Shown piece after piece: positions 1-64,000 of a stretch of DNA of 64,000 nt. The stretch covers positions 10,119 through 74,118 of the forward strand of contig DAOUKV010000016.1 in NCBI GenBank assembly GCA_034420955.1. Direction: 5' to 3'. The notes under the pieces are model-generated. The model made no database searches and was not told the DNA's origin. It saw only the letters and a list, made by a program, of their open reading frames with translations. The translations under genes were made by a program, and so were the position numbers. Within the stretch, counting starts at the first letter, position 1, and each line of letters begins with the position of its first letter. Origin of the DNA: Dehalococcoidia bacterium (lineage in GTDB: Bacteria; Chloroflexota; Dehalococcoidia; Lucifugimonadales; UBA1123).

Positions 1-19
1 GAGGCATTGGAGGCGCAGG

Positions 20-880
20 ATGCAGCCGGAGATGATAGCGGACTACGCATGTGAGACGGGCGAGGGGCCGTTATGGCATCCGATGGAGCGCCGCCTGTAC
101 TGGGGCGACATCCCGCGCGGGCGGCTGTTCCGCTACAACCCGTACACCCGCACCCACGAGCGATTCTACCAGGGCAGGGTAGTCGGCGGGTTCACCATCC
201 AGGCGGACGGCTCGCAACTGCTGTTCATGGACAGGGGCTCGGTGGCGATACTGCGCGACGGCGCGCTTAGCTTCGTGATAGACGAGATAGCGGCTGAGAC
301 GGACAACCGCTTCAACGACGTGATCGCGGACCCGGCCGGGCGCGTGTTCTGCGGCACGATGCCGCACCCGGACGGACGTCCGGGGACCCTGTACCGGCTG
401 GACACCGATGGCTCGTTGACTGTAGTCGTGGAAGGCGTCGAGCTGTCGAACGGCATGGGCTTCACGACGGACCTGCGCCACATGTACTACGCCGACTCGC
501 TGGCGCGCGCCATCTACCGGTTCGACTACGATGCGGCTACGGGCGAGCTATCCAACCAGACCGTGTTCGTAGAAACGCCGGATGACGGCTCGATTCCGGA
601 CGGGATGACGGTGGACGCCGAGGATCACGTATGGTCGGCGCGCTGGGACGGCTCGGCGCTCTACCGCTACGCGCCGGACGGCTCGGAGGTCGGGCGCATA
701 GACTTCCCGGCCAAGAAGGTGTCGAGCGTGATATTCGGAGGCCGCGATCTGACGGATATGTACGTTACCACGGCGGGCGGCCACGACAAGGCGAACGAAG
801 GCGCGCTGGCGGGCGCGCTGTTCCGCGTCAATGTTGGCGTTCGGGGCAAGCCGGAGTTCCTGTCGCGGGTGGGGGTCTAA
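20..880 (+). CDS. SMP-30/gluconolactonase/LRE family protein
   Basis: 286-aa ORF with GGAGG upstream of the ATG. Motifs 'GEGPLWHP', 'LYWGDI', 'SNGMGFT' and 'PDGMTVD' in repeated blade-like units are typical of the SMP-30/gluconolactonase beta-propeller family. Confidence 0.85.
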   Translation: MQPEMIADYACETGEGPLWHPMERRLYWGDIPRGRLFRYNPYTRTHERFYQGRVVGGFTIQADGSQLLFMDRGSVAILRDGALSFVIDEIAAETDNRFNDVIADPAGRVFCGTMPHPDGRPGTLYRLDTDGSLTVVVEGVELSNGMGFTTDLRHMYYADSLARAIYRFDYDAATGELSNQTVFVETPDDGSIPDGMTVDAEDHVWSARWDGSALYRYAPDGSEVGRIDFPAKKVSSVIFGGRDLTDMYVTTAGGHDKANEGALAGALFRVNVGVRGKPEFLSRVGV

Positions 881-1029
881 ACCAATCCGTATCCATTTCT
901 TTGATTGTAGTGAAACGACCTAATCCGCGCATGATGTGCGGCGATGCATGGAACTGGCTTCGAAGGTGGGTGTATTCTCTCCTGCCATTTCCCTGTTAGA
1001 TCTGTTGGTCATCGAAGAAACCGCTCAAC

Positions 1030-2643
1030 CTACCTGAGGTTCAACTCCTTGTAGCCGCTTTGGGCTACCTCTTCGCAGCGGCGTCTGAACGATGGCTGAC
1101 CGCCGGCATACATGAGGGTCATTCGGGTCTGCCTGCCTTCCAGGTTGATGTTGATGCCGGTCTGCCACGAATCTACGTCGTTCCTCAGCAGGTCCTTGCC
1201 CTGGTCCAGTACATACTGATGCCAGCTGTCTTGGGCTTCCGGGGTAGCTTCGGCGCGAGTAAGGCCGCGGTCATTCATATGCCGTATGACCCCCATCACC
1301 CAGTCCACCTGGTACTCAATGGAGCGCGGGTTGTTTCCTGCCATTGCATGGGGTCCCATAATCATAAAGAAATTGGGGAAGCCATTGGTCTGGATGCCCA
1401 GGAAGGTCGCCAGCTCTTCTTCCCACTGCTCCTTTAGTCTGCGTCCGTCGACGCCACGTATATCTATCCTGTTGTAGCTGCCGAATACCGCGTCGAATCC
1501 CGTGGCGTAGATTATGAAGTCGAATTCGAACTCTTCCTCAGTCGTCAGAACGCCTTTTGGCGTGATCCTCCGGATGGGAGTCTCACTGATGTCGATCAGT
1601 TCGACGTTCTCCTGGTTGTAGGACTCGAAGTAGTTGGTTTCCAAAGGCACCCGCTTGGTCCCAAAGCCGTGATCTTTTGGAATCAGCTTCTCAGCCACAA
1701 GCGGATCGTTCACGCGCTCCCGTATCTTGCCGGCTATGAAGTCCGAAAGGGCCTTGTTGGCTTTGGCATCGGTCAAGACATCTTTGAAATTTCCCTGCCA
1801 GATTCCGAACCCCGGACTGGCGTATAGCCGCTCCCAGAATTCGTAACGTTCTTCTTCAGTCACCTCGAAAGCGCCCCTGGGGTCAACGCTATGTATGAAT
1901 GCAGCAAAAGTCTGGGCGCAATGCTCGAACATCTCGTCATAGCCGGCTCTGATGGCTTCCATCTCATCCGGTTCTATCTTCGAGTTGTGTAGAGGGGCGC
2001 ACCACTCAGGTTTGAGCTGGAAGACGGTGAGATGTCCGACGTTCTTGGCTACTTCCTGGATTGTCTGCACTCCCGTAGCCCCGGTGCCAACGATCCCGAC
2101 CCTCTTGTCCGAGAAATCAACCGGAGTATGAGGCCAGCGAGAAGTGTGAAAGGACGGTCCCTCGAAAGACTCGATTCCATCGATTCTGGGCAGAGTAGGC
2201 TCAGAGAGGATGCCAACGCCTGTGATAAGGAACCTGCTCGTGTAGGCGCTCCCGTCCCGTAGTCCGACTTCCCAACTCCGAGTATCTTCGTCATAGACCG
2301 CAGTCTTGACGTCACTGGAAAACTGGATGTCCTTCAGAAGTTCGAACTTATCGGCTACGTATTGCAGGTATCTCAGAGTCTCAGGCTGTGGGGAGAAACG
2401 TTCGGTCCAGTCCCACTCATCGAGCAGTTCCTTCGAGAACGAATATCCGTAGGAGTAGCTTTCCGAGTCGAACCGCGCCCCCGGGTACCTGTTCCAGTAC
2501 CAGGTGCCACCTACTCCTGTCCCTCTCTCAAAGACCCGGACCGTCAGACCCAATTCCCGCAGCCTGTATAGCTGGTACATGCCCGAAATACCGGCTCCAA
2601 TCACGATTGCATCGTAATCAAGATCAGCGCTTGGAAGGGTCAT
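1030..2643 (-). CDS. Baeyer-Villiger (flavin-dependent, type I) monooxygenase
   Basis: Two Rossmann motifs (GAGISG, GTGATG), 'GGTWYWNRYPGARFDSES' and the BVMO fingerprint 'FEGPSFHTSRWP'. Start set at the internal ATG (MTLPS...); the ORF stays open up to 2688. Confidence 0.85.
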   Translation of the reverse strand: MTLPSADLDYDAIVIGAGISGMYQLYRLRELGLTVRVFERGTGVGGTWYWNRYPGARFDSESYSYGYSFSKELLDEWDWTERFSPQPETLRYLQYVADKFELLKDIQFSSDVKTAVYDEDTRSWEVGLRDGSAYTSRFLITGVGILSEPTLPRIDGIESFEGPSFHTSRWPHTPVDFSDKRVGIVGTGATGVQTIQEVAKNVGHLTVFQLKPEWCAPLHNSKIEPDEMEAIRAGYDEMFEHCAQTFAAFIHSVDPRGAFEVTEEERYEFWERLYASPGFGIWQGNFKDVLTDAKANKALSDFIAGKIRERVNDPLVAEKLIPKDHGFGTKRVPLETNYFESYNQENVELIDISETPIRRITPKGVLTTEEEFEFDFIIYATGFDAVFGSYNRIDIRGVDGRRLKEQWEEELATFLGIQTNGFPNFFMIMGPHAMAGNNPRSIEYQVDWVMGVIRHMNDRGLTRAEATPEAQDSWHQYVLDQGKDLLRNDVDSWQTGININLEGRQTRMTLMYAGGQPSFRRRCEEVAQSGYKELNLR

Positions 2644-2822
2644 ATCGCTAACTCCGCGTGGCTTAGTGACTGGAACGGATTTTACCAAAGATAGGAGGCC
2701 ATGTGTTAACCCGTGAGAATGGACAGGGCCTGGCGCCTACCGGTTCGAACGATTGCCATCGCCCGGATACCAACGTACACTATCGGCGTTTAGAATCTCG
2801 ACACGCACGACGGAGGCGCAAC

Positions 2823-3608
2823 ATGAGTGAGCTGGACGACCGCTACGAACGCGGACAGGAAACGCGGAGGATGTTTGGAGGCGGGCAGATCAGCGGCGGG
2901 TCGTCGCCGGGAGCCTGGGAGCTTGCGCCGGACCTGGAGAGAATTCTCGGCGAGGCGTTGTTCGGTGACATTTGGAGGCGGCCGGCATTGACGCCGATGC
3001 AGCGGGAGATGGTGACCCTGTCGTGCCTCATAGTCATGAACCGCGAGGTGCAGCTCAAGCGGCACCTGGGCAACGCGCTGAACGTGGGACTGACCCCCGA
3101 GCAGCTCGTGGAGCTGATCATTCACGACACCTGGTACGGGGCGGCGCCGGCGGGCATCCAGGCGCTGACGATCTGCAAGGAGGTCTTCGAGGAGCGGGGG
3201 ATAGACTTCACTCCGTCCCGCGTCCACGACACCAACGAAGACCCCGACAGCCTGTTCCAACGGGGCGAAGAGCTCAGGCAACGCTACATGGGCGCCACCT
3301 CACCGTCGAGGCCGAATCCGCCGACGCAAGCCGAGCGGGAGCTGGGCCGCATCACCGGAGAGTACTACTGGGGCGCGACCTGGACCCGACCGGGGCTCGA
3401 TCTCCCCAGCCGCTGCATCTGCACCATGGCGTGCCTTGCGGCGCTGGGCCGCGAGGGACCGCTGCGGAGTCACATTCGGGGCGCGCTGAACATCGGATTC
3501 ACGCAGGACCAGATCATCGAGGTGTTCGGCCACATGACGCTGTACGCCGGGATACCGTTCGCCCGCGGCGCAATGGACCTCGCCAACGAGATATTCGCCA
3601 GCGAGTGA
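2823..3608 (+). CDS. Carboxymuconolactone decarboxylase (CMD) family protein, two CMD repeats
   Basis: Two internally similar halves ('LTPMQREMVTLSCLIV...HLGNALNVGLTPEQLVELI' and 'LPSRCICTMACLAAL...HIRGALNIGFTQDQIIEVF'), typical of the CMD/AhpD-like fold. Start moved to ATG 2823 (MSELDD). Confidence 0.8.
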   Translation: MSELDDRYERGQETRRMFGGGQISGGSSPGAWELAPDLERILGEALFGDIWRRPALTPMQREMVTLSCLIVMNREVQLKRHLGNALNVGLTPEQLVELIIHDTWYGAAPAGIQALTICKEVFEERGIDFTPSRVHDTNEDPDSLFQRGEELRQRYMGATSPSRPNPPTQAERELGRITGEYYWGATWTRPGLDLPSRCICTMACLAALGREGPLRSHIRGALNIGFTQDQIIEVFGHMTLYAGIPFARGAMDLANEIFASE

Positions 3609-3844
3609 CGAGAGTGAACGACATTGACGATAACCCGATCGCCGACTCCCCTGCCCTGAAGGCTCAGCCGCCTGACCGTGAGTGAGCCGTCGTCCGCAAT
3701 CCCCGGGTCTCCCCGCTCACCCTGCGGTCCGGGCGGCCCGGCTTCACCGCGCTCGCCCTGCGGCCCAGGCCGGCTTCGACTGGCTTCTCAGTTATCGGGC
3801 TGCGGAGTATGACATCCTTGTCTGGAGACTTAGGGTCTGGAGAC

Positions 3845-4567
3845 TTAGGAAAGCTCAGGGAGAACCGGATTCTGGGTTGGACGTGGACGCGGACTAGACC
3901 GCCAGCCTACCGGTTCGATCACTTCCGGCCCGTCGTTGGCGACCGAGTTGACGAGCGACGACACCTCGTAGGCCTCCATCAGCTCCGACGGATATGGGAC
4001 GAGTACCGAGGACAGCGCATCGGGATCCTCGACGCCGTCATCCAGCCACAGCCTCTCGGCGTCCCTGGACAGAATGACCGGCATCCGGTGGTGTATCGGC
4101 GCGAGCGTCTCGTTTGGCGTCGTCGTGACAATCGCGCATGACGGTATGCGATTGCCGTCCTGATCGCGCCAGACCGACCACAGTCCGGCGAACGCGAACG
4201 GCTCCCGCGTCCGCATGACTATCCGCATCGGCGTCCTGGACTTTCCGACCCTTCGCCATTCGTAGAACCCGTCCGCCAGCGCCAGGCATCGGCGGCGGCG
4301 AAGGGCGGCCCTGAAAGCCGGCTTCTCGGCCACCGTCTCCGCCCTCGCGTTGATCATGCGCGCCCCGATCGAGGCGGCCTTCGCCCAGCGAGGAATCAGC
4401 CCCCAGCGCATGAAGCCCGCCCGTCTGTCCTCGCCGCCCACGACGGTTAGAATACTCTGCGTAGGCGCTATGTTGTATCGAGCGTCGAAGGTGGACCAGT
4501 CGCCGTCGAACTCGAACCGCCTGGCAAGCTCGCCGAGATCGGCGAAGAGGCTGAATCTGCCGCACAT
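3845..4567 (-). CDS. SOS response-associated peptidase (SRAP/YedK-like abasic-site processing protein)
   Basis: N-terminus 'MCGRF' gives the obligatory Cys2 of the SRAP family, and 'YNIAPTQ', 'FMRWGLIP' and 'NARAET' motifs are present. Start chosen so that Cys is residue 2. Confidence 0.85.
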   Translation of the reverse strand: MCGRFSLFADLGELARRFEFDGDWSTFDARYNIAPTQSILTVVGGEDRRAGFMRWGLIPRWAKAASIGARMINARAETVAEKPAFRAALRRRRCLALADGFYEWRRVGKSRTPMRIVMRTREPFAFAGLWSVWRDQDGNRIPSCAIVTTTPNETLAPIHHRMPVILSRDAERLWLDDGVEDPDALSSVLVPYPSELMEAYEVSSLVNSVANDGPEVIEPVGWRSSPRPRPTQNPVLPELS

Positions 4568-4702
4568 GGCTTCTCCTTCGATTGGAAGAGAACGTTGGCT
4601 CTTGCGCGCAATCGTATCCCCGCAGACCACTTCACGCAACAAGCCGCGCGCCATAAACTGATACAGGTTCGCTTGGCTATCGAGGATTCCAGTTGGCGCT
4701 CC

Positions 4703-6133
4703 CTACTTCACGAGCGGCTCCCCCACCAGACTCCAGTACGGCAGAGTGAAGAAGACTACACCGAGGGCTACGACCGTCATTACCAGGCCGAAGCGGATAA
4801 CCTCGGACGCCTTGACAGCCGCCCTCTCGAATATGAACACGCCCGAGGTAGAGCCTGCGGGGTAATACACCGGCGTGTCGCCGATTATTACTATCGCCAT
4901 TCCGCACACCAACGGGTTCAGCCCTACCGCTTCGCCCGCCGCCATCGCCACCGGAATCACCAGCGCGAGGTAGCCCGCGATATTGGGCAGCATCGCGCGG
5001 ACTACGGCGGCGGCGCAGCAGAGCGCGAGAAGAAATAGCGCCGGGTTATCGCTCAGTCCGCCAATCCACCTAACCAGGCTGCTTGAGAACCATGCGGCGG
5101 CTCCGCTGCCGACCAGCGCGTGGGCAAGCGACAGCGTAGAAGCGATGACGATGAAATTGCCCCAGCCTAGGCCCTGCTCCAAATCTCTCCAATTCAGTAC
5201 CCCGATGCCTGGCATGAGTATCAGACAGAGAGCTATCAGCGCGGGAACCGCCGGATGCAGCCCATGAGCGAAGTCCGAGAACCACATCAACGCCGTGAAC
5301 AGCGCTATGGCCCCGGCGCGTACTTCGACTGCGGTGATCGGTCCCGCTTCAAGGAACCGGGCGTCGGCATCTACTCGAACCCTGAACCCGGAACGGTAGA
5401 GTAGGAACAGCAGCGCCCCCCCGATGATCAGGCTGGCGTAGAAGGGGACACTCATCAGCGCGAACCACCTTCCCCAGGAAAAATCCCCCAACAGCCCGGA
5501 TGCAACCACCGGGGTGACTCCACCCGCCAGCAGCGCAGTGGACCCCAGCCGATTCAGCGAGCCAAGCGCCATCATCACCGCCTTATGGAAGGAGTGGTCC
5601 TGTGAGACGCCCCACCTATCCATCACCTGCTCATAGATGTGCACCAGGATGGCGCCCCGTGTGCTGGCAGACGGAAGAGCGAACGTCAATACGGCGAAAG
5701 AGAAGAGCATCTGAACGTACAAAAGAAGCGGACTGCCCCCGGCGCCGCGCATCAGCAGAATAGACACCCGCTCGGCCAGTCCTGAGCGGTGTACCGCCAA
5801 ACCCAGGGTCAGGATTCCGATGAGAAAGTAGGCCACCGGCTGGGAGAATCCGTAAAGGGCCGCTCCGACATCCGACACGCCACCGACCAGTATCAGCAGC
5901 ACGATGCCGACGATCCCTGTGACCGCGATGTGCAGCGCCTCCGTGGCCCAGAGGATGACGGCCAGGCACATCACCGCCAGCGCAGCCTGGCCCTGCGGCG
6001 TCAGCCCTGACGGGGTGGGCAGCGACATAAGCGCAACGAAGACCAAAGCGGGCGCCAAGACCTTCAGAGCAGTCGTAACCGCCCTTTTCATCCGGCGCGC
6101 GTCAGATTCAGGCGGAAGAGGACTGGATGACAT
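4703..6133 (-). CDS. DASS/SLC13-type anion (di/tricarboxylate or sulfate) permease
   Basis: 476-aa polytopic membrane protein with two-fold repeat architecture and 'PSASTRG'-type hairpin motifs characteristic of the ArsB/NhaD-DASS superfamily. Confidence 0.7.
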   Translation of the reverse strand: MSSSPLPPESDARRMKRAVTTALKVLAPALVFVALMSLPTPSGLTPQGQAALAVMCLAVILWATEALHIAVTGIVGIVLLILVGGVSDVGAALYGFSQPVAYFLIGILTLGLAVHRSGLAERVSILLMRGAGGSPLLLYVQMLFSFAVLTFALPSASTRGAILVHIYEQVMDRWGVSQDHSFHKAVMMALGSLNRLGSTALLAGGVTPVVASGLLGDFSWGRWFALMSVPFYASLIIGGALLFLLYRSGFRVRVDADARFLEAGPITAVEVRAGAIALFTALMWFSDFAHGLHPAVPALIALCLILMPGIGVLNWRDLEQGLGWGNFIVIASTLSLAHALVGSGAAAWFSSSLVRWIGGLSDNPALFLLALCCAAAVVRAMLPNIAGYLALVIPVAMAAGEAVGLNPLVCGMAIVIIGDTPVYYPAGSTSGVFIFERAAVKASEVIRFGLVMTVVALGVVFFTLPYWSLVGEPLVK

Positions 6134-6227
6134 TCTGGATAGAAACCTAGCGCTCCAACATTATTGAAATGGAGACCTTGACAGTCTTTTTGAGTGTTCA
6201 GTCATAGGGGTGAACCGAGGAGGAAGC

Positions 6228-6320
6228 ATGACATCTACCAAGAAGTACCGTATCAGACTGACAACCGACGAACAACGGGAACTCAAAGCGCTGGTATCGC
6301 GCGGTCGGAGCGCCGCGTCC
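6228..6320 (+). pseudogene. Relic of an IS630-family transposase N-terminus (HTH region only)
   Basis: GAGGAGG-preceded ATG encodes 'MTSTKKYRIRLTTDEQRELKALVSRGRSAAS'. This matches the very conserved IS630 N-terminal 'KKYxVxLTxEERxxLxxLxxKGKxxA' pattern. Similarity is lost after ~30 codons and no DDE domain follows. Confidence 0.3.
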
Positions 6321-6417
6321 CATTTCTTGACAATGCGAAGCTGCCGTTGCTACGATTTGCACGCCCATATCCGCGCCCGTCCAGCCCATTCTGGCGGGCT
6401 ATTGGAGGACTGCCGAG

Positions 6418-7641
6418 TTGTCCCACGTAAAGTGTCTGCGTTGCCGCGGGTGCGAAAGGGAATACCCTATCGAGGCCCTGAACGCTTGCGACTTCTGCTT
6501 TGGCCCGCTGGAGGTAGAGTATGACTACCCCAGCATATCCAGGGCAGTGAGCCGCGAGAGTATCTCCGAAGGTCCGCTCACCATGTGGCGCTACCACGAT
6601 TTCCTGCCCGTAGAGGCGGACCGCGCGCTGGACATGGGGACGGGGCTGACGCCGCTGATCCACGCCAAGAACCTGGGGCGGCGGCTGGGCCTGGAGAACC
6701 TGTACATAAAGAACGACAGCGTGAATCCGACGTTTTCGTTCAAGGACCGCGTGGTATCGGTCGCCGCCGCCAAGGCGCTGGAGTTCGAGTTCGACACGCT
6801 GGCTTGCGCCTCGACGGGCAACCTGATGGGTTCGGTCGCCGCGCACGGCGCGAAGGCGGGCGTGCCGACGATGGTGTTCTTCCCCGCGAATCTGGAAAAG
6901 GGCAAGGTGCTGGGCGCGGGCATCTACGGCGCGACGCTGATAGCCGTGGACGGCACCTACGACCAGGTCAATCGTCTGTGCAGCGAGCTTGCCGACAACC
7001 ATCGCTGGGCGTTCGTGAACGTCAATATGCGTCCGTACTACGCCGAGGGCAGCAAGACGCTGGGCTACGAGGTGGCCGAGCAGCTGGACTGGCAGGCGCC
7101 CGATCACTGCATCGTGCCGGGCGCGTCGGGCGAGCTGTTCACCAAGATCCACAAGGGCCTGACCGAGATGGCGGACGTGGGGCTGATAGACGACGTTGAT
7201 ACCCATATGCACATCGCGCAGGCCGAGGGGTGCGCGCCCATCGTCAACGCCTATGACAGGGGCGACGACCAGGTGCTGCCTGTGCGACCGGACACTATCG
7301 CAAAGTCGCTCGCCATCGGCAACCCGGCAGCCGGCCCGTTCGCGCTCAGGACGATCAAGGAGTCGGACGGCTCCGGCGTGATCGCGTTCGAGAACGAGGT
7401 GGTGGAAGGCATCAAGCTGCTGGCGGAGACGGAAGGCATCTTCACTGAGACTGCGGGCGGCGTGGTCATCTCAGGACTGAAGCGGTTGATCGAACGCGGG
7501 CTGATAGGCTCGGAGGACGTAACCGTCGCCTACATCACCGGCAACGGGCTGAAGACGCTGGAAGTGGTCGAGCCCGTTGTGGATACGGTGCAGATAGCGC
7601 CGACCTACGATTCGTTCGAAGAGGCTATGGCGGCGCGGTAA
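6418..7641 (+). CDS. Threonine synthase family PLP enzyme with N-terminal zinc ribbon (ThrC or MetM-like)
   Basis: TTG start 9 nt after GGAGGA. N-terminal CxxC...CxxC ribbon, PLP-lysine motif 'NPTFSFKDR', and ThrC-type fold motifs throughout. Confidence 0.85.
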   Translation: MSHVKCLRCRGCEREYPIEALNACDFCFGPLEVEYDYPSISRAVSRESISEGPLTMWRYHDFLPVEADRALDMGTGLTPLIHAKNLGRRLGLENLYIKNDSVNPTFSFKDRVVSVAAAKALEFEFDTLACASTGNLMGSVAAHGAKAGVPTMVFFPANLEKGKVLGAGIYGATLIAVDGTYDQVNRLCSELADNHRWAFVNVNMRPYYAEGSKTLGYEVAEQLDWQAPDHCIVPGASGELFTKIHKGLTEMADVGLIDDVDTHMHIAQAEGCAPIVNAYDRGDDQVLPVRPDTIAKSLAIGNPAAGPFALRTIKESDGSGVIAFENEVVEGIKLLAETEGIFTETAGGVVISGLKRLIERGLIGSEDVTVAYITGNGLKTLEVVEPVVDTVQIAPTYDSFEEAMAAR

Positions 7642-7731
7642 CGGCGCAAGCCACGGGGGCGCGGGCAACACACAAGGGTTGCCCCTACGATGCGTCCGAG
7701 AAGACTAAGACCAACACGGAAGGAGCGTCCG

Positions 7732-7974
7732 ATGGCTAGAAGGCGCGTAAAGTTCACCTTCCCGACAGATCTGATTACGGAACCGATAATCTACGAGCTT
7801 GGGCACCGCTTCAAGGTGGTAACCAACATTCGCCGCGCAGACGTCCGCGAGAAGGTGGGCTGGGTGGTGCTGGAGTTGGAAGGCTCGGAGGATGAGGTCG
7901 CCAACGGCCTCGAGTGGGTCGCCAGCGCCGGAGTCCGCGTGGACCCGGTGAGCGGCGACGTGATAGAGGGCTAA
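7732..7974 (+). CDS. NIL domain-containing small protein
   Basis: 80 aa with a GGAAGGAG Shine-Dalgarno. 'VKFTFPTDLITEPIIYELGHRFKVVTNIRRADV...GWVVLELEG' resembles the NIL domain found at the MetN C-terminus and in sulfur-metabolism clusters. Confidence 0.7.
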   Translation: MARRRVKFTFPTDLITEPIIYELGHRFKVVTNIRRADVREKVGWVVLELEGSEDEVANGLEWVASAGVRVDPVSGDVIEG

Positions 7975-8043
7975 CGAAAGCGCGGACGCTCGACGCCCGG
8001 CGCGGCAGACACGACCGCCACACACAACCGGAGGAATCAACGC

Positions 8044-8322
8044 ATGGCTACAACCGTTAGGATACCTACCCCGCTGCGCCGAGTAACCGGCGGCCAGGAC
8101 AAGGTCAACGCCGAGGGCGAAACCCTCGCGCAGATCATAGACTCGATGGAGAGCCAGTACCCGGGCATCAAAGAGCGTATCTGCGACCCTGACGGCAGCC
8201 TGCGAAACTTCGTAAACGTCTTCGTCAACGGCGAGGACGTGCGCTTTCTGGACGGGGTGGATTCGGGCGTCGGAGACGGCGACGAGGTGAGCATCGTCCC
8301 GGCGGTCGCCGGAGGCCGCTAG
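8044..8322 (+). CDS. MoaD/ThiS-family ubiquitin-like sulfur carrier protein
   Basis: 92 aa with a GGAGGA Shine-Dalgarno. 'FVNVFVNGEDV' and 'GDEVSIVPAVAGG-R*' give a beta-grasp carrier pattern ending in Gly-Gly plus one extra Arg. Confidence 0.75.
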   Translation: MATTVRIPTPLRRVTGGQDKVNAEGETLAQIIDSMESQYPGIKERICDPDGSLRNFVNVFVNGEDVRFLDGVDSGVGDGDEVSIVPAVAGGR

Positions 8323-8434
8323 CGCCGGCGACTCCCCAGATACGACCAAAGGCGCAGAGTCGCAAAGAATGTGGCGCGGATCATAGCGTCTTCGCGCTAA
8401 TCCACATTGTACCCGCGCCGGAAATCCCTACGGG

Positions 8435-9190
8435 TTAGAACGAGGTGTAGCCGCCGTCCACGGGCAGGGACACGCCGGTTACGTAGTCCGACGCGGCACT
8501 TGCCAGAAAGACCGCCGCGCCACCCATCTCGTCCGGCTCGCCCCAGCGGCCATGAGGGATGCGCGAGCGTATGTACTCGTACCGCTCGGTGAACGTGTCG
8601 CGTATGGGCGCGGTCAGGTCGGTGTGAATCCAGCCGGGCAGGATGGCGTTGACTTGTATGTTGTCGCTCGCCCACGCCACCGCCAGGCTCTTGGTCAGCT
8701 GCACCACGCCGCCCTTGCTGGCGGAGTACGACGCCACCCAATCGGAACCGAACACGGACGTCATGGAGCCGATGTTGATTATCTTGCCTCCGCCGGCCTC
8801 CTTCATGTGAGGGTACGCCTCGCGGGAGCAGAGGAACGTTCCGTCCAGGTTGATCGCCACCACTTGGCGCCACTCGTCCATCGTATAGTCCTGCGGCGGT
8901 TTGCGGATGCCGATGCCGGCGTTGTTGACCAGAATGTCCATGCCGCCCATCCGGTCGGCGGCAGCCTGCACCGCGGCTACGACCGACTCCTCATCGGCCA
9001 CGTCTATATCCAGGCCGAACGACGCGACGCCCATGCCGCCAATCTCGGCGACGGCGGCGTCCGTCTTCTCGCGGTTGCGAGCGGCAATCGCCACGGACGC
9101 GCCCGCGCCCGCCAACCCGCGCGCGATGCCGAGTCCGATGCCGCCGTTGCCGCCGGTTACGAGCGCGCGCTTGCCTGTGAGATCGAACAT
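8435..9190 (-). CDS. SDR family oxidoreductase
   Basis: 'TGGNGGIGLG' cofactor motif, 'NNAG', and the catalytic 'YSASKGG' (YxxxK). Confidence 0.85.
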   Translation of the reverse strand: MFDLTGKRALVTGGNGGIGLGIARGLAGAGASVAIAARNREKTDAAVAEIGGMGVASFGLDIDVADEESVVAAVQAAADRMGGMDILVNNAGIGIRKPPQDYTMDEWRQVVAINLDGTFLCSREAYPHMKEAGGGKIINIGSMTSVFGSDWVASYSASKGGVVQLTKSLAVAWASDNIQVNAILPGWIHTDLTAPIRDTFTERYEYIRSRIPHGRWGEPDEMGGAAVFLASAASDYVTGVSLPVDGGYTSF

Positions 9191-9254
9191 ACGAGAACCT
9201 CCTTAAGTAGAGAAGAGAAATGAAGAGACAGGCAAGTGAGGAGCTGGCGGCCGG

Positions 9255-9623
9255 CTACGCCGCCGCCACCTTTCGCGCCGGACCGTTGGGCCTGTGCTCG
9301 TCCAGAATCGCCGCCGTCTCCTGCGCGTGCTTGACGCCCGCCTGCCGCTGCTTGGCGAGCAGGTCTAGCGCAAACTCGGACAGCTTCGGCTTCACCCGCA
9401 GGTTTTCGGGAATGTATCGCATACACCGCCGCATCATCACCTGCGCGGGACGAGACGTTCGCTCGCTGCACCCGTAGGCGTACACGCACATATACGCGAT
9501 GCACTTCGTCGTCTCGCGGTAAATCGGGGGAACGCGACTGGACGATGGAGCCATCCGCGTACTCAGGAACTCATCCAGCGCCTTGTCCAACTGCCTCGGC
9601 ATAGGGCTGCCAACTCTACGCAT
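9255..9623 (-). CDS. Hypothetical Cys-rich protein
   Basis: 122-aa ORF with an ATG start and strong third-position GC bias in this frame. No recognisable domain. Confidence 0.45.
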   Translation of the reverse strand: MRRVGSPMPRQLDKALDEFLSTRMAPSSSRVPPIYRETTKCIAYMCVYAYGCSERTSRPAQVMMRRCMRYIPENLRVKPKLSEFALDLLAKQRQAGVKHAQETAAILDEHRPNGPARKVAAA

Positions 9624-9791
9624 CCGTCAACCTCGCCTAGAACGGAATTACTTGACATAATCTAGTATTTTTCCGAAAAGGGCGCAAGGCGCGGACAATC
9701 ATCAGCCAAGCCGATTTCGCATTTGCGCGCCCAAATCGCCTAGAATACACAGGCGCACGGACACGACCGAATCAGACAGGAACGCCGATAT

Positions 9792-10988
9792 ATGACCTCA
9801 GATGTTCGCGCTCGCTCTTCGCCGGCGGCGCTGTGGACGATTCGCGTAGTAACGCTGGTTGCGTTTTTGGATCTGTACATGCAGATCCCAGTGATCTCTA
9901 CATACGCGAAGTCGTTGGGCGCGGCCGAGGGGATGATCGGCGTGATAGTGGGGATGTACTCAGCGCTGAACCTGCTAGGCAACGTGGGCGCCGGCTTCGC
10001 TCTGGACAAGGTGGACCGCAAATTGCTGGTCGTAGCCGGGATGCTGGCGACAACGGCGGCGCTGTACTGCTATCCGCTGGCGCAGACGTCTGAGCAGTTG
10101 CTGGCGCTGCGCGTCTTCCATGGCTTTGCCGCGGGCGCGCTGGCGCCGGGAGCGTTCGCCATGCTCGGAGACCGCTCCGGCGAGGGTGGTCAGGCGCGTT
10201 CGATGGGCATGGGCGGGGCGCTCATCGCCATATCAGCCGTACTGGGTCCCGCGCTTGCCGGAGGCATCGGCAACGAGTGGGGCTACGAGTACGTCTTCAT
10301 TACCAGCGGCTCGTTCATGCTAGCGGCGGCTGTGGCGTTCTGGCTCCTTGTGCCGGGAGACGGCAGCGCCTCCACCAGGGACGGCGCGGCGGACGTCGAG
10401 CGAACGGGCGCCGCGTCGCCGGTCCGCAGTCCGATCATGCTCAGGGTCTATGGCGCGACGCTGGCGATGACGTTCGGGTTCGGCGCGCTGGTGGCGTACC
10501 TGCCGATAATGCTTGAGGAGATCGGCGCGGATATATGGGTTAGGGGCGCGGCGTTCGCTGTCCTGTCACTCGTCGGTGCAATAGTCATGGCAAGCCCTAT
10601 CCAGCGCGCCCTGGACGATAGGTCGCGCCCGCTCACCGTCCTCGCCGGACTGGTCGGCATGGGGGCGAGCTTCTTCGTTCTGGCAGAGCTGGGCGGCTCT
10701 CTGGAGGGTGTCTTGGCGGCTATGGTGATGTTCGGCTCCGGCTTCGGGCTGCTGTTCCCGGCGCTCAGCGCGACGGTTTCGGAGAGCGCGGACGGACGGC
10801 GGCGCGGGGCGGCGTTCGGCATATTCTACGCCACGTACTCGCTTGGGGTGGTAATCGGCTCGGTGGCGACGGGCCAGGTGTCGGAATCGTTCGCGGCGCT
10901 TGGGGCGCCGTTCTACGTCGCGGGCGTCGCGCCACTGCTGGCCGCCCCGCTGGCGCTGGGGATACGCGGGCGCAAGCCAAGCGCTTGA
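9792..10988 (+). CDS. MFS transporter
   Basis: 398 aa, about 12 hydrophobic segments, with an MFS-like 'D(K/R)xxR(K/R)' loop ('LDKVDRKLL') after TM2. Confidence 0.8.
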   Translation: MTSDVRARSSPAALWTIRVVTLVAFLDLYMQIPVISTYAKSLGAAEGMIGVIVGMYSALNLLGNVGAGFALDKVDRKLLVVAGMLATTAALYCYPLAQTSEQLLALRVFHGFAAGALAPGAFAMLGDRSGEGGQARSMGMGGALIAISAVLGPALAGGIGNEWGYEYVFITSGSFMLAAAVAFWLLVPGDGSASTRDGAADVERTGAASPVRSPIMLRVYGATLAMTFGFGALVAYLPIMLEEIGADIWVRGAAFAVLSLVGAIVMASPIQRALDDRSRPLTVLAGLVGMGASFFVLAELGGSLEGVLAAMVMFGSGFGLLFPALSATVSESADGRRRGAAFGIFYATYSLGVVIGSVATGQVSESFAALGAPFYVAGVAPLLAAPLALGIRGRKPSA

Positions 10989-11003
10989 CCGATAGATGGG
11001 GGC

Positions 11004-11456
11004 CTAGCCCACAGGCAAGCTGACGGCCGGGGCCTCTCCGGGTTCGAGTAGCAGAACCCTGCCGGTGTCGTAGTCCATGAACAGAGTCAGGTAGCGCATC
11101 ACGTCCCAGCCCAAGATTGACGGCATCTCGATGAACCGTCCCGGCGGGGGTTCTGCTAGCAAGATTTCGCCTTGCCAAATGTATCCGCCGATGAAGATAG
11201 CTGCTTGGATGCGTCTCGTCGCAATCTCGCCGCCTATGCCGCCGATCATGGGGCCGAGAGGTAGGGACAATAGGTCAACGCCGAGTTCGACTCGCAAATT
11301 GATCGCGTCGGTGGGCGACAGTACGGTGTAATCGGCTCCAGTGTCAATTAGAAACGTAACGTCCCGTACACCTGCATCAGTTGCAGGAATTCGCAAGTCC
11401 AGCTCAACTGAAGGACGCGGATGCGCACTGTCAGGATCGAAATATCCCGTTATCAT
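11004..11456 (-). CDS. Retropepsin-like (clan AA) aspartic protease
   Basis: 'FLIDTGADYTVLS' contains the DTG active-site signature. About 150 aa, single-lobe size typical of bacterial retropepsin-like proteins. Confidence 0.7.
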   Translation of the reverse strand: MITGYFDPDSAHPRPSVELDLRIPATDAGVRDVTFLIDTGADYTVLSPTDAINLRVELGVDLLSLPLGPMIGGIGGEIATRRIQAAIFIGGYIWQGEILLAEPPPGRFIEMPSILGWDVMRYLTLFMDYDTGRVLLLEPGEAPAVSLPVG

Positions 11457-11464
11457 CTGATGGG

Positions 11465-11725
11465 TTATGTGATCCAGATTATTGGCTTGGTTGCCGCGAA
11501 GCCAAAGTATATGCTTCCAATAGATCCGCAGTTTGCTTTCAGGCGCATCATGAGTAGTTCAGGGTCTTCGTCGACGCCGACCACCTCTTTGCGATACACA
11601 GCGACCCACTGATCCGGGTACTGCGCCGCCAGTTCTTTGCGATGCGTTTTGAACCACACGACGTCTTCATGGAATCGTTGCAGCCTGGCTTCTCTCGCCG
11701 GGTCTGGTTCGACTTTGGTGAACAT
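11465..11725 (-). CDS. Small DUF5678-like protein (partner of the aspartic protease)
   Basis: 86 aa, ending 8 nt before the protease start. 'YPDQWVAVYRKEVVGVDEDPELL' resembles the 'WVAI..g.vv..g.d' core of DUF5678 proteins. Confidence 0.5.
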   Translation of the reverse strand: MFTKVEPDPAREARLQRFHEDVVWFKTHRKELAAQYPDQWVAVYRKEVVGVDEDPELLMMRLKANCGSIGSIYFGFAATKPIIWIT

Positions 11726-11893
11726 GGTACCTATCCCCTCGCGCCAATTCAGGGTTGCCTTGGGAATCTCGGAGTCAGAAGTTTATTGTAGCGCGGCATC
11801 AGCTCTTTCGCTAGGCGACGCCGTTCGACAGCGCTTGCCCCGACCACGCGCACGCGCTACGATGCCACCTATCACGCAATCAGGATTCACGCC

Positions 11894-13492
11894 ATGCCAA
11901 CCGCCAAATCCCAACGCAGTTTCTGGACGTGGGGACTCCGCGCCGATGAGCCGTCGGACGCTGAGCGCGCCAGCCACGCCGCCACGCTATCGGAGCGATT
12001 CGGCGCGGAAATCGTCGCGCCGCCGATACCTGGCGCCGATGAACTCGACCTGCGCCCGCCCCGGGTGTCCGCGCCGGACTCTATCGCTCCGTTCTGTCGC
12101 GTGGATAACTATGAGCGCGCGCTTCACTCGTACAGCGCGGACGACCGCGAACCGGCGGCTATCGAGGGGCGCTTTCCCAACCCGCCGGACGTGGTGGCGC
12201 ACCCGCGCGACGAGACGGAGCTGGAGCGTGTCCTGGAGTGGTGCGACGCGAACGGATACGTCGTCATCCCGTTCGGGGGCGGGTCGTCGGTCGTCGGGGG
12301 CGTAACGCCCCCGGAGGCCGACGCGGTGGTTACGATAGACATGGACGAGTTCGATCGCGTTCTCGAAATAGACGAGACCTCGCGGGCGGCGCGTATCCAG
12401 GCGGGCGTATTCGGGCCGCATCTGGAAGACCAGCTAAGGCCGCACGGCTACACGCTGCGCCACTTTCCGCAGAGCTTCACCGGCTCGACGCTGGGCGGCT
12501 GGATAGCCACGCGGTCGGGCGGGCACTACGCGACGAACCACACGCACATAGACGAGTTCGTGGAGTCGGCGAGGATGCTGACGCCGCGCGGCTGGTGGGA
12601 GAGCCGGCGGCTGCCCGGAGGCGGCGCGGGGCCGGACCCAAACCGTCTCGCCATCGGCAGCGAGGGCATTCTGGGCATCATCACCGAGGCGTGGATGCGG
12701 ATCCAGGCGCGTCCTCGCTACCGCGCCACGGCGGGCGTCCGATTCCCGTCATGGGAGCGCGCCGCAGACGCCGCGCGGCTGATCGCGCAGTCGAAGCTGT
12801 GGCCCGCGAATTTGCGCGCGCTCGACGCCCACCTGTCCCGCGACGCGGCGGGAATGAACGGCGTCCACTCGCTGCTAATCATCGGCTTCGAGTCGGCTGA
12901 CCTGCCGCAGGACTGGAACATCGGCGCGGCGGTCGGCATTGCGCGCGACTACGGCGGCGAGGTTGAGGACGACGAGATTCTGATAGACGACGGATCGGGC
13001 CGTCCGACGGGACGCGGCGGCGCGGTCGGCGCTTGGCGCAACGCCTTCATCGAGGTTGGCGGCGGCCTGACGGCGGGACTGGGACTGGTTACGGGAACCG
13101 TGGAGACGGCGGTTACGTGGGACGCTTGGCCCGCGCTGGACGACCACGTGCGCGACATGATGGGACGCGCGCTGCGCGACGTGTGTGGCGGCGGGTCTCT
13201 GAACTGCCGGTTTACCCACGTTTACCCAGATGGTCCGGCTCCATACTATACGTACACGGGCGCATACCGGAGCGGCGACTTTCTTGGACAGCAAGCGGCG
13301 ATCAAGAAGGCGGCGTCGGACGCGATTACGGAGGCGGACGGCACCATCACCCATCATCACGCCGTCGGACGGTTGCACCGCCCGTGGTACGACGCCGAAA
13401 GGCCGGAACCGTTCGCGGCGGCGCTGCGGGCGGCGAAGCAAGCGGTGGACCCGAACGGGATCCTGAACCCGGGCGTGCTGGTGGATGTGTAG
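11894..13492 (+). CDS. FAD-linked oxidase (PCMH-type; alkyl-DHAP synthase/glycolate oxidase GlcD-like)
   Basis: 'VIPFGGGSSVVGG' FAD-binding motif and a C-terminal 'HHHAVGRLHRPW...VDPNGILNPG' oxidase domain. Confidence 0.85.
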   Translation: MPTAKSQRSFWTWGLRADEPSDAERASHAATLSERFGAEIVAPPIPGADELDLRPPRVSAPDSIAPFCRVDNYERALHSYSADDREPAAIEGRFPNPPDVVAHPRDETELERVLEWCDANGYVVIPFGGGSSVVGGVTPPEADAVVTIDMDEFDRVLEIDETSRAARIQAGVFGPHLEDQLRPHGYTLRHFPQSFTGSTLGGWIATRSGGHYATNHTHIDEFVESARMLTPRGWWESRRLPGGGAGPDPNRLAIGSEGILGIITEAWMRIQARPRYRATAGVRFPSWERAADAARLIAQSKLWPANLRALDAHLSRDAAGMNGVHSLLIIGFESADLPQDWNIGAAVGIARDYGGEVEDDEILIDDGSGRPTGRGGAVGAWRNAFIEVGGGLTAGLGLVTGTVETAVTWDAWPALDDHVRDMMGRALRDVCGGGSLNCRFTHVYPDGPAPYYTYTGAYRSGDFLGQQAAIKKAASDAITEADGTITHHHAVGRLHRPWYDAERPEPFAAALRAAKQAVDPNGILNPGVLVDV

Positions 13493-13496
13493 GAGA

Positions 13497-16424
13497 TCAG
13501 CCGGCCCAGTCCAGTCCTTCAGCCAGAACCTCCACCAGGTGCAGGGCGCGTTTGCCGGTGCCTTGCGCTATCTGCTGGCGGCAGGATACGCCCTCGGCGA
13601 CTACGGTGAACTCGCCGCGCTGGGCGCGGATGGCTGGGAACAAAGTCATCTCGCCTATCTGCATCGAGAGGTCGTAGTGCTCCGTCTCATAACCGAAGCT
13701 GCCGGCCATGCCGCAGCAGCCGGAGGGTATCTCCGTCGCCTCCACGCCATCCAGCGAGTTCAGCAGCGACATCGCGGCTCCGGAGCCGACCAGCGCCTTC
13801 TGGTGGCAGTGTCCCTGGAACAGGATCCGGCTCGGCAGGCGCGAAGCGTCGAGATTTAGCTGCGCGCCCTCCCCTATCGCATGGTTGACGAACTGCTCCA
13901 CCAGCATCGTCGCGTCGGCGATTTGGCGCGCCTTCTCAGCGTTGACTCCGTTCATATCGGTGTAGTCGTCGGCGAAGCTGAGAATGCAGCTTGGCTCGAT
14001 GCCAACCAACTTGGCGCCATCGGCGACGTACCGGAGGATGCGCTCGACGTTGAAGTGGGCGTTCTTCAGCGCGTCGTCCATCATCCCCTTGGACAGCATG
14101 GCGCGACCGCAGCACTTCACGTCCGGCGTTACTACCTGGTAGCCCAGCGCCTCGATCACCTTGACGGCGGCGCGTCCAAGCTCCGGGTGGTTGTAGTTGG
14201 TGAACGTGTCCGGGAACAGAACGACCTGTCCTCGCTGATTCGCCTTTTCGGGTGAGCCGCCTCGCGCCTTGAACCACTGCTGGAACGACTGGCTGGCGAA
14301 CGGCGGCAGTTCGCGGCGGCGGTCAATGCCGAGCCGCGCTTCCATCATCCGGCGCCCGCCGGGCATCCGGCTCATCCAGTTCGACATGGGCGCGAAGAAC
14401 GAGCCGATCTTGCTGATGGTATTGATATTGCCGAAGAACTGGTTGCGCGCGGGCAGTGGGTTCGTCTTGTAGTACTGGTTCAGGAACTCGTACTTCAGCT
14501 TGGCCATGTCCACGTTCGAGGGACACTCGGCTGAACAGCCCTTGCACTCTAGGCACAGATCCAGCGTGTCGTAGAGGCGCTTGTCGGACAGCGCGGTCGC
14601 GGGCAGCGCGCCGGATATCGCCGCCCGCAGCGCGTTCGCCCGTCCGCGGGTGGAATGCTCCTCCTCGCGCGTCGCCATGAACGACGGGCACATGGTTCCG
14701 CCGAGCGTCTTGCGGCACGCGCCCTGGCCGTTGCACATCTCGATTCCATGCGCGAAGCTGCCCTCTTGCCGGAAGGCGAAGCCTGTCGCCGGATTGAGCG
14801 GCGCGTAAGACGGGCCTATGCGGAGATTTTCGGTCATCTCCTGCGCGTCCACAATCTTGCCCGGGTTCATTATGCCGTCGGGGTCGAAGGCGCGCTTGAC
14901 GTCCTGGAAGGCGCCGTAGAGAGTGTCGCCGAACATCTTGCGGTTGAACCAGCTGCGGACCAGCCCGTCGCCGTGTTCGCCGCTCATCGAGCCGCCGTAC
15001 TCCATCACCAGGTCGCCCACCTCTTCGGCGATAGACACCATGCGATCCACGCCTTCCTGGTTCTTGAGGTCTATGAGGGGGCGAATGTGCAAACATCCGA
15101 CGCTGGCGTGGCCGTAGTAGCCTGCCTCGGTGCCGTGGCGCGTAACGATGTCGTCGAACTTCTGCACGAAGTCGGGCAGATGCTCCGGCGACACGGCGCA
15201 GTCTTCGACGAACGGCAGCGGCTTGGCGTCGCCGGGGACGTTCATCATCAGTCCAAGCCCCGCCTTACGAACGTCCCACACCTTCTCCTGGTCTTCGGGG
15301 CGCATCAGCTTCAGAAATTCGTAGCCCAGCCCGCGCCCACGAAGGGTATCGCCGAGGTGGTCCATCTTGGCGCGGACTTCCTCCTCGCTGCCTCCGGATA
15401 GCTCTATCGCCAGCAGCGCCTCAGGGTCGCCCTCTATGAAGTCGGTGATGCGGGCGTAGGCGAGATTCGACTTCGCCTGGCGGATGATCATGGAGCCGAT
15501 CAGCTCCACAGCGGCGGGTTGGAGCTCGAGCGCGACGACAGTGGCTTCCATGGACTCTATCAGGTCGTTGCAGTGCAGCACGCCAAGACCGACAACGGGC
15601 GGGCGCGGCACAAGTCGCAGCTTTGCCTCGGTGATGGTTACGAGTGTGCCTTCGGAACCTACGACGAACCGCGCCATGTCGAAGCCCATGCCGCCTACGA
15701 ATTCGTCGAGGTTGTAACCCGAGACGCGCCGCTGGATCTTGGGGTATCGCGCGATTATCTCGTCGCGGTGCGCCTCGCCTATCTCGAACAGACTGCGATG
15801 GATGTCGCCCTCCAGACCGCCGGAGCGCATCCGCGCCTCGAGCGCCGAGCCGTCGAGCGCGCCGAAGCTCGTGGGCTGGCCGTTGGACAGCACTACGTCC
15901 AGCTCGCGCACGTTATCCACCGTTTTGCCCCACATGATGGAGTGGGCGCCGCAGGAGTTGTTGCCCAGCGCGCCGCCGACGTTGCCGCGGTTGGAAGTAG
16001 AGGGGTCGGGCGCGAACAGCAGGCCGCTCTCGCGTATGCGGTGGTTCAGAACGTCGAGCACTATGCCAGGCTGAGCGCGAACCCAGCGCTCCTCCTCGTT
16101 TAGTTCCACGATGTCGTTCATGTACTTCGAGAAGTCCATGACTATCGAGTGTCCGACGGTCTGTCCGCCGAGGCTTGTGCCTCCGCCGCGCGGCAGCACG
16201 GATACGCCGTACTTGTTAGCGGTCTCGACGACGGCGATCACGTCCTCGGCGTTGCGCGGCAGGACGACGCCCACCGGCTCGATCTCGTAGATAGAGGCGT
16301 CCGTCGAGTACAGAACCCGGCTCATCTTGTCGAACCGCACTTCGCCGGAGACGAGGCGTTCGAGGTCGTGTACCAGTTCGCGGGTATCGGTATCTGACGA
16401 GCCGGTGGCGGAAACGGTGGTCAT
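13497..16424 (-). CDS. Fused FAD-binding / 4Fe-4S / CCG-domain oxidoreductase (YdiJ/GlcD-GlcF fusion-like 2-hydroxyacid dehydrogenase)
   Basis: N-terminal 'LPRGGGTSLGGQ' FAD domain, central 'CLECKGCSAECP' ferredoxin-type cluster motif, and C-terminal Cys-rich (CCG) repeats. Start moved to ATG 16424 (MTTVSA). Confidence 0.85.
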   Translation of the reverse strand: MTTVSATGSSDTDTRELVHDLERLVSGEVRFDKMSRVLYSTDASIYEIEPVGVVLPRNAEDVIAVVETANKYGVSVLPRGGGTSLGGQTVGHSIVMDFSKYMNDIVELNEEERWVRAQPGIVLDVLNHRIRESGLLFAPDPSTSNRGNVGGALGNNSCGAHSIMWGKTVDNVRELDVVLSNGQPTSFGALDGSALEARMRSGGLEGDIHRSLFEIGEAHRDEIIARYPKIQRRVSGYNLDEFVGGMGFDMARFVVGSEGTLVTITEAKLRLVPRPPVVGLGVLHCNDLIESMEATVVALELQPAAVELIGSMIIRQAKSNLAYARITDFIEGDPEALLAIELSGGSEEEVRAKMDHLGDTLRGRGLGYEFLKLMRPEDQEKVWDVRKAGLGLMMNVPGDAKPLPFVEDCAVSPEHLPDFVQKFDDIVTRHGTEAGYYGHASVGCLHIRPLIDLKNQEGVDRMVSIAEEVGDLVMEYGGSMSGEHGDGLVRSWFNRKMFGDTLYGAFQDVKRAFDPDGIMNPGKIVDAQEMTENLRIGPSYAPLNPATGFAFRQEGSFAHGIEMCNGQGACRKTLGGTMCPSFMATREEEHSTRGRANALRAAISGALPATALSDKRLYDTLDLCLECKGCSAECPSNVDMAKLKYEFLNQYYKTNPLPARNQFFGNINTISKIGSFFAPMSNWMSRMPGGRRMMEARLGIDRRRELPPFASQSFQQWFKARGGSPEKANQRGQVVLFPDTFTNYNHPELGRAAVKVIEALGYQVVTPDVKCCGRAMLSKGMMDDALKNAHFNVERILRYVADGAKLVGIEPSCILSFADDYTDMNGVNAEKARQIADATMLVEQFVNHAIGEGAQLNLDASRLPSRILFQGHCHQKALVGSGAAMSLLNSLDGVEATEIPSGCCGMAGSFGYETEHYDLSMQIGEMTLFPAIRAQRGEFTVVAEGVSCRQQIAQGTGKRALHLVEVLAEGLDWAG

Positions 16425-16534
16425 GCGGCGCCCTCGCTGTGCATCGCTGTTTTGGCGGGTTGGGTAATGATACACGAATAGGCGCGGGCGGCGCATATGG
16501 GGCAGTGTGGAGGCCCATCGTTGACGCGTAAGCG

Positions 16535-16743
16535 CTAAGCACGGTCGAAGTCCCGCCTGCTTATGCCCAAATTCCTCCGGATACGATGAACTGTGCCGAT
16601 AGGCATATCCCGATTGCCGTGTCGTGGAATCGGAGACCTCCGATTGTGGACGGATTAATCCAAACCTCGTGTGAACCGCTCGCCTGTCTGCGGAAGGAGC
16701 AACCTAGTCTTCTTAGCTTCCGCGCCAGTTCTCTATACGTCAT
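16535..16743 (-). pseudogene. hicA: hicA toxin gene interrupted by a frameshift
   Basis: Frame 0 gives 'MTYRELARKLRRLGCSFRRQASGSHEVWINPST' and then nonsense. Shifting frame at ~16643-16646 gives 'NRRSPIPRHGNRDMPIGTVHRIRRNLGISRRDFDRA*', the canonical HicA C-terminus. This is consistent with loss of one A in an ACAAAT run. The ATGA overlaps the hicB stop. Confidence 0.75.
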
Positions 16744-16985
16744 ACGACTATGGAGATCCGTCCATTCTTGCTGGGAGATGACGCTATCCCTTCAGGCAAC
16801 GGGTCGCCACATTCCTTGTAGTCGAGTATGAACGCCTCTGCTACGGCGATCAGCTCAGCCAAGGTGGAGTTTGGGGTCTCATCCCATGCCATGCATCCGG
16901 GCAGTTCCAGAACCTCGGCCCTGTATAGCCACCCTTCATCCTCGCAAGGTTCGTGCAGGATGTAAGTCAACTGGTACATCTCCAT
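16740..16985 (-). CDS. hicB: HicB-family antitoxin (UPF0150 fold)
   Basis: 'YRAEVLELPGCMAWDETPNSTLAELIAVAEAFI' is the typical HicB N-domain pattern. AGGAGGA lies 6 nt upstream of ATG 16985. The ORF track start at 17009 is a TTG. Confidence 0.75.
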   Translation of the reverse strand: MEMYQLTYILHEPCEDEGWLYRAEVLELPGCMAWDETPNSTLAELIAVAEAFILDYKECGDPLPEGIASSPSKNGRISIVV

Positions 16986-17027
16986 CTCATTCCTCCTCGT
17001 CCGATTCAATTGTGTGCCGGCCGTCTC

Positions 17028-17228
17028 CTACTTCACGGCGTCCCAGGCGCGCTGCATGATGAAGAAGGCGAGTATGCCGATGGGGATGGCTACGATTATC
17101 GCGCCGAACACTACGACGAGAGCGAAGTCGCCCAAGCCCAGAATGGCGTGTAGCTGCTCGTTGATCCAAGCCAGCAGCGTGGGGTCGCCCGGTTCGCCGT
17201 GATGGGTGGGCAGGGACAGGAACGGCAT
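17028..17228 (-). CDS. Small membrane protein (one TM), hypothetical
   Basis: 66 aa directly downstream of the MFS gene, with strong GC3 bias and one clear hydrophobic helix 'FALVVVFGAIIVAIPIGILAFFI'. Confidence 0.5.
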   Translation of the reverse strand: MPFLSLPTHHGEPGDPTLLAWINEQLHAILGLGDFALVVVFGAIIVAIPIGILAFFIMQRAWDAVK

Positions 17229-17245
17229 AGCGAATCAGCCCGGGG

Positions 17246-18844
17246 TCAGTCTGCTTCGGCGCCGGATCGGGCTACGGCGGGCTCCTGAGCGGAAGACTGG
17301 ACGGCGGGAGCCTGATAGCGTATCGAGTAGCGGCGCTCGCGGATGGCGTAGCTGGCTACGGTCGCTCCGAGCAGGGTAAGCCCCGCGATCCCGAACGGGA
17401 TTACGTAGTTGCCTGTGTGGTCGTACAGGATTCCGGCGACGAATACGCTCACCGAGCCGCCTATCTGGTGGGCGAACGTGGTGAACCCTCCCAGGGTGCC
17501 GAGGTTGCGGGTGCCGTAGATGTCAGCCGTCAGCGAAGACGTAAGCGGCGGCGTGGCTATCCAAGACATGCCGGCGAAGTAGGCGAAAGTCCATATGCCG
17601 ACAGAGGGCGGAAGGACTGTGGTCACGAAGTCTGCCAAGAAGCGCGGCATCATGCCCGCGTCGGCTGCGAACGTGAGCAGGCTCGGAGTCAGCAGCATGA
17701 CGTAGGCGAAGAAGCGCATGAAGTATATGGTGCCGAGCATGTTCTTGCGGCTGAACCTGTCCGAGTACACGCCGACCACCATTACGCCGATGGCGTTGAG
17801 GCCCTGCATCATGCCGAACGCCAGCGCCGCCACCGCCGGACTGATGCCGAGGTCAATGGCGAACGGAACGTAGTGCGTCGAGATTATCAGCGTCGTCACG
17901 CCGCACACCCAGTAAGCGCCGGAGAGCTGCCAGATTGGGGCCGAGCGGAAGGAGTCCTTCCAGCTGTCGGACTCGAGCGGCGCGTTCGCGGCGGGAGTGG
18001 ACTGTGAGTCCTGCTTGTCTCGGGTGATGAGCGCGACGAGTCTCAACAGCGCTACGAGCGGCAGCGCTACGAGTTGGATCAGGAGCCACACGCCCTTCCA
18101 GACAAGGCCGAGCGTCCTCGCCATCCCGGGAGACATAGGCGATGAGCCGTCGCCGTCCGGTACTTCGCCAATGTCCCCTGGGCTGTCGCGCATGAAGAGA
18201 ACGACGAGGGGCAGCGCGAGTATCAGCACCAGCGCGCCCATCACCATCCACGCCACGCGCCAATGCGCCCAAATGATGAGCGAGGCGATGAACGGCGTGA
18301 GTATCATCCCGCCAATGGATGTGCCGGCGGTGCAGATGCTAAGCACTATGCCCCGACGCCGGAAGAACCACTTGGCAAGCACGGCGTGGACCGTAACCAG
18401 CGACACGCCGCTGGACGCGGTGGACATGACCAAGCCGTAGATGACGACCAGGTAGAGCAGGCTGGACGATAGCGTTATCTCGAAGATCGTCAGCCCGTAT
18501 GCGCCGATTCTGAGCGGCAGGGCAAACTCGACGCCAAAGTTGCTGATGATGGCGAGCAGCATGGTGGACAAGCCAAGCGCGAGCAGGCTCAGCGATATGA
18601 CCACGCGGCCGCCGAAGCGGTCGTACAGCCTGCCGAGGAAGGGCTGCGACAGGCCGTTCACGAGTATGCCGATGGATATGGCGGCTGATATGTCGGTGCG
18701 CGACCACGTGAGGTCGGTGGTCATCGGCACGACGAAGACGCCGAAGCCGTTTCTGGCGCCCATGGAGACGAACAGGGCAAAGAACCCCGCGGCGAGTATG
18801 AACCATCCGTAGAAGATGCGCGGTCGGGTGGATGCGTTAGCCAA
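17246..18844 (-). CDS. MFS transporter (oxalate/formate antiporter-like) with an enlarged central loop
   Basis: 532-aa polytopic protein with 6+6 helix layout separated by a long hydrophilic/extra-helix insert. Confidence 0.8.
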   Translation of the reverse strand: MANASTRPRIFYGWFILAAGFFALFVSMGARNGFGVFVVPMTTDLTWSRTDISAAISIGILVNGLSQPFLGRLYDRFGGRVVISLSLLALGLSTMLLAIISNFGVEFALPLRIGAYGLTIFEITLSSSLLYLVVIYGLVMSTASSGVSLVTVHAVLAKWFFRRRGIVLSICTAGTSIGGMILTPFIASLIIWAHWRVAWMVMGALVLILALPLVVLFMRDSPGDIGEVPDGDGSSPMSPGMARTLGLVWKGVWLLIQLVALPLVALLRLVALITRDKQDSQSTPAANAPLESDSWKDSFRSAPIWQLSGAYWVCGVTTLIISTHYVPFAIDLGISPAVAALAFGMMQGLNAIGVMVVGVYSDRFSRKNMLGTIYFMRFFAYVMLLTPSLLTFAADAGMMPRFLADFVTTVLPPSVGIWTFAYFAGMSWIATPPLTSSLTADIYGTRNLGTLGGFTTFAHQIGGSVSVFVAGILYDHTGNYVIPFGIAGLTLLGATVASYAIRERRYSIRYQAPAVQSSAQEPAVARSGAEAD

Positions 18845-19040
18845 GCTGCCGGTTCCTTCCGTCTCCCGTGTGGCCGTCTCAGGCGGGGCCGTCGTCGGCG
18901 CGTCGGCGCGGGGATGGGGAGATTCGGGGGTGTTGAGACAGTCTAGCGCCCAATCGCGTATCCTGACAAGGAATTCGTGAATCGCAAGTATGCGGGTTGG
19001 GGAATGGCAACATTATTGATGGAAGCGACGCCGCCAGCCC

Positions 19041-20249
19041 TCACCCTTCCCTATCGGTGCGTATTCTCAGGATGGCGCCTGCGATTGCGAGGGACAGGGG
19101 CGTGAAGGAGACGACGGCGAGGGCTAGCGCGAGATCGCCCGTAACTTCCTGCACTACTCCGGTAACCAGCGGCCCCAGGAACGTGCCGAGCGACGCGAGC
19201 GTCATCACTAGCGAAGAGCCTATCGCCACCTCGCGCGGGCGTACGCCGGGGATGAAGAAGGGCACGGAGCTAAGTATGGGCCAGAAGCCCCAGCCAACGC
19301 CGTTGACGGCGCTTATCGCGAACAGCGCGGCCGGATGGTCGAGATAAGTCATCGCCAAGTACGTTGCCGCCATTAGCGCGCCCAGCAGCAGCAATACGTT
19401 GCGTCGCCCCGCTGCGCTCATGGGTATTATGGCAAAGCTGAGCGCGATGCCGGAGACGCCGCCGACCGCTATGCCCAGCCCTAGGATCGCGCCGGCCATG
19501 TTCAGCGACAGATCGCGCGTGGTGAGCATCAGAGTCGGGTAGAAGTTGAGAAAAGCCGACCAGCCCATCGTCGCGCCTGTGAATCCGAACCCGGCGATCC
19601 ACAGGTCGCGGTAGCCGAGAACGCGGCGCAGAACGGCGAGGTGTCCGCCGGTCGCGCGCTCCGGTTCCCGCGCGTCGGCGCGCTCGCGTCCGAGCGCCAT
19701 CCACAACAAGGTGAGGGCGACGATGGCGATGCAGAAGGTCAGCAGCACCGTCCGCCAGCTGTCGCGCGCGAGGGACAGGATCAGCGGAGTGGCGACCATG
19801 CCGCCGCCGACCACGATTCCGAACAGCGCGTTATAGACGCTGTTGACGATGATGAACTCGCGTGGGGCGAACCACTGGTGCATCAGCAGCGCGCGGGCGG
19901 GTTCGCGCGCCATTGTGGTTATGCCGAATCCGAGCCGTCCGGCGAGCAGCGTAGCATAGCCGGGCGACCACGCCTGAACCGCCATGAGCGCGGCGCCGGC
20001 GGCTAGCGTCGCCGTTACCAGCGCCTTCGGACGGAACTGGGAAGTCCACCAGCTTAGCGGCAGCGCGAGTACGAGGTTTCCGACGAACGCGGACGAACCG
20101 ACCAAGCCCTGCTGAGCGGGGCTGAGGCTCAGGTCGGCGCTGATGGACGGCAGCAGAATGCCGACGGTTATCGCCATCATGAACGAGGCGACGCTGGCTA
20201 CCAGCAGCAGACCTAGTATCGTCCACCTGTGGGTTAGCATCTTTCCCAT
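19041..20249 (-). CDS. MFS transporter
   Basis: The hydrophobic 12-TM protein starts at 'MGKMLTHRWTILGLLL'. The upstream 213 codons of the 615-aa ORF are Arg-rich, antisense to the SDR gene and cross a REP hairpin, so they were trimmed. Confidence 0.8.
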   Translation of the reverse strand: MGKMLTHRWTILGLLLVASVASFMMAITVGILLPSISADLSLSPAQQGLVGSSAFVGNLVLALPLSWWTSQFRPKALVTATLAAGAALMAVQAWSPGYATLLAGRLGFGITTMAREPARALLMHQWFAPREFIIVNSVYNALFGIVVGGGMVATPLILSLARDSWRTVLLTFCIAIVALTLLWMALGRERADAREPERATGGHLAVLRRVLGYRDLWIAGFGFTGATMGWSAFLNFYPTLMLTTRDLSLNMAGAILGLGIAVGGVSGIALSFAIIPMSAAGRRNVLLLLGALMAATYLAMTYLDHPAALFAISAVNGVGWGFWPILSSVPFFIPGVRPREVAIGSSLVMTLASLGTFLGPLVTGVVQEVTGDLALALAVVSFTPLSLAIAGAILRIRTDREG

Positions 20250-20314
20250 CGAGGCTGTCCCATTAGTAGGCGTTGTTTTGGGGAATCGCGCTTGGATATA
20301 GCTTGGCGCCCTGG

Positions 20315-20334
20315 ATTCCCGCTTTCGCGGGAAT
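20315..20334. repeat. REP-like hairpin (ATTCCCGC-TTTC-GCGGGAAT)
   Basis: Perfect 8-bp stem with a 4-nt loop in the divergent intergenic region. Its translation gives the familiar 'FPRKRES' pseudo-peptide seen where such elements are mis-called as ORFs. Confidence 0.5.
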
Positions 20335-20489
20335 GACGGTAGAGGACGGAAGCGGTTTCCATTATCTGAGCGCCGCCAATTCCGGTCAAGCGCTTGGCTT
20401 GCCCTTATAACGCAGACTGCCAACAATGTACAATTGGAACGGCCCGTCGGCAGGCGGCGGGCGACGCAGAACGCACACAGGAGCATGAT

Positions 20490-21281
20490 ATGGATTTGGC
20501 GCTTGAGGGCAAGGTAGCCCTGATTACGGGCGGAAGCAAGGGCATCGGCAAGGCTATCGCGCTGGAGCTGGCGCGCGAGGGCGTGGACGTGGCGATAGCG
20601 GCGCGCACGCAGGGCGATCTGGACGCGGCGACGGCGGAGATAGCGGCCGAGACGGGGCGCAAGGCTATCGGGATTCAGACCGACACGACCAGTTGGGACG
20701 ACGTGGAGAACATGGTCGCCACGACGGTATCCGAGCTTGGCGGCGTGGACATCCTGGTCAACAGCGCGGCGATGGTCGGCGGGCAGGTGCGCGGCACGCT
20801 CGAAGAGGCCCAGGAAAAAGACCTGATGGAGGATCTGGACACGAAGGTGGTTGGCTACTTCCGGTGCATCAAGGCCGCCGTTCCGCACATGAAGGCGAAG
20901 GGCTGGGGCCGCATCATCAGCATCGGCGGCGTGTCGGCGCGGCAGGCTACGATATACGGGCTAAGAAACGCGGCGGTCGTCCACATGACCAAGACGCTCT
21001 CAGACCAGCTTGGCGGCGACGGCATCACGCTCAACGTAATCCACCCCGGCCTTACGCTGTCCGAGGTGATCGAGGACCGGCTCAACTCGCAGGCGGAGTC
21101 GCAAGGCGTATCCCGCGAAGAGGTGAACAGCAGCGTCTCTGCGGGCGTCGCCATCGGGCGCCCGATAGACCCGCAGGAGCTCGCGTGGCTCGCGGCGTAC
21201 CTGGCGTCTCCGAAGGCGGAGTGCATCACCGGCGAGGTGATCGCGGCCGGCGGCGGCGCGAAGGGCGCGGTGCACCAGTAG
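20490..21281 (+). CDS. SDR family oxidoreductase
   Basis: 'ITGGSKGIGKA' and 'NSAA' motifs. Start moved to ATG 20490 (MDLALEGK). Confidence 0.8.
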   Translation: MDLALEGKVALITGGSKGIGKAIALELAREGVDVAIAARTQGDLDAATAEIAAETGRKAIGIQTDTTSWDDVENMVATTVSELGGVDILVNSAAMVGGQVRGTLEEAQEKDLMEDLDTKVVGYFRCIKAAVPHMKAKGWGRIISIGGVSARQATIYGLRNAAVVHMTKTLSDQLGGDGITLNVIHPGLTLSEVIEDRLNSQAESQGVSREEVNSSVSAGVAIGRPIDPQELAWLAAYLASPKAECITGEVIAAGGGAKGAVHQ

Positions 21282-21345
21282 AATTGCGACACTCGCTTGG
21301 CTGTGCTATTCTGCCGGTGAAATTCACAAGCGGGCGGGTTGCCAC

Positions 21346-21672
21346 ATGATTAGCTTCAACTGCATCATCCAAGAAGGCGTTATCGAAGACGAGCTGAGGC
21401 CCTGCCTCGTGGCGGAGTTGGCCCAGGCGAGCGTTTCCATACTAGGCGGGGATCCGAGCGAGGTGGAGGTCAAGTTCGCGGTCATACCGCACGGCTACGG
21501 CTTTAGAGGCGGCGAGCTTTCGACGACGTCCATGGTGCGCGGAACGGTTACGCCGGGCTGTCCTGATCAGGAGACGCGCGTGCGGCTGATGCAGGCGATA
21601 TCCGACGCTTGGATGGGACAGACCGGCTGCTCGGTGGACGAGTTGGTAGTATCCGCGCGCGACAGTCAGTAG
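21346..21672 (+). CDS. Hypothetical protein, possibly tautomerase-fold paralogue lacking Pro1
   Basis: 108 aa. The beta-alpha-beta pattern 'LVAELAQASVSILGGDPSEVEVKFAVIPHGYGFRGGE' resembles the neighbouring tautomerase-family gene but begins MIS rather than MP. Confidence 0.45.
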   Translation: MISFNCIIQEGVIEDELRPCLVAELAQASVSILGGDPSEVEVKFAVIPHGYGFRGGELSTTSMVRGTVTPGCPDQETRVRLMQAISDAWMGQTGCSVDELVVSARDSQ

Positions 21673-21762
21673 CGCCGACGAAGAGATAAGAGATGGGATA
21701 TAGGAGATAGGGACGCCCGCTCCTGTCCTCCCCAATCGAGAGAGACACGACGAGGAGAGACA

Positions 21763-22167
21763 ATGCCATTCTACAAGTGCATAGTACCGGACAAGGAATC
21801 CATCCCGTTCGAGCAGCGGCAGGCGGTAGCCACGGCGTTCACGGACGTTCACTGCGGCTCGACCAACGCGCCGCGCAGCTTCGTCCACGTCGCGTTCTAC
21901 GACAGCGCGGAGTACGACGACGACTTCGCCGAGCCGTACTACATAGACGGCGGCAACCGCGCGGGCAGGCCGGTGGAGCAGCGCGAGCAGCTGCTGACCG
22001 ATCTGAAAGCCGCGTTCCTCCGGATCACCGGCGTCCCTGTCGACCAGCTTGGCGGACGCATCACGGAAGGCCCCGCGTCCCACACTATGGAGGGCGGCAT
22101 GGTACTGCCCGAGCCTGGCCAGGAAGGCCCGGAGTGGTACGAGCACGACAGCCGGGCGGCTGACTAG
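21763..22167 (+). CDS. Tautomerase superfamily protein (Tautomerase_3-like)
   Basis: Begins 'MPFYKC' (Pro1 after Met removal), followed by 'AFTDVHCGSTNAPRSFVHVAF'. Confidence 0.65.
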   Translation: MPFYKCIVPDKESIPFEQRQAVATAFTDVHCGSTNAPRSFVHVAFYDSAEYDDDFAEPYYIDGGNRAGRPVEQREQLLTDLKAAFLRITGVPVDQLGGRITEGPASHTMEGGMVLPEPGQEGPEWYEHDSRAAD

Positions 22168-22268
22168 CAAGCGCGAACAAGTTAGCGAGCACAACCCATC
22201 CAATCACTCGCGGAGCTGATCGCAATGGGAGTGAATGGATGGATTGTTTCATTTGCTAGGAGCATATC

Positions 22269-23399
22269 ATGACAACCGAAGTCGTCAATGATCAAGAGGA
22301 ACAAGATGACCTGCAGGCTGACGAGGAACAGATTGCGGGCATAGACGCGGAAGACGATGGCTCTTGGGGCGATTACCCGATTGACGAGTTTCTCATACGC
22401 CACGAAAACAGATCCGTTGATACTATAGTCCGTCGTATCAACAACGGAGGATACCTTATGGATCCCGACTTCCAGCGGGACTTTATCTGGGACGAGGACA
22501 AGCAGAGTAAACTTATCGAATCTGTATTGTTGAGAATTCCGCTTCCAGTATTCTATTTGGCAGAAAATGAAGATGGGCGAGTCGTAGTTGTAGATGGCTT
22601 GCAGCGCCTGTCTACCTTCCAGCGTTTTCTAAATGATGAACTTGCTTTGCGTCTTCCGGATAGGCTTGAACTCAACGGCAAGAAATTTGATCAGCTACCC
22701 CCAAAGCTTCAGAATCGCGTTGAGGACTGCAATCTGACTCTGTACACTATAGACTCTAAAGTCCCTGAACGCGCTCGGTTAGACATTTTCGAAAGGGTTA
22801 ATGGTGGCATCCCACTCACTAGACAGCAGATGCGTAATTGTCTCTATATGGGACCGGCAACCCGTTTCTTGAAGGAAGAAGCTAACACATCTTTATTCCT
22901 TGAGACTACAACGCGGAGTCTCAAAAGTGCGACAATGCGTGATCGTGAATTCGTGAATCGATTTTGCGCCTTCCAAATACTTCCTGTTGACAGTTACAGG
23001 GGGGACATGGATAATTTCTTAGCACTCACCCTGAAGAAAATGAACGGGATGACGCAAAGTGAACTGAGTGTTCTTTCCAAGCAGTTTCGAGCCAGCCTCA
23101 AAAACAACAAAGATGTGTTCGGACGCTATTCTTTCAGGAAGCATACGAGTCCACACGGACGCAGAAGCGTTCTGAACGCTTCTCTGTGGGATGTGATGTC
23201 AACTGGGCTGTCACACTATTCTACTGACTTGGTTCAAGCACGTTCGACACATCTACGACAGAAGTTCTATCAGCTGATTAAGGATTACGAATTTTCAAGG
23301 AGTATAACGTATGGAACTAATGGGGTAAACCAAGTCAAGCATCGGTTTGAGACAGCCCGGGCAATGTTCTCGGAGGTATTGGGTGATTACACGGATTGA
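22269..23399 (+). CDS. DUF262 (ParB/Srx-fold, GmrSD N-terminal-like) domain protein
   Basis: 'DPDFQRDFIWDEDKQSKLIESVLLRIPLPVFYL....VVVDGLQRLSTF' matches the DUF262 FQR...W / DGxQR signature. Acidic N-terminal tail, AGGAG Shine-Dalgarno, AT-richer than the flanks. Confidence 0.85.
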   Translation: MTTEVVNDQEEQDDLQADEEQIAGIDAEDDGSWGDYPIDEFLIRHENRSVDTIVRRINNGGYLMDPDFQRDFIWDEDKQSKLIESVLLRIPLPVFYLAENEDGRVVVVDGLQRLSTFQRFLNDELALRLPDRLELNGKKFDQLPPKLQNRVEDCNLTLYTIDSKVPERARLDIFERVNGGIPLTRQQMRNCLYMGPATRFLKEEANTSLFLETTTRSLKSATMRDREFVNRFCAFQILPVDSYRGDMDNFLALTLKKMNGMTQSELSVLSKQFRASLKNNKDVFGRYSFRKHTSPHGRRSVLNASLWDVMSTGLSHYSTDLVQARSTHLRQKFYQLIKDYEFSRSITYGTNGVNQVKHRFETARAMFSEVLGDYTD

Positions 23400-24558
23400 T
23401 CTGGACACCTTCAAGTGTTTCGAGATTCTCAGGCTGCCATTAGGGAAACTTACGCTGCTTTCCGGAGCCAACGCTTCGGGCAAGTCATCTGTTCTCCAAG
23501 CTCTTGCGCTACTGAACCAGACATTGACAGAGAATGAATGGTCCACATCCCTAATTCTCAACGGGGTACTGGTTCAACTTGGCACAGTTCTGGATGTGGT
23601 GGATCAGGTGAATGCGCGGACTAAGTGCGGAATTGGGCTCGTGGAAGATGACATCCAAGAGTTAAAATGGTTCTTCACAGGTGACCGGCGCGATCTTTCG
23701 ATGAAGATAGAGCGGGTTATTACGCCTTGGATAGATACAGTGGAAGTAACGGAATATGATCCATCGCTACACTACATGATACCCCAACGGATTGACAGTC
23801 CAGATCGGGTTGACCAAATGGATTGGCCTCCCAATATGATGTGGTCCCTGCGAACTATGACCTACATTTCAGCGGAAAGGTCAGGCCCCCGTCAGATTTA
23901 TGAAGTCTTCGATCCTTTGACAAACCCCACAGTCGGACCTACAGGTGAATATGCTGTAAGCGTCCTTCACGCCAAGCGTGACGATGGGCCATTACCATCA
24001 TTGGTTCTACCTAATGAAACCGTGTCCACATTGAGACAGACGGAAGCTCGGATGCGGACTTTCTTTCCAGGCTGTGAATTGGACATTCAAGAAGTAGAAC
24101 ACGCGAACGTCGTAACACTGGGCGTCCGCACATCCCGTGAAACTTCCTTCTTTCGTCCAATCCATACAGGATTTGGACTCACTCAGATTCTGCCAATCAT
24201 CGTTGCAGCTATGACTGCCAGTGAGGGTAGCATATTGCTCGTAGAGAACCCTGAGATACACCTTCACCCGGCGGGACAGGCACTTATGGGACAGTTCATG
24301 ACTGAAGTGGCAGCTGCAGGCGTACAGGTGATCCTGGAAACTCACAGCGACCACGTTCTAAACGGAGTCCGCCGCGCGGTTAAAGCAGGCGAACTGCCGC
24401 CTGAAGACGTTGCTATCCATTTCTTCAGGCCGCGCTCCGAGGGTGAGCCTCAAGTCATTAGCCCTACACTCGACCCGACTGGCAACATTGATCACTGGCC
24501 GGACGGCTTCTTTGATCAGTTTGACAAAGATATGAACCACTTCGCGGGGTGGGAGTAA
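23383..24558 (+). CDS. AAA/ABC-type ATPase with DUF3696-like C-terminal domain
   Basis: Walker A 'SGANASGKSS', 'LLVENPEIHLHP', 'ETHSDHVLN', and C-terminal 'IDHWPDGFFDQF'. Start uncertain: GTG 23383 overlaps the DUF262 stop by 17 nt, and the track start TTG 23347 is also possible. Confidence 0.8.
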   Translation: MITRIDLDTFKCFEILRLPLGKLTLLSGANASGKSSVLQALALLNQTLTENEWSTSLILNGVLVQLGTVLDVVDQVNARTKCGIGLVEDDIQELKWFFTGDRRDLSMKIERVITPWIDTVEVTEYDPSLHYMIPQRIDSPDRVDQMDWPPNMMWSLRTMTYISAERSGPRQIYEVFDPLTNPTVGPTGEYAVSVLHAKRDDGPLPSLVLPNETVSTLRQTEARMRTFFPGCELDIQEVEHANVVTLGVRTSRETSFFRPIHTGFGLTQILPIIVAAMTASEGSILLVENPEIHLHPAGQALMGQFMTEVAAAGVQVILETHSDHVLNGVRRAVKAGELPPEDVAIHFFRPRSEGEPQVISPTLDPTGNIDHWPDGFFDQFDKDMNHFAGWE

Positions 24559-24562
24559 TCAG

Positions 24563-25516
24563 GTGGATTTGATAGCAAACGACCTGTCGTTCCAAGGCAA
24601 GTTACATAGTTTCGGGGAGTTCAGCCAGTCTCTAAAACGTTTCATGGGCTTGCGCGCCATCGCTGACAGATATGGTTACGAAGTATTCTGCCACCGCAAC
24701 ATTGCAGATACACAAGTTATGCTCAAGATGAATATGCGGCAGGCGGTAAACAGACTGCCGATATCAAATCGCAGAGCATTCATGAACTGGCTAACCAGAC
24801 GAGGCCCGTTCTGGGAAGACCAGAGAGTTCATGGCCCCGACGACTACCTAGAATGCAATGGCGAAATTGTTACCGACACGGCGATAGGTGAAGCCGCATT
24901 CAATTGTCTGCGCGGGCTGGATTACCGTTTAGTGAGCATGGCTCCGTCTTCATGGACATTCTCACCCGTGTCTGTACGGCTGTGCCAGAATGAATTGGAA
25001 GAGGATGCTATTGAGGTAGTGAACTACTGGACTTCCGATGAATTGGAATCGGCACTTGAATCTGAACCTGTGGTGATGAATACTTGGGATGATGTGCGGG
25101 AACTGGCCGAGAATCGCTTCCGGAATCTAACGTTTACTCCAGAATGTTTCGCTCCCATTCAAGGGCACCCCTTCGTCAAGTCCGCGGCTGGGCGTATTGT
25201 TGAACGTCTGGCAACGCTTGACACACTGAAAGACTGCTTTGACGCGCGTGGAATGCGAACCACAGAGGGGCACCGCCTCATCCAAGACAGATTCACCGGA
25301 GCCAGTGCTCCATTCTCAGATTCATCGGATACGGAGAAAAGGAAGTATCGCTCGGAACTGACGTTTTCCGCACCGGATACGGGCGACAGTCTATTCTGTA
25401 CGTGGCACGGCAAGATCCGCGGCAGACCGCCATTGAGAATCCATTTCACTTGGCCCGTTGCCGCTACGTCCAAGCTATACGTAGCGTACGTCGGTCCCAA
25501 GATTACGCGTGGTTGA
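24563..25516 (+). CDS. Hypothetical 317-aa protein, third gene of the DUF262/ATPase operon
   Basis: GTG start 4 nt after the ATPase stop, with the same AT-richer composition. No motif I can assign. Followed by a hairpin. Confidence 0.65.
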   Translation: MDLIANDLSFQGKLHSFGEFSQSLKRFMGLRAIADRYGYEVFCHRNIADTQVMLKMNMRQAVNRLPISNRRAFMNWLTRRGPFWEDQRVHGPDDYLECNGEIVTDTAIGEAAFNCLRGLDYRLVSMAPSSWTFSPVSVRLCQNELEEDAIEVVNYWTSDELESALESEPVVMNTWDDVRELAENRFRNLTFTPECFAPIQGHPFVKSAAGRIVERLATLDTLKDCFDARGMRTTEGHRLIQDRFTGASAPFSDSSDTEKRKYRSELTFSAPDTGDSLFCTWHGKIRGRPPLRIHFTWPVAATSKLYVAYVGPKITRG

Positions 25517-25536
25517 GTTGGTATGCCGAGGTAGCA

Positions 25537-25562
25537 GCGGGGGCGAAACATAATCGCCCCGC
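25537..25562. terminator. Hairpin between convergent genes (possible bidirectional terminator)
   Basis: GCGGGGGCGA-aacataa-TCGCCCCGC lies between the stop of the 24563-25516 gene and the stop of the aminotransferase gene. Confidence 0.45.
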
Positions 25563-25579
25563 CGCTAGGTATGGCTCGC

Positions 25580-26938
25580 CTAAAGCTGCCCCTGCACCTC
25601 TTCTAGGGTGCTGTCCAGCGCCTTTACTACGAAGTCAACTTCGTCTTTGGTGATGGTTAGGGGCGGCGACAGGGAGATGATGTCGCCGGCGCGTCCGAGC
25701 AGGCCGTTCCTTTCCATGATGGCGGTCAGCTTCGTGGCTAGCTGCGCCTCGGCGGGATAGCGCTCCTTGGTGTCGCGGTCCTGGACCAATTCGACGGCGG
25801 CGAGCAGGCCCATGCCGCCGCGCACGTCGCCCACCATGGGATGTTCGTAGAGGGTCTGGAGCTGCTCGTAGAGATAGTCGCCCATTTCGGCGGAGTTCTC
25901 GACAACGCCTTCGTTCTCCATGATCTCCAGGTTGGCGAGGCCGGCGGCGCAGGACGCGGGGTTGCCGCCGAAGGTGATGAGGTGGCGCAGCATGTTGTCT
26001 TCGCCGAGGAAGTTGTCTGCGACCTTCTTGGAGGCGACGGCGGCTCCTATGGGCAGGTAGCCGCTGGTGAGCGCCTTGGCGACGGTGAAGATGTCGGGCT
26101 GGATGTCCCACTGCTCGGTGGCGAACATCTTGCCGGTGCGCCCGAATCCTGTTATCACTTCGTCGCAGATCATGATGACGCCGTACTTGTCGCATATCTC
26201 GCGGATGCGCGGCCAGTAGCCCGGATCGGGTACATGGATGCCGTTGGCGGCCGATATGGGCTCGCCGATGAATGCGGCGACGGTGTGCGCTCCCTCGTGC
26301 TGAATGGTGCGCTCCAGCTCCTCGGCGCACTCCATGTCGGAGTGGGGGCCGCGGTAGGCGTTGGGGTTGGCTATATGTATGTTGCCGGGCTGAAGGGGGC
26401 CATAGTCGGCGCCGCCGGCCGTGCCGCTGCCGCCCAGCGCCATGCAGGCGTGCGTGGCGCCGTGATACGAGCCGCGCCTGCTGATGACCTTGTAGCGCGT
26501 CGGCTCGCCGTTGTTCTTGTGGTACGCCTTCGCCATCTTCAGCGCGGTCTCTACCGCCTCGGAGCCGCCGCTGGTGAAATAGACGCGGGAGTCCTTATCG
26601 GGCGAAAGGGACGCCACCTTGGCCGCCAGCTTCACGGTCGCCGGGCTTACGGTGCCGCCGGGCGAGTAGCTGACCTCTTGCATCTGCGCGAACACGGCGT
26701 CGGCGATCTCCTTGCGCCCGTGTCCGATGTTCTTCAGCCACATTCCGGCGAGGGTATCCACCCAGCGGTTGCCCTGCCCGTCATAGACCCATACGCCCTC
26801 GGCTTCGGTAACCAGCTTGATGCCGGTCTCCTCGGACATGTCTCCCATGGGTCGGGAGTGAGGCCAGAAGTGCGCCTCTCCGAGTTGCTTTAGCTCTTCA
26901 ATCTCCTCGCCACTCAGCCTAGCCTCTGCTGCGACCAT
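25580..26938 (-). CDS. Class III (omega-type) aminotransferase
   Basis: 'FTSGGSEAVETALK', 'DEVITGFGRTG' and 'TVAKALTSGYLP' (PLP lysine) motifs. Start moved to ATG 26938. Confidence 0.85.
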   Translation of the reverse strand: MVAAEARLSGEEIEELKQLGEAHFWPHSRPMGDMSEETGIKLVTEAEGVWVYDGQGNRWVDTLAGMWLKNIGHGRKEIADAVFAQMQEVSYSPGGTVSPATVKLAAKVASLSPDKDSRVYFTSGGSEAVETALKMAKAYHKNNGEPTRYKVISRRGSYHGATHACMALGGSGTAGGADYGPLQPGNIHIANPNAYRGPHSDMECAEELERTIQHEGAHTVAAFIGEPISAANGIHVPDPGYWPRIREICDKYGVIMICDEVITGFGRTGKMFATEQWDIQPDIFTVAKALTSGYLPIGAAVASKKVADNFLGEDNMLRHLITFGGNPASCAAGLANLEIMENEGVVENSAEMGDYLYEQLQTLYEHPMVGDVRGGMGLLAAVELVQDRDTKERYPAEAQLATKLTAIMERNGLLGRAGDIISLSPPLTITKDEVDFVVKALDSTLEEVQGQL

Positions 26939-27034
26939 GCGTTGTCTCCTTGCTTGCGCTTGGGGTTTACAACCATCTCCCGCCGCCAGTTGGGGCGGTT
27001 GGAGTAATGGTAGCACAAGTTGGGAGCGTGGGGA

Positions 27035-29032
27035 CTACTCTCGCATGGGCAGGTCCGGCGTGAGGTTCCAGCGCCACTCGATGTCGTTGCGGACGACGCG
27101 GAACGGTTCTTCGCCTCGCAGGCGCGACAGCGCGTACTCGACGGTATCGAGCGCGCATACGTTGCAGTAGCCGTAATGATTGGTGAGCCGCAGCCGGATG
27201 GACTCGCGGCGGCGTGTCCACTCGGCGCGCCTGCCGGTGGATCGAGGCTCTGAGAGCTCATCGCGCAGTCGCCTGTCGTCGGGCAGCAAGCGGCGTTCGA
27301 TCGCGGCGCGCATCCTCTGTTCGGTGGCGTAGCCGTAGCGGACGCCACGCAGTCTGAGGTCTTCGAAGAAGTTGTGAACCTCGTACCGGAACGCGTTCTT
27401 TTGGCGTTCCGAGATCCCGGCGGCGCTCTCCATCTCGCGCATGTTGCGCTCGCTGCCGCGCGGGACGCGCGCGCCCGGCCCCATCTTGACCGTGGAAGCG
27501 ACCTCGCGCAGGTAGTCGTCCAGCACGTTGGACGCGGTCTCCTCGAAGCGCTCGTCGAACGCCCTCTTGACGTCTTGGATGGCGCGCTGGCTGTAATCAT
27601 CGACCGCTTCGCGCACGAACTCGATGTATCGCGCCGAGTCTTCGTCGGACATGCTCACGTTCTCGTTGCGGCCCTGCCAGATGCTGTCGAGGGCGTTGAG
27701 CGGGCTTATGCAGGTGATTCCGGGCATGATGGCGCGCGCGCTGAGACGGTTCATCACGGACCTGGGCGAGATGCCGTTCAGCCCCTCCTCGGGCAGGGCG
27801 CGCTTCTCGTTTATCACGTCCTGCCGGGAGAAGTTCGGGACTTCCTGGCCGTCGTAGGCGCGCAGCTTGTCTATGAGCGACACGCCCTGCCTGGTCGGCG
27901 GATCTAGGCGAGACATCACTGCGAAGGCGCTTATGGCGGGCAGCGTAAGCGGCGGGACGTGCACCCGATCCAGGCCGCTGGACGCGAGCAGCTTGCGGTA
28001 TATCTTGACTTCGTCGCGGACTCGCAGGTTGTACGGCACGTAGATCCGCATGATGCGGTCGCGCAGGGCTTCGGAGTACGGGTCTTCCATGAACGCCTTG
28101 AAGTCGCCCTCGTTCGTGTGGCCTACTACGACTTCATCGGCATAGACGGAGCCGAACCTCTCCATCTTGATCAGTTGCTCCTGCGCCAAGCCCAGCAGCG
28201 TGGTGAGCATATGGGGGTCGGCCTTGAAGATTTCGACGAACTCCATAAGGCCGCGGTTGGCGACGTTCAACTCGCCATCGAGCCGGAACGCCTTACCGGC
28301 GACTTCGAGCCTGTCGCCTTCGAGCTGCGCGGTATCTACGCTGCCGACGAGCAGCGACGCGTCGGAGGCGGCGGAGGTGGCGACGTAGTAGCCGATGCCG
28401 ATAGCCTCCTGTTCAGAGAAGACGACGCGCGTTACCGGGACCTCGCCTATCCTGCCGCGGTACTCGGTGCGCACCATGTAGCGGCAGCGGGGGCATAGAT
28501 CGCCCTCGACGTAGATGCCGTGCTCCGCCTGGAGCTTGGGACGCAGGCTGTGGGGCGCCAGGTGGAGCGGATCCTCCTGCATGGGGCAGCCCTTGATTGC
28601 ATACACCGCGCCCTCGTCGGTGCGCGTAAACTCTTCGAGCGCCTCCTTGATCAGCGCGACGAGGGTGGATTTGCCGCTGGCGGGCGGGCCGAGCAGCAGC
28701 AGTATTCGCTTGCGTATCTCCAGCCTGCGGGACGACGAGGCGAAATATTCGACGATGCTGTCTATGGTGTCGTCCTGTCCGTACACCTTGTCGTCGAACA
28801 GCGTGTACCTGGCGCTGCCGCTCTCGTCGGACTGCGCGACGCCGCGCGCGAGTATCGCGTCATACACCAGATGGTGGGATAGGCGCGGTTTAACCAAACC
28901 GTCGCTCACCATATCGAGGTAGTCGGCGAAAGTCCCTTCCCAGTCGAACCTTCCAACCTCGCGCTCGGCGAGCCGCAGAAATTCATACGTATCCAGTCTG
29001 GCGGTATGGGGTCGATAGGAAGTAGTGATCAT
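27035..29032 (-). CDS. prkA: PrkA family serine protein kinase (AAA-type N-domain)
   Basis: 665 aa with 'LLLLGPPASGKSTLV' Walker A and PrkA-typical N- and C-domains ('EFVEIFKADPHML'). Confidence 0.85.
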   Translation of the reverse strand: MITTSYRPHTARLDTYEFLRLAEREVGRFDWEGTFADYLDMVSDGLVKPRLSHHLVYDAILARGVAQSDESGSARYTLFDDKVYGQDDTIDSIVEYFASSSRRLEIRKRILLLLGPPASGKSTLVALIKEALEEFTRTDEGAVYAIKGCPMQEDPLHLAPHSLRPKLQAEHGIYVEGDLCPRCRYMVRTEYRGRIGEVPVTRVVFSEQEAIGIGYYVATSAASDASLLVGSVDTAQLEGDRLEVAGKAFRLDGELNVANRGLMEFVEIFKADPHMLTTLLGLAQEQLIKMERFGSVYADEVVVGHTNEGDFKAFMEDPYSEALRDRIMRIYVPYNLRVRDEVKIYRKLLASSGLDRVHVPPLTLPAISAFAVMSRLDPPTRQGVSLIDKLRAYDGQEVPNFSRQDVINEKRALPEEGLNGISPRSVMNRLSARAIMPGITCISPLNALDSIWQGRNENVSMSDEDSARYIEFVREAVDDYSQRAIQDVKRAFDERFEETASNVLDDYLREVASTVKMGPGARVPRGSERNMREMESAAGISERQKNAFRYEVHNFFEDLRLRGVRYGYATEQRMRAAIERRLLPDDRRLRDELSEPRSTGRRAEWTRRRESIRLRLTNHYGYCNVCALDTVEYALSRLRGEEPFRVVRNDIEWRWNLTPDLPMRE

Positions 29033-29121
29033 GCCAAGCTCCAGTGAATCGGACTATCGCAGTTTTACACCACCGTTCAAGGGCTGGTAGGGATATGTGG
29101 ATGGGTCGAATGCGGGGTCTT

Positions 29122-29161
29122 CACCCCCATCCTAACCTTCCCCCGTCAAGGGGGAAGGGGT
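29122..29161. repeat. REP-like element (CACCCCCATCCTAA-CCTTCCCCC-GTCAA-GGGGGAAGG)
   Basis: 9-bp perfect stem at 29136-29158. A degenerate second copy of the same ~40-nt unit is at 62602-62640. Confidence 0.5.
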
Positions 29162-29176
29162 ATGTCGCCGACCGCT

Positions 29177-29734
29177 CTAGACGAGAACCGGCGTTACCAT
29201 CATCATCCCGATGGCGACTATGACTATCGAGAACAGCAGCGATACCCAACCGGACACCGACCTCAAGCCGGGGAACGGAATCGCCATGAAGAAGAAGAGG
29301 AGGCCGCCCACTACCGTCATCAGCGCGGTGGATATGAACATGGGAACCAGCGTGAGCGCCTCTCTCTGGTTGCCGATCCACAGCTGGAGGTAGAAGATCA
29401 GCACGACCATGCTGATGAAGAACAGCAGTATGCCGAAGAAGCCGATGGCGCGTTCTTCCAAGTCCCAGAAGCACTGCGCGCCCACTACGACCATGTACAC
29501 GCCCCACCCTATAATCAACGCTTTCAGGGCGACCGTTTCGTCCGCCTTGACCGGCGCAGATTTTCCGATCTCGCCGATGAACTGCGGCTCGGACACGAAC
29601 AGAGACAGTACGAGCGCCCCGGCCAAGCTTGCCATCAGCACGCCAACGGCGCGTCCATCAGCGTACAGGCCAAGCTGGTGCCAAGCATGCGTGAAGATTG
29701 CGGTTCCGATCAGAATTAGGGCTATGCCTTCCAT
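29177..29734 (-). CDS. AmiS/UreI-like small-amide/urea channel (tentative)
   Basis: 185 aa, 6 predicted TM. The N-terminus 'GIALILIGTAIFTHAWHQLGL' resembles the AmiS 'GLVLLYVGAVLFLN..WLLG'. GGAGG Shine-Dalgarno before ATG 29734. Confidence 0.5.
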   Translation of the reverse strand: MEGIALILIGTAIFTHAWHQLGLYADGRAVGVLMASLAGALVLSLFVSEPQFIGEIGKSAPVKADETVALKALIIGWGVYMVVVGAQCFWDLEERAIGFFGILLFFISMVVLIFYLQLWIGNQREALTLVPMFISTALMTVVGGLLFFFMAIPFPGLRSVSGWVSLLFSIVIVAIGMMMVTPVLV

Positions 29735-29893
29735 GTCAGCCTCCTCTAAGGGGCCGCGCACAGATATGACAGGGGGCTGCGCGCAGATATGGCAGGCTGG
29801 GACGTTCGCGCTCCGCGCCGCGAGCGGCGGCATAGAGCCGTCGCCGAGGAACGGGCTCGAATCCGGCTGATAGCGCTACGCGTCAGAGCCGCC

Positions 29894-29907
29894 GATACAA
29901 TTGTATC
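29894..29907. promoter_or_regulatory. Perfect 14-bp palindrome GATACAATTGTATC upstream of the AmiS/UreI-like gene
   Basis: Read directly. Located ~160 nt upstream of the 29734 start in an AT-richer intergenic stretch. Confidence 0.3.
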
Positions 29908-29970
29908 ACTGGGCGGACTCGCATTAGACGCTTTTCTAGCCCTGTTTATACGCAGTTTATTGTATTTAGC

Positions 29971-30339
29971 CTAATCGTCGTACTGCGTGGTCTCGCTGTC
30001 AGGGGCGGTCAGGGAGACATGCGTGAAGTCCTTGCCATCCGCCGCGCCGTGCCAGTGCTTCTCGCCGGCCGGGATGAACGCCAAGTCGCCCTCGGCGATC
30101 GCCAGCTCTTCGGACTCCGAGGCTACGATGCCCTCGCCCTTGGTGACGAACAGTATCTGGTCGGAGGTGTGGGAGTGGAATTTGTTCTTAGCGCCGTCGT
30201 AGAAGTTGACGAGGCTGAAGCTGAAGAACTCGCTCTTGTCGCCGCCGACCAGGGGCTGGCGGGATACGGGGCCGCCGTAGAACAGAGGCGCGTTGGTGGC
30301 GTCGTCTTCGGGCACCGAGTTGTGCTTGATTACTTCCAT
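29971..30339 (-). CDS. Cupin domain protein
   Basis: 122 aa. 'HSHTSDQILFVTKGEG' and 'PAGEKHWHGA' form a two-motif cupin metal site. Confidence 0.75.
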   Translation of the reverse strand: MEVIKHNSVPEDDATNAPLFYGGPVSRQPLVGGDKSEFFSFSLVNFYDGAKNKFHSHTSDQILFVTKGEGIVASESEELAIAEGDLAFIPAGEKHWHGAADGKDFTHVSLTAPDSETTQYDD

Positions 30340-30345
30340 AGAGGT

Positions 30346-30720
30346 CTATGCTCCTTTGCCGTCCCTCGCCCGCAGGCTGGCGGCTTCTTTGAGATATATC
30401 CACGTTAGTTCGTCGGGGCGCTTGTCGGTGTTGAGCAGGATGAGGACACGGATGCAGCGCGTCTGTCCGCTGGGAACGTCCATTTCGGTGTTGCAGTCCA
30501 TCGGCACTCGCGTCCAGCCGAGATCCACGCGGGCGGCGACGGCCGGGAAATCGGCGTTGAGATCGGGAGTGCAACTAAAGATCGCGGCGGCTATGTCGTC
30601 GGCGTTCACTTCGTTCGCCTCGACCAGCGCTTCCAGCATCTCGCGCGTGGCGCTGCGGATCTCCTCCGGTGTATTGGCATCCGCAGTCGTCGCGCCGCGC
30701 AACCCTCTAACTACGCTCAT
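30346..30720 (-). CDS. aroH: Chorismate mutase, AroH class
   Basis: 'VRGLRGATT' N-terminus, 'FSCTPDLNADFPA' and 'CIRVLILLN' are typical monofunctional AroH-type CM motifs. Confidence 0.85.
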   Translation of the reverse strand: MSVVRGLRGATTADANTPEEIRSATREMLEALVEANEVNADDIAAAIFSCTPDLNADFPAVAARVDLGWTRVPMDCNTEMDVPSGQTRCIRVLILLNTDKRPDELTWIYLKEAASLRARDGKGA

Positions 30721-30789
30721 CTATTGATCATCCTTTAGGCTCATCGCCGGGCATCCATAAAGGGGGCAGCCCCTGCGGCACCCGCCCCT

Positions 30790-31581
30790 TTACTGGCCTC
30801 GCAGCGCGCGGATGAAGCTCCGCGCCGCCTCGACTTCGCCGCCTTTGGGCGCGCGGTCCACCGCGTCGAACATGGCGCTGGCTACGATTGCGCCCTCGGC
30901 GTATGAGGCTATCTCTTCCAGGTGTTCATGACGGGATACGCCGAATCCGACGAGTATCGGCAGATCGGTGTACCGGCGGATGCGTTCGACCAGCGCCGAG
31001 ACGCCGCCGGACAGCGAATTCCGCGCCCCCGTTACCCCCGTGAGGCTAACACAGTATATGAACCCGCCTGCGGCTTTGCAAGCGTCCTCGATTCGGGCAT
31101 CGGAACTGGTGGGCGCAAGCAGAGGGATCAGATGCAGTCCTCGCCGCGCCGCCATCTCGCCGAACAGCGCCGCCTCCTCAGTTGGCAGGTCCGGAACAAT
31201 CAGCCCGTCCGCGCCGCGCGACGCCACGTCGTCCAGGAAGCGCTCAGGTCCGTAGCGCAGAAAGGGATTGTAGTAGCCCATGAGTATCAGCGGGGATGCG
31301 ACGCCGCTATCGCGCAGCCTTCCCACGAAGTCGAGGCAGACGCGCACGGTTACGCCGTTCTGCAACGCGCGATAGCTGGTCATCTGCACGGTCGGACCGT
31401 CGGCGAGCGGGTCGCTGAACGGGACGCCGATTTCCAGCATATCGCCGCCCGACTCGAGTATCGCCCGCGCCATCTCCTCGGACGTCGCCACGTCCGGGAA
31501 GCCGACGGTGACGAACGGCGCGAGCGCGGTCTGTCCGGACTCGCGCAGCTTTGCGAATGTAGTATCTATTCGGTTCGCCAT
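30790..31581 (-). CDS. trpA: Tryptophan synthase alpha chain
   Basis: 'LAPFVTVGFPD', 'EIGVPFSDPLADGPTVQ' and 'YCVSLTGVTG'. Confidence 0.9.
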   Translation of the reverse strand: MANRIDTTFAKLRESGQTALAPFVTVGFPDVATSEEMARAILESGGDMLEIGVPFSDPLADGPTVQMTSYRALQNGVTVRVCLDFVGRLRDSGVASPLILMGYYNPFLRYGPERFLDDVASRGADGLIVPDLPTEEAALFGEMAARRGLHLIPLLAPTSSDARIEDACKAAGGFIYCVSLTGVTGARNSLSGGVSALVERIRRYTDLPILVGFGVSRHEHLEEIASYAEGAIVASAMFDAVDRAPKGGEVEAARSFIRALRGQ

Positions 31582-32223
31582 CTAGCTCTCCAGCCAGGCT
31601 ACGTCGCCTTCCAGGTCGGCGGGGTGCGACTTGGACGCGAAGACTTTGTACTTCTCGAACTCTTCCGCCAAGTTGCCGTCGTCGCCGTGTCCGGGGAAGA
31701 AATCGTCTATCCCTTCCAGCGTGAACAGCTTGGTGGAGACGCTTTCGAGGAGCTGCGCCAGCGCCTCGGGGCTGCGGGATCTGCCCGGCCCGCCCGGGAA
31801 CAGCGTGTCGCCGGTGAACAGATGCTTGCCGATGCGGAAGCAGGTCGAGCCGTCGGTATGGCCGGGCGTGTGGATGGCGGTCAGCGTGAGAGTTCCGGCG
31901 GTGATGGCGTCGCCTTCGGCGATGCGCAATTCGGGCTCGCGGGGCAGGCCGTCCGCGTCGTCCGCGCCAATGCCGACGGGCGCGCTGATGGCGGACGTTA
32001 CCTCGTCGAACCCCTCGATATGGTCCCAGTGGTTGTGCGTGATCAGGATGACCTTCACGTCGGTCTGCTGAGCCTGCGCGATCATCGCGCCGGGTTCGGG
32101 CGGCGCGTCTATCAGGATGCTCTCGTTCGTCTGCGGACAGACCAGCAGGTACGAGTTGTTGCCGAAGTGCCCACACTCGATCTTGTGAATTATGATACTC
32201 TCGTCCTGGTAATGAGCCGCCAT
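31582..32223 (-). CDS. MBL-fold metallo-hydrolase (glyoxalase II-like)
   Basis: 'ITHNHWDHIEG' (HxHxDH), 'HTPGHTDGS', 'GDTLFPGG'. Its stop abuts the trpA start. Start at ATG 32223 (MAAHYQ). Confidence 0.8.
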   Translation of the reverse strand: MAAHYQDESIIIHKIECGHFGNNSYLLVCPQTNESILIDAPPEPGAMIAQAQQTDVKVILITHNHWDHIEGFDEVTSAISAPVGIGADDADGLPREPELRIAEGDAITAGTLTLTAIHTPGHTDGSTCFRIGKHLFTGDTLFPGGPGRSRSPEALAQLLESVSTKLFTLEGIDDFFPGHGDDGNLAEEFEKYKVFASKSHPADLEGDVAWLES

Positions 32224-32298
32224 AAGTACCTCCTGCGGTGCGCTCGTTTCAGGTTTTCGAGAGTGATTATAACAAGAGTTGGCGGCGAGGCGCTTGAG

Positions 32299-32604
32299 AT
32301 GGCACAGCATGAGACACAGGACGCGGCTCCGGGTGGGGAGCGGTTCGGGCTGAAGGTGAAGACGGACAGCGGCGGCAAGCGCGTGGAACTCGAGTGCGAG
32401 CACCAGAACGGGCTGCTGTACGTTGTGCCGGCGGAGTCGAGCTGGGTGTGCTCCGAGGAGTTGATGCACGCGCACGCGATGGCGGGCTTCTTCCGCGAAC
32501 TGGCGGAGCTGGAAGACGAGCGGGTGTATGAGCTGATGCAGCGGTGGGGGCTGTACTACCGCCCCCGGCCGCTGGCGTCCGATGGGGAGGTGGGCGGCGA
32601 CTAG
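32299..32604 (+). CDS. Hypothetical small protein
   Basis: The last 101 codons of the long 30922-32604 ORF lie in an otherwise gene-free gap. It has an ATG start and non-repetitive composition ('YVVPAESSWVCSEELMHAHAMAGFFRELAELEDE'). No family recognised. Confidence 0.4.
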   Translation: MAQHETQDAAPGGERFGLKVKTDSGGKRVELECEHQNGLLYVVPAESSWVCSEELMHAHAMAGFFRELAELEDERVYELMQRWGLYYRPRPLASDGEVGGD

Positions 32605-33491
32605 AAGACGCCCAGCGCCTCTTCGTAGTCCTCCGCCTCGCTGTCCGCGTCGTCGTCCGGCGAGGTTATGATGCGGTGTATGACGGGGCTGAACGCTTCG
32701 TCGTCGCCCGGCTCGGTATCGTCGCTAGACCAGTCCTTGATGGCGACCTTCTCGATCGGGGGGAGTTCGTTCTCTTCGTCGGCGACGTCGTAGCCTCCCA
32801 TGACCTGGCTGGGCGGGACGTAGCCGCCGTATGCCGCGCCGCTGCGCGACGGGAAGGAGACGACGTTCGTCTGAGAGGGGCTCTTGTACGTCTCGCGGAT
32901 GATGATGTCCAGCCGTCTGTCCTCGACGCCGGTTATGGTTGCCTCGTAGAGGTTGCCGCCGCGCATGAGGCGCGCGATGCGGTTGCCGACGCGCGGCTCC
33001 ACCTGTCCGATATAGGCGCCGGACTCGTCGGTTGCGGTCAGCGACCTGCCGCTCGCCTTCAGCAGCGCCACGTCTCCCGGCGTTAGTTCCAGAAGGGTTT
33101 CCGGGGGGGCGATCTTTCTGAGGGTGGTTACGCCCGCCTTGCCGCTCTCCTCGACGAACGAACGGGAGCCGCGTCCGGCGCGCCTGGTCGCGCGAGGGGC
33201 CGCCGCGTCGGCGAGCTTGGTCAGCCGGCTCAGGTTCTTCTTGGCGATGGAGTTGTTGGGCGAGCGCCGCAAGACCGTCTGGAAGGCGGCGCGCGCCTCC
33301 CTGTTGCGACCCAGCTCGCTAAGCGCCTTGCCTAGCCGGTTGTACGCTTCGAGGTCGTCGGGGAACTCCTGCACTATCGCCCTGTTGAGGGTCGCGGCCT
33401 GCTCCCACCTGTTGTTCATGGCAAAGGCGACGGCGCGCTTGGCCCGTTCTTTGCGAATCTTGTCTCTGTCTTCGTACCCGCGCATACTCAT
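32601..33491 (-). CDS. TPR repeat protein with acidic C-terminal tail
   Basis: N-terminal TPR-like repeats ('WEQAATLNRAIVQEFPDDLEAYNRLGKALSELGRNREARAAFQTVLRRSPNN'). Confidence 0.7.
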   Translation of the reverse strand: MSMRGYEDRDKIRKERAKRAVAFAMNNRWEQAATLNRAIVQEFPDDLEAYNRLGKALSELGRNREARAAFQTVLRRSPNNSIAKKNLSRLTKLADAAAPRATRRAGRGSRSFVEESGKAGVTTLRKIAPPETLLELTPGDVALLKASGRSLTATDESGAYIGQVEPRVGNRIARLMRGGNLYEATITGVEDRRLDIIIRETYKSPSQTNVVSFPSRSGAAYGGYVPPSQVMGGYDVADEENELPPIEKVAIKDWSSDDTEPGDDEAFSPVIHRIITSPDDDADSEAEDYEEALGVF

Positions 33492-33565
33492 CGCACTGCC
33501 TCTCGAATTGTGTGAAAATCTTAGCCGATATTTTCAGACTGGCGCAACAGCATGTGCCTCAAATG

Positions 33566-34318
33566 TTAGAACGTTCTAAGCCGCAGTAAAGTCAGTTTCC
33601 AAATTGCTTCGGCGATTATCCTGAACGACATCTTCGAATCGCCGCGCGTCCTCTCCATAAACGTTATAGGATGTTCGGCTACTTTCAAGCCTCTGGCCTG
33701 GCAGTAGTGGGCGATCTCCGCCTGGAATCCGAAGCCGATGCACCGCACCCGGGTCAGGTCGAGCGAGCGGAGCGCTTCCGCCCTGTACGCCTTGAAGCCG
33801 GAGGTAACGTCCTTGACATCTACGCCGGTTACGAGGCGAATCAGGAAGTTGCCGGACGCGCTGAGGGCGCGGCGCTTCGCGCTCCAGGCGGGGTCTGAGC
33901 CGCCCTGACGGGTGTAGCGCGAGCCTACTACCACGTCGAACCTCCGCAACATCGCCAGCATCTTCGGCGTCTCCTCCGGCGCGTGGGACAGATCGGCGTC
34001 CATCTGCACTATACAGTCAACCTCCTCTTCCAGCGCTCTTGCGAATCCGGTTACGTAGGCGGTGCCCAGCCCCAGCTTGCCGCTGCGCGAGATGACATCT
34101 ATCCTGCCGCCGTACTCGCCGGACAGCCGTCTGGCGACTGCCGCCGTGCCATCGGGCGACGCGTCGTCCACGATGTACAGCCGGACGTCCGCCAAGCCCA
34201 ACCCGAACAGCCGGCTCGCCAACTCCGGCATGTTGGCCGCCTCGTTGTAGGTCGGCACGATGACGGCGACACGACCAACCCGGCTGCCCATCGGCTCACT
34301 ATCCGGACTAGAACTCAT
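33566..34318 (-). CDS. GT2 polyprenol-phosphate mannosyl/glycosyltransferase (Dpm1/Ppm1-like)
   Basis: 'VIVPTYNEAANM', 'VDDASPDGT' and 'MDADLSH' motifs. ATGA overlap with the upstream GT2 gene. Confidence 0.85.
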   Translation of the reverse strand: MSSSPDSEPMGSRVGRVAVIVPTYNEAANMPELASRLFGLGLADVRLYIVDDASPDGTAAVARRLSGEYGGRIDVISRSGKLGLGTAYVTGFARALEEEVDCIVQMDADLSHAPEETPKMLAMLRRFDVVVGSRYTRQGGSDPAWSAKRRALSASGNFLIRLVTGVDVKDVTSGFKAYRAEALRSLDLTRVRCIGFGFQAEIAHYCQARGLKVAEHPITFMERTRGDSKMSFRIIAEAIWKLTLLRLRTF

Positions 34319-35073
34319 CTTGATCGCAAATCACCATACTTGCCGAAAGCGTCCCTCAGCCGAATTAGAATCGTATCCTTGAGCATGTCTAAGGTATCCG
34401 CCCCCGGGCGGACCTTGCTCACGGGCTGGTGGTACCAATCTATGGGCATCTCCTCGACCCTGAACCCAGCCTTCATCGCCAGGTACAGAATCTCGACGTC
34501 GAAGCCCATCCCTCTGGCGACCTGGAGCCTGAAGAGCGCGGTCGCCGCCTCTTCGCTAAAACACTTGAAACCGCACTGAGTATCCTCGAATCCGCCCACC
34601 GCCAGCAGCCTCACGGCCCTGTTGAACACCCGGCCCATGACGTGGCGGTATCCCGGCTCGTCGAAGCGGCGAGCCCCGGCGGCCTCGCGGGAACCGATCA
34701 CGATGTCCGCGCCGGCCTTCATGCGTTCGATGAACGCGCCGATCCAGCAAGCCGGCATGGCCAAGTCGGCATCGCACATGAAGCGATACCTGCCCCGCGC
34801 CTCCAGCATCCCGGTCCGCACCGCCCAGCCCTTGCCCGCGTGTTCGATTCGCGCGAGCCGGACGTCGTCCCGTCCGTTAGCCCACTCCTCGACCAGCGCC
34901 GCCGTATCGTCCGAGCTGCCGTCGTCCACGACGACGACCTCCCATCTGAACTCCTGGGCCGACAGATACAGATCCAACTCGTCCAGCGTCGGCACGATGC
35001 GGTTGGCCTCGTCGAACGCGGGAATGACTATCGACAGGAAGGGTTGACCAGATTCGCCCACTGCATCATACAT
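34315..35073 (-). CDS. GT2 glycosyltransferase (dolichyl/polyprenyl-phosphate glucosyltransferase-like)
   Basis: 'SIVIPAFDE', 'VVDDGSSDDT' and 'CDADLAM'. Start moved to ATG 35073. Confidence 0.8.
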   Translation of the reverse strand: MYDAVGESGQPFLSIVIPAFDEANRIVPTLDELDLYLSAQEFRWEVVVVDDGSSDDTAALVEEWANGRDDVRLARIEHAGKGWAVRTGMLEARGRYRFMCDADLAMPACWIGAFIERMKAGADIVIGSREAAGARRFDEPGYRHVMGRVFNRAVRLLAVGGFEDTQCGFKCFSEEAATALFRLQVARGMGFDVEILYLAMKAGFRVEEMPIDWYHQPVSKVRPGADTLDMLKDTILIRLRDAFGKYGDLRSR

Positions 35074-35150
35074 CCCGCTTGGCCTGTTTGAAGACAATCT
35101 AATAGGAGCGCGGCGCGGCGCAAGGCGTTTTGGGGTTTCTATAATAGCGT

Positions 35151-36395
35151 TTATACGGCGTCCAAGTCGAATGTCGTGTGCAGCGCGCGCGCCGCCTCGC
35201 CCACCCTGTCCGCCGACACCAGGCACGTGATGCGTATCTCAGACGTGGTGATCATCTCGATATTGATTCCGGCGTCCGCGAGCGCGCGGAACATGGCGCT
35301 GGCGTAGCCGGGAGCGTCCTGCATCCCGGTGCCCACTATGCTCACTTTCGCCAGCCCGAGCGAGGTCGCCAGCCTATGACTGCCGAGGTCTTGGGCGACG
35401 CGTCGAACGACGTCTTCGGCGCGCGCCAGGTCGTCTCGCTTGACAGTGAACGTGAGGTCGGTCGCTCCGCCCTCGCTCGCGTTCTGGACGATGACGTCCA
35501 CGCTGATGCCGACGTCCGCCAGCGGCTCGAACAGACTGGCGGCGATTCCGGGCCTGTCCTTCACGCCCTGCACCGTCAGCTTGGCCACGTTGTCGTCCGT
35601 CGCTATGCCGGCGACCCGGTTGCGTATTTCGCCTACGTTGCGTTGGATCATCGCGTCACCATGTATCAGAGTGCCGGCCGCGTCGGAGAAGCTGGACGCG
35701 ACGAGGATCGGAGTGTCATATACCATGCCCAGCTCTATCGAGCGGGGGTTCATCTTCGCGCCGTAGCTTGCGAGTTCCAGCATCTCCTCGAAGCTGATCT
35801 CGTCTAGCTTGCGCGCCTTCGGCACGAGTCGGGGGTCGGCGGTGTAGATGCCGTCCACGTCGGTATAGACCTCGCAGCGTTCGGCGCCCAGCCCGGCGGC
35901 GAGCGCTATGGCGGTGAGGTCGGACGCGCCCCTGCCGAGCGTCGTCGTATCCATGTCGGGCGTGATTCCCTGGAAGCCGGCGACTATTACTATCTTGCCG
36001 TCGTCCAGCTCGCTGCTGATGCGTTCGGGCGACAGGCCCGCGATCTTGGCGCTGCCGTACTGGTCGTCGGTGCGTATGCCAGCCTGCGCGCCGCTGAGGC
36101 TGACCGCCGGGCTACCGAGCGCGTTCAGCGTCATCGCCACCAGCGCGCAGGAGCGCAGCTCTCCGGTCGAGAGCAGCACGTCCATCTCGCGCCGGTCGGG
36201 ACGTTCGGCCACCTGTCCGGCGAGATCGATGAGCTCGTCGGTAGTGTCGCCCATCGCGCTGACGACGGCGACGACGCGGCTGCCGTTCCCGTTTGCGTCC
36301 GGGTCCGCCGAGCGCGCGATGCGCCGCGCCACGTTCTTGATCTTGTCCGTATCGGCCAGCGAGCTGCCGCCGTACTTCTGCACCACCAGGGACAT
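35151..36395 (-). CDS. lysC: Aspartate kinase
   Basis: 'VVQKYGGSSL', 'VVSAMGDTTD', and tandem C-terminal ACT domains. Confidence 0.9.
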   Translation of the reverse strand: MSLVVQKYGGSSLADTDKIKNVARRIARSADPDANGNGSRVVAVVSAMGDTTDELIDLAGQVAERPDRREMDVLLSTGELRSCALVAMTLNALGSPAVSLSGAQAGIRTDDQYGSAKIAGLSPERISSELDDGKIVIVAGFQGITPDMDTTTLGRGASDLTAIALAAGLGAERCEVYTDVDGIYTADPRLVPKARKLDEISFEEMLELASYGAKMNPRSIELGMVYDTPILVASSFSDAAGTLIHGDAMIQRNVGEIRNRVAGIATDDNVAKLTVQGVKDRPGIAASLFEPLADVGISVDVIVQNASEGGATDLTFTVKRDDLARAEDVVRRVAQDLGSHRLATSLGLAKVSIVGTGMQDAPGYASAMFRALADAGINIEMITTSEIRITCLVSADRVGEAARALHTTFDLDAV

Positions 36396-36499
36396 ACGCC
36401 TAACCTGCCTCCGCCCAAGCGGGGTCTTGCCGCATGGAAACAGTAAAGGTTTAGCGCGGCGAGGGCGCGGTTGTCAAATTTGGGGTGGGGGGCGCCAGA

Positions 36500-37060
36500 T
36501 CAGAAGTCATGCGGAGCCAAGATGGGGCCATATTCGGTGGACCAAGCGCGCGCCCACATCCTGCACTCGGACACCAGTTGGCAAGACTCAAAGTGAGTAT
36601 CAGTGTAAGTTGCCTTGACGAGATACTCGCGAACAGTATTGCCTGGCAGTCCATCGTCTGGATTGTAGAACTCAGAGGGAAACAGGATAGCCGTCTTCAT
36701 CTTGATTGCGGGAACGCTCACGAAGTTGGCGATCTCCATCAATGCGCCCGGACTTGTGGAGGTGCACAGAATTATTACGAGGTCAACGGTAGGCTGGCTT
36801 AGGATCCGGCGCTCCTGATCCAGAAGCGAACCTTGCAACGGGTCGTTTACAACCAAGTCCTCCGGGAAGAACGAGCTGTGACCGTCAGTCGCCAGTGCCT
36901 CGCGAATTTGGAGGCGCTTTGCGGCGCCTGAGCTGTTTGGATCGTCAATGCTTGGACCTAGAACGGCGATGCCGAGTCTCGCCCGACCGCGCAACGTTTC
37001 CCGCTCTTGCCTGGCGAAGGCTGATACAAGATCGTCAAATGTGTCGCCCGCTTGCCTCAT
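36500..37060 (-). CDS. Hypothetical protein C of AT-rich islet; Rossmannoid, nucleoside 2-deoxyribosyltransferase/TIR-like pattern (weak)
   Basis: 186 aa. 'LGIAVLGPS' (beta1-Gly loop) and 'VDLVIILCTSTSPGALMEIANF' resemble the NDT-like 'YlAGP' and 'aD.vva.ld....d.Gt..ElG.A' elements. ATGA overlap with the upstream gene. Confidence 0.6.
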   Translation of the reverse strand: MRQAGDTFDDLVSAFARQERETLRGRARLGIAVLGPSIDDPNSSGAAKRLQIREALATDGHSSFFPEDLVVNDPLQGSLLDQERRILSQPTVDLVIILCTSTSPGALMEIANFVSVPAIKMKTAILFPSEFYNPDDGLPGNTVREYLVKATYTDTHFESCQLVSECRMWARAWSTEYGPILAPHDF

Positions 37061-37515
37061 GCGTGCTCTGCGGACTCTGCGTTCACTATGGACTCTATGA
37101 AGCGCTGACCGGACTCGGTGATGTAGATGACGTTCGCACCTATCTCGCAGAAGTGGGCGGCAGTCAGCTTCGCAAGCGACAGGCCATGTTTGCCCAAGTC
37201 GAAGTCGGGAATATCCACGATGACGTCTTCGTACATCGTGGCCAGCAATCGCAACGCCGCGTCATCGGTGAACACCTCAGCAGCCTTGCGCCTGAAGTGC
37301 CTATTGGCGTTCTCGAGTCTCTGCCGGAGATTATCCGGCGAGTCGAACGAGAAGCGATTCAGCGGTGGGCTTTCTGTTCTATTAGTCCCGTGTGCAGACT
37401 CCATGCGTGTAACATGGTGTATGTCCCAATCATCATGCACAACCCAGTGGCTTCCCCGTGGGCGGGTATGGAGATTCCGTAAGGACGATTTGTATTGGTT
37501 AGATATTGTCGGCAT
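37057..37515 (-). CDS. Hypothetical protein B of AT-rich islet
   Basis: 152 aa from ATG 37515, one nt after the stop of gene A. No recognisable domain. Confidence 0.55.
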   Translation of the reverse strand: MPTISNQYKSSLRNLHTRPRGSHWVVHDDWDIHHVTRMESAHGTNRTESPPLNRFSFDSPDNLRQRLENANRHFRRKAAEVFTDDAALRLLATMYEDVIVDIPDFDLGKHGLSLAKLTAAHFCEIGANVIYITESGQRFIESIVNAESAEHA

Positions 37516-37516
37516 T

Positions 37517-38188
37517 TTATTTCCCAATTTCTTGAACTATCAGAGCCACCGACATTTGGCGCGTGATGCCAAAAGCTTGTTTCATGCTATCTTGGCTCAA
37601 ATTACTGCTGGCAGCAAAACTGACAGTATGCTCAATTGACTTCCTTGCCTCAGACACCTCAACTGTAACCGTATGAGTTGGTTGACCATTCTCTCGACGA
37701 CTCAATGTTACAGACTCAATATGAGTCAGACCATGGCGGGAACTCGGATCAGACAATATCAGAGGCGTGGGCACTGATACTCGAGACTCTGCACCTTCAT
37801 CCGTATTGTATGAGAATGTGGCTTCATATTGAATAGATATATCTCCGAACATACCAGAACCCATTTCCAGAAGGTCAGATATGGGGTTGAGATCATCGGG
37901 CGGGAGTGGGACGTCATCGTCTGCTACCGAATATGTTACGTAGACCCAATATCTAGGTTGAGCATCGTCCTCAATTCGCTGCAACGACCCTCTGGCGGCT
38001 ACAGTGGTGTCGCCTAAACTAAGCATAGAACCATAAAATCCTGACCGTTGTCCATCTTCAGAATCGTCGCTCTGATGCCGCGCCTGTGCCATCAACGTTT
38101 GAATCTGGGCGTCCTCTTCTTCAGTCACTGTGAAGAGACTGTATATGGAAAATTCCCCGCAGTTGGCACCTGCCAAGTCAAGTTCCAC
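37517..38188 (-). CDS. Hypothetical protein A of AT-rich islet
   Basis: The ORF is open to 38407, but 38207-38236 is a strong hairpin just after the transketolase-like stop. I place the start at GTG 38188, which is preceded by GGGGGA. ATG 38245 is the alternative. Acidic, beta-rich, no recognisable domain. Confidence 0.5.
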   Translation of the reverse strand: MELDLAGANCGEFSIYSLFTVTEEEDAQIQTLMAQARHQSDDSEDGQRSGFYGSMLSLGDTTVAARGSLQRIEDDAQPRYWVYVTYSVADDDVPLPPDDLNPISDLLEMGSGMFGDISIQYEATFSYNTDEGAESRVSVPTPLILSDPSSRHGLTHIESVTLSRRENGQPTHTVTVEVSEARKSIEHTVSFAASSNLSQDSMKQAFGITRQMSVALIVQEIGK

Positions 38189-38206
38189 TGTTCGTCCCCC
38201 TACGCG

Positions 38207-38236
38207 GCGGGGCCGGCGCTCAGGCACCGGCCCCGC
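38207..38236 (-). terminator. GC-rich hairpin after the transketolase-like gene
   Basis: GCGGGGCCGG-N10-CCGGCCCCGC, a perfect 10-bp stem 27 nt downstream of the stop at 38263. No clear U-tract. Confidence 0.45.
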
Positions 38237-38262
38237 ATTATGCATCAATTGTAGCAGATAGC

Positions 38263-40824
38263 CTACCCCAGTCCGGCCAGCGCGGTGGTCTGGCTGGCTA
38301 TGCGCGAGTCGCGCTCGTCGGCGAAGCGCTTGATGCCGGCGTAGATGGATTCGGCGTCGAGGCGGGCCTCGGCTATCACGTCGGCTTCGGTGCCGCCGGT
38401 GAGCCACTGGTTGTCCCAGTCAGAGGTCAGGGAGTACTCGTCGGTGAGAGGGCCCGCGTTCTGGACGGGCCACATGCGGCGGGTTCCGGTGGTTACGACC
38501 ATCATGTCGTACTTGCCGCCGGCGGGCAGCACCGAGTCCTGGTATTCCTGCGACTGGCGAGTGAACAGCTCCTCGCTGATGGCGGCGATCACGCGGACGT
38601 TGACGCCCTCAGATTCCAGGCGCGGCAGCGCGGACAAGAGGTTGACGGTGGACGACGACCCCTGCACCACCACGTAGCCGTGTTTGGGCTTGTCCGGGTC
38701 GAAGTCGCGTATCAGGTAGAAGCCCTTTGCGGCCGCCCTCAAGTCGGTGTCGGCGAAGGTGGAGCGGTCGGCGACGGGGAAGTCGGGACGCGCCACTTCC
38801 AGCACGATGACGCCGACCTTGCTCTCGCGCGCGGCGATCTCGGCGGCGGCGAAGTAGCCGGGGGCGACGTCGTTGTAGTCCCAGAAGCTCAGCGTAATCG
38901 CCTGGCCGCGCGGGAAGAGCTTCCACACCTGCGGCGCAAAGATGCCGAAGTGCGTGCGGGCGTCGGCGGCAGTCTCCGGGCCGGAGTGTCCGGCGAGGAT
39001 ATGCAGCACGCCCGTCCTGAACGGGCTGTCCTGGTTCTGCTGGCTCCAGACGCGGGAGGGCAGGTACATGAGCGGCGTGAACGCGCCGTAGGTGCCGCTG
39101 AGCGCCCACACGCCGACGTGCTGATCGGGGTCGAGCGATACGGACTGCCCGACGAGGCCGATGGCGGTGGAGGCGTTGCCCGCCTCCTGGATGGCCGCCT
39201 TCAACCGGCTGCCTGCGGGGTTCGCCACAGGGTCGAAGGTGTCCCAGATGGCGCCGTGCTCGACGTTGATGGACTCGGCCAGGTCCGCCGCGACGACGAC
39301 GAAGCGGTTGTTGGTAACGTAGTTCATCCATTTGATGATTTCGGATATGGCGCGCCGCGTGCCGCGCACGTTGCCCGGCTCTTCGAACAGCTTTATGCCA
39401 AGTTGCTTCTCCTCGCCGGAGCTTGGGTTCGTCACGGTCAGATCCTGCGCCCCTAGGGGCAGGTTGTTGACCTTGAGACGCGAGTCCAAGAAGGGGTCGG
39501 CGTCGCGGTCTATTCGCAGCGGCAGCGCGTCGTCCACGCTGTCGCCTATCTCGACCAGGCGGTCGGCTATCCAGTCGCCCAGCCCGTTCTGGTCCAGCAC
39601 GGACATGGCGACGTCTATATTCGTCTTGAACTGGATGAGCCGTTCGCGGTCGTCCGACACCGCGCCGTCGCGGATGCCCTCGAACTTCACGCCGAAGCGC
39701 TTCTCGAACGTCTCCGCGAGCGCGACGAAGTAGTCTCCGTTCATGGCGAGGTTGTAGGGGTGGCTGTGGTAGCTGACCACCTGTTCGCCGAAGCCGGGTA
39801 TCTGTCCGTCCACCGCGCCGGGCCACCAGCCCTTGACGGTCTTGCCGACGACGATCATGGGACGGTCGTCCTCGTGATCCCACTCTTCCATCGTCTTGAA
39901 TGCGGCGACTACCTGGTCGTAGTCGTTGCCGTTGTCCAGGGTCAGCACGTTCCAGCCGTAGGCGGCCCACTGGTCTTCGATGCGGTAGGCGTCATAGACA
40001 GGGCGGATTACGCTGCCGACGAGTTCGTCGTCTATGCCGGCGTTGTTGTACGAGAGCAGGATGCGGAGGCGCTTGCCTACCTGCTGGGCGACGGCGGCGG
40101 TCTTCATTTCCTGCGAGTGGCCGGACGTCATGGCGAATTCGCCCTCGATAGCCATGATCTTGAGGCTGTCGGGCGCGCCTACGATGTCCCAGAAGGCGGC
40201 CTTGCCGGCGGATGTGGCGATGCCGATGCCGGACGGTCCGCCGTTGACGTCGTTGGTGAGGTCGGTCGTTTCGGAGTGTCCGGCGAGCGAGCGGATGCCT
40301 CGGATCTTCGCCTGCGCCATGAGGGGGTGGTCGGTGAGTCCGGTTTCTTCGAGCAGGGTATCGAGCGCGCCGCGTCCGCGCCTAAAGCCGAGCGCGTCTA
40401 TGGAAAGCATGGAGGCATTCGGGTCGGCGGCGTAGCGGTCGTCTCCGGTGGCCGCGCGCTTGCGCTCCAGCGCTTCGCCCATGATCATCCACAGCGCGTA
40501 GGTAACGGGGGCGTTGTGGCCTCCGGCGAGCATGAATCGGTCGGCGTAGGGGTGCTTGGGCCTGCGGTAGTCGTACCTGAGCCCGCCGAGCTCCGGCCCG
40601 ACCAGGTGCGACGTGACGGTGTAGGGCGTGTAGGCGAGCGGTCCGCCGAAGTGACCGGTCTGGGCGTAGTTGCCCAGCAGCACCAGCGTCATCGCAGTCA
40701 GAAAGCCGACGTCTTCCAGTCGCTCCTTGTCAAAGTCCGGCAACTCCACCTCTCTCGCAGTCACGCCATGCGAGAGCGACAGAGTGTTGACTATTGCCGT
40801 AGAGCTTCCGTTTGTTGCAACCAT
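38263..40824 (-). CDS. Transketolase-family ThDP enzyme, unusually long single chain (~850 aa)
   Basis: 'GHFGGPLAYTPY', 'AGHSE', 'GGPSGIGIATSAGKA', and the ThDP motif 'IEGEFAMTSGHSQE...LLSYNNAGID'. ATG 40824 is preceded by GGTGGAG. Confidence 0.75.
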   Translation of the reverse strand: MVATNGSSTAIVNTLSLSHGVTAREVELPDFDKERLEDVGFLTAMTLVLLGNYAQTGHFGGPLAYTPYTVTSHLVGPELGGLRYDYRRPKHPYADRFMLAGGHNAPVTYALWMIMGEALERKRAATGDDRYAADPNASMLSIDALGFRRGRGALDTLLEETGLTDHPLMAQAKIRGIRSLAGHSETTDLTNDVNGGPSGIGIATSAGKAAFWDIVGAPDSLKIMAIEGEFAMTSGHSQEMKTAAVAQQVGKRLRILLSYNNAGIDDELVGSVIRPVYDAYRIEDQWAAYGWNVLTLDNGNDYDQVVAAFKTMEEWDHEDDRPMIVVGKTVKGWWPGAVDGQIPGFGEQVVSYHSHPYNLAMNGDYFVALAETFEKRFGVKFEGIRDGAVSDDRERLIQFKTNIDVAMSVLDQNGLGDWIADRLVEIGDSVDDALPLRIDRDADPFLDSRLKVNNLPLGAQDLTVTNPSSGEEKQLGIKLFEEPGNVRGTRRAISEIIKWMNYVTNNRFVVVAADLAESINVEHGAIWDTFDPVANPAGSRLKAAIQEAGNASTAIGLVGQSVSLDPDQHVGVWALSGTYGAFTPLMYLPSRVWSQQNQDSPFRTGVLHILAGHSGPETAADARTHFGIFAPQVWKLFPRGQAITLSFWDYNDVAPGYFAAAEIAARESKVGVIVLEVARPDFPVADRSTFADTDLRAAAKGFYLIRDFDPDKPKHGYVVVQGSSSTVNLLSALPRLESEGVNVRVIAAISEELFTRQSQEYQDSVLPAGGKYDMMVVTTGTRRMWPVQNAGPLTDEYSLTSDWDNQWLTGGTEADVIAEARLDAESIYAGIKRFADERDSRIASQTTALAGLG

Positions 40825-41004
40825 AGAAGTACACTCCACCCGCAGGTTTGGCTGAATCGGGACGGAATCCGTACCGTCCCACGCGGTCTATTTTATGGGC
40901 GGCGCAGAGCGCTGCCCGACAGCATGAATGATAAGCGCAACGGGTATTGCGTTGCAAGGTTGCGAGGCGGATGCAGTCGTCCTACGAGCCAGGGCGCGGG
41001 GGTG

Positions 41005-41013
41005 TGGTACAAT
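41005..41013 (+). promoter_or_regulatory. Extended -10 element TGgTACAAT upstream of the Uma2 gene
   Basis: Read directly, ~60 nt upstream of ATG 41074. Confidence 0.3.
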
Positions 41014-41073
41014 CCCCGTGTACCTGCGTATGTGCGCAGGGATACGCCTTGCGTTGAATCATAGGAGGCGGGC

Positions 41074-41874
41074 ATGACAACCCAAACCGCCGTCGCCCCA
41101 ACCAGAGCAAAAGGCGTCCCGGATCTCGCGGACCTGGACATAGACACCCTGCTCGAACTCTACCCCCCACAGATGGACCCTATGCCCGAAGCCGGATATC
41201 AGTTTCCATATATCAATGCCCTCGCCGAGGTTCTGCTCAGATGGTTGCCCGAAGCCTTCCCGGGATCGACAATCTTCGGGGGCAACTTCATCTACTACCT
41301 GGACGAAGACGGCGAGAGGCGCGCGATCTCGCCGGATATGGCCATAGTCTTCGACGTAGAGGACGTAGAAATAGATCCGTCGGTTATGTGGAGTTCCTAC
41401 TTCGTAGAGTTGGTGGGCAAGCCGCCCGAGTTCGTGATGGAGATAGGCTCGCACTCGACCGCTCACAGGGATATGACCGTGAAGCGGCGCATCTACGCTT
41501 GGATGGGCGTATCCGAGTACTGGATGTTCGACCCGACCGGAGGTCTTCACTACCCCTTCGCGCTGCGCGGTCTGCGCCTGGTCGAGGGAGAGTACCGCCC
41601 GATAGAGATGAGCGAGAGTCCGGACGGTTCGGTACGAGGCCATAGCGAGGTCTTGGGACTGGACTTCTTCTGGGACGGCAACGACCTTCACCTGATAGAC
41701 TCCGCGACGGGCGAGCGTCTGCGCCGGACTCGGGAGATCGTGGCGGACGAGCGCACGGCGCAGCGTCGCCTCGAGGAAACTCGCGCTCGCGCCGAAACTG
41801 CCGAGGCTCGCGCTGAGGAAGCTGAAGCGGAGCTTGCTAGACTGCGCCGGTCGATGGAGTCGCCGGACGCCTAG
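41074..41874 (+). CDS. Uma2 (DUF820) family endonuclease with C-terminal coiled-coil tail
   Basis: 'ISPDMAIVF', 'PEFVMEIGS' and 'KRRIYAWMGVSEYWMFDP' form the PD-(D/E)xK-like Uma2 core. AGGAGG Shine-Dalgarno. Confidence 0.8.
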   Translation: MTTQTAVAPTRAKGVPDLADLDIDTLLELYPPQMDPMPEAGYQFPYINALAEVLLRWLPEAFPGSTIFGGNFIYYLDEDGERRAISPDMAIVFDVEDVEIDPSVMWSSYFVELVGKPPEFVMEIGSHSTAHRDMTVKRRIYAWMGVSEYWMFDPTGGLHYPFALRGLRLVEGEYRPIEMSESPDGSVRGHSEVLGLDFFWDGNDLHLIDSATGERLRRTREIVADERTAQRRLEETRARAETAEARAEEAEAELARLRRSMESPDA

Positions 41875-41880
41875 CGCCCA

Positions 41881-42729
41881 CTACTCGGCGCAGACGGGCA
41901 CGCCGCCCCTGAAGCCGTCAACGCCGCTCAGGAAGACGGGGATGCAGCCCTCTACGCCGGTATCCTGGACGTTTACGTAGGTTAGCTCGGACAGGTTCTC
42001 CAGAATCGGGGTGATGGAGCCGGTTAGACGGTTTCCCTCGATGGCTAACCACTCCAGGTTGGCCAGGTTGCCCAGTTCTCGCGGCACGTCGCCCGTTAGC
42101 CGGTTGACGCTCAGGTCCATTTCGACCAGGTTAGCGAGCCTGCCGATTTCGGCGGGGATGCCGCCGGTCAGCGCGTTCGCGCTCAGGTTGAGCACCGCGA
42201 GACCGGTGAGCGAGCCGAGTTCCGGCGGAATCTCGCCCGTAAGTTCGTTGCCGTACAGGTGCAGCGCGTATAGCGCGGACAACCTGCCCAGTTCGGGGGG
42301 AATGACGCCGGACAGTCCCTTGACCGTCAGGTCCAACACGACTACGCGCGGCGGGGAGCCGCTGATGACGACGCCCGTCCACTCGGTGATGGGAATGTCG
42401 GCGTTCCAGTTGAGTTCGGCGTCGCCGGCCCCACCGCCGACTAGCTGCGGCGCGGCCGCGAGCAGAGCGGCGCAGTCGTCGGCAAGCCCGCCGACCGCGA
42501 TCGGGTAGGCCGATGTCGCGCCGCCCGGACACATCACCGGGGCGACCGGCGCGGCGGGCACGGCTCCAAACCCGGTCAGCGGAGGGGCGACCGCGCGCGC
42601 CGCGCGCGATTCGCCGGCGCGCGACAGGCTGCCCACCAGTCCGCGATCTTCGGAGAGCAGGGCGAGCGCGATTACCACGGCTATGGTAACCGCCATAACC
42701 ACCTGGCTGATTAGTAGCTCGCGGGACAT
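41881..42729 (-). CDS. Membrane-anchored leucine-rich repeat (LRR) protein
   Basis: N-terminal TM 'VVMAVTIAVVIALALL', then about six 24-aa repeats 'L.GxIPxELGxLxxLxxLxLxxN'. The ATG overlaps the upstream stop (TGATG). Confidence 0.75.
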   Translation of the reverse strand: MSRELLISQVVMAVTIAVVIALALLSEDRGLVGSLSRAGESRAARAVAPPLTGFGAVPAAPVAPVMCPGGATSAYPIAVGGLADDCAALLAAAPQLVGGGAGDAELNWNADIPITEWTGVVISGSPPRVVVLDLTVKGLSGVIPPELGRLSALYALHLYGNELTGEIPPELGSLTGLAVLNLSANALTGGIPAEIGRLANLVEMDLSVNRLTGDVPRELGNLANLEWLAIEGNRLTGSITPILENLSELTYVNVQDTGVEGCIPVFLSGVDGFRGGVPVCAE

Positions 42730-44405
42730 CAGTGCGCCAGCGAGCTGGGCGTCCAGCCTCCGTAAACGGGATACTGAGAGCATATGAACTCTATGTAGGC
42801 GGGCTGGCCGGCGGCGTTCGCCTCCTGCGCGCGTTGGAGGGCGGGAACCACTTCCGACGGCTCGCTCACTCGCTCGGCGTGAAGGCCAAGCTCGGTTGCG
42901 ACTTTGGACATATTCACGTCGTCCGGCCCCATCACGAGGTGTGTGTAAGGATCGTGTCCGGCGCCCCAGAAGCCGGGACCGTAGCCCGCGAATCCGCCGT
43001 TGTTTATGTGCGCTACGGTGATGCCGATGCGTTCTCGAACCGCAACCTCCAGGTTGCCGAGCATATAGCCCACACCCGCGTCGCCGGATACTGCCACGCA
43101 CTGCCTGTCCGGGTGTGCGAGCTTGGCGGCGATTGTCGAGGCCAAGCTGAAGCCGAGAGTGGAGACGTTGCCCCAGCCAAGGAATCCGCGCGGGATGAGC
43201 GTGTCATAGATCGTGCTGAGCTGGTCTCGCGTGTTGCCGGAGTCGTGGGTTACGAACGAGTTATGCGGGTCGAGCGCTTCCATCAAGCCAGCATAGACGC
43301 GGTAGGGGTTGATGGGCGTATCGTCCGACGCCATCGCCTCGCGGTACACCGCCAGGGCGGAGTCGCGCGCCGCCTCGATCTCCGCTTCTACGCCACCATC
43401 CCCGTCGGGCGCCCTGCCCTGCCCGTCGGTGCGCGCGTCTATCTCCCGCGCCAGCGCGTCCAGCGTGAAGCGCGCGTCGCCTATCACGGCGTGCGCCGTC
43501 GGATATATGCGGTTCACGTGAAGCTCGTCTAGGTTGCACTGGATTATCGTCTTGGAAGCCGCGTCGGGTATCGCGTGGCTGAATCGCCCGGGGGAGAGGC
43601 TCGATCCGACGGCGAGAATCGTGTCGCTCTTGGTCAGGTACTCGGTCGTGTGGTCGCCGCGCACGCCGACGAACAGCGGGTGGTCCTCCGGGAAGGCGCC
43701 CTTCGCCTTGAGCGTGGTGATGACCGGCGCGTTGAGCAGTTCCGCCAGCGTCTTCAGCTCCGCGGACGCGCCGGCGTAGATGACGCCTTCGCCCGCGTAT
43801 ATCAGGGGGCTGCCCGCGTTCAACAGCAGGTCGGCGGCCGCGGACACGTCGGCCGGATCAGGCGCCGCCTTCCAGCCCTTGACGGGCGCATAGGGGTCGG
43901 CGGTCTCGTCAAACGTCCCGGAAGCGTCGGGCACGGACAGCACTACTGGGCCCGGACGTCCGCTGCGCAGCATGGTAAACGCGCGACGCATGAACTCGGG
44001 AACGCGCTCCGGCCTGTCTATGTAGCCGTACCACTTGGTTACGGACTTGAGGCTGGCGGTAACGTCGAACTGCGAGTTCTCCGAGCTGCCCGCCGGAACG
44101 CCGTCGGTGATGCACAAGATGGGCGAGCCGTCCTCGAACGCCTGCGCCAGGCCAGCGTAGGCTACCTGGATTCCGGCGGCGTTCACGCCGCCCTGCACTG
44201 TGCAGACGCCGATGCGCTCGCCTCCGGTAACGCGCGAGAATCCGTCGGCCAGCGCGATGGCGTAGCGGTCGTCGCGCATCATCACCATCGGCACCCCTTC
44301 CCGTCCCAGCGCGTTGTTCACCCGGCATACGGGGAAGGTCGAGACCCACTCGATGCCTTCTTGCTTCAATATCCGCGCGATAGCCGTCGCAACGTCAATA
44401 GTCAT
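42729..44405 (-). CDS. ThDP-dependent enzyme (acetolactate synthase large subunit/sulfoacetaldehyde acetyltransferase-like)
   Basis: N-terminal Pyr domain 'GVCTVQGGVNAAG', and C-terminal 'SGDAGVGYMLGNLEVA...HINNGGF' ThDP motif. Confidence 0.85.
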   Translation of the reverse strand: MTIDVATAIARILKQEGIEWVSTFPVCRVNNALGREGVPMVMMRDDRYAIALADGFSRVTGGERIGVCTVQGGVNAAGIQVAYAGLAQAFEDGSPILCITDGVPAGSSENSQFDVTASLKSVTKWYGYIDRPERVPEFMRRAFTMLRSGRPGPVVLSVPDASGTFDETADPYAPVKGWKAAPDPADVSAAADLLLNAGSPLIYAGEGVIYAGASAELKTLAELLNAPVITTLKAKGAFPEDHPLFVGVRGDHTTEYLTKSDTILAVGSSLSPGRFSHAIPDAASKTIIQCNLDELHVNRIYPTAHAVIGDARFTLDALAREIDARTDGQGRAPDGDGGVEAEIEAARDSALAVYREAMASDDTPINPYRVYAGLMEALDPHNSFVTHDSGNTRDQLSTIYDTLIPRGFLGWGNVSTLGFSLASTIAAKLAHPDRQCVAVSGDAGVGYMLGNLEVAVRERIGITVAHINNGGFAGYGPGFWGAGHDPYTHLVMGPDDVNMSKVATELGLHAERVSEPSEVVPALQRAQEANAAGQPAYIEFICSQYPVYGGWTPSSLAH

Positions 44406-44537
44406 GGTTTGCGTCTCCCCTGAGTCTGGCCTGAGTCTGGATTGGATATCGCTCGGCCTTCGCCGTCGGGCGAGCGTATCCCGCGCAGTATAACCCGCGC
44501 GCCGCCAAACCGAAAGCCGCGCGCTAGCGCAGGGTTG

Positions 44538-44567
44538 TTGACACTGCCGTTTTCCGGTGTGTACAAT
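44538..44567 (+). promoter_or_regulatory. Sigma70-like promoter for zur (TTGACA-18 nt-TACAAT, TG-extended)
   Basis: TTGACA at 44538-44543 and TACAAT at 44562-44567, with TG immediately upstream. Confidence 0.5.
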
Positions 44568-44590
44568 ATCATGTATTGATATGTCATATC
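44566..44590. promoter_or_regulatory. Overlapping AT-rich palindromes, candidate Zur/Fur-family operator
   Basis: ATATCA-TGTAT-TGATAT (44566-44582) and GATATG-T-CATATC (44578-44590) overlap the -10 region. They share the octamer AATATCAT with the znuA-upstream repeat. Confidence 0.45.
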
Positions 44591-44663
44591 AGTAACAACG
44601 GACTCAAGGTCGTCCGCATATCTGATATAAAATCTCAGTTGAGCAATCTTACGCGCTGGTCTG

Positions 44664-45167
44664 ATGGTTGTAACGAAACATGCCGCTTCGATAGCGGAGC
44701 AAATCTTGGAAGCGTTCCAGGCCCGAGGATACCGTTCTACGTCGCCTCGGCGCGCGATCGCGGTCGCCATCGGAGCGGAACAGCATCACTTCACCGCGGA
44801 GGAGCTGTGGAGAAAGTTGCCGCGCTCCATAGGCATTGCCACTGTCTATCGCACGCTGAAGATACTGGTGGACGCGGACGTCCTGTGTCGCGTTCTGCTG
44901 GAAGACGGGGGGTTGCGCTATCAGCTGAGCCACCGCGGCCACCACCATCACCTCATCTGCACCGAGTGCGAGGTCTCCCTCGACCTGATCGGCTGCGATA
45001 TAGAGGACACGCTGGAGTCCGCGTCCCACATCCACGACTTCGAGATTACAGGCCACTGGCTGGAAGTTTACGGTCTCTGCGCCGACTGCGCGCCGGACGA
45101 GCAAGAGCTTTCCGGGCGCGGCTCTACTTTCGCGCGGGACGATGCCCACGACGGCCATTGCCATTAG
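44664..45167 (+). CDS. zur: Fur-family metalloregulator, probable Zur
   Basis: Winged-helix 'IATVYRTLKILVDADVL', 'HHHHLICTEC' and 'CADC' (CxxC x2). Adjacent to a ZnuA-type gene. Confidence 0.8.
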   Translation: MVVTKHAASIAEQILEAFQARGYRSTSPRRAIAVAIGAEQHHFTAEELWRKLPRSIGIATVYRTLKILVDADVLCRVLLEDGGLRYQLSHRGHHHHLICTECEVSLDLIGCDIEDTLESASHIHDFEITGHWLEVYGLCADCAPDEQELSGRGSTFARDDAHDGHCH

Positions 45168-45217
45168 ATGATACTAAATCTCTATGATCTCAGAGTTAGC
45201 CCGGCGCTTTGATTCGT

Positions 45218-45244
45218 CGATATTACGATACAAAATCTCAATAT
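45218..45244. promoter_or_regulatory. Imperfect inverted repeat GATATTACGATAC-A-AAATCTCAATATC, candidate Zur box
   Basis: Read directly in the AT-rich gap between zur and the ZnuA-like gene. Confidence 0.4.
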
Positions 45245-45296
45245 CATCAGACATAATGAACGGAGACCCAACACAAAAGGAGAAAGTGAACTGGAC

Positions 45297-47756
45297 ATGA
45301 ACGGAAAGTATCTGAAACTGGTTGGACTGTTGATAATACCGGCGCTGCTGCTGTTTGCCATCGCCTGCGGCGGCGATACAGCGCCGGAGCAGCCCGCTCA
45401 GCCCGAGCCGGCCGCGCCCTCGCAGGCTCCGGCGGCTCCGTCAGCAGCGGGGCCGTCAGCTCCGCAGAGTCCGGCGCAGCCCGCCACCCCGGCTCCGGCG
45501 CCCACTGCGGCTTCGGCGACGGCTCCGGCGCCCACCGCGCCATCGACGGGTCGGACGGGTCCGGCGCGGATGACTCAGCCGGTCGCTCAGCCGGCGCCGC
45601 CAGCAGAAAAGCTGGAAATCGTAACGACCAGCAACATCGTTGCCGACTGGGTAAGGGCCGTAGGCCAGGACCGGGTCGAAGTCTTCCCGCTGCTGCCGGT
45701 CAATGCAGACCCGCACACATTCCAGCCGGGCGCGCGGGACATCACCCGCGTCGCCGACGCCGACGCGGTATTCAGCGTCGGGCTGGGACTGGAAGCCGCC
45801 TGGCTGGATGAAATCATCGAGAACGTAGCTGCGGACGCCCCCATCCTAGAGCTCGCCGAACTCGTTGACCCTCTAGACTTCGTCGAGCTAATGGACGAGC
45901 ATGACGACCACATGGACGCTGACGACCACGACGACCACATGGACGCTGACGACCACGACGATCACGAGGAAGTCGAGCTCGCCGGTCGCCTGCTCATCGG
46001 AGACGGCGAGACCGGCATGATGTCCGTTATAGACCTGGAACACGGAGACGTGGAGCAGAACGCCTTCGACATGGGTTCCCGCGCTGGGCGCATCTACGCC
46101 ACCCGTAGCGGGCGCTTCGCCATCGCGGTCGCCAGCGACGCCAATGCCGTTCACGTCTTCGATGGCGGCGTGTACCTCGAAGAACACGGAGACCACTTCG
46201 ATCTGGTGGAAGTTTCGACGCGGCGAATGGGCCTGGACCTGTCCGGAGACAGGCCGGTTCACTTGTACGTCGGCAGCGAGTGGGCATCGGTCTTCTACGA
46301 CGGGTCGGGCGAGATAGTCTTTCTCAACGAACATGAACTGGAAGAAGAGGGCGACGAATACGTACCGCCCACGCTCAACACCGGCGCGCATCACGGCGCG
46401 GCTGTGGAGATGGAAGGCGACCTGTTCGCGGTAACCCTGCAACACCCCGACTACGCATCCAGCCCGGCGGACTACCGCCTGCCGGAGAGCGTAGCCGTGA
46501 TGAACCTGGACGGCCAGAATCTATACCAGGAAGACGGCTGCGAGGGTCTGCACGGGGACGCGGGCAACGGACACATGGCGGTCTTCGGCTGCGTCGGCGG
46601 CGTTCTGTTCGTAGAATCGCACGACGGCGAATACGAAGGCGGATTCATACCCGCGCCCGAGGGATCGTCCGAAGACTTCCGGCTCACCTCCGTCTGGGGC
46701 TACCCTGGCCTGGACCACTTCTTCGCGCTGGGTTCAGCAGTCGGCTTGTACGTCGTCGAACCCGAAGAGGGCGTGATGGAGCAGCTGATACCGGCGTCCG
46801 ATGACCTCAGGCCCATCAACGTAGCGCTCAGCCACGACGGGGAAGCTCTGCTCGTGGTGATGAGCGATGGCCATCTTCACATGTACGAAGCCCACGACCT
46901 GGATCTGCTGGCTTCGGCGCATGACTTCCTGACCGATCCCGTGGAGACGGGCTTCTGGGCGCGTCCCCACGTCGCCACCGCGCCCGGCGCGGTGTTCGTA
47001 ACCGATTCGGTAGGCGGCAAGGTTCTGCAACTCGACGACCACGACTTGGAAACGGTCGAAAGCTGGGACGTCGCCGGCACCCCCACCAAGGTCGCCTTCG
47101 TCGGCATACTGGGCGACGCGGGCGGACATCCGGAAGCGGGTCACGACGCCCACGACGACGACCACGACATGGCCCATGACGACCATGACGACGACCACGA
47201 CGACCATCACGGCCACGCGCACGGCGAACACGACCCGCACTTCTGGTTCGATCCGGTGCGGGTGAAGCAGGCGGTGAACAGCATCTCTGTGCAGCTATCC
47301 TCCATGGATCCGGCCGGGCAGTCCACCTACCGAGCCAACGCTTCCGCCTACATCCAGCAGCTAGACGAGCTACACTCCTGGATCGTAGGGCAGGTGGCGA
47401 CGGTGCCGGAAGGCAACCGCGTGCTGGTAACTTCCCACGACAGCTTCCAGTACTTCGCCCAGCGCTACGGGTTCGAGGTGGCGGGCGCCGTAATCCCGGG
47501 GGTTACGACGGAGGTAGAGCCGTCGGCGCAGGATCTGGCGGAGCTGATCGAAACCATCGAGCACGAGGGCGTTCCCGCCGTGTTCACGGAGACGATAATC
47601 AGCGGCAGGCTGGCGCAGCGCGTCGCAGAGGAGACGGGCGCGAAGCTGGTCGCCGGGCTGTACACCGGCTCACTGAGCGAGCCTGACGGCGATGCCGGCA
47701 CATACCTGGACCTGATGCGCCACGATACGACGATCATAGTCGAGGCGCTGCGCTAG
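45297..47756 (+). CDS. ZnuA/AztC-type zinc ABC substrate-binding lipoprotein with large inserted beta-propeller-like (AztD-like) domain
   Basis: Signal peptide ending in '..AIACGG' and a Pro/Ala linker. ZnuA N-lobe 'IVTTSNIVADWV...NADPHTFQP'. His/Asp-rich tracts at both ends of a ~380-aa insert. ZnuA C-lobe 'HDPHFWFDP...VTSHDSFQYFAQRYG...'. Confidence 0.8.
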   Translation: MNGKYLKLVGLLIIPALLLFAIACGGDTAPEQPAQPEPAAPSQAPAAPSAAGPSAPQSPAQPATPAPAPTAASATAPAPTAPSTGRTGPARMTQPVAQPAPPAEKLEIVTTSNIVADWVRAVGQDRVEVFPLLPVNADPHTFQPGARDITRVADADAVFSVGLGLEAAWLDEIIENVAADAPILELAELVDPLDFVELMDEHDDHMDADDHDDHMDADDHDDHEEVELAGRLLIGDGETGMMSVIDLEHGDVEQNAFDMGSRAGRIYATRSGRFAIAVASDANAVHVFDGGVYLEEHGDHFDLVEVSTRRMGLDLSGDRPVHLYVGSEWASVFYDGSGEIVFLNEHELEEEGDEYVPPTLNTGAHHGAAVEMEGDLFAVTLQHPDYASSPADYRLPESVAVMNLDGQNLYQEDGCEGLHGDAGNGHMAVFGCVGGVLFVESHDGEYEGGFIPAPEGSSEDFRLTSVWGYPGLDHFFALGSAVGLYVVEPEEGVMEQLIPASDDLRPINVALSHDGEALLVVMSDGHLHMYEAHDLDLLASAHDFLTDPVETGFWARPHVATAPGAVFVTDSVGGKVLQLDDHDLETVESWDVAGTPTKVAFVGILGDAGGHPEAGHDAHDDDHDMAHDDHDDDHDDHHGHAHGEHDPHFWFDPVRVKQAVNSISVQLSSMDPAGQSTYRANASAYIQQLDELHSWIVGQVATVPEGNRVLVTSHDSFQYFAQRYGFEVAGAVIPGVTTEVEPSAQDLAELIETIEHEGVPAVFTETIISGRLAQRVAEETGAKLVAGLYTGSLSEPDGDAGTYLDLMRHDTTIIVEALR

Positions 47757-47810
47757 GCTGCCACCGGCCTGCGCGACACATACTGAAGGAGGCTTAGGCC
47801 CTCCAATCGG

Positions 47811-47841
47811 CCCCTTCCTCCACAAGCGAGGAAGGGGCTTT
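47811..47841 (+). terminator. Intrinsic terminator-like hairpin after the ZnuA-like gene
   Basis: CCCCTTCCTC-cacaagc-GAGGAAGGGG followed by CTTT. Confidence 0.55.
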
Positions 47842-47889
47842 GCGGTTCGCGCGCAGCGCGCAGGTTCATCTTTTGGCTAGAAATGTTGA

Positions 47890-47919
47890 TTGACCCTTGC
47901 AAATGCCAAGTGTTAGGAT
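47890..47919 (+). promoter_or_regulatory. Candidate promoter (TTGACC-17/18 nt-TAGGAT)
   Basis: Read directly. About 200 nt upstream of the cupredoxin gene start. Confidence 0.35.
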
Positions 47920-47920
47920 A

Positions 47921-47936
47921 TGTGAAATCAATCACA
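47921..47936. promoter_or_regulatory. Perfect CRP/FNR-type palindrome TGTGA-AATCAA-TCACA
   Basis: Exact match to the TGTGA-N6-TCACA half-site arrangement, immediately downstream of the candidate -10. Confidence 0.35.
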
Positions 47937-48115
47937 GGGTACAGGGCATAGACACAGGGACGGATGGACACGCGGGCGCCAGCAGGCGCCATCGGGTATC
48001 CGACAGACCCAATAGGGCCTGCGTTGGGTTGCGCATACTCAGCGCGTCGAGCGTTGGTCGAGATGTCAGATCGTTCCGGGGTCGCGCGCGGCCTCGACGC
48101 CAGGGGGGGAAACAG

Positions 48116-48580
48116 TTGACGAAACTCGCAGTTGTGGCGTTGCTGCTAGGCATATTCGCGATGGCTTCCGTCGCCTGCGGCCAAGCGGCTCCGACCGGGC
48201 CGTCCGAAACTATCCTCATACGCTCGTCGCCGCCCATCCCCGCGCCGGCGCCCACAAAGGAGCCAGGCGCCGAAGACGTGGGAGAGCGCATCGTTGGCAC
48301 GCCGATCACCGTCAACATGACCGGCGTGGGCACCGCCGCCGATCCGGGCGTGTTTGACCCGGTCAACTTCACGTTCAGCGTCGGAGAGGCGGTCAACTTC
48401 ACGCTCTTCGCAGAGGACGCTTTCCACAGCTTCACCGTCAGCGAACTCGAGATCAACGTAGAAGTCAACGCCGGCGAGTCCGGCGGCTTGGACTTCGTAT
48501 TCGAGGAAGCCGGTACCTACGAGCTAATCTGCGTGCCGCATGAGGCGCTCGGCATGGTCGGCACTATCACCGTACAGTAA
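48116..48580 (+). CDS. Cupredoxin (plastocyanin/azurin-like type-1 copper) lipoprotein
   Basis: TTG start after a GGGGGGGA Shine-Dalgarno. Signal 'LLLGIFAMASVACG'. Copper ligand pattern 'FHSF ... CVPHEALGM' (H...C..H....M). Confidence 0.7.
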   Translation: MTKLAVVALLLGIFAMASVACGQAAPTGPSETILIRSSPPIPAPAPTKEPGAEDVGERIVGTPITVNMTGVGTAADPGVFDPVNFTFSVGEAVNFTLFAEDAFHSFTVSELEINVEVNAGESGGLDFVFEEAGTYELICVPHEALGMVGTITVQ

Positions 48581-48592
48581 AGGCGCTTGACG

Positions 48593-49336
48593 ATGGTGAG
48601 CAGCGCCGCAAGAGCGGCTACGCGAACGCTTAGAGGGTTTCGGGCTTACCAGTGGGCCGGGCTTGCGCTGATCGCGGTATTCTTGGTGGGCGTGCTGGTT
48701 ACGGCATGTTCCGGCAGCAACGATCCCGAGCCTGAGGCCGCGCCCATCCCAACCGTCGCGCCAACGGCGACAGCGGAGCCGACGGCCACTCCCGCGCCGG
48801 GGGAGAACGGCGCGACCGTATCTATCGGAGACTCCACTGTCGCGCGTTACAGGGTGGGAGAAGAGCTGGTGCGCCTCCCCTCCCCAATAGTCGCAGTCGG
48901 CGAGACGTCCGACGTCAGCGGCGCGATCGTGTTCGACGAGAACGGAGCCGTCGTCCCGGACGCCTCGGCGCTGACGGTGAGCATGACCGGCTTCGTAAGC
49001 GACGAGAGCAGGCGAGACGACTGGGTCAGAAGGCAGTTCTCGGGCCAGTTCCCGACCGCCGAGATGACAGTAACCGCCGTCGAGGGTATGCCATGGCCTC
49101 TGCCCGAATCCGGCGGCGCGACTTTCACACTCACCGGCGACATGACCATCATGGGAGCGACAAGCGAGGTGACTTGGGACGTAACGGCCCTGTTCGCGCC
49201 CGGCGCGGTTACGGGCAAGGCTCAGACGGTCGTAACCTTCGAGCAGTTCGAGATGGACAAGCCCTCCCTCCCCTTCATCATCAGCGTCGAAGATGAAATC
49301 GCCCTCGAAATAGATATAGACGCCGCCGTACAGTAA
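48593..49336 (+). CDS. YceI-like domain protein (secreted)
   Basis: TM/signal segment, Thr/Ala/Pro linker, then a YceI-type beta-barrel pattern ('YRVGEEL', 'TFTLTGDMTIMGATSEVTWDV', 'IALEIDIDA'). Confidence 0.7.
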   Translation: MVSSAARAATRTLRGFRAYQWAGLALIAVFLVGVLVTACSGSNDPEPEAAPIPTVAPTATAEPTATPAPGENGATVSIGDSTVARYRVGEELVRLPSPIVAVGETSDVSGAIVFDENGAVVPDASALTVSMTGFVSDESRRDDWVRRQFSGQFPTAEMTVTAVEGMPWPLPESGGATFTLTGDMTIMGATSEVTWDVTALFAPGAVTGKAQTVVTFEQFEMDKPSLPFIISVEDEIALEIDIDAAVQ

Positions 49337-49446
49337 GACGCCGCCGTACGGCTGGCTCTACGCGCGCTTTCGGGGGCGGCGCCCACCTCCCCCGCTTGCG
49401 TCTCGCTCTACGCCCCCAAATCCCCGATACGCGCGGCTGATTTGCG

Positions 49447-49475
49447 TTGACACTGAAAAGGCCCGATCATACACT
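49447..49475 (+). promoter_or_regulatory. Sigma70-like promoter upstream of dnaN (TTGACA-17 nt-TACACT)
   Basis: TTGACA at 49447-49452 and TACACT at 49470-49475. Confidence 0.45.
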
Positions 49476-49552
49476 AGCTAATTACATTAACGGCGCCTTG
49501 TGGCGCAGCGCCGCGCGCCGCCAAATTCCGCAACACATGAAGGTGTGAGACG

Positions 49553-50695
49553 ATGAAGCTATCCTGTCTGCAAGAGAATCTGCGCAACGGTCTGTCTATC
49601 GTGGAGCGCGCCGTCGCAACCAGGACGACGCTTCCGATAACTCAGAACGTGTACATGGCGGCCGAAGGCTCGCGTCTGCGGCTGTCCGCCACCAATCTCG
49701 AAATCGCCATCACCACTTGGGTAGGCGCGCAGGTAGAGGAGGAGGGGGCGGTAACCATCCCCGCGCGGCTGCTGACGCAGTTCGTCAACTCCCTGCCACA
49801 GCAGCGCGTCGATGTTACGCTGGAGGACGAGCCGCTGAGACTGGCTATGAAGTGCGCGCGCTACGAGGCGAACATCAACGGACAGGACGCGGACGACTTT
49901 CCCCCGATTCCGACGGTGGACGAGGGCGCCGTGGGCAGGATGGACGCTGCCGTGATGCGCGACGCGATCCGCCACGTGGCGTTCGCGGCCGCCACGGAGG
50001 ACTCGCGGCCCGTGCTTACCGGCGTCAAGGTCGAGATGTCGGGCAACGACTTTACCTTCGCCGCCGCGGACGGATTCCGCCTTGCCGTTTACGAAGGCAA
50101 GCTGTCCGACCCCGTCCCGGAAGACATCAGCTTCATCGTGCCTGCCAGAACGCTCCAGGAAGTGAACCGGCTGCTAGGCTCGCAGTCCGACCCCGTGGAG
50201 TTCACCGTAACGCCGGCCAAGAGCCAGGCTCTGTTCAGGCTCAGCTCCGTAGAACTGGTATCTCAGCTCGTGCAGGGCACGTTCCCCAACTACCGCCAGC
50301 TTGTGCCGGAGCAATACACCACCCGCGTGGTCATTCCGCGCGAGTCGTTCATGCAGGCGACGCGAGCCGCCTCCACGTTCGCGCGCGACGGCTCCGGCAT
50401 CATCCGGCTCAACATATCGTCGGACGAGCAAGAGGAGGCGGGCAAGATAGCGGTATCGGCGCGCGCCGAGGAGCTTGGCGACTACGAGGGCGAGGTGGAC
50501 GCGCAGGTAGAGGGCGATGAGTCCAAGATAGCGTTCAACAGCCGCTTCCTGACCGACGTCTTGGACGTTCTGGAAGATGGCGACGTGGCGCTGGAGACCC
50601 AGACCGCATCCAGCCCGGGCGTAATCAAGCCCGCCGCCAACCCGAACGGGCACTCCTACACGCACGTGGTCATGCCGATGTTCGTGCAGTGGTAA
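49553..50695 (+). CDS. dnaN: DNA polymerase III beta sliding clamp
   Basis: 380 aa, three-domain clamp. 'LLTGVKVE', 'FAAADGFRLA' and 'NSRFLTDVL'. Confidence 0.9.
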   Translation: MKLSCLQENLRNGLSIVERAVATRTTLPITQNVYMAAEGSRLRLSATNLEIAITTWVGAQVEEEGAVTIPARLLTQFVNSLPQQRVDVTLEDEPLRLAMKCARYEANINGQDADDFPPIPTVDEGAVGRMDAAVMRDAIRHVAFAAATEDSRPVLTGVKVEMSGNDFTFAAADGFRLAVYEGKLSDPVPEDISFIVPARTLQEVNRLLGSQSDPVEFTVTPAKSQALFRLSSVELVSQLVQGTFPNYRQLVPEQYTTRVVIPRESFMQATRAASTFARDGSGIIRLNISSDEQEEAGKIAVSARAEELGDYEGEVDAQVEGDESKIAFNSRFLTDVLDVLEDGDVALETQTASSPGVIKPAANPNGHSYTHVVMPMFVQW

Positions 50696-50729
50696 CAAGC
50701 CGGGCGCTTGACCGGATCTGTGAGGCGCG

Positions 50730-51452
50730 TCATGAAGCGGCGAACGACGCGATTGTCTCTCGCTGCCGCGCCGCTAGTTCCGCGATGCCCTTCTCGGCGA
50801 GATCGAGCAACTCGTTCAGCGTTGTACGCGAGAACGCGCCGCGCTCGGCTGTGCCTTGGGCCTCCACGTACTCGCCGGCGCCGGTCATCACGACGTTGAA
50901 GTCCACCTCGGCGCGGCTGTCCTCGTCGTAGCATAGGTCCAGCATCGGCTCGCCATCCACCACGCCGACACTGGCGGCGGCGATGCCGCTCAAGAACGGC
51001 AGCCGCTCGATGTCGCCGCGTTCCAGCATCCCGGCCACGGCCTGGTGAAGCGCGACATACGCTCCCGTAATCGCGGCCGTTCTGGTTCCGCCGTCGGCCT
51101 GGATGACGTCGCAGTCCACCGTCAGCGTCCGCTCTCCGAGCGCGGCCATATCCACCGCGGCGCGCAGCGAGCGTCCGATGAGACGCTGGATCTCCTGCGT
51201 CCGGCCTCTTGGCGTCGTCTCGCGTCGCGTCCGGGTGTTCGTTGCGCGCGGGAGCATCGCGTACTCAGCAGTAACCCAGCCCAGCCCGGAGCCGCGCCTC
51301 CACCGGGGCGTTCGATCCTCGACGCTCACGGCGCACAGAACGCGGGTATCCCCACAGGCGATAAGGGCGGAGCCTTCGGCGTAGCGCTGAACGCCAAGCT
51401 CGAACGTGGTGAGGCGAAGGGCGTCGTTGGACCGACCGTCGGCGCGGGGCAT
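50730..51452 (-). CDS. rph: Ribonuclease PH
   Basis: '[11 protein letters not shown]', '[14 protein letters not shown]' and '[14 protein letters not shown]'. Confidence 0.9.
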
Positions 51453-51542
51453 GGGGATTATTGGATCCTTTCTGGTCTTGAGGGGCTCGGCGCTATACTA
51501 CCGTGAACGCGCGCAACCCCTAACCTTGCCTGAGTTTACACC

Positions 51543-52313
51543 ATGCCCTACATACAAAGCGACGGCGCCAGGATTCACTACCACGTGGAGGGCGACGGCG
51601 CCCCCATCGTGATGCTCCACGGCTTTAGCGACAGTCTCGCGGACTGGTACGAGGCCGGCTACGTCGCTGCGCTGCGGGACGAATTCAAGCTGATAATGTT
51701 CGACTCTCGCGGGCACGGGCTTAGCGACATGCCGCGCTCGCCGGAGGCGTATACGATGCGCCGCCGCGTCTCGGACGTTCTCGCCGTAATGGACGAGCTA
51801 GACGTCGCCGACGCTCACCTGTGGGGATACTCGATGGGCGGACGCATCTGCTTCTCTATGGCGGAGCGCGCGCCGGAGCGGATACGGTCGCTGATTCTGG
51901 CGGGCATAGACCAGTACGGCACCGATCCTCCCCGTTTCCAGAGGCGCATCCAATACCTGAGCCGCGGTATGGACGCGTACCTCAGCGGCTTCGAGGCTCG
52001 CTTCGGGACGATGGAGCCGCCGACGAAACGCGCCCGCTTCTTGCAAAACGACCATCTGGCGCTGATAGCGGGCAGCATGGACCTGCGCGACAATCACGAG
52101 GGTTACGACAACTTGCTGCCCAAGATGACGATGCCCGTGTTGCTGTACGACGGCGACCGCGACGCCTTCCACGACGGCGCGCGCAGATGCGCCGAGCTGC
52201 TGCCGAACGGACGGTTCGCATCCCTGCCCGGCGAGGACCACGGCGGCACATTCAACCGCAGCGACCTGGCGCTGCCTCTGGTTCGCGGGTTTCTGGGGTA
52301 CCCGGTTTCTTGA
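51543..52313 (+). CDS. Alpha/beta hydrolase
   Basis: 'IVMLHGF' oxyanion region, nucleophile elbow 'GYSMGG', and C-terminal 'GEDHGG' His. Confidence 0.85.
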   Translation: MPYIQSDGARIHYHVEGDGAPIVMLHGFSDSLADWYEAGYVAALRDEFKLIMFDSRGHGLSDMPRSPEAYTMRRRVSDVLAVMDELDVADAHLWGYSMGGRICFSMAERAPERIRSLILAGIDQYGTDPPRFQRRIQYLSRGMDAYLSGFEARFGTMEPPTKRARFLQNDHLALIAGSMDLRDNHEGYDNLLPKMTMPVLLYDGDRDAFHDGARRCAELLPNGRFASLPGEDHGGTFNRSDLALPLVRGFLGYPVS

Positions 52314-52346
52314 CGCGGGCGGATAGTCGGTTACGGGACATGGAGG

Positions 52347-52739
52347 CTATTGCAGCGTCCCTTGGGCATCCGCGTGTTCGCGGTGGGCCAGTTCGATCAT
52401 GACACTGACGAATCTTCGCCCTTCCACGAGGGCTGCGGCTATCTCAGATTCGTTCAGGCGGCCCGTATAGAAGTGATTGTGCAGGGAGCCGCGCGCTACT
52501 CTGAAACCGGATGAGAGTTCGGAATGTAGGCCGTACTTGTCTTGCAGCCTGTTGACGGTTGCAGTCCGGTTCCTGTGCTGCGCGTGCCGGGGTGTGCGGC
52601 GGTGATTTGCGGCGTCGATAGCCTGCACCGAAGCTCCCCAAATCATTTCAGCGGCGGCCATGTCCGCTCCCAAATTCGCAAGAACCTCCTCCATATCCAG
52701 AAATTTGACAGCCGCCGCCATGTGTTCTTCGTAGTTCAT
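52347..52739 (-). CDS. All-helical hypothetical protein (PaREP1/HEPN-like), downstream member of a pair
   Basis: 130 aa. 'AAAEMIWGASVQAIDA' follows the 'a.ekiWGAa..a.ka' pattern of PaREP1-type helical proteins. ATGA overlap with the upstream gene. Confidence 0.5.
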   Translation of the reverse strand: MNYEEHMAAAVKFLDMEEVLANLGADMAAAEMIWGASVQAIDAANHRRTPRHAQHRNRTATVNRLQDKYGLHSELSSGFRVARGSLHNHFYTGRLNESEIAAALVEGRRFVSVMIELAHREHADAQGTLQ

Positions 52740-53143
52740 ACCGCCCCACGTTCCGACCTGACGTGGGATTCCATATGGGCGATGAACGCTTCAACCCCTT
52801 TTTGATGCATCCTGAACTCTAGGTCAATCCACTTAAATTCGGGATACTCCCAGTCATCGGTTTCGGCCTGCTCGCGGTAGCCGTCTGCTACATTGAAGCC
52901 GCCCCAGTGAGTTGGCGGGATAAGGCGATTACCTTCTTCTATGCCATCTAGCCGGAAGATGACCTGCTTGAGATCGTCCAGCGTTTCGCTGGGCCAGCCT
53001 TTGGAGTCGGCGACGGCTACGATGCTTAGCCGGGCAGCCTCCCACATCATGCGGGATCCTTCTCGAAATCGTCCGTCTTCGAAGGCAAGGTCGGCGTCAG
53101 CCAGCAGGGCTTGGGTCTTTTGAGCGCGGTCTTCTGTCAACAT
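52736..53143 (-). CDS. All-helical hypothetical protein (PaREP1/HEPN-like), upstream member of a pair
   Basis: 135 aa from ATG 53143. 'AFEDGRFREGSRMMWEAARLSIVAVADSKGW' has the same helical hairpin pattern as its neighbour. Confidence 0.5.
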   Translation of the reverse strand: MLTEDRAQKTQALLADADLAFEDGRFREGSRMMWEAARLSIVAVADSKGWPSETLDDLKQVIFRLDGIEEGNRLIPPTHWGGFNVADGYREQAETDDWEYPEFKWIDLEFRMHQKGVEAFIAHMESHVRSERGAV

Positions 53144-53313
53144 GGGTATTTCCTGTGGTTGGGTACAAAGTGGATTATAACATACGGAGTCTGCGATCCA
53201 TCGTTCCGAACTTGACGCCCTGAACCCCTTGACGGTTATGATGAACGCAGCGTCCGTCGCCAACATGATGGACGATGCGCTTTTTTACAACCGCGCCGGG
53301 GAGGAACGCGCCC

Positions 53314-55293
53314 ATGTCCAAGCCAATATCCGCAGACATCGTGTACCAGCTCGTCAGCGTGGCGTCTCCGTCGCTGTCGCCGGACGGCTCGCGCTTGGCG
53401 TTCGTCCGCTCGCGGGTCGATCGGCAGAGCATGGAGACGCGCTCGCAAATCATGCTGCGCGACGTAGCGACGGGGGAAACAGCGCCGTTCACGAACGGGA
53501 CGCGCGACTCCAGCCCGCGCTTCTCGCCGGACGGACGCTATCTCGCCTTCGTCCGTCCCGACGATGGGGGCAAGTCCCAGCTGTGGACGATGCCGACCGA
53601 CGGCGGCGAGGCGAGCAAGCTGACGGAGGTTCCGGGCGGCATCACCGACGTCGCGTGGGCGCCCGATTCGCGCTCACTCGCGTTCGTGTCGGACGTCGAT
53701 CCGGACAGGGCGCCTGACGATCACGACCCGAAGACAGAGCCGCGCGTCGGCGTAGTAACGCGCATCCGCTACCGCGCGGACGGGCTGGGTTGGCGCGGCA
53801 ACGCCTTCAGGCACGTGTTCGTCGTCGAGCGCGAGTCGGGCGATACGCGGCAGATCACTGACGGCGAGGGCGATGACAGCGCGCCCACATGGTCGCCCGA
53901 CGGCGAAACTATCGCGTTCATCTCGGACCGGCGGGCGGACCGCGAGATAGCGACACACTCCGACGTGTACGCCGTACCGTCTGATCCATCGGGCGGCGGC
54001 GATCCGGAGCTGCGCTCGCGGGGGCTGTCCAGCGTCGCCGCGCTGTGCTGGGCGCCGGACGGCGAGGCGATAGCCGTCGTCGGCTCGGACGATGACGACG
54101 CGGGCGCGGGCTGGCAATCGTGGCTGTTCGCGCTGGAGCGCGGACGCGCGCCGCGCAAGCTGACGGACGATTCGATTAGCCCGGCGGGAGGCTACGCGCC
54201 ACTGGTACCCGCGCCCGAAATGCGCTGGACGCCAGCGTATGGATCGAATAGGGGGACAATCTCGTTCGTCGCCGATGCGCGGGGAGAGTCCGCCGTATAT
54301 CAGATCAACGCTGCGGGCGGAGACCTGCGGCGCCCCAGAAACGTTTGGGCGGGCGGCCTGATCTCGCAGGTATCGTTCGACGCGGACGCGAACGGGGCAG
54401 TTCTGCTGAAGGCGTCGCCCGACTCGCCGGGCGATCTGCACGCGCTGGATATGGAATCCGGGACGCTGACGCAGCTTACGGATGAGAACCGCGAATACTT
54501 CACCGAGCATCCGCCGGCGCGGTTCGAGAAGCTCAGCGTGGAGCGCGGCGGGTTCGAGATCGAATCCCGAATCCTGTTGCCACCGGATTTTGACGGGGCG
54601 GAACGCTATCCTCTGGTTCTCGATATTCACGGCGGGCCGCACGGCGTGTTCTCCGACAGCTTCAGCCCTCAGCAGCAGGTTCTCGCCACCGCCGGCTACA
54701 TCGTGCTGGCGGTCAACCCGCGCGGCTCTTCGACCTACGGCGCGGAGTTCATGAAGGCGGTTCTGGGAGACTGGGGCGGCGAGGACTACCGGGACATCAT
54801 GTTCGCGCTCGAAAGCGTGTGCGAGCGCGCCTACGTGGACGAGACGCGGCTGGGCATTACCGGTTACAGCTACGGCGGCTTCATGAGCTCGTGGATAATC
54901 GGCCACGAGCCGCGCTTCGGGGCGGCAGTCATCGGCGCGCCGTGCATCAACCTCTCCAGCATGTACGGCACGTCTGACATCGGCGTCCGCTTCGGCGAGC
55001 CGCAGTGGGGCGGGACGCGGTGGGACGCGCTCGACAGGTTCCTGGAGCGCTCGCCGCTCACCTACGCGCCCGACGTCCAAACGCCCGCGCTGCTGATGCA
55101 CGGCGAATCCGACCACCGCTGCCCGATAGAACAGTCCGAGCAATTCTTCGTGACACTGAAGCGATTGGGCAAGGAGGTAGAGTTCGTCCGCTTCCCCGAT
55201 AGCTCGCACGGCTTCCTGAGAACGGGGCATCCACGCCTGCGCGAGGAGTACCTGTCGCGGCTGCTGGGATGGATGGATAGGTGGTTATGCTGA
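53314..55293 (+). CDS. S9 family serine peptidase (acylaminoacyl-peptidase/prolyl oligopeptidase-like)
   Basis: N-terminal beta-propeller repeats ('SPDG..LAFV'), a catalytic 'GYSYGG', and C-terminal 'HGESDHRCP'. GGGGAGGA Shine-Dalgarno before ATG 53314. Confidence 0.85.
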   Translation: MSKPISADIVYQLVSVASPSLSPDGSRLAFVRSRVDRQSMETRSQIMLRDVATGETAPFTNGTRDSSPRFSPDGRYLAFVRPDDGGKSQLWTMPTDGGEASKLTEVPGGITDVAWAPDSRSLAFVSDVDPDRAPDDHDPKTEPRVGVVTRIRYRADGLGWRGNAFRHVFVVERESGDTRQITDGEGDDSAPTWSPDGETIAFISDRRADREIATHSDVYAVPSDPSGGGDPELRSRGLSSVAALCWAPDGEAIAVVGSDDDDAGAGWQSWLFALERGRAPRKLTDDSISPAGGYAPLVPAPEMRWTPAYGSNRGTISFVADARGESAVYQINAAGGDLRRPRNVWAGGLISQVSFDADANGAVLLKASPDSPGDLHALDMESGTLTQLTDENREYFTEHPPARFEKLSVERGGFEIESRILLPPDFDGAERYPLVLDIHGGPHGVFSDSFSPQQQVLATAGYIVLAVNPRGSSTYGAEFMKAVLGDWGGEDYRDIMFALESVCERAYVDETRLGITGYSYGGFMSSWIIGHEPRFGAAVIGAPCINLSSMYGTSDIGVRFGEPQWGGTRWDALDRFLERSPLTYAPDVQTPALLMHGESDHRCPIEQSEQFFVTLKRLGKEVEFVRFPDSSHGFLRTGHPRLREEYLSRLLGWMDRWLC

Positions 55294-57206
55294 TCTCGGC
55301 TTCACAGTTGCGGCTCTTCTACGGCGATATGGAGATATTCGCCGGAGTCAGCGCGGACGTGGACGACTATTCGCGCATCGGCCTGGTCGGCGTCAACGGC
55401 AGCGGCAAGACATCGCTGCTGCGGCTGCTGGTCGGCGAGCTGGAACCGGACAACGGCTCCGTGGCCACTCGCGCGGGGCTTCGCATGGCATACGTGCCGC
55501 AGATCGCGGAGCGCGACGCGCCCGGAACGCTGCGCGACGAGGTGGAATCGGCGTTCGCGGACCTGTTCGAGATGGAGCGGCAGCTTGCCGATACCGCGCT
55601 CGAAATCCAGCAGGGATCCGGCGCGGCGAGACGCGACGCCGAGAACCGCTACGCCAAGCTCTTGGAACGATACGAATCGGAGGGCGGCTACGACTACCAG
55701 AGCCGCGTGGAGCGCGTGGCGCAAGGCGTGGGCCTGCCGACTGAGACGCTCGACACCCCAACCTCGGTCGCCAGCGGCGGGGAGCGCACCCGCGCCGCCC
55801 TGGCCCGCGCGCTGCTGACCGATCCCGATCTGCTGATCCTCGACGAGCCGACGAACTATCTAGACTTCGACGGTCTGAACTGGCTGGAGAACTTCCTGTC
55901 CGAGTTCAAGGGCGCGGTCCTGGCCGTGTCGCACGACCGATATTTTCTCGACCGCGTATGTTTGGAGATCTGGGAGATGGAGCTGGGAAAGCTGGCCAGA
56001 TTCCCGGGCAATTACTCGAAGTACCGCGAGTTGAAGCGGGCGCAGATCGTCCGCCAGCAGATAGAGTACGAGCGCCAGCAGGAGTACATCGCCAAGGAGG
56101 AGTACTTCATCCAGCGCTACAAGGCCGGGCAGCGTTCGCGCGAGGCGCGCGGCAGGGAGACCCGGCTGGCGCGCCTGGAACGCATCGAAGCTCCGCAGTC
56201 CGAGCGCGCGATCAGCATCGGCAGGGCAGACGCCTCGAGGACGGGACAGATCACGGTGAGCTTGCGGAACCTGAGCGTCGGCTTCTCCAACAACGGCCAC
56301 AAGACGCGACTGCTGAACGTGCCGGACATAGACCTGGAACGCGGCTCGCGCACCGCTATCATCGGCGCCAACGGCATCGGCAAGACGACGCTGCTGCGAA
56401 CGATTCTCGGAGAGATCCCACCCCTGTCCGGCGTCGTAACGCTCGGCCACAACGTGGAGACGGGGCATCTGAACCAGGGCACGTGGAACCTGCCGGACGA
56501 CAAGACGGCGCTGGACGCCTTTCTGGAGGTCCGCAACACGCCGATCGGCGACGCGCGGGATTACCTGGCGCGATTTTTGTTTAGGGGCGACGAAGTGTTC
56601 AAGCGCGTGTCGTCTCTGTCCGGCGGCGAGCGGACGCGGCTGGCGCTCGCGCGGCTGCTCATCACCTACCCAAACGTACTTGTCTTGGACGAGCCGACGA
56701 CGCATCTCGACATCGCCAGCCGCGAGGCGCTGGAGGAGACGCTGCAATCCTACGACGGCGCGCTGCTGTTCGTATCGCACGACCGCCACTTCATCAGCCT
56801 GATGGCTGAGCGCATCCTGGTGATCGAGAGCGGCTCTGTCCGCCCGTTCGACGGCGGCTACGAAGATTGGGCGCGCGCCAACCGCCCGCCCGATCCGCAG
56901 CCCGTATCTCGACGCGCCCGCGCGCGCCACCGCCGACGCGACCGCCAGGCCCGCCAGGCCGAGCGTCAGAACCAGCGCGGCGCCAAGCCCGCTCAGCGCT
57001 CTGGTCGCCAACAGGAGCGGCGACAGGGACAGACGGACTACGAAGCGCTGATCCAGAAACTCGAGGCGAGCGTCGCCACCATCGAGAGACGCATCGAGAC
57101 GGCGTCGGCGAAGCGGGACGTCGAGCGCATCGAGCGCCTGGCGCGGCAGCACGCGCGGGCGCAAAAGGCGCTCGAACAGGCGTGGAGGCGGTGGAGCGGT
57201 GAGTAA
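55287..57206 (+). CDS. ABC-F family ATPase (translation-associated) with Arg-rich coiled-coil tail
   Basis: Two NBDs ('GVNGSGKTS'/'ASGGERTR', 'GANGIGKTT'/'LSGGERTR') and no TM domain. Overlaps the peptidase stop by 7 nt. Confidence 0.85.
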   Translation: MLISASQLRLFYGDMEIFAGVSADVDDYSRIGLVGVNGSGKTSLLRLLVGELEPDNGSVATRAGLRMAYVPQIAERDAPGTLRDEVESAFADLFEMERQLADTALEIQQGSGAARRDAENRYAKLLERYESEGGYDYQSRVERVAQGVGLPTETLDTPTSVASGGERTRAALARALLTDPDLLILDEPTNYLDFDGLNWLENFLSEFKGAVLAVSHDRYFLDRVCLEIWEMELGKLARFPGNYSKYRELKRAQIVRQQIEYERQQEYIAKEEYFIQRYKAGQRSREARGRETRLARLERIEAPQSERAISIGRADASRTGQITVSLRNLSVGFSNNGHKTRLLNVPDIDLERGSRTAIIGANGIGKTTLLRTILGEIPPLSGVVTLGHNVETGHLNQGTWNLPDDKTALDAFLEVRNTPIGDARDYLARFLFRGDEVFKRVSSLSGGERTRLALARLLITYPNVLVLDEPTTHLDIASREALEETLQSYDGALLFVSHDRHFISLMAERILVIESGSVRPFDGGYEDWARANRPPDPQPVSRRARARHRRRDRQARQAERQNQRGAKPAQRSGRQQERRQGQTDYEALIQKLEASVATIERRIETASAKRDVERIERLARQHARAQKALEQAWRRWSGE

Positions 57207-57285
57207 GACGACATTCCTTCCAGACATTGACAATATCAAGCCGAAAATGCGAAACTCGGCGCAGCAATTTGGTGGAGCGCGATTC

Positions 57286-58158
57286 ATGAATGTGGGGGCT
57301 TGTAGAGTGATCCGGGACTGGCGACTGTGGATTCTCGTAGCTACTGTCTGCGTGGCGCTGTTCGCGTCGGCATCGTGCTCGAGCGCCGAGGAACCGGCGC
57401 CGGCGCAAGAAGGGGCTGCGGGCGCGACTTCCAGCGGCGGCCAAGCCGCGCCCGCCGAGTCATCCGGCGCGGCGCCGAGCGGATCATCCGGAGAAGCGGT
57501 GTTCCCCGACTCTGTGGTCGAGGAGAACGTTCGCGCTGACCTGAAGCTGTCCGACGACGACCCCATACCGCTCGCCCAGGTCGAGCAGATAACGGAGTTC
57601 AGCGTAGAGTTGGAGCTGTACGTGGAAGACCTGACGGGCATAGGGCAGATGGTCAATCTGACCTCGTTCGACATGACGCAGAACAAGACGAGCGACCTTT
57701 CGCCTCTGTCCTCTCTGACGAAGCTGGAACGGCTGGACGTTTCCCAAAATCAGGTAACCGACCTCTCCCCGCTCGCCGGGCTTACCACCATAACCTGGTT
57801 CGCCGCGCAGGACAACGAGATAGCCGACATAACCCCGCTAGCCGGGCTTACCGGACTGACTCACCTGAACCTGCAAGCCAATCAGATAACCGACATCTCC
57901 CCCTTGGCGAACATGACCGAGCTCGAAAGCCTCAAGCTTACGAACAACGACGTCAGCGACATATCGGCGCTGTCCGGGCTTTCCAACCTTATGTTCCTCG
58001 AACTGGTCAAGAACAACGTCAGCGACCTTTCGCCCCTGCTCGAAGCGGGGCTGAAGGAGGGGGCGCATATCCGACTTTGGGGGCAGCCACTCGACGAAAA
58101 CTCCGAAAACAACGTCGTCCCTGCGCTCATAGCCGCCGGAGTCAAGGTGGAGAAGTAG
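57286..58158 (+). CDS. Secreted/lipoprotein leucine-rich repeat (internalin-like) protein
   Basis: Signal 'WILVATVCVALFASASC', a Ser/Ala/Gly linker, then about seven 22-aa repeats 'L.xLxxLxxLxLxxNxIxDISPLAG'. Start could also be ATG 57247. Confidence 0.75.
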   Translation: MNVGACRVIRDWRLWILVATVCVALFASASCSSAEEPAPAQEGAAGATSSGGQAAPAESSGAAPSGSSGEAVFPDSVVEENVRADLKLSDDDPIPLAQVEQITEFSVELELYVEDLTGIGQMVNLTSFDMTQNKTSDLSPLSSLTKLERLDVSQNQVTDLSPLAGLTTITWFAAQDNEIADITPLAGLTGLTHLNLQANQITDISPLANMTELESLKLTNNDVSDISALSGLSNLMFLELVKNNVSDLSPLLEAGLKEGAHIRLWGQPLDENSENNVVPALIAAGVKVEK

Positions 58159-58162
58159 AAGG

Positions 58163-59128
58163 ATGCGAACCTACATACTGAGAAGGTTGCTTCTCGCCAT
58201 CCCCACCATGCTCATCGTGGTGTTTCTGACCATCGCGTCGCTGCGGCTCATTCCGGGGGACGCCGTGGACGTGCTGGTGGGACAGATGGACCTGTCCGGC
58301 AAGGAGAACCGCGAGGAGCTCCGGGCGCAGCTGGAGAAGGAGCTTGGGCTGGATGGGCCGATATACGTTCAGTACTTTCGGTGGTGGCGCGACCTTCTGA
58401 CCAAGGGGGAACTGGGCAATTCCATATTCATCGGCGGGCCGGTGAAAGACCACATCATCCAACGACTGCCGGTAACGCTGGAATTGGGGGTGCTGGCGCT
58501 TATCGTCGCCTTGCTCATATCGTTCCCGGTGGGGATATTCTCGGCGATACGCCAAGATACGGTCGGCGACTACGTGGCGCGCAGCATCGCGATACTGCTC
58601 ATAAGCGTGCCTTCGTTCTGGATTGGCATCATGGTTTTCGTCTTCCCGTCTCTCTGGTGGGGATGGTCGCCACCCATCGTCAACATCAGCTTCATGGAAG
58701 ACCCTTGGGCAAACCTGAAGATGTACATACTGCCGGCGGTGATCTTGGGCATGGCTATCAACGGCGTGAATATGCGCCTGACGCGGACGATGATGCTGGA
58801 AGTGGTGCGCGAGGATTACATACGGACGGCGTACTCGAAGGGGCTAAAGGAGCGTGTGGTGGTGCTCCGCCACGCGGTGAAGAACGCGCTGATTCCGGTG
58901 ATCACCGTAATCGGGCTGAACGTGCCCATAGTGATCGGCGGGTCGGTCATCATCGAGCAGATTTTCCTGCTGCCCGGAATGGGGCGGCTTGCGGTCGAGG
59001 CGGCGCTGATACGGGATTTCCCCGTGATCATCGGCGTAACGTTCGTGTTCAGCCTGTTCGTGCTTATCATCATTCTGATAACCGATCTGAGCTACGCTTG
59101 GCTCGATCCCCGCATTCGATACAGGTAG
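58163..59128 (+). CDS. ABC transporter permease (DppB/OppB type)
   Basis: 'MRTYILRRLLLAIPTMLIV' N-terminus and the BPD EAA loop 'YIRTAYSKGLKERVVVLRHAVKNAL'. Confidence 0.85.
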   Translation: MRTYILRRLLLAIPTMLIVVFLTIASLRLIPGDAVDVLVGQMDLSGKENREELRAQLEKELGLDGPIYVQYFRWWRDLLTKGELGNSIFIGGPVKDHIIQRLPVTLELGVLALIVALLISFPVGIFSAIRQDTVGDYVARSIAILLISVPSFWIGIMVFVFPSLWWGWSPPIVNISFMEDPWANLKMYILPAVILGMAINGVNMRLTRTMMLEVVREDYIRTAYSKGLKERVVVLRHAVKNALIPVITVIGLNVPIVIGGSVIIEQIFLLPGMGRLAVEAALIRDFPVIIGVTFVFSLFVLIIILITDLSYAWLDPRIRYR

Positions 59129-59143
59129 AGGGGAATCGTAAAG

Positions 59144-60043
59144 ATGTCAACCACAGGCGTAGCGACCCTCGCCAGGAAGCGACAAAATCCTGTCGTTGAT
59201 TTTGTGTCGCGGCTGGTGCGGACGAAGCCGCTCGGCACCGTGTCGGCGGTCATCGTTCTGGTCTTCTTCTGTGTCGGGGTGTTCGCCAACGTCCTGGCTC
59301 CGCACGACTTCAACGAGCAATTCCGGGGAGTATATCTGCAGCCTCCGTCGGCGGAACACTGGTTCGGCACAGACAACATTGGGCGAGATATGTTCAGCCG
59401 AATCCTCTACGGCGCGCGAATCTCGATGCTGGTTGGCGTCGTCGGAAGCGCAGTCTCGCTGGTGGTATCGTGCCTCATCGGGTTGCCTTCCGGGTACTTC
59501 GGCGGCAAGTTCGACCTGGTAACCCAGCGGTTCATAGACGCTTGGCTGGTGTTCCCTGATCTCATTTTGCTGATCTTGCTCGTCGCCGTCGTGGGGCCCA
59601 GTCTGTGGACTATCGTGTTCATTCTCGGACTTCAATATGGGCTTGGTGGCTCGCGCTCGGTGCGCGGCGCGGTAATCGGCATTAGACAGAACGCCTACAT
59701 AGAGAGCGCGCAGGCCGTCGGCGTGCCGACGTGGCGGATACTCATACGCCATATGCTGCCGAACGTCGCGCCGTTCCTGCTGGTGCTGGTTACGACGCGA
59801 ATGCCAGGCATGATGCTGGCCGAAGCGGGGCTGAGTTTCCTGGGTCTGGGCGTGCCGCCTCCGGCCCCAAGCTGGGGCGGGATGTTGAGCGGAGCGGCGA
59901 TCAACTACATGTACGCCGCGCCGTACCTGGCGATCTGGCCGGGGATGGCGCTTAGCGTCGTGGTGTACAGCACCAACATGTTCGGAGACGCGCTGAGGGA
60001 TCTGCTGGATCCGAGGCTGAGAGGACAGGTAGGAAGGTTCTAA
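59144..60043 (+). CDS. ABC transporter permease (DppC/OppC type)
   Basis: 'HWFGTDNIGRDMFSRILYGARIS' and the EAA loop 'YIESAQAVGVPTWRILIRHMLPN'. Confidence 0.85.
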   Translation: MSTTGVATLARKRQNPVVDFVSRLVRTKPLGTVSAVIVLVFFCVGVFANVLAPHDFNEQFRGVYLQPPSAEHWFGTDNIGRDMFSRILYGARISMLVGVVGSAVSLVVSCLIGLPSGYFGGKFDLVTQRFIDAWLVFPDLILLILLVAVVGPSLWTIVFILGLQYGLGGSRSVRGAVIGIRQNAYIESAQAVGVPTWRILIRHMLPNVAPFLLVLVTTRMPGMMLAEAGLSFLGLGVPPPAPSWGGMLSGAAINYMYAAPYLAIWPGMALSVVVYSTNMFGDALRDLLDPRLRGQVGRF

Positions 60044-60217
60044 ATCGAGATTTACCGTCGGCAATCGGTATGATAAAGTTGCGACGCCGCAAATATCCGA
60101 GCCCCTTGATTTGGCAATCGGGCGGTCATATGCATAAGCGATTGGAGTAGCTCTATCGTGATTGCGTTAGGAGCAACAGAAGGCAGACAGGAAAGTTGAT
60201 TCGGAGGTAGAGTAGAT

Positions 60218-62443
60218 ATGAAGACGGACAAGAGAATCTGGATGACGCTGAGCGTCTCCCTAGCGCTGGCTGTGTTGCTGGCGTTGGCAGTGGCGTGCAG
60301 CAGCACGGAGGATCCCGCGCCCGCTCCGGCGGAACCGGCGATGAGCGCGGCGGACATAGCCAAGATCGTGCAGGAAACGATGTCGGCGCAGCCGCAGCCT
60401 GAAGCCATGTCCCCGTCGGACGTGGCGCAGGCGATGCAGGACGCTATGGCCGGACAGGAAGGCGTTTCGCAGCAGGATGTCGCCGACGCGATAGCGAGCG
60501 CTCTGGCGGCGCAGCCCAAAGAGGAAGGGCTGACCGAGGCTGACGTGGCGCGGACGATCGCTGAAGCGCTGCAGGCGCAGACGCCCGGACTGACCGAGGC
60601 CGACGTCGCCAAGACTGTCGCCGATGCGCTGGCGGCGCAGTCACCCGGCATGACTGAAGCCGACGTTGCCGCGGCGGTCGCCGAGGCGATGGCGATGCAG
60701 GCTCCCAGCCTGACCCAGGAAGACCTGGCCAAGGCGGTCGCCGAAGCCATGGCTAGTGAAGTGGCCGTGCCTACGCTTCTGAAGGAAGGCGAGACCCAGC
60801 TTGTTGATATCACGACAAAGCCCGCCTATGGCGGACAGCTACGCCTGGCGCTGCACAGCGACCCGGGCGGCGAGTGGGATATGTGCCAGTTCAAGGCGCA
60901 GCACATGCAGACCCACGTGGTCGAGAACTTCCTGCTGGGCGACTACAACTTGGGTCCATCAGGAGAGGGTCTGACCACGTTCCAGCCGCGTTTGGGCATT
61001 GGGACGGACAAACTGGCTGTGGGAGCGCTGGCAGAATCTTGGGAGATACCGGATCCGCTAACGTACAGCTTCAAACTGCGGACCGGCATCAGGTGGCAGG
61101 ACAAGCACCCGACGTTCGGCAGGCCGGTAACGGCGGAGGAGATAGCCGCAGAGATCAACCGCATCAAGGAATGCCGCTGGCCGCGCCACGACTTCCTCGA
61201 TGACGTAACCGCCGACGACACCGATGGCGATGGCGTCGCCGATACCATCACCCACCACACCAACCAGCCAATATCGTTCTGGGGATACGAGTTCGCGTGG
61301 GGGCCGTACTTCATGTCCGCGCCGCCGGAGTCTCTAGCGGCAGAGGGGGGCTTGACCGAACCTTGGAACCAGTCTGGCACCGGACCGTGGATGACAGTGG
61401 AGGACGGCTACACGCCCGCGAGTACACTGGAGTTCGAGAAGAACCCGGACTGGCACATGACGTACACGGTGGATGGCACTGAATACAATCTGCCGTTCAT
61501 GGACTCGATGCACTACACGATAATCCCGCAGGAGGCGGTGAGGCTGACGGCGCTTCGCACTGGGAAGTTGGACTATCTGCAGGACGTGCGGACGTCGGAC
61601 AGGCCGGTGCTGGAACAGACCAACCCTGACCTGGGCAGGGCGCTGGCGCTGGAAGACTCTTTCGGCTACTTCATGCCGATGAACAAGCCACCGTTCGACG
61701 ACGTCAATGTTCGGCTGGCGATGAACTACGCGCTGGACCGCGGCGTCTATACCGACGCGCTGTTCGGCGGCGACGCCATTACGCTGACCTTCCCGCTGCA
61801 GCCGGAGTGGCCGCTCCACTACGAGGCGCTGGAAGAGCAGCCGCAGGCAGTTCAGGACTACCACATGTACGACCCGGAGAAGGCGAAGCAGCTTCTTGAC
61901 GGAGCGGGCCTTACGCCCAACGCTGACGGCGTTCGCCTCTCGATTCCGTTGCTGATTCGCAACACGAACCAGCTTGAGCTCGAAGCCGCCGAAATCTCCG
62001 TCGGCTTCTGGAAGGACATTGGCGTCGATGTAACTCTTGAGCTCGTGGACGGTCCGGTTCATCAGAGCCGCCTGTTCGAGAAGCAGTACGAGTTCTTCGC
62101 CAACAACGTTACGGGACGCCCGAACGCGCTGAACGACTTCCGGCGCGGCCACCAGTGGAACCGTTCGAACCTAAACGACGAGGAGTTCCTGGAGCTCTGG
62201 GAGAACGTGCTGGTAGCGACGGATCCGGATGACCAGGTGGAGGCTATCAAGATAGCGACGACGAAGTACCTGGAGTTGGCGCCGAGCGCGCACACGCCGG
62301 CGGGCTTCGGCGGCGACTACTGGCAGCCTTGGGTGCAGAACCACAATGGCGAGAATGTGCTGGCCTTCGTGGACTACGCCTCGAAGTGGGCTTACGTATG
62401 GCTGGACCGCGACGCTCGGTTCGAGAGGACCGGCGTCAGATAG
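60218..62443 (+). CDS. Family-5 (peptide/nickel type) ABC substrate-binding lipoprotein with N-terminal tandem-repeat linker
   Basis: Lipobox-like 'LALAVACSS', seven ~20-aa repeats, then an SBP_bac_5-type body ('FKLRTGIRWQD', 'NPDWH', 'AMNYALDR'). Confidence 0.85.
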   Translation: MKTDKRIWMTLSVSLALAVLLALAVACSSTEDPAPAPAEPAMSAADIAKIVQETMSAQPQPEAMSPSDVAQAMQDAMAGQEGVSQQDVADAIASALAAQPKEEGLTEADVARTIAEALQAQTPGLTEADVAKTVADALAAQSPGMTEADVAAAVAEAMAMQAPSLTQEDLAKAVAEAMASEVAVPTLLKEGETQLVDITTKPAYGGQLRLALHSDPGGEWDMCQFKAQHMQTHVVENFLLGDYNLGPSGEGLTTFQPRLGIGTDKLAVGALAESWEIPDPLTYSFKLRTGIRWQDKHPTFGRPVTAEEIAAEINRIKECRWPRHDFLDDVTADDTDGDGVADTITHHTNQPISFWGYEFAWGPYFMSAPPESLAAEGGLTEPWNQSGTGPWMTVEDGYTPASTLEFEKNPDWHMTYTVDGTEYNLPFMDSMHYTIIPQEAVRLTALRTGKLDYLQDVRTSDRPVLEQTNPDLGRALALEDSFGYFMPMNKPPFDDVNVRLAMNYALDRGVYTDALFGGDAITLTFPLQPEWPLHYEALEEQPQAVQDYHMYDPEKAKQLLDGAGLTPNADGVRLSIPLLIRNTNQLELEAAEISVGFWKDIGVDVTLELVDGPVHQSRLFEKQYEFFANNVTGRPNALNDFRRGHQWNRSNLNDEEFLELWENVLVATDPDDQVEAIKIATTKYLELAPSAHTPAGFGGDYWQPWVQNHNGENVLAFVDYASKWAYVWLDRDARFERTGVR
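60341..60769 (+). repeat. Seven tandem ~60-nt (20-22 aa) coding repeats '(G)LTEADVAKTVADALAAQxP'
   Basis: Read from the translation: MSAADIAKIVQETMSAQ / MSPSDVAQAMQDAMAGQ / VSQQDVADAIASALAAQ / LTEADVARTIAEALQAQ / LTEADVAKTVADALAAQ / MTEADVAAAVAEAMAMQ / LTQEDLAKAVAEAMASE. Confidence 0.8.
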
Positions 62444-62503
62444 CGCGTCGCGCCAGCGCCCAACCAGGGCCAATGGCCGGACGCTAGACAAGTAGATTAG
62501 TAG

Positions 62504-62538
62504 CGGGGCGTGGCGATTGCGATCGTCGCGCCCCGTTT
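62504..62538 (+). terminator. Hairpin with short T-run after the SBP gene
   Basis: CGGGGCG...CGCCCCG stem followed by TTT, 60 nt after the stop. Confidence 0.4.
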
Positions 62539-62550
62539 GCCGTATGGCAA

Positions 62551-62640
62551 GGGGGAGTTCACCCTCACCCCAACCCTCTCCCTGAGGGAGAGGGGGCTTT
62601 ACACCCCCATACCATCCTTTCCCCGTCGAAGTGGAAGAGG
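62551..62640. repeat. Composite REP-like element (two units)
   Basis: Unit 1 has the perfect hairpin CCCTCTCCC-TGA-GGGAGAGGG (62574-62594). Unit 2 (62602-62640) is a degenerate copy of the 29122-29161 element (CACCCCCAT..CC(T)TTCCCCGTC.A.G.GGAAG.GG). Confidence 0.5.
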
Positions 62641-62651
62641 TTGATAGGATT

Positions 62652-64000
62652 ATGCTGCGGATCAGGACAGGCGGGTTGTCCGCGTCTCTATTCGACACCG
62701 CGCCTAAGAAGCGGCGGGCGGCGGGCGCCGTCATCGTGGCGATTCTGCTCATCCTGTTCGTGGCGTTCAATCGGGTGCCGAAACTGGATACGGTGCAGGC
62801 CGACCTCGCCGTCGCCGCTTCTCCGGCCGCGGAGTGCTTCCAGGGGTTCTGCATCGAGCAGAGACCGGAGACCACGCTGCTGGAACGGTGGTGGGACTTC
62901 TCGCTAACGTACCTGCAACTCGTATCCGTAGGCATGGCGTTCGCATTCCTGGTGGCGGGAGCCACTGAGGCGTTCCTGTTTCCGAAATCGAGCGGATGGG
63001 GGCTTTCCGGTTCAGGCTTTCGCGGTTCGCTAAAGGGGCTGATAGTGGGGCCGGCGATGACCTTGTGCTCGGCGTGCATCGTGCCGGTGGCGTCGGCGTT
63101 CCGGCGGCGCGGGGCGGGCGTGGAGACGACACTGGCAATCACGCAGGGGTCTTCGACGCTGAACCTGCCCGCCATCATCATGGCGGCGATGGTGTTCGCG
63201 CCGTTGATCGGCGCGACGCGCATTGCGCTCAGCATCGCCGGGGCTCTGCTGATAGGGCCGCTGGTGGCGAAGATCGCGCGGGACGTATCGAACGGCGGCT
63301 TCGAGTCGGTAATACCGCTCGCGTCGGCTCCGGACGGCGTCGGATGGGGCGAGGCGCTGCGCGACGGCTTCCGAGACTGGGCGCGCATCACGGCAGGCCA
63401 CGTCTTGAGACTGGCGCCGGTGATGATTCTGGCCGGATTCGCGAGCGGGCTGGCGATACAGTGGCTAAGCCCGCAGACGGTTACCACGTGGCTGGGCGAC
63501 GACGTCGCGGGCGTGGCTATCGCGGCCACAATCGGCGTCGCGATCAACGTGCCGCTGCTGTTTGAAATCCCGCTGGTGGCGGCGCTGTTGCTGGCGGGTA
63601 TGGGGACGGCTCCGGCGGCGGCGCTGCTGTTCACGGCGGCGGCGGCGGGGCCAATCACGTTCTGGGGGCTGGCGAAGGTCATGCCCAAACGGGCCGTGGT
63701 CGCATACGCGGCCGGCGTGTGGGCGCTGGGCGTCGCAGGCGGGCTGGCGGCGCTGCTTGTCGTCTCGCTGGGCGACGGGCCGGACTTCGGGTTGCGCGCG
63801 GACTATGCGACCGCGAGCCACGCTACGGCGGAAACCACGCTCCGCGCGCCGGAGCCGGCATCGGTTTTCGCCACGGTCAGCGAGATGCGGTTTACGGACG
63901 TAACCCGCCAGGCGGGAATAGACTACGTTCACTCCCCCATTCCATCGCTTCTCGGCAAGACCGAACCGCAGTACATGGTCGGCGGCGCGGTAGCCGAGGA
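62652..64000 (+). CDS. Predicted permease (DUF318/ArsP-like) fused to a C-terminal CRTAC1/ASPIC-UnbV-like domain; 3' end outside window
   Basis: Not in the supplied ORF track because it has no stop in the window. Hand translation from ATG 62652 gives an uninterrupted frame. It has multiple TM segments, 'MTLCSACIVPVASAF' and 'ITQGSSTLNLPAIIM' (DUF318-type Cys motif), then 'MRFTDVTRQAGIDYVH', the typical start of CRTAC1/FG-GAP-ASPIC proteins. Confidence 0.7.
   Translation, partial: MLRIRTGGLSASLFDTAPKKRRAAGAVIVAILLILFVAFNRVPKLDTVQADLAVAASPAAECFQGFCIEQRPETTLLERWWDFSLTYLQLVSVGMAFAFLVAGATEAFLFPKSSGWGLSGSGFRGSLKGLIVGPAMTLCSACIVPVASAFRRRGAGVETTLAITQGSSTLNLPAIIMAAMVFAPLIGATRIALSIAGALLIGPLVAKIARDVSNGGFESVIPLASAPDGVGWGEALRDGFRDWARITAGHVLRLAPVMILAGFASGLAIQWLSPQTVTTWLGDDVAGVAIAATIGVAINVPLLFEIPLVAALLLAGMGTAPAAALLFTAAAAGPITFWGLAKVMPKRAVVAYAAGVWALGVAGGLAALLVVSLGDGPDFGLRADYATASHATAETTLRAPEPASVFATVSEMRFTDVTRQAGIDYVHSPIPSLLGKTEPQYMVGGAVAE

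Follow-up and report, generated by a model that had tools for sequence, protein, structure and literature searches.

An AztC-like substrate-binding protein of the Dehalococcoidia with an AztD-type beta-propeller nested in its D-loop

Direct transfer of zinc from one protein to another is understood mainly from the AztD/AztC pair of Paracoccus. Since the two proteins form no stable complex, the geometry of the transfer rests on a docking model. Zinc binding and transfer are the sole characterised function of AztD. The relevant structures we take to be those of Paracoccus denitrificans AztC (5W56, 5W57, 5KZJ) and AztD (6CK1) and of Citrobacter koseri AztD (6CMK, 6N01). The locus described here lies in a stretch of 64,000 nucleotides (below, the window) from a marine- or sponge-associated member of the Dehalococcoidia. 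A preliminary description of it proposed that chaperone and receptor are fused into one polypeptide by domain insertion. Are the two proteins indeed combined in one chain, and what could such a chain do at a locus where transporter genes are not adjacent?

The fusion gene (45297..47756; all genes and protein segments below are on the plus strand) is a single unbroken open reading frame encoding 819 amino acids. The interval given previously, 45891-47240, covers only the part from the first His/Asp tract to the second. From the N- to the C-terminus, the protein consists of a lipoprotein signal, an Ala/Pro linker, an AztC-like N-lobe, tract 1, the propeller, tract 2 and an AztC-like C-lobe. The signal peptide (45297..45368, aa 1–24), read from sequence, has the lipobox FAIAC with Cys24, and a lipobox-like motif is found within the first 45 residues in 102 of 120 homologues. 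It is followed by a tether rich in Ala, Pro, Thr and Gln (45369..45596, aa 25–100; respectively 23, 20, 8 and 7 of the 76 residues), the least constrained segment of the protein, with dN/dS of 0.49–0.68. The N-lobe of the substrate-binding protein, or SBP (45606..45884, aa 104–196), carries the metal ligand His140 in the motif NADPH.

Tract 1, MDEHDDHMDADDHDDHMDADDHDDHEEVE (45885..45971, aa 197–225), is the disordered N-terminal linker to the propeller (pLDDT <50), and its length in the family varies from 7 to 32 residues, none of them invariant. It contains a 27-nt tandem repeat (45894..45965; TRF: period 27, 2.7 copies, 93% matches), which, as had been noticed earlier, encodes DHMDADDHD twice; both TRF and a repeat search recover it. 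The propeller module itself (45972..47144, aa 226–616) has 391 residues, close to the earlier estimate of about 380, and harbours site 1, site 2 and a cysteine pair. Tract 2 (47145..47213, aa 617–639), an acidic/His spacer of variable length, also with pLDDT <50, is directly followed by HGHAHGEHDPHFW; the region from the propeller exit to the C-lobe spans 20–67 residues across the family. The remaining segment (47214..47756, aa 640–819 and the stop codon) comprises the H640-x-H642-G motif and the C-lobe with the ligands His648 (DPHFW) and His714 (SHDSF) and with Gly791. The order of tract, insert and tract proposed before stands, and the translation contains every blade sequence that had been quoted, along with the motifs NADPHTFQP, HDPHFWFDP and SHDSFQYF.

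The Pfam ZnuA family (PF01297) matches the protein in two separated stretches, with 277 bits against the cut-off of 29. The assignment of both lobes to a ZnuA-type SBP is correct at this level, but the profile scores are AztC-like rather than like those of classical ZnuA. When the lobes are tested singly, the best NCBIfam model for each is AztC (NF040870), with 69 and 210 bits, respectively; the C-lobe scores 54 bits on the ZnuA model. As the N-lobe covers positions 1–88 of the AztC profile and the C-lobe positions 100–277, the insert replaces the D-loop (positions 89–99), and the claim of a domain insertion is borne out. The AztC score of the whole protein, 271 bits, is below the equivalog cut-off of 350, partly because the SBP is split by the insert. 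Foldseek matches over the C-lobe include AztC, YfeA, PsaA and TroA. A segment of Z-loop length is present; wild-type AztC aligns with it, and the mutant 6XPN, from which the Z-loop has been deleted, leaves a gap there. In AztC, the D-loop is essential for zinc transfer from AztD (PMC7463823; PMC6689063).

Residue conservation was counted among 63 relatives of the fusion protein. All of them retain the three receptor histidines H140, H648 and H714. The fourth AztC ligand has a different fate: alignments to both AztC and TroA place Gly791 at the position of Asp279, and among the relatives this position is Gly in 49, deleted in 14 and Asp in none. Adjoining the second His ligand, both histidines of H640-x-H642 are present in 63 of 63. 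This loss of the receptor Asp ligand throughout the family, next to an invariant H-x-H, is new here and may be of interest for protein design. It suggests that the receptor site has co-evolved with the insertion. Given that the Asp ligand of AztC is absent, affinity or specificity of the receptor may differ. A three-histidine zinc site without the Asp ligand is also seen in the classical ZnuA proteins of E. coli, Salmonella and Synechocystis, whose flexible loop at the same position, rich in His and acidic residues, aids zinc acquisition and contacts the accessory protein ZinT. However, the lobes of the fusion protein are more AztC/TroA-like, and its loop holds an entire folded chaperone, not just a disordered tract.

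The insert aligns with positions 3–354 of the 356 of the NCBIfam AztD model (E-value 1.7e-29) and end to end with both solved AztDs (PDB 6cmk, 9.7e-28; 6ck1, 2e-26). The AF2 model gives it a beta-propeller fold, for the most part at pLDDT >90; with a pTM of 0.58, the model does not define how the parts are oriented to each other. The nine best Foldseek matches of the insert in the PDB are all AztD chains (6cmk, 6n01, 6ck1), with E-values from 1e-28 to 1e-25, TM-scores of 0.81–0.85 normalised to the target and about 385 aligned columns. Thus the structure model and the fold search, both suggested in the preliminary description, agree with the sequence comparison and the conserved metal ligands that the insert is AztD-like. 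The similarity is distant: the propeller is about 25–30% identical to the solved AztDs, on the AztD model the whole protein scores 102.7 bits and the isolated insert 105.3 bits, below the curated cut-off of 400, and a Pfam scan of the insert matched no family. By these scores, the insert is a distant member of the AztD superfamily, outside AztD as defined by NCBI (NF038015).

The metal ligands of AztD are conserved. For site 2, residues H297, G298, H300 and D302 align with H99, G100, H102 and D104 of PdAztD; the glycine is retained in 59 of the 63 relatives and the other three residues in all. Two histidines at the propeller exit, H611 and H616, are nearly invariant, and we infer that one of them is the remaining, C-terminal His ligand of this site; a free-standing AztD-like relative, P0121, ends with ...GKTKGH. 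The central-pore ligands of site 1 in PdAztD, H124, H167 and H218, correspond to H322, H366 and H419, kept in 63, 61 and 62 of the 63 relatives, respectively. Finally, C415 and C432, both present in all relatives, align with the disulfide cysteines of PdAztD and would form the corresponding bond. In PdAztD, zinc is transferred from site 2 alone, which lies on the N- and C-terminal strands (PMC6689063, PMC7463823).

These observations make it likely, in our view, that the protein is a surface lipoprotein joining a cluster A-I zinc receptor to a metallochaperone, with intramolecular transfer of zinc, control by a metalloregulator and a remote permease. The membrane-anchored chain would unite the AztC-like receptor of an ABC importer and an AztD-like chaperone. 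Scarce extracellular zinc would be captured by both His/Asp tracts and both AztD sites. Since the transfer-competent site 2 of AztD is built in part from the N- and C-terminal strands of the protein, nesting via the propeller termini would hold this site at the mouth of the receptor metal cleft, and zinc could pass within the molecule from H297, H300, D302 and H611/H616 to H140, H648 and H714. With the Asp ligand of AztC gone, the H640-x-H642 motif probably assists the transfer, be it as a relay or as a fourth ligand. The loaded receptor would then deliver zinc to an ABC-3 permease with its ATPase. In some family members the linkers are just 7 and 20 residues, so that propeller and receptor are forced close to each other. 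Paracoccus cells that lack AztD or the D-loop show just a mild lag in growth (PMC7731109), hence the advantage of tethering is an assumption.

Compared with AztABCD, the fusion involves the same two protein families and retains the AztD ligands of sites 1 and 2, the cysteine pair and the three AztC histidines, with a segment of Z-loop length, and the insertion replaces the very loop that mediates AztD-to-AztC transfer. On the other hand, the Paracoccus proteins are two diffusible molecules in a transient complex, whereas here they are one polypeptide, anchored as a lipoprotein by a long Ala/Pro tether, whose receptor has Gly or a deletion instead of Asp279 and an invariant H-x-H-G by the second His, and whose propeller is remote from the solved AztDs and scores below curated cut-offs. 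Such a natural single-chain version, with the donor site 2 tethered beside the acceptor cleft, and by very short linkers in some members, would be a ready-made object for crystallography, cryo-EM, SAXS and intramolecular transfer kinetics.

The genomic context bears on regulation and on the transporter. A sigma-70-like promoter (44538..44567, plus strand; TTGACA, 18 nt, TACAAT; 11 of 12 consensus matches) precedes the gene of a Fur-family metalloregulator (44664..45167; 167 aa; PF01475, 85.6 bits), and its −35 and −10 boxes are conserved in two related loci, L001 and L082. Just downstream of the −10 box there is a perfect 7-1-7 inverted repeat, TGATATG-T-CATATCA (44577..44591), the sole perfect match in the window, which is probably a Fur-family (Zur) operator. 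Across related loci, the 1 kb preceding the fusion gene is about 50-fold enriched in the consensus TGATAYNNNRTATCA (at most one mismatch) relative to the remaining sequence, and 62 of 80 loci have it there. Most related loci also have a Fur-family homologue upstream of the fusion gene. Comparison of the regulator with solved structures and NCBIfam models is ambiguous, the protein being slightly closer to Fur than to Zur; it would be Zur by context. Hence, of the neighbours named earlier as zur, a cupredoxin gene and a YceI-like gene, all three are present, but the name zur rests on context. Expression of the fusion gene would be repressed by this regulator via the TGATATG-T-CATATCA site.

Downstream of the fusion gene, a promoter-like block (47884..47935, plus strand; TTGACC, 18 nt, TAGGAT) is followed by a box-like element, GGATATGTGAAATCA, which has three mismatches to the operator. 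The block hardly varies among the window, L001 and L082, in contrast to its diverged flanks. The block precedes the gene of a cupredoxin lipoprotein (48116..48580; 154 aa; PF00127) with the type-1 copper motif C-x2-H-x4-M, which is followed by the gene of a YceI-like lipoprotein (48587..49336; PF04264, 56.5 bits; start codon uncertain). An Rfam scan yielded no structured RNA in the window, the long leader of the cupredoxin gene included. The two genes are co-located with the fusion gene only in this clade, in 3 of 82 loci; for this reason we rejected them as components of the system in the family at large, and lineage-specific co-regulation with the fusion gene is possible.

In about 30 of the 80 fetched loci the fusion gene belongs to an operon of Fur, fusion, ATPase and permease genes, with one relative showing the order Fur, fusion, ABC_tran, ABC-3; in another clade the permease gene alone adjoins it. 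A Fur-family regulator and, in many relatives, an adjacent ATPase and permease are shared with AztABCD, while this copy is without adjacent aztAB. A tblastn search of the 64-kb window found no ABC-3 permease, nor is there a cognate ATPase in the window. The earlier remark that znuB and znuC do not adjoin holds for this clade and fails for the many relatives where ATPase and permease genes lie immediately downstream. The window copy is a member of a derived clade of orphans, with the arrangement Fur, fusion, cupredoxin, YceI and no adjacent transporter genes. This synteny is identical in three genomes (the window, L001 and L082), and the clade is placed inside the operon-type copies. The three folded parts of the orphan copy have dN/dS of 0.14–0.32, that is, they are under purifying selection; an orphan clade maintained in this way is the second new observation. 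Since transporter genes are not adjacent, the orphan copy presumably uses a permease encoded elsewhere. At least six genomes combine one permease-linked copy with one orphan copy, and sharing of a permease by orphan zinc SBPs has been documented (PMC7731109). By this analogy, remote permease partners are plausible.

Joining a zinc SBP to a zinc-recruiting domain is also seen in streptococcal AdcA, a ZnuA-like SBP with ZinT (PDB 7JJ9) and likewise a lipoprotein in bacteria that have no outer membrane; the fusion in AdcA presumably makes the capture and hand-over of zinc faster. In AdcA the added domain is a C-terminal ZinT lipocalin, whereas here an AztD propeller is nested in a loop. The AdcA model (NF033605) matches only the SBP part, with 117 bits against the cut-off of 700, and a Pfam scan of the fusion protein gave no ZinT match. 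In cells lacking an outer membrane, tethering would be a way to stop a soluble chaperone from diffusing away, in parallel to AdcA-ZinT. An analogous architecture is seen in the actinobacterial anchored-repeat SBPs of TIGR03772, cluster A-I proteins in which this loop, too, holds a large nested module. The lobes of the fusion protein cover positions 1–85 and 311–483 of the 486 in this profile (184 bits, cut-off 350), but the module nested in TIGR03772, about 225 profile positions, is not AztD. The D-loop inserts that we encountered comprise a single AztD, a pair of AztDs, ZinT together with AztD, and the TIGR03772 module, which is unrelated.

This variety allows for a broader, rather speculative reading, which we regard as conceivable but on balance doubtful: the D-loop of cluster A-I metal-binding proteins might be a general socket that has received whole zinc-capture domains repeatedly. 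In the AztD-nested family, the receptor, having lost the Asp ligand and gained the invariant H-x-H arm, might be rewired as a covalently linked ligand-swap relay for zinc, the arm alternately completing AztD site 2 and the receptor site. Orphan copies, with the promoter-linked cupredoxin and YceI, might serve as extra antennae of the Zur regulon that feed a remote permease.

Among the alternatives to the receptor–chaperone fusion that supplies a remote permease, the one that survives best is that the orphan copy is a Zur-controlled surface trap or buffer, storing or sequestering zinc with no docking to a permease. The lack of transporter genes in the window and its recurrence in three genomes are consistent with it, as is the slightly lower conservation of the SBP lobes in the orphan clade (81–85% of amino acids, dN/dS of 0.23–0.32 in the C-lobe) compared to the propeller (87–91%); further, Paracoccus AztD by itself accumulates periplasmic zinc (PMC7731109). 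However, the three receptor histidines and the H-x-H motif are intact, both lobes are under clear purifying selection, and the clade sits among operon-type copies. These genomes often have their transporter genes dispersed and carry orphan paralogues, and an orphan zinc SBP as a rule supplies a permease that it shares (PMC7731109). We therefore consider a pure trap rather unlikely.

Less probable still is that another metal (Mn, Fe, Ni or Cu) is handled instead of zinc, the regulator then being Fur, Mur or Nur. The proximity of the regulator to Fur proteins rather than to solved Zur proteins, slight as it is, would fit, and so would the adjoining cupredoxin gene. The NCBIfam MntC model from Deinococcus gives the same whole-protein score as AztC, 271 bits, and His-rich tracts are generally known to bind Ni and Cu too. 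Against this, AztC is the best model for each lobe taken singly, and matches to PsaA and MntC are more distant. The receptor site is His-His-His without a carboxylate, whereas Mn and Fe receptors of cluster A-I use Glu and Asp. All zinc ligands of AztD are conserved, AztD being characterised only for zinc, and the cupredoxin association is confined to 3 of 82 loci.

It is improbable that propeller and SBP function separately, the propeller acting, say, as a chaperone of further surface proteins and the loop serving as a mere anchor with no transfer within the molecule. The linkers of this copy are long and disordered, in agreement with the low pTM, and AztD-like propellers elsewhere are free-standing or fused to a ZIP permease, FG-GAP repeats or a T9SS tail. 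But the insertion lies precisely in the loop on which AztD-to-AztC transfer depends (PMC7463823), site 2 is carried on the AztD termini (PMC6689063), and in some members the linkers are very short. Moreover, H-x-H-G beside the receptor ligand is invariant, and the nesting is kept across clades whose propellers are just 28–40% identical.

A chimeric assembly, with an SBP gene and aztD joined at the low-complexity His/Asp tracts, is ruled out for practical purposes: although short-read unitigs break inside the 27-nt repeat of tract 1, and only there, one error-free unitig (45932-47462) contains the propeller and tract 2 and reaches into the C-lobe, tract 2 is spanned as well in a run that comes from an independent study, the domains flanking the junctions show codon-level purifying selection, and the same architecture is found in at least 187 Dehalococcoidia/SAR202 loci confirmed by tblastn, many of them on finished chromosomes of 3–4.7 Mb, and in at least 120 full-length cluster representatives.

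The survey of such insertions, suggested at the outset, thus shows the fusion design to be common in the Dehalococcoidia. The SAR202/Dehalococcoidia are abundant marine and sponge-associated bacteria. In the literature searched, we found no description of an AztC–AztD fusion, nor of a ZnuA with a propeller in the Chloroflexi or SAR202. Pfam recognises ZnuA alone in the fusion proteins, and the one named source annotates its copy as ZnuA; hence the zinc-acquisition capacity of these bacteria is under-described. A search of RNA runs gave only runs of unknown kind, with 0.20–0.29 of the sampled words; they probably come from relatives.

The fusion gene (45297..47756, +) is a single uninterrupted ORF encoding 819 aa; the preliminary description had placed the feature at 45891-47240, which indeed lies inside this ORF but covers only its middle part. 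The protein starts with a lipoprotein signal (aa 1-24, lipobox FAIAC with Cys24), followed by an Ala/Pro-rich tether (aa 25-100), the N-lobe of a zinc substrate-binding protein, SBP (aa 104-196), His/Asp tract 1 (aa 197-225), an insert of 391 aa (aa 226-616), His/Asp tract 2 (aa 617-639), and an H-x-H-G motif with the SBP C-lobe (aa 640-819). A lipobox-like motif is present in 102 of 120 fusion homologues. The base composition is even along the gene. The 27-nt repeat noticed earlier in tract 1 is present (45894-45965, period 27, 2.7 copies, 93% matches), and because of this duplication the tract, at 29 aa, is among the longest in the fusion family, where its length is 7-32 aa. The exit from the propeller to the C-lobe takes 20-67 aa across the family. 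The shortest linkers allow little freedom, which argues for proximity of the propeller and the receptor.

The insert is a propeller of the type of AztD, the Paracoccus zinc metallochaperone, in agreement with the initial reading. Against the NCBIfam AztD model, aa 236-602 match from profile position 3 to position 354 of 356 (E 1.7e-29), with a score of 102.7 bits, far under the curated cut-off of 400. When the insert was compared with the PDB by phmmer, the sole matches were the two solved AztDs, both end to end (6CMK, 9.7e-28; 6CK1, 2e-26). The AlphaFold2 model of the fusion, built from a family alignment of 63 sequences, has mean pLDDT of 83, with the propeller mostly above 90 and both tracts below 50, that is, predicted to be disordered. 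In the Foldseek comparison with the PDB, AztD chains take all of the first nine places (E 1e-28 to 1e-25, about 385 aligned columns, TM 0.81-0.85 normalised to the target), and they are followed by cluster A-I SBPs, including AztC, the receptor of AztD.

The metal ligands of AztD are retained as well. Site 1 of AztD is formed by H124, H167 and H218, site 2 by H99, H102, D104 and the C-terminal H408, and there is a conserved disulfide (PMC6689063). In the fusion, site 1 corresponds to H322, H366 and H419, conserved in 63, 61 and 62 of 63 relatives, respectively, and site 2 to H297, H300 and D302, each conserved in 63/63; the glycine of site 2, G298, is seen in 59/63, and both cysteines of the pair, C415 and C432, in 63/63. 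Directly past the last propeller strand, H611 and H616 are nearly invariant in the fusion family. Since a free-standing AztD relative with a signal peptide (P0121, 64% identical) ends in ...GKTKGH, H611 is the likely counterpart of the C-terminal histidine ligand of AztD.

The host was initially considered to be of the ZnuA type. Pfam ZnuA (PF01297) does match the protein in two separate stretches (277 bits), but each lobe searched alone has AztC as the best model: the N-lobe matches AztC profile positions 1-88 (69 bits) and the C-lobe positions 100-277 (210 bits), and the best PDB matches of the lobes are P. denitrificans AztC (5KZJ, 5W56). Hence the insert replaces positions 89-99 of the AztC profile, where the flexible D-loop lies. 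Paracoccus AztC cannot take over zinc from AztD without this loop; in a model of the pair the loop reaches into the AztD pore, and site 2 of AztD thereby comes to lie about 10 Å away from the metal site of AztC (PMC6689063, PMC7463823). As site 2 is carried by the N- and C-terminal strands of AztD (PMC6689063), nesting via the termini would set it beside the receptor cleft, a geometric inference, as the pTM of the fusion model is 0.58.

The receptor histidines H140, H648 and H714 are invariant in the 63 relatives. Asp279, which serves AztC and TroA as the fourth ligand, has Gly791 ("LYTGSL") of the fusion as its counterpart in the alignments; within the family, 49/63 members have Gly here, 14/63 have a deletion and none has Asp. 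Eight and six residues ahead of H648, H640 and H642 form the invariant motif H640-x-H642-G643. We propose that one of the H-x-H histidines may complete the receptor site or relay zinc from site 2. Among cluster A-I sites, His-His-His without a carboxylate points to zinc over Mn or Fe.

The gene is flanked as stated in the preliminary description, by a Fur-family gene on its upstream side and by the cupredoxin and YceI genes on its downstream side. The absence of adjacent transporter genes was also borne out, as no ABC-3 permease was found within the 64-kb window. A 66%-identical relative has the order Fur, fusion, ABC_tran, ABC-3, shared by about 30 of 80 loci, and in a more distant clade the fusion is followed by an ABC-3 permease only (PF00950, 233 bits), with no ATPase nearby. 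At least 11 genomes have two fusion copies, and at least six of them pair a permease-adjacent copy with one lacking an adjacent permease. In OZ242042.1, one copy (L044) is intact and adjoins a permease gene; the second (L078:8001-10235) has an in-frame stop codon, which may mark a pseudogene or stem from a sequencing error.

The window's fusion clusters with those of loci L001 (81% identical) and L082 (76%) with support 100, and the three share the gene order Fur, fusion, cupredoxin, YceI, dnaN, RNase PH; the cupredoxin and YceI pair is co-located with the fusion in this clade only. In the window, dnaN (DNA polymerase III beta clamp; 49553-50695, +) and the RNase PH gene (50730-51452, -), both recognised by translation, lie directly past YceI, and in L082 the matching positions are occupied by dnaN and RNase PH genes annotated by Pfam. 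This orphan clade branches within a well-supported group in which most copies are of the operon type, and thus the orphan state is derived. The gene is nevertheless maintained by purifying selection, given the low dN/dS values within the orphan clade (N-lobe 0.14-0.24, propeller 0.16-0.21, C-lobe 0.23-0.32).

A perfect 7-1-7 palindrome, TGATATG-T-CATATCA, is situated at 44577-44591, just past a strong promoter-like site and upstream of the Fur-family gene. Its degenerate consensus is found upstream of the fusion in 62 of 80 loci, being about 50-fold denser there than elsewhere in related loci. We read the palindrome TGATATGTCATATCA as the probable operator of the Fur-family regulator, whose identity as Zur is not shown from sequence alone. 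The cupredoxin/YceI pair is preceded by a separate conserved promoter block, which includes a degenerate box. The region 47884-47935 upstream of cupredoxin is near-invariant among the window, L001 and L082, the surrounding intergenic DNA having diverged, and contains TTGACC, 18 nt, TAGGAT, then ATATGTGAAATCAATCAC. Here TGATTGA at -35 and TCAATCA past -10 form an inverted repeat that may be an operator, partly resembling the Fur-family box. The approximately 195 nt between the promoter-like site and the cupredoxin start yielded no Rfam match.

The fusion is a domain-nested version of the known AztC/AztD system, and the following scheme is proposed. Under zinc limitation the Fur-family regulator would leave the operator, and the fusion lipoprotein would be exported and tethered to the membrane. 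Zinc would be captured by the His/Asp tracts and the two AztD sites, handed by site 2 intramolecularly to the three-His receptor site, and delivered by the receptor to an ABC-3 permease, which for the window's copy would be encoded elsewhere. The main alternative is that this copy, which has no ABC-3 gene in the window, is a non-importing zinc trap.

A word-indexed protein search yielded 997 matches. The best 120 of them have 672-835 aa and are 60-86% identical, nearly all with an alignment that covers 86% or more of the query, and several are on multi-megabase contigs. Among species-representative genomes, 187 fusion loci were confirmed; the 80 kept are all from Dehalococcoidia, SAR202 or Chloroflexota MAGs, several sponge-derived and many on finished chromosomes. 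Public runs containing the fusion sequence are sponge, marine and coral metagenomes; in the best one, a single error-free unitig covers 45932-47462. A chimeric assembly artefact, for which breaks at both His-rich tracts had been envisaged, is ruled out by the 187 loci, the 120 full-length homologues and this unitig: tract 2 is spanned in a run from an independent study, and unitigs break only inside the 27-nt repeat, with overlapping ends.

An exhaustive phmmer search in which the propeller was the only query retrieved 605 representatives (50% identity level, E up to 1e-3), and domains were classified in the best 150. Among these, 123 contain only the propeller, most being free-standing proteins of about 400 aa, 12 have the complete N-lobe, propeller and C-lobe (propeller identity to the window's 28%-63%), and 13 are fragments still having one lobe. 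Domain nesting at the D-loop has precedent, as the profile of the curated family TIGR03772 is longer by about 225 positions at this loop. Further, one ZnuA (P0125) contains two AztD propellers, and another (P0181) both ZinT (aa 128-281) and AztD (aa 329-705).

Other arrangements were also seen. P0202 has AztD followed by ZinT and no SBP lobes. P0145, of 2432 aa, combines five matches to AztD-like propellers (aa 28-2092) with a ZIP zinc permease domain behind them (PF02535, aa 2114-2422); unless a gene-calling artefact, it would join an array of chaperones directly to a zinc transporter that is not of the ABC type. P0121 and P0124 are both free-standing and AztD-like; their identity to the nested propeller is 64% and 56%, respectively, and the former has a signal peptide, the latter a lipobox and a Thr/Pro linker. 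Hence closely related free and nested versions coexist, and this could help to date the insertion or expose later fission.

What the papers on AztC and AztD mention is limited to His-rich tracts "inserted" into homologues of AztD and to AdcA with its fused ZinT; the AztC-AztD fusion was not found in them, nor did a literature search find a description of ZnuA with a propeller in Chloroflexi or SAR202. ZnuA is the sole Pfam mark of the best 120 of the 997 homologues, and the one source naming its copy calls it ZnuA. New features are the family-wide loss of the Asp ligand beside the invariant H-x-H, the linker anatomy, the operator enrichment, and the derived orphan clade still under selection.

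The cupredoxin (48116-48580) has 154 aa from TTG 48116 and a complete type-1 copper motif, the histidine in AFHSF followed by C-x2-H-x4-M. Both it and the YceI-like protein (48587-49336) have lipoprotein-type signals, and thus three consecutive genes, the fusion included, encode surface lipoproteins. Upstream, the ORF at 41881-43101 (-) encodes tandem leucine-rich repeats of the L-x-x-L-x-L-x-x-N-x-L-T-G-x-I-P-x-E-L-G type, a style best known in plant LRR proteins, and a predicted membrane anchor. As its 5' part overlaps the ORF of a thiamine-diphosphate-enzyme-like protein (42729-44405), its true start is probably further in.
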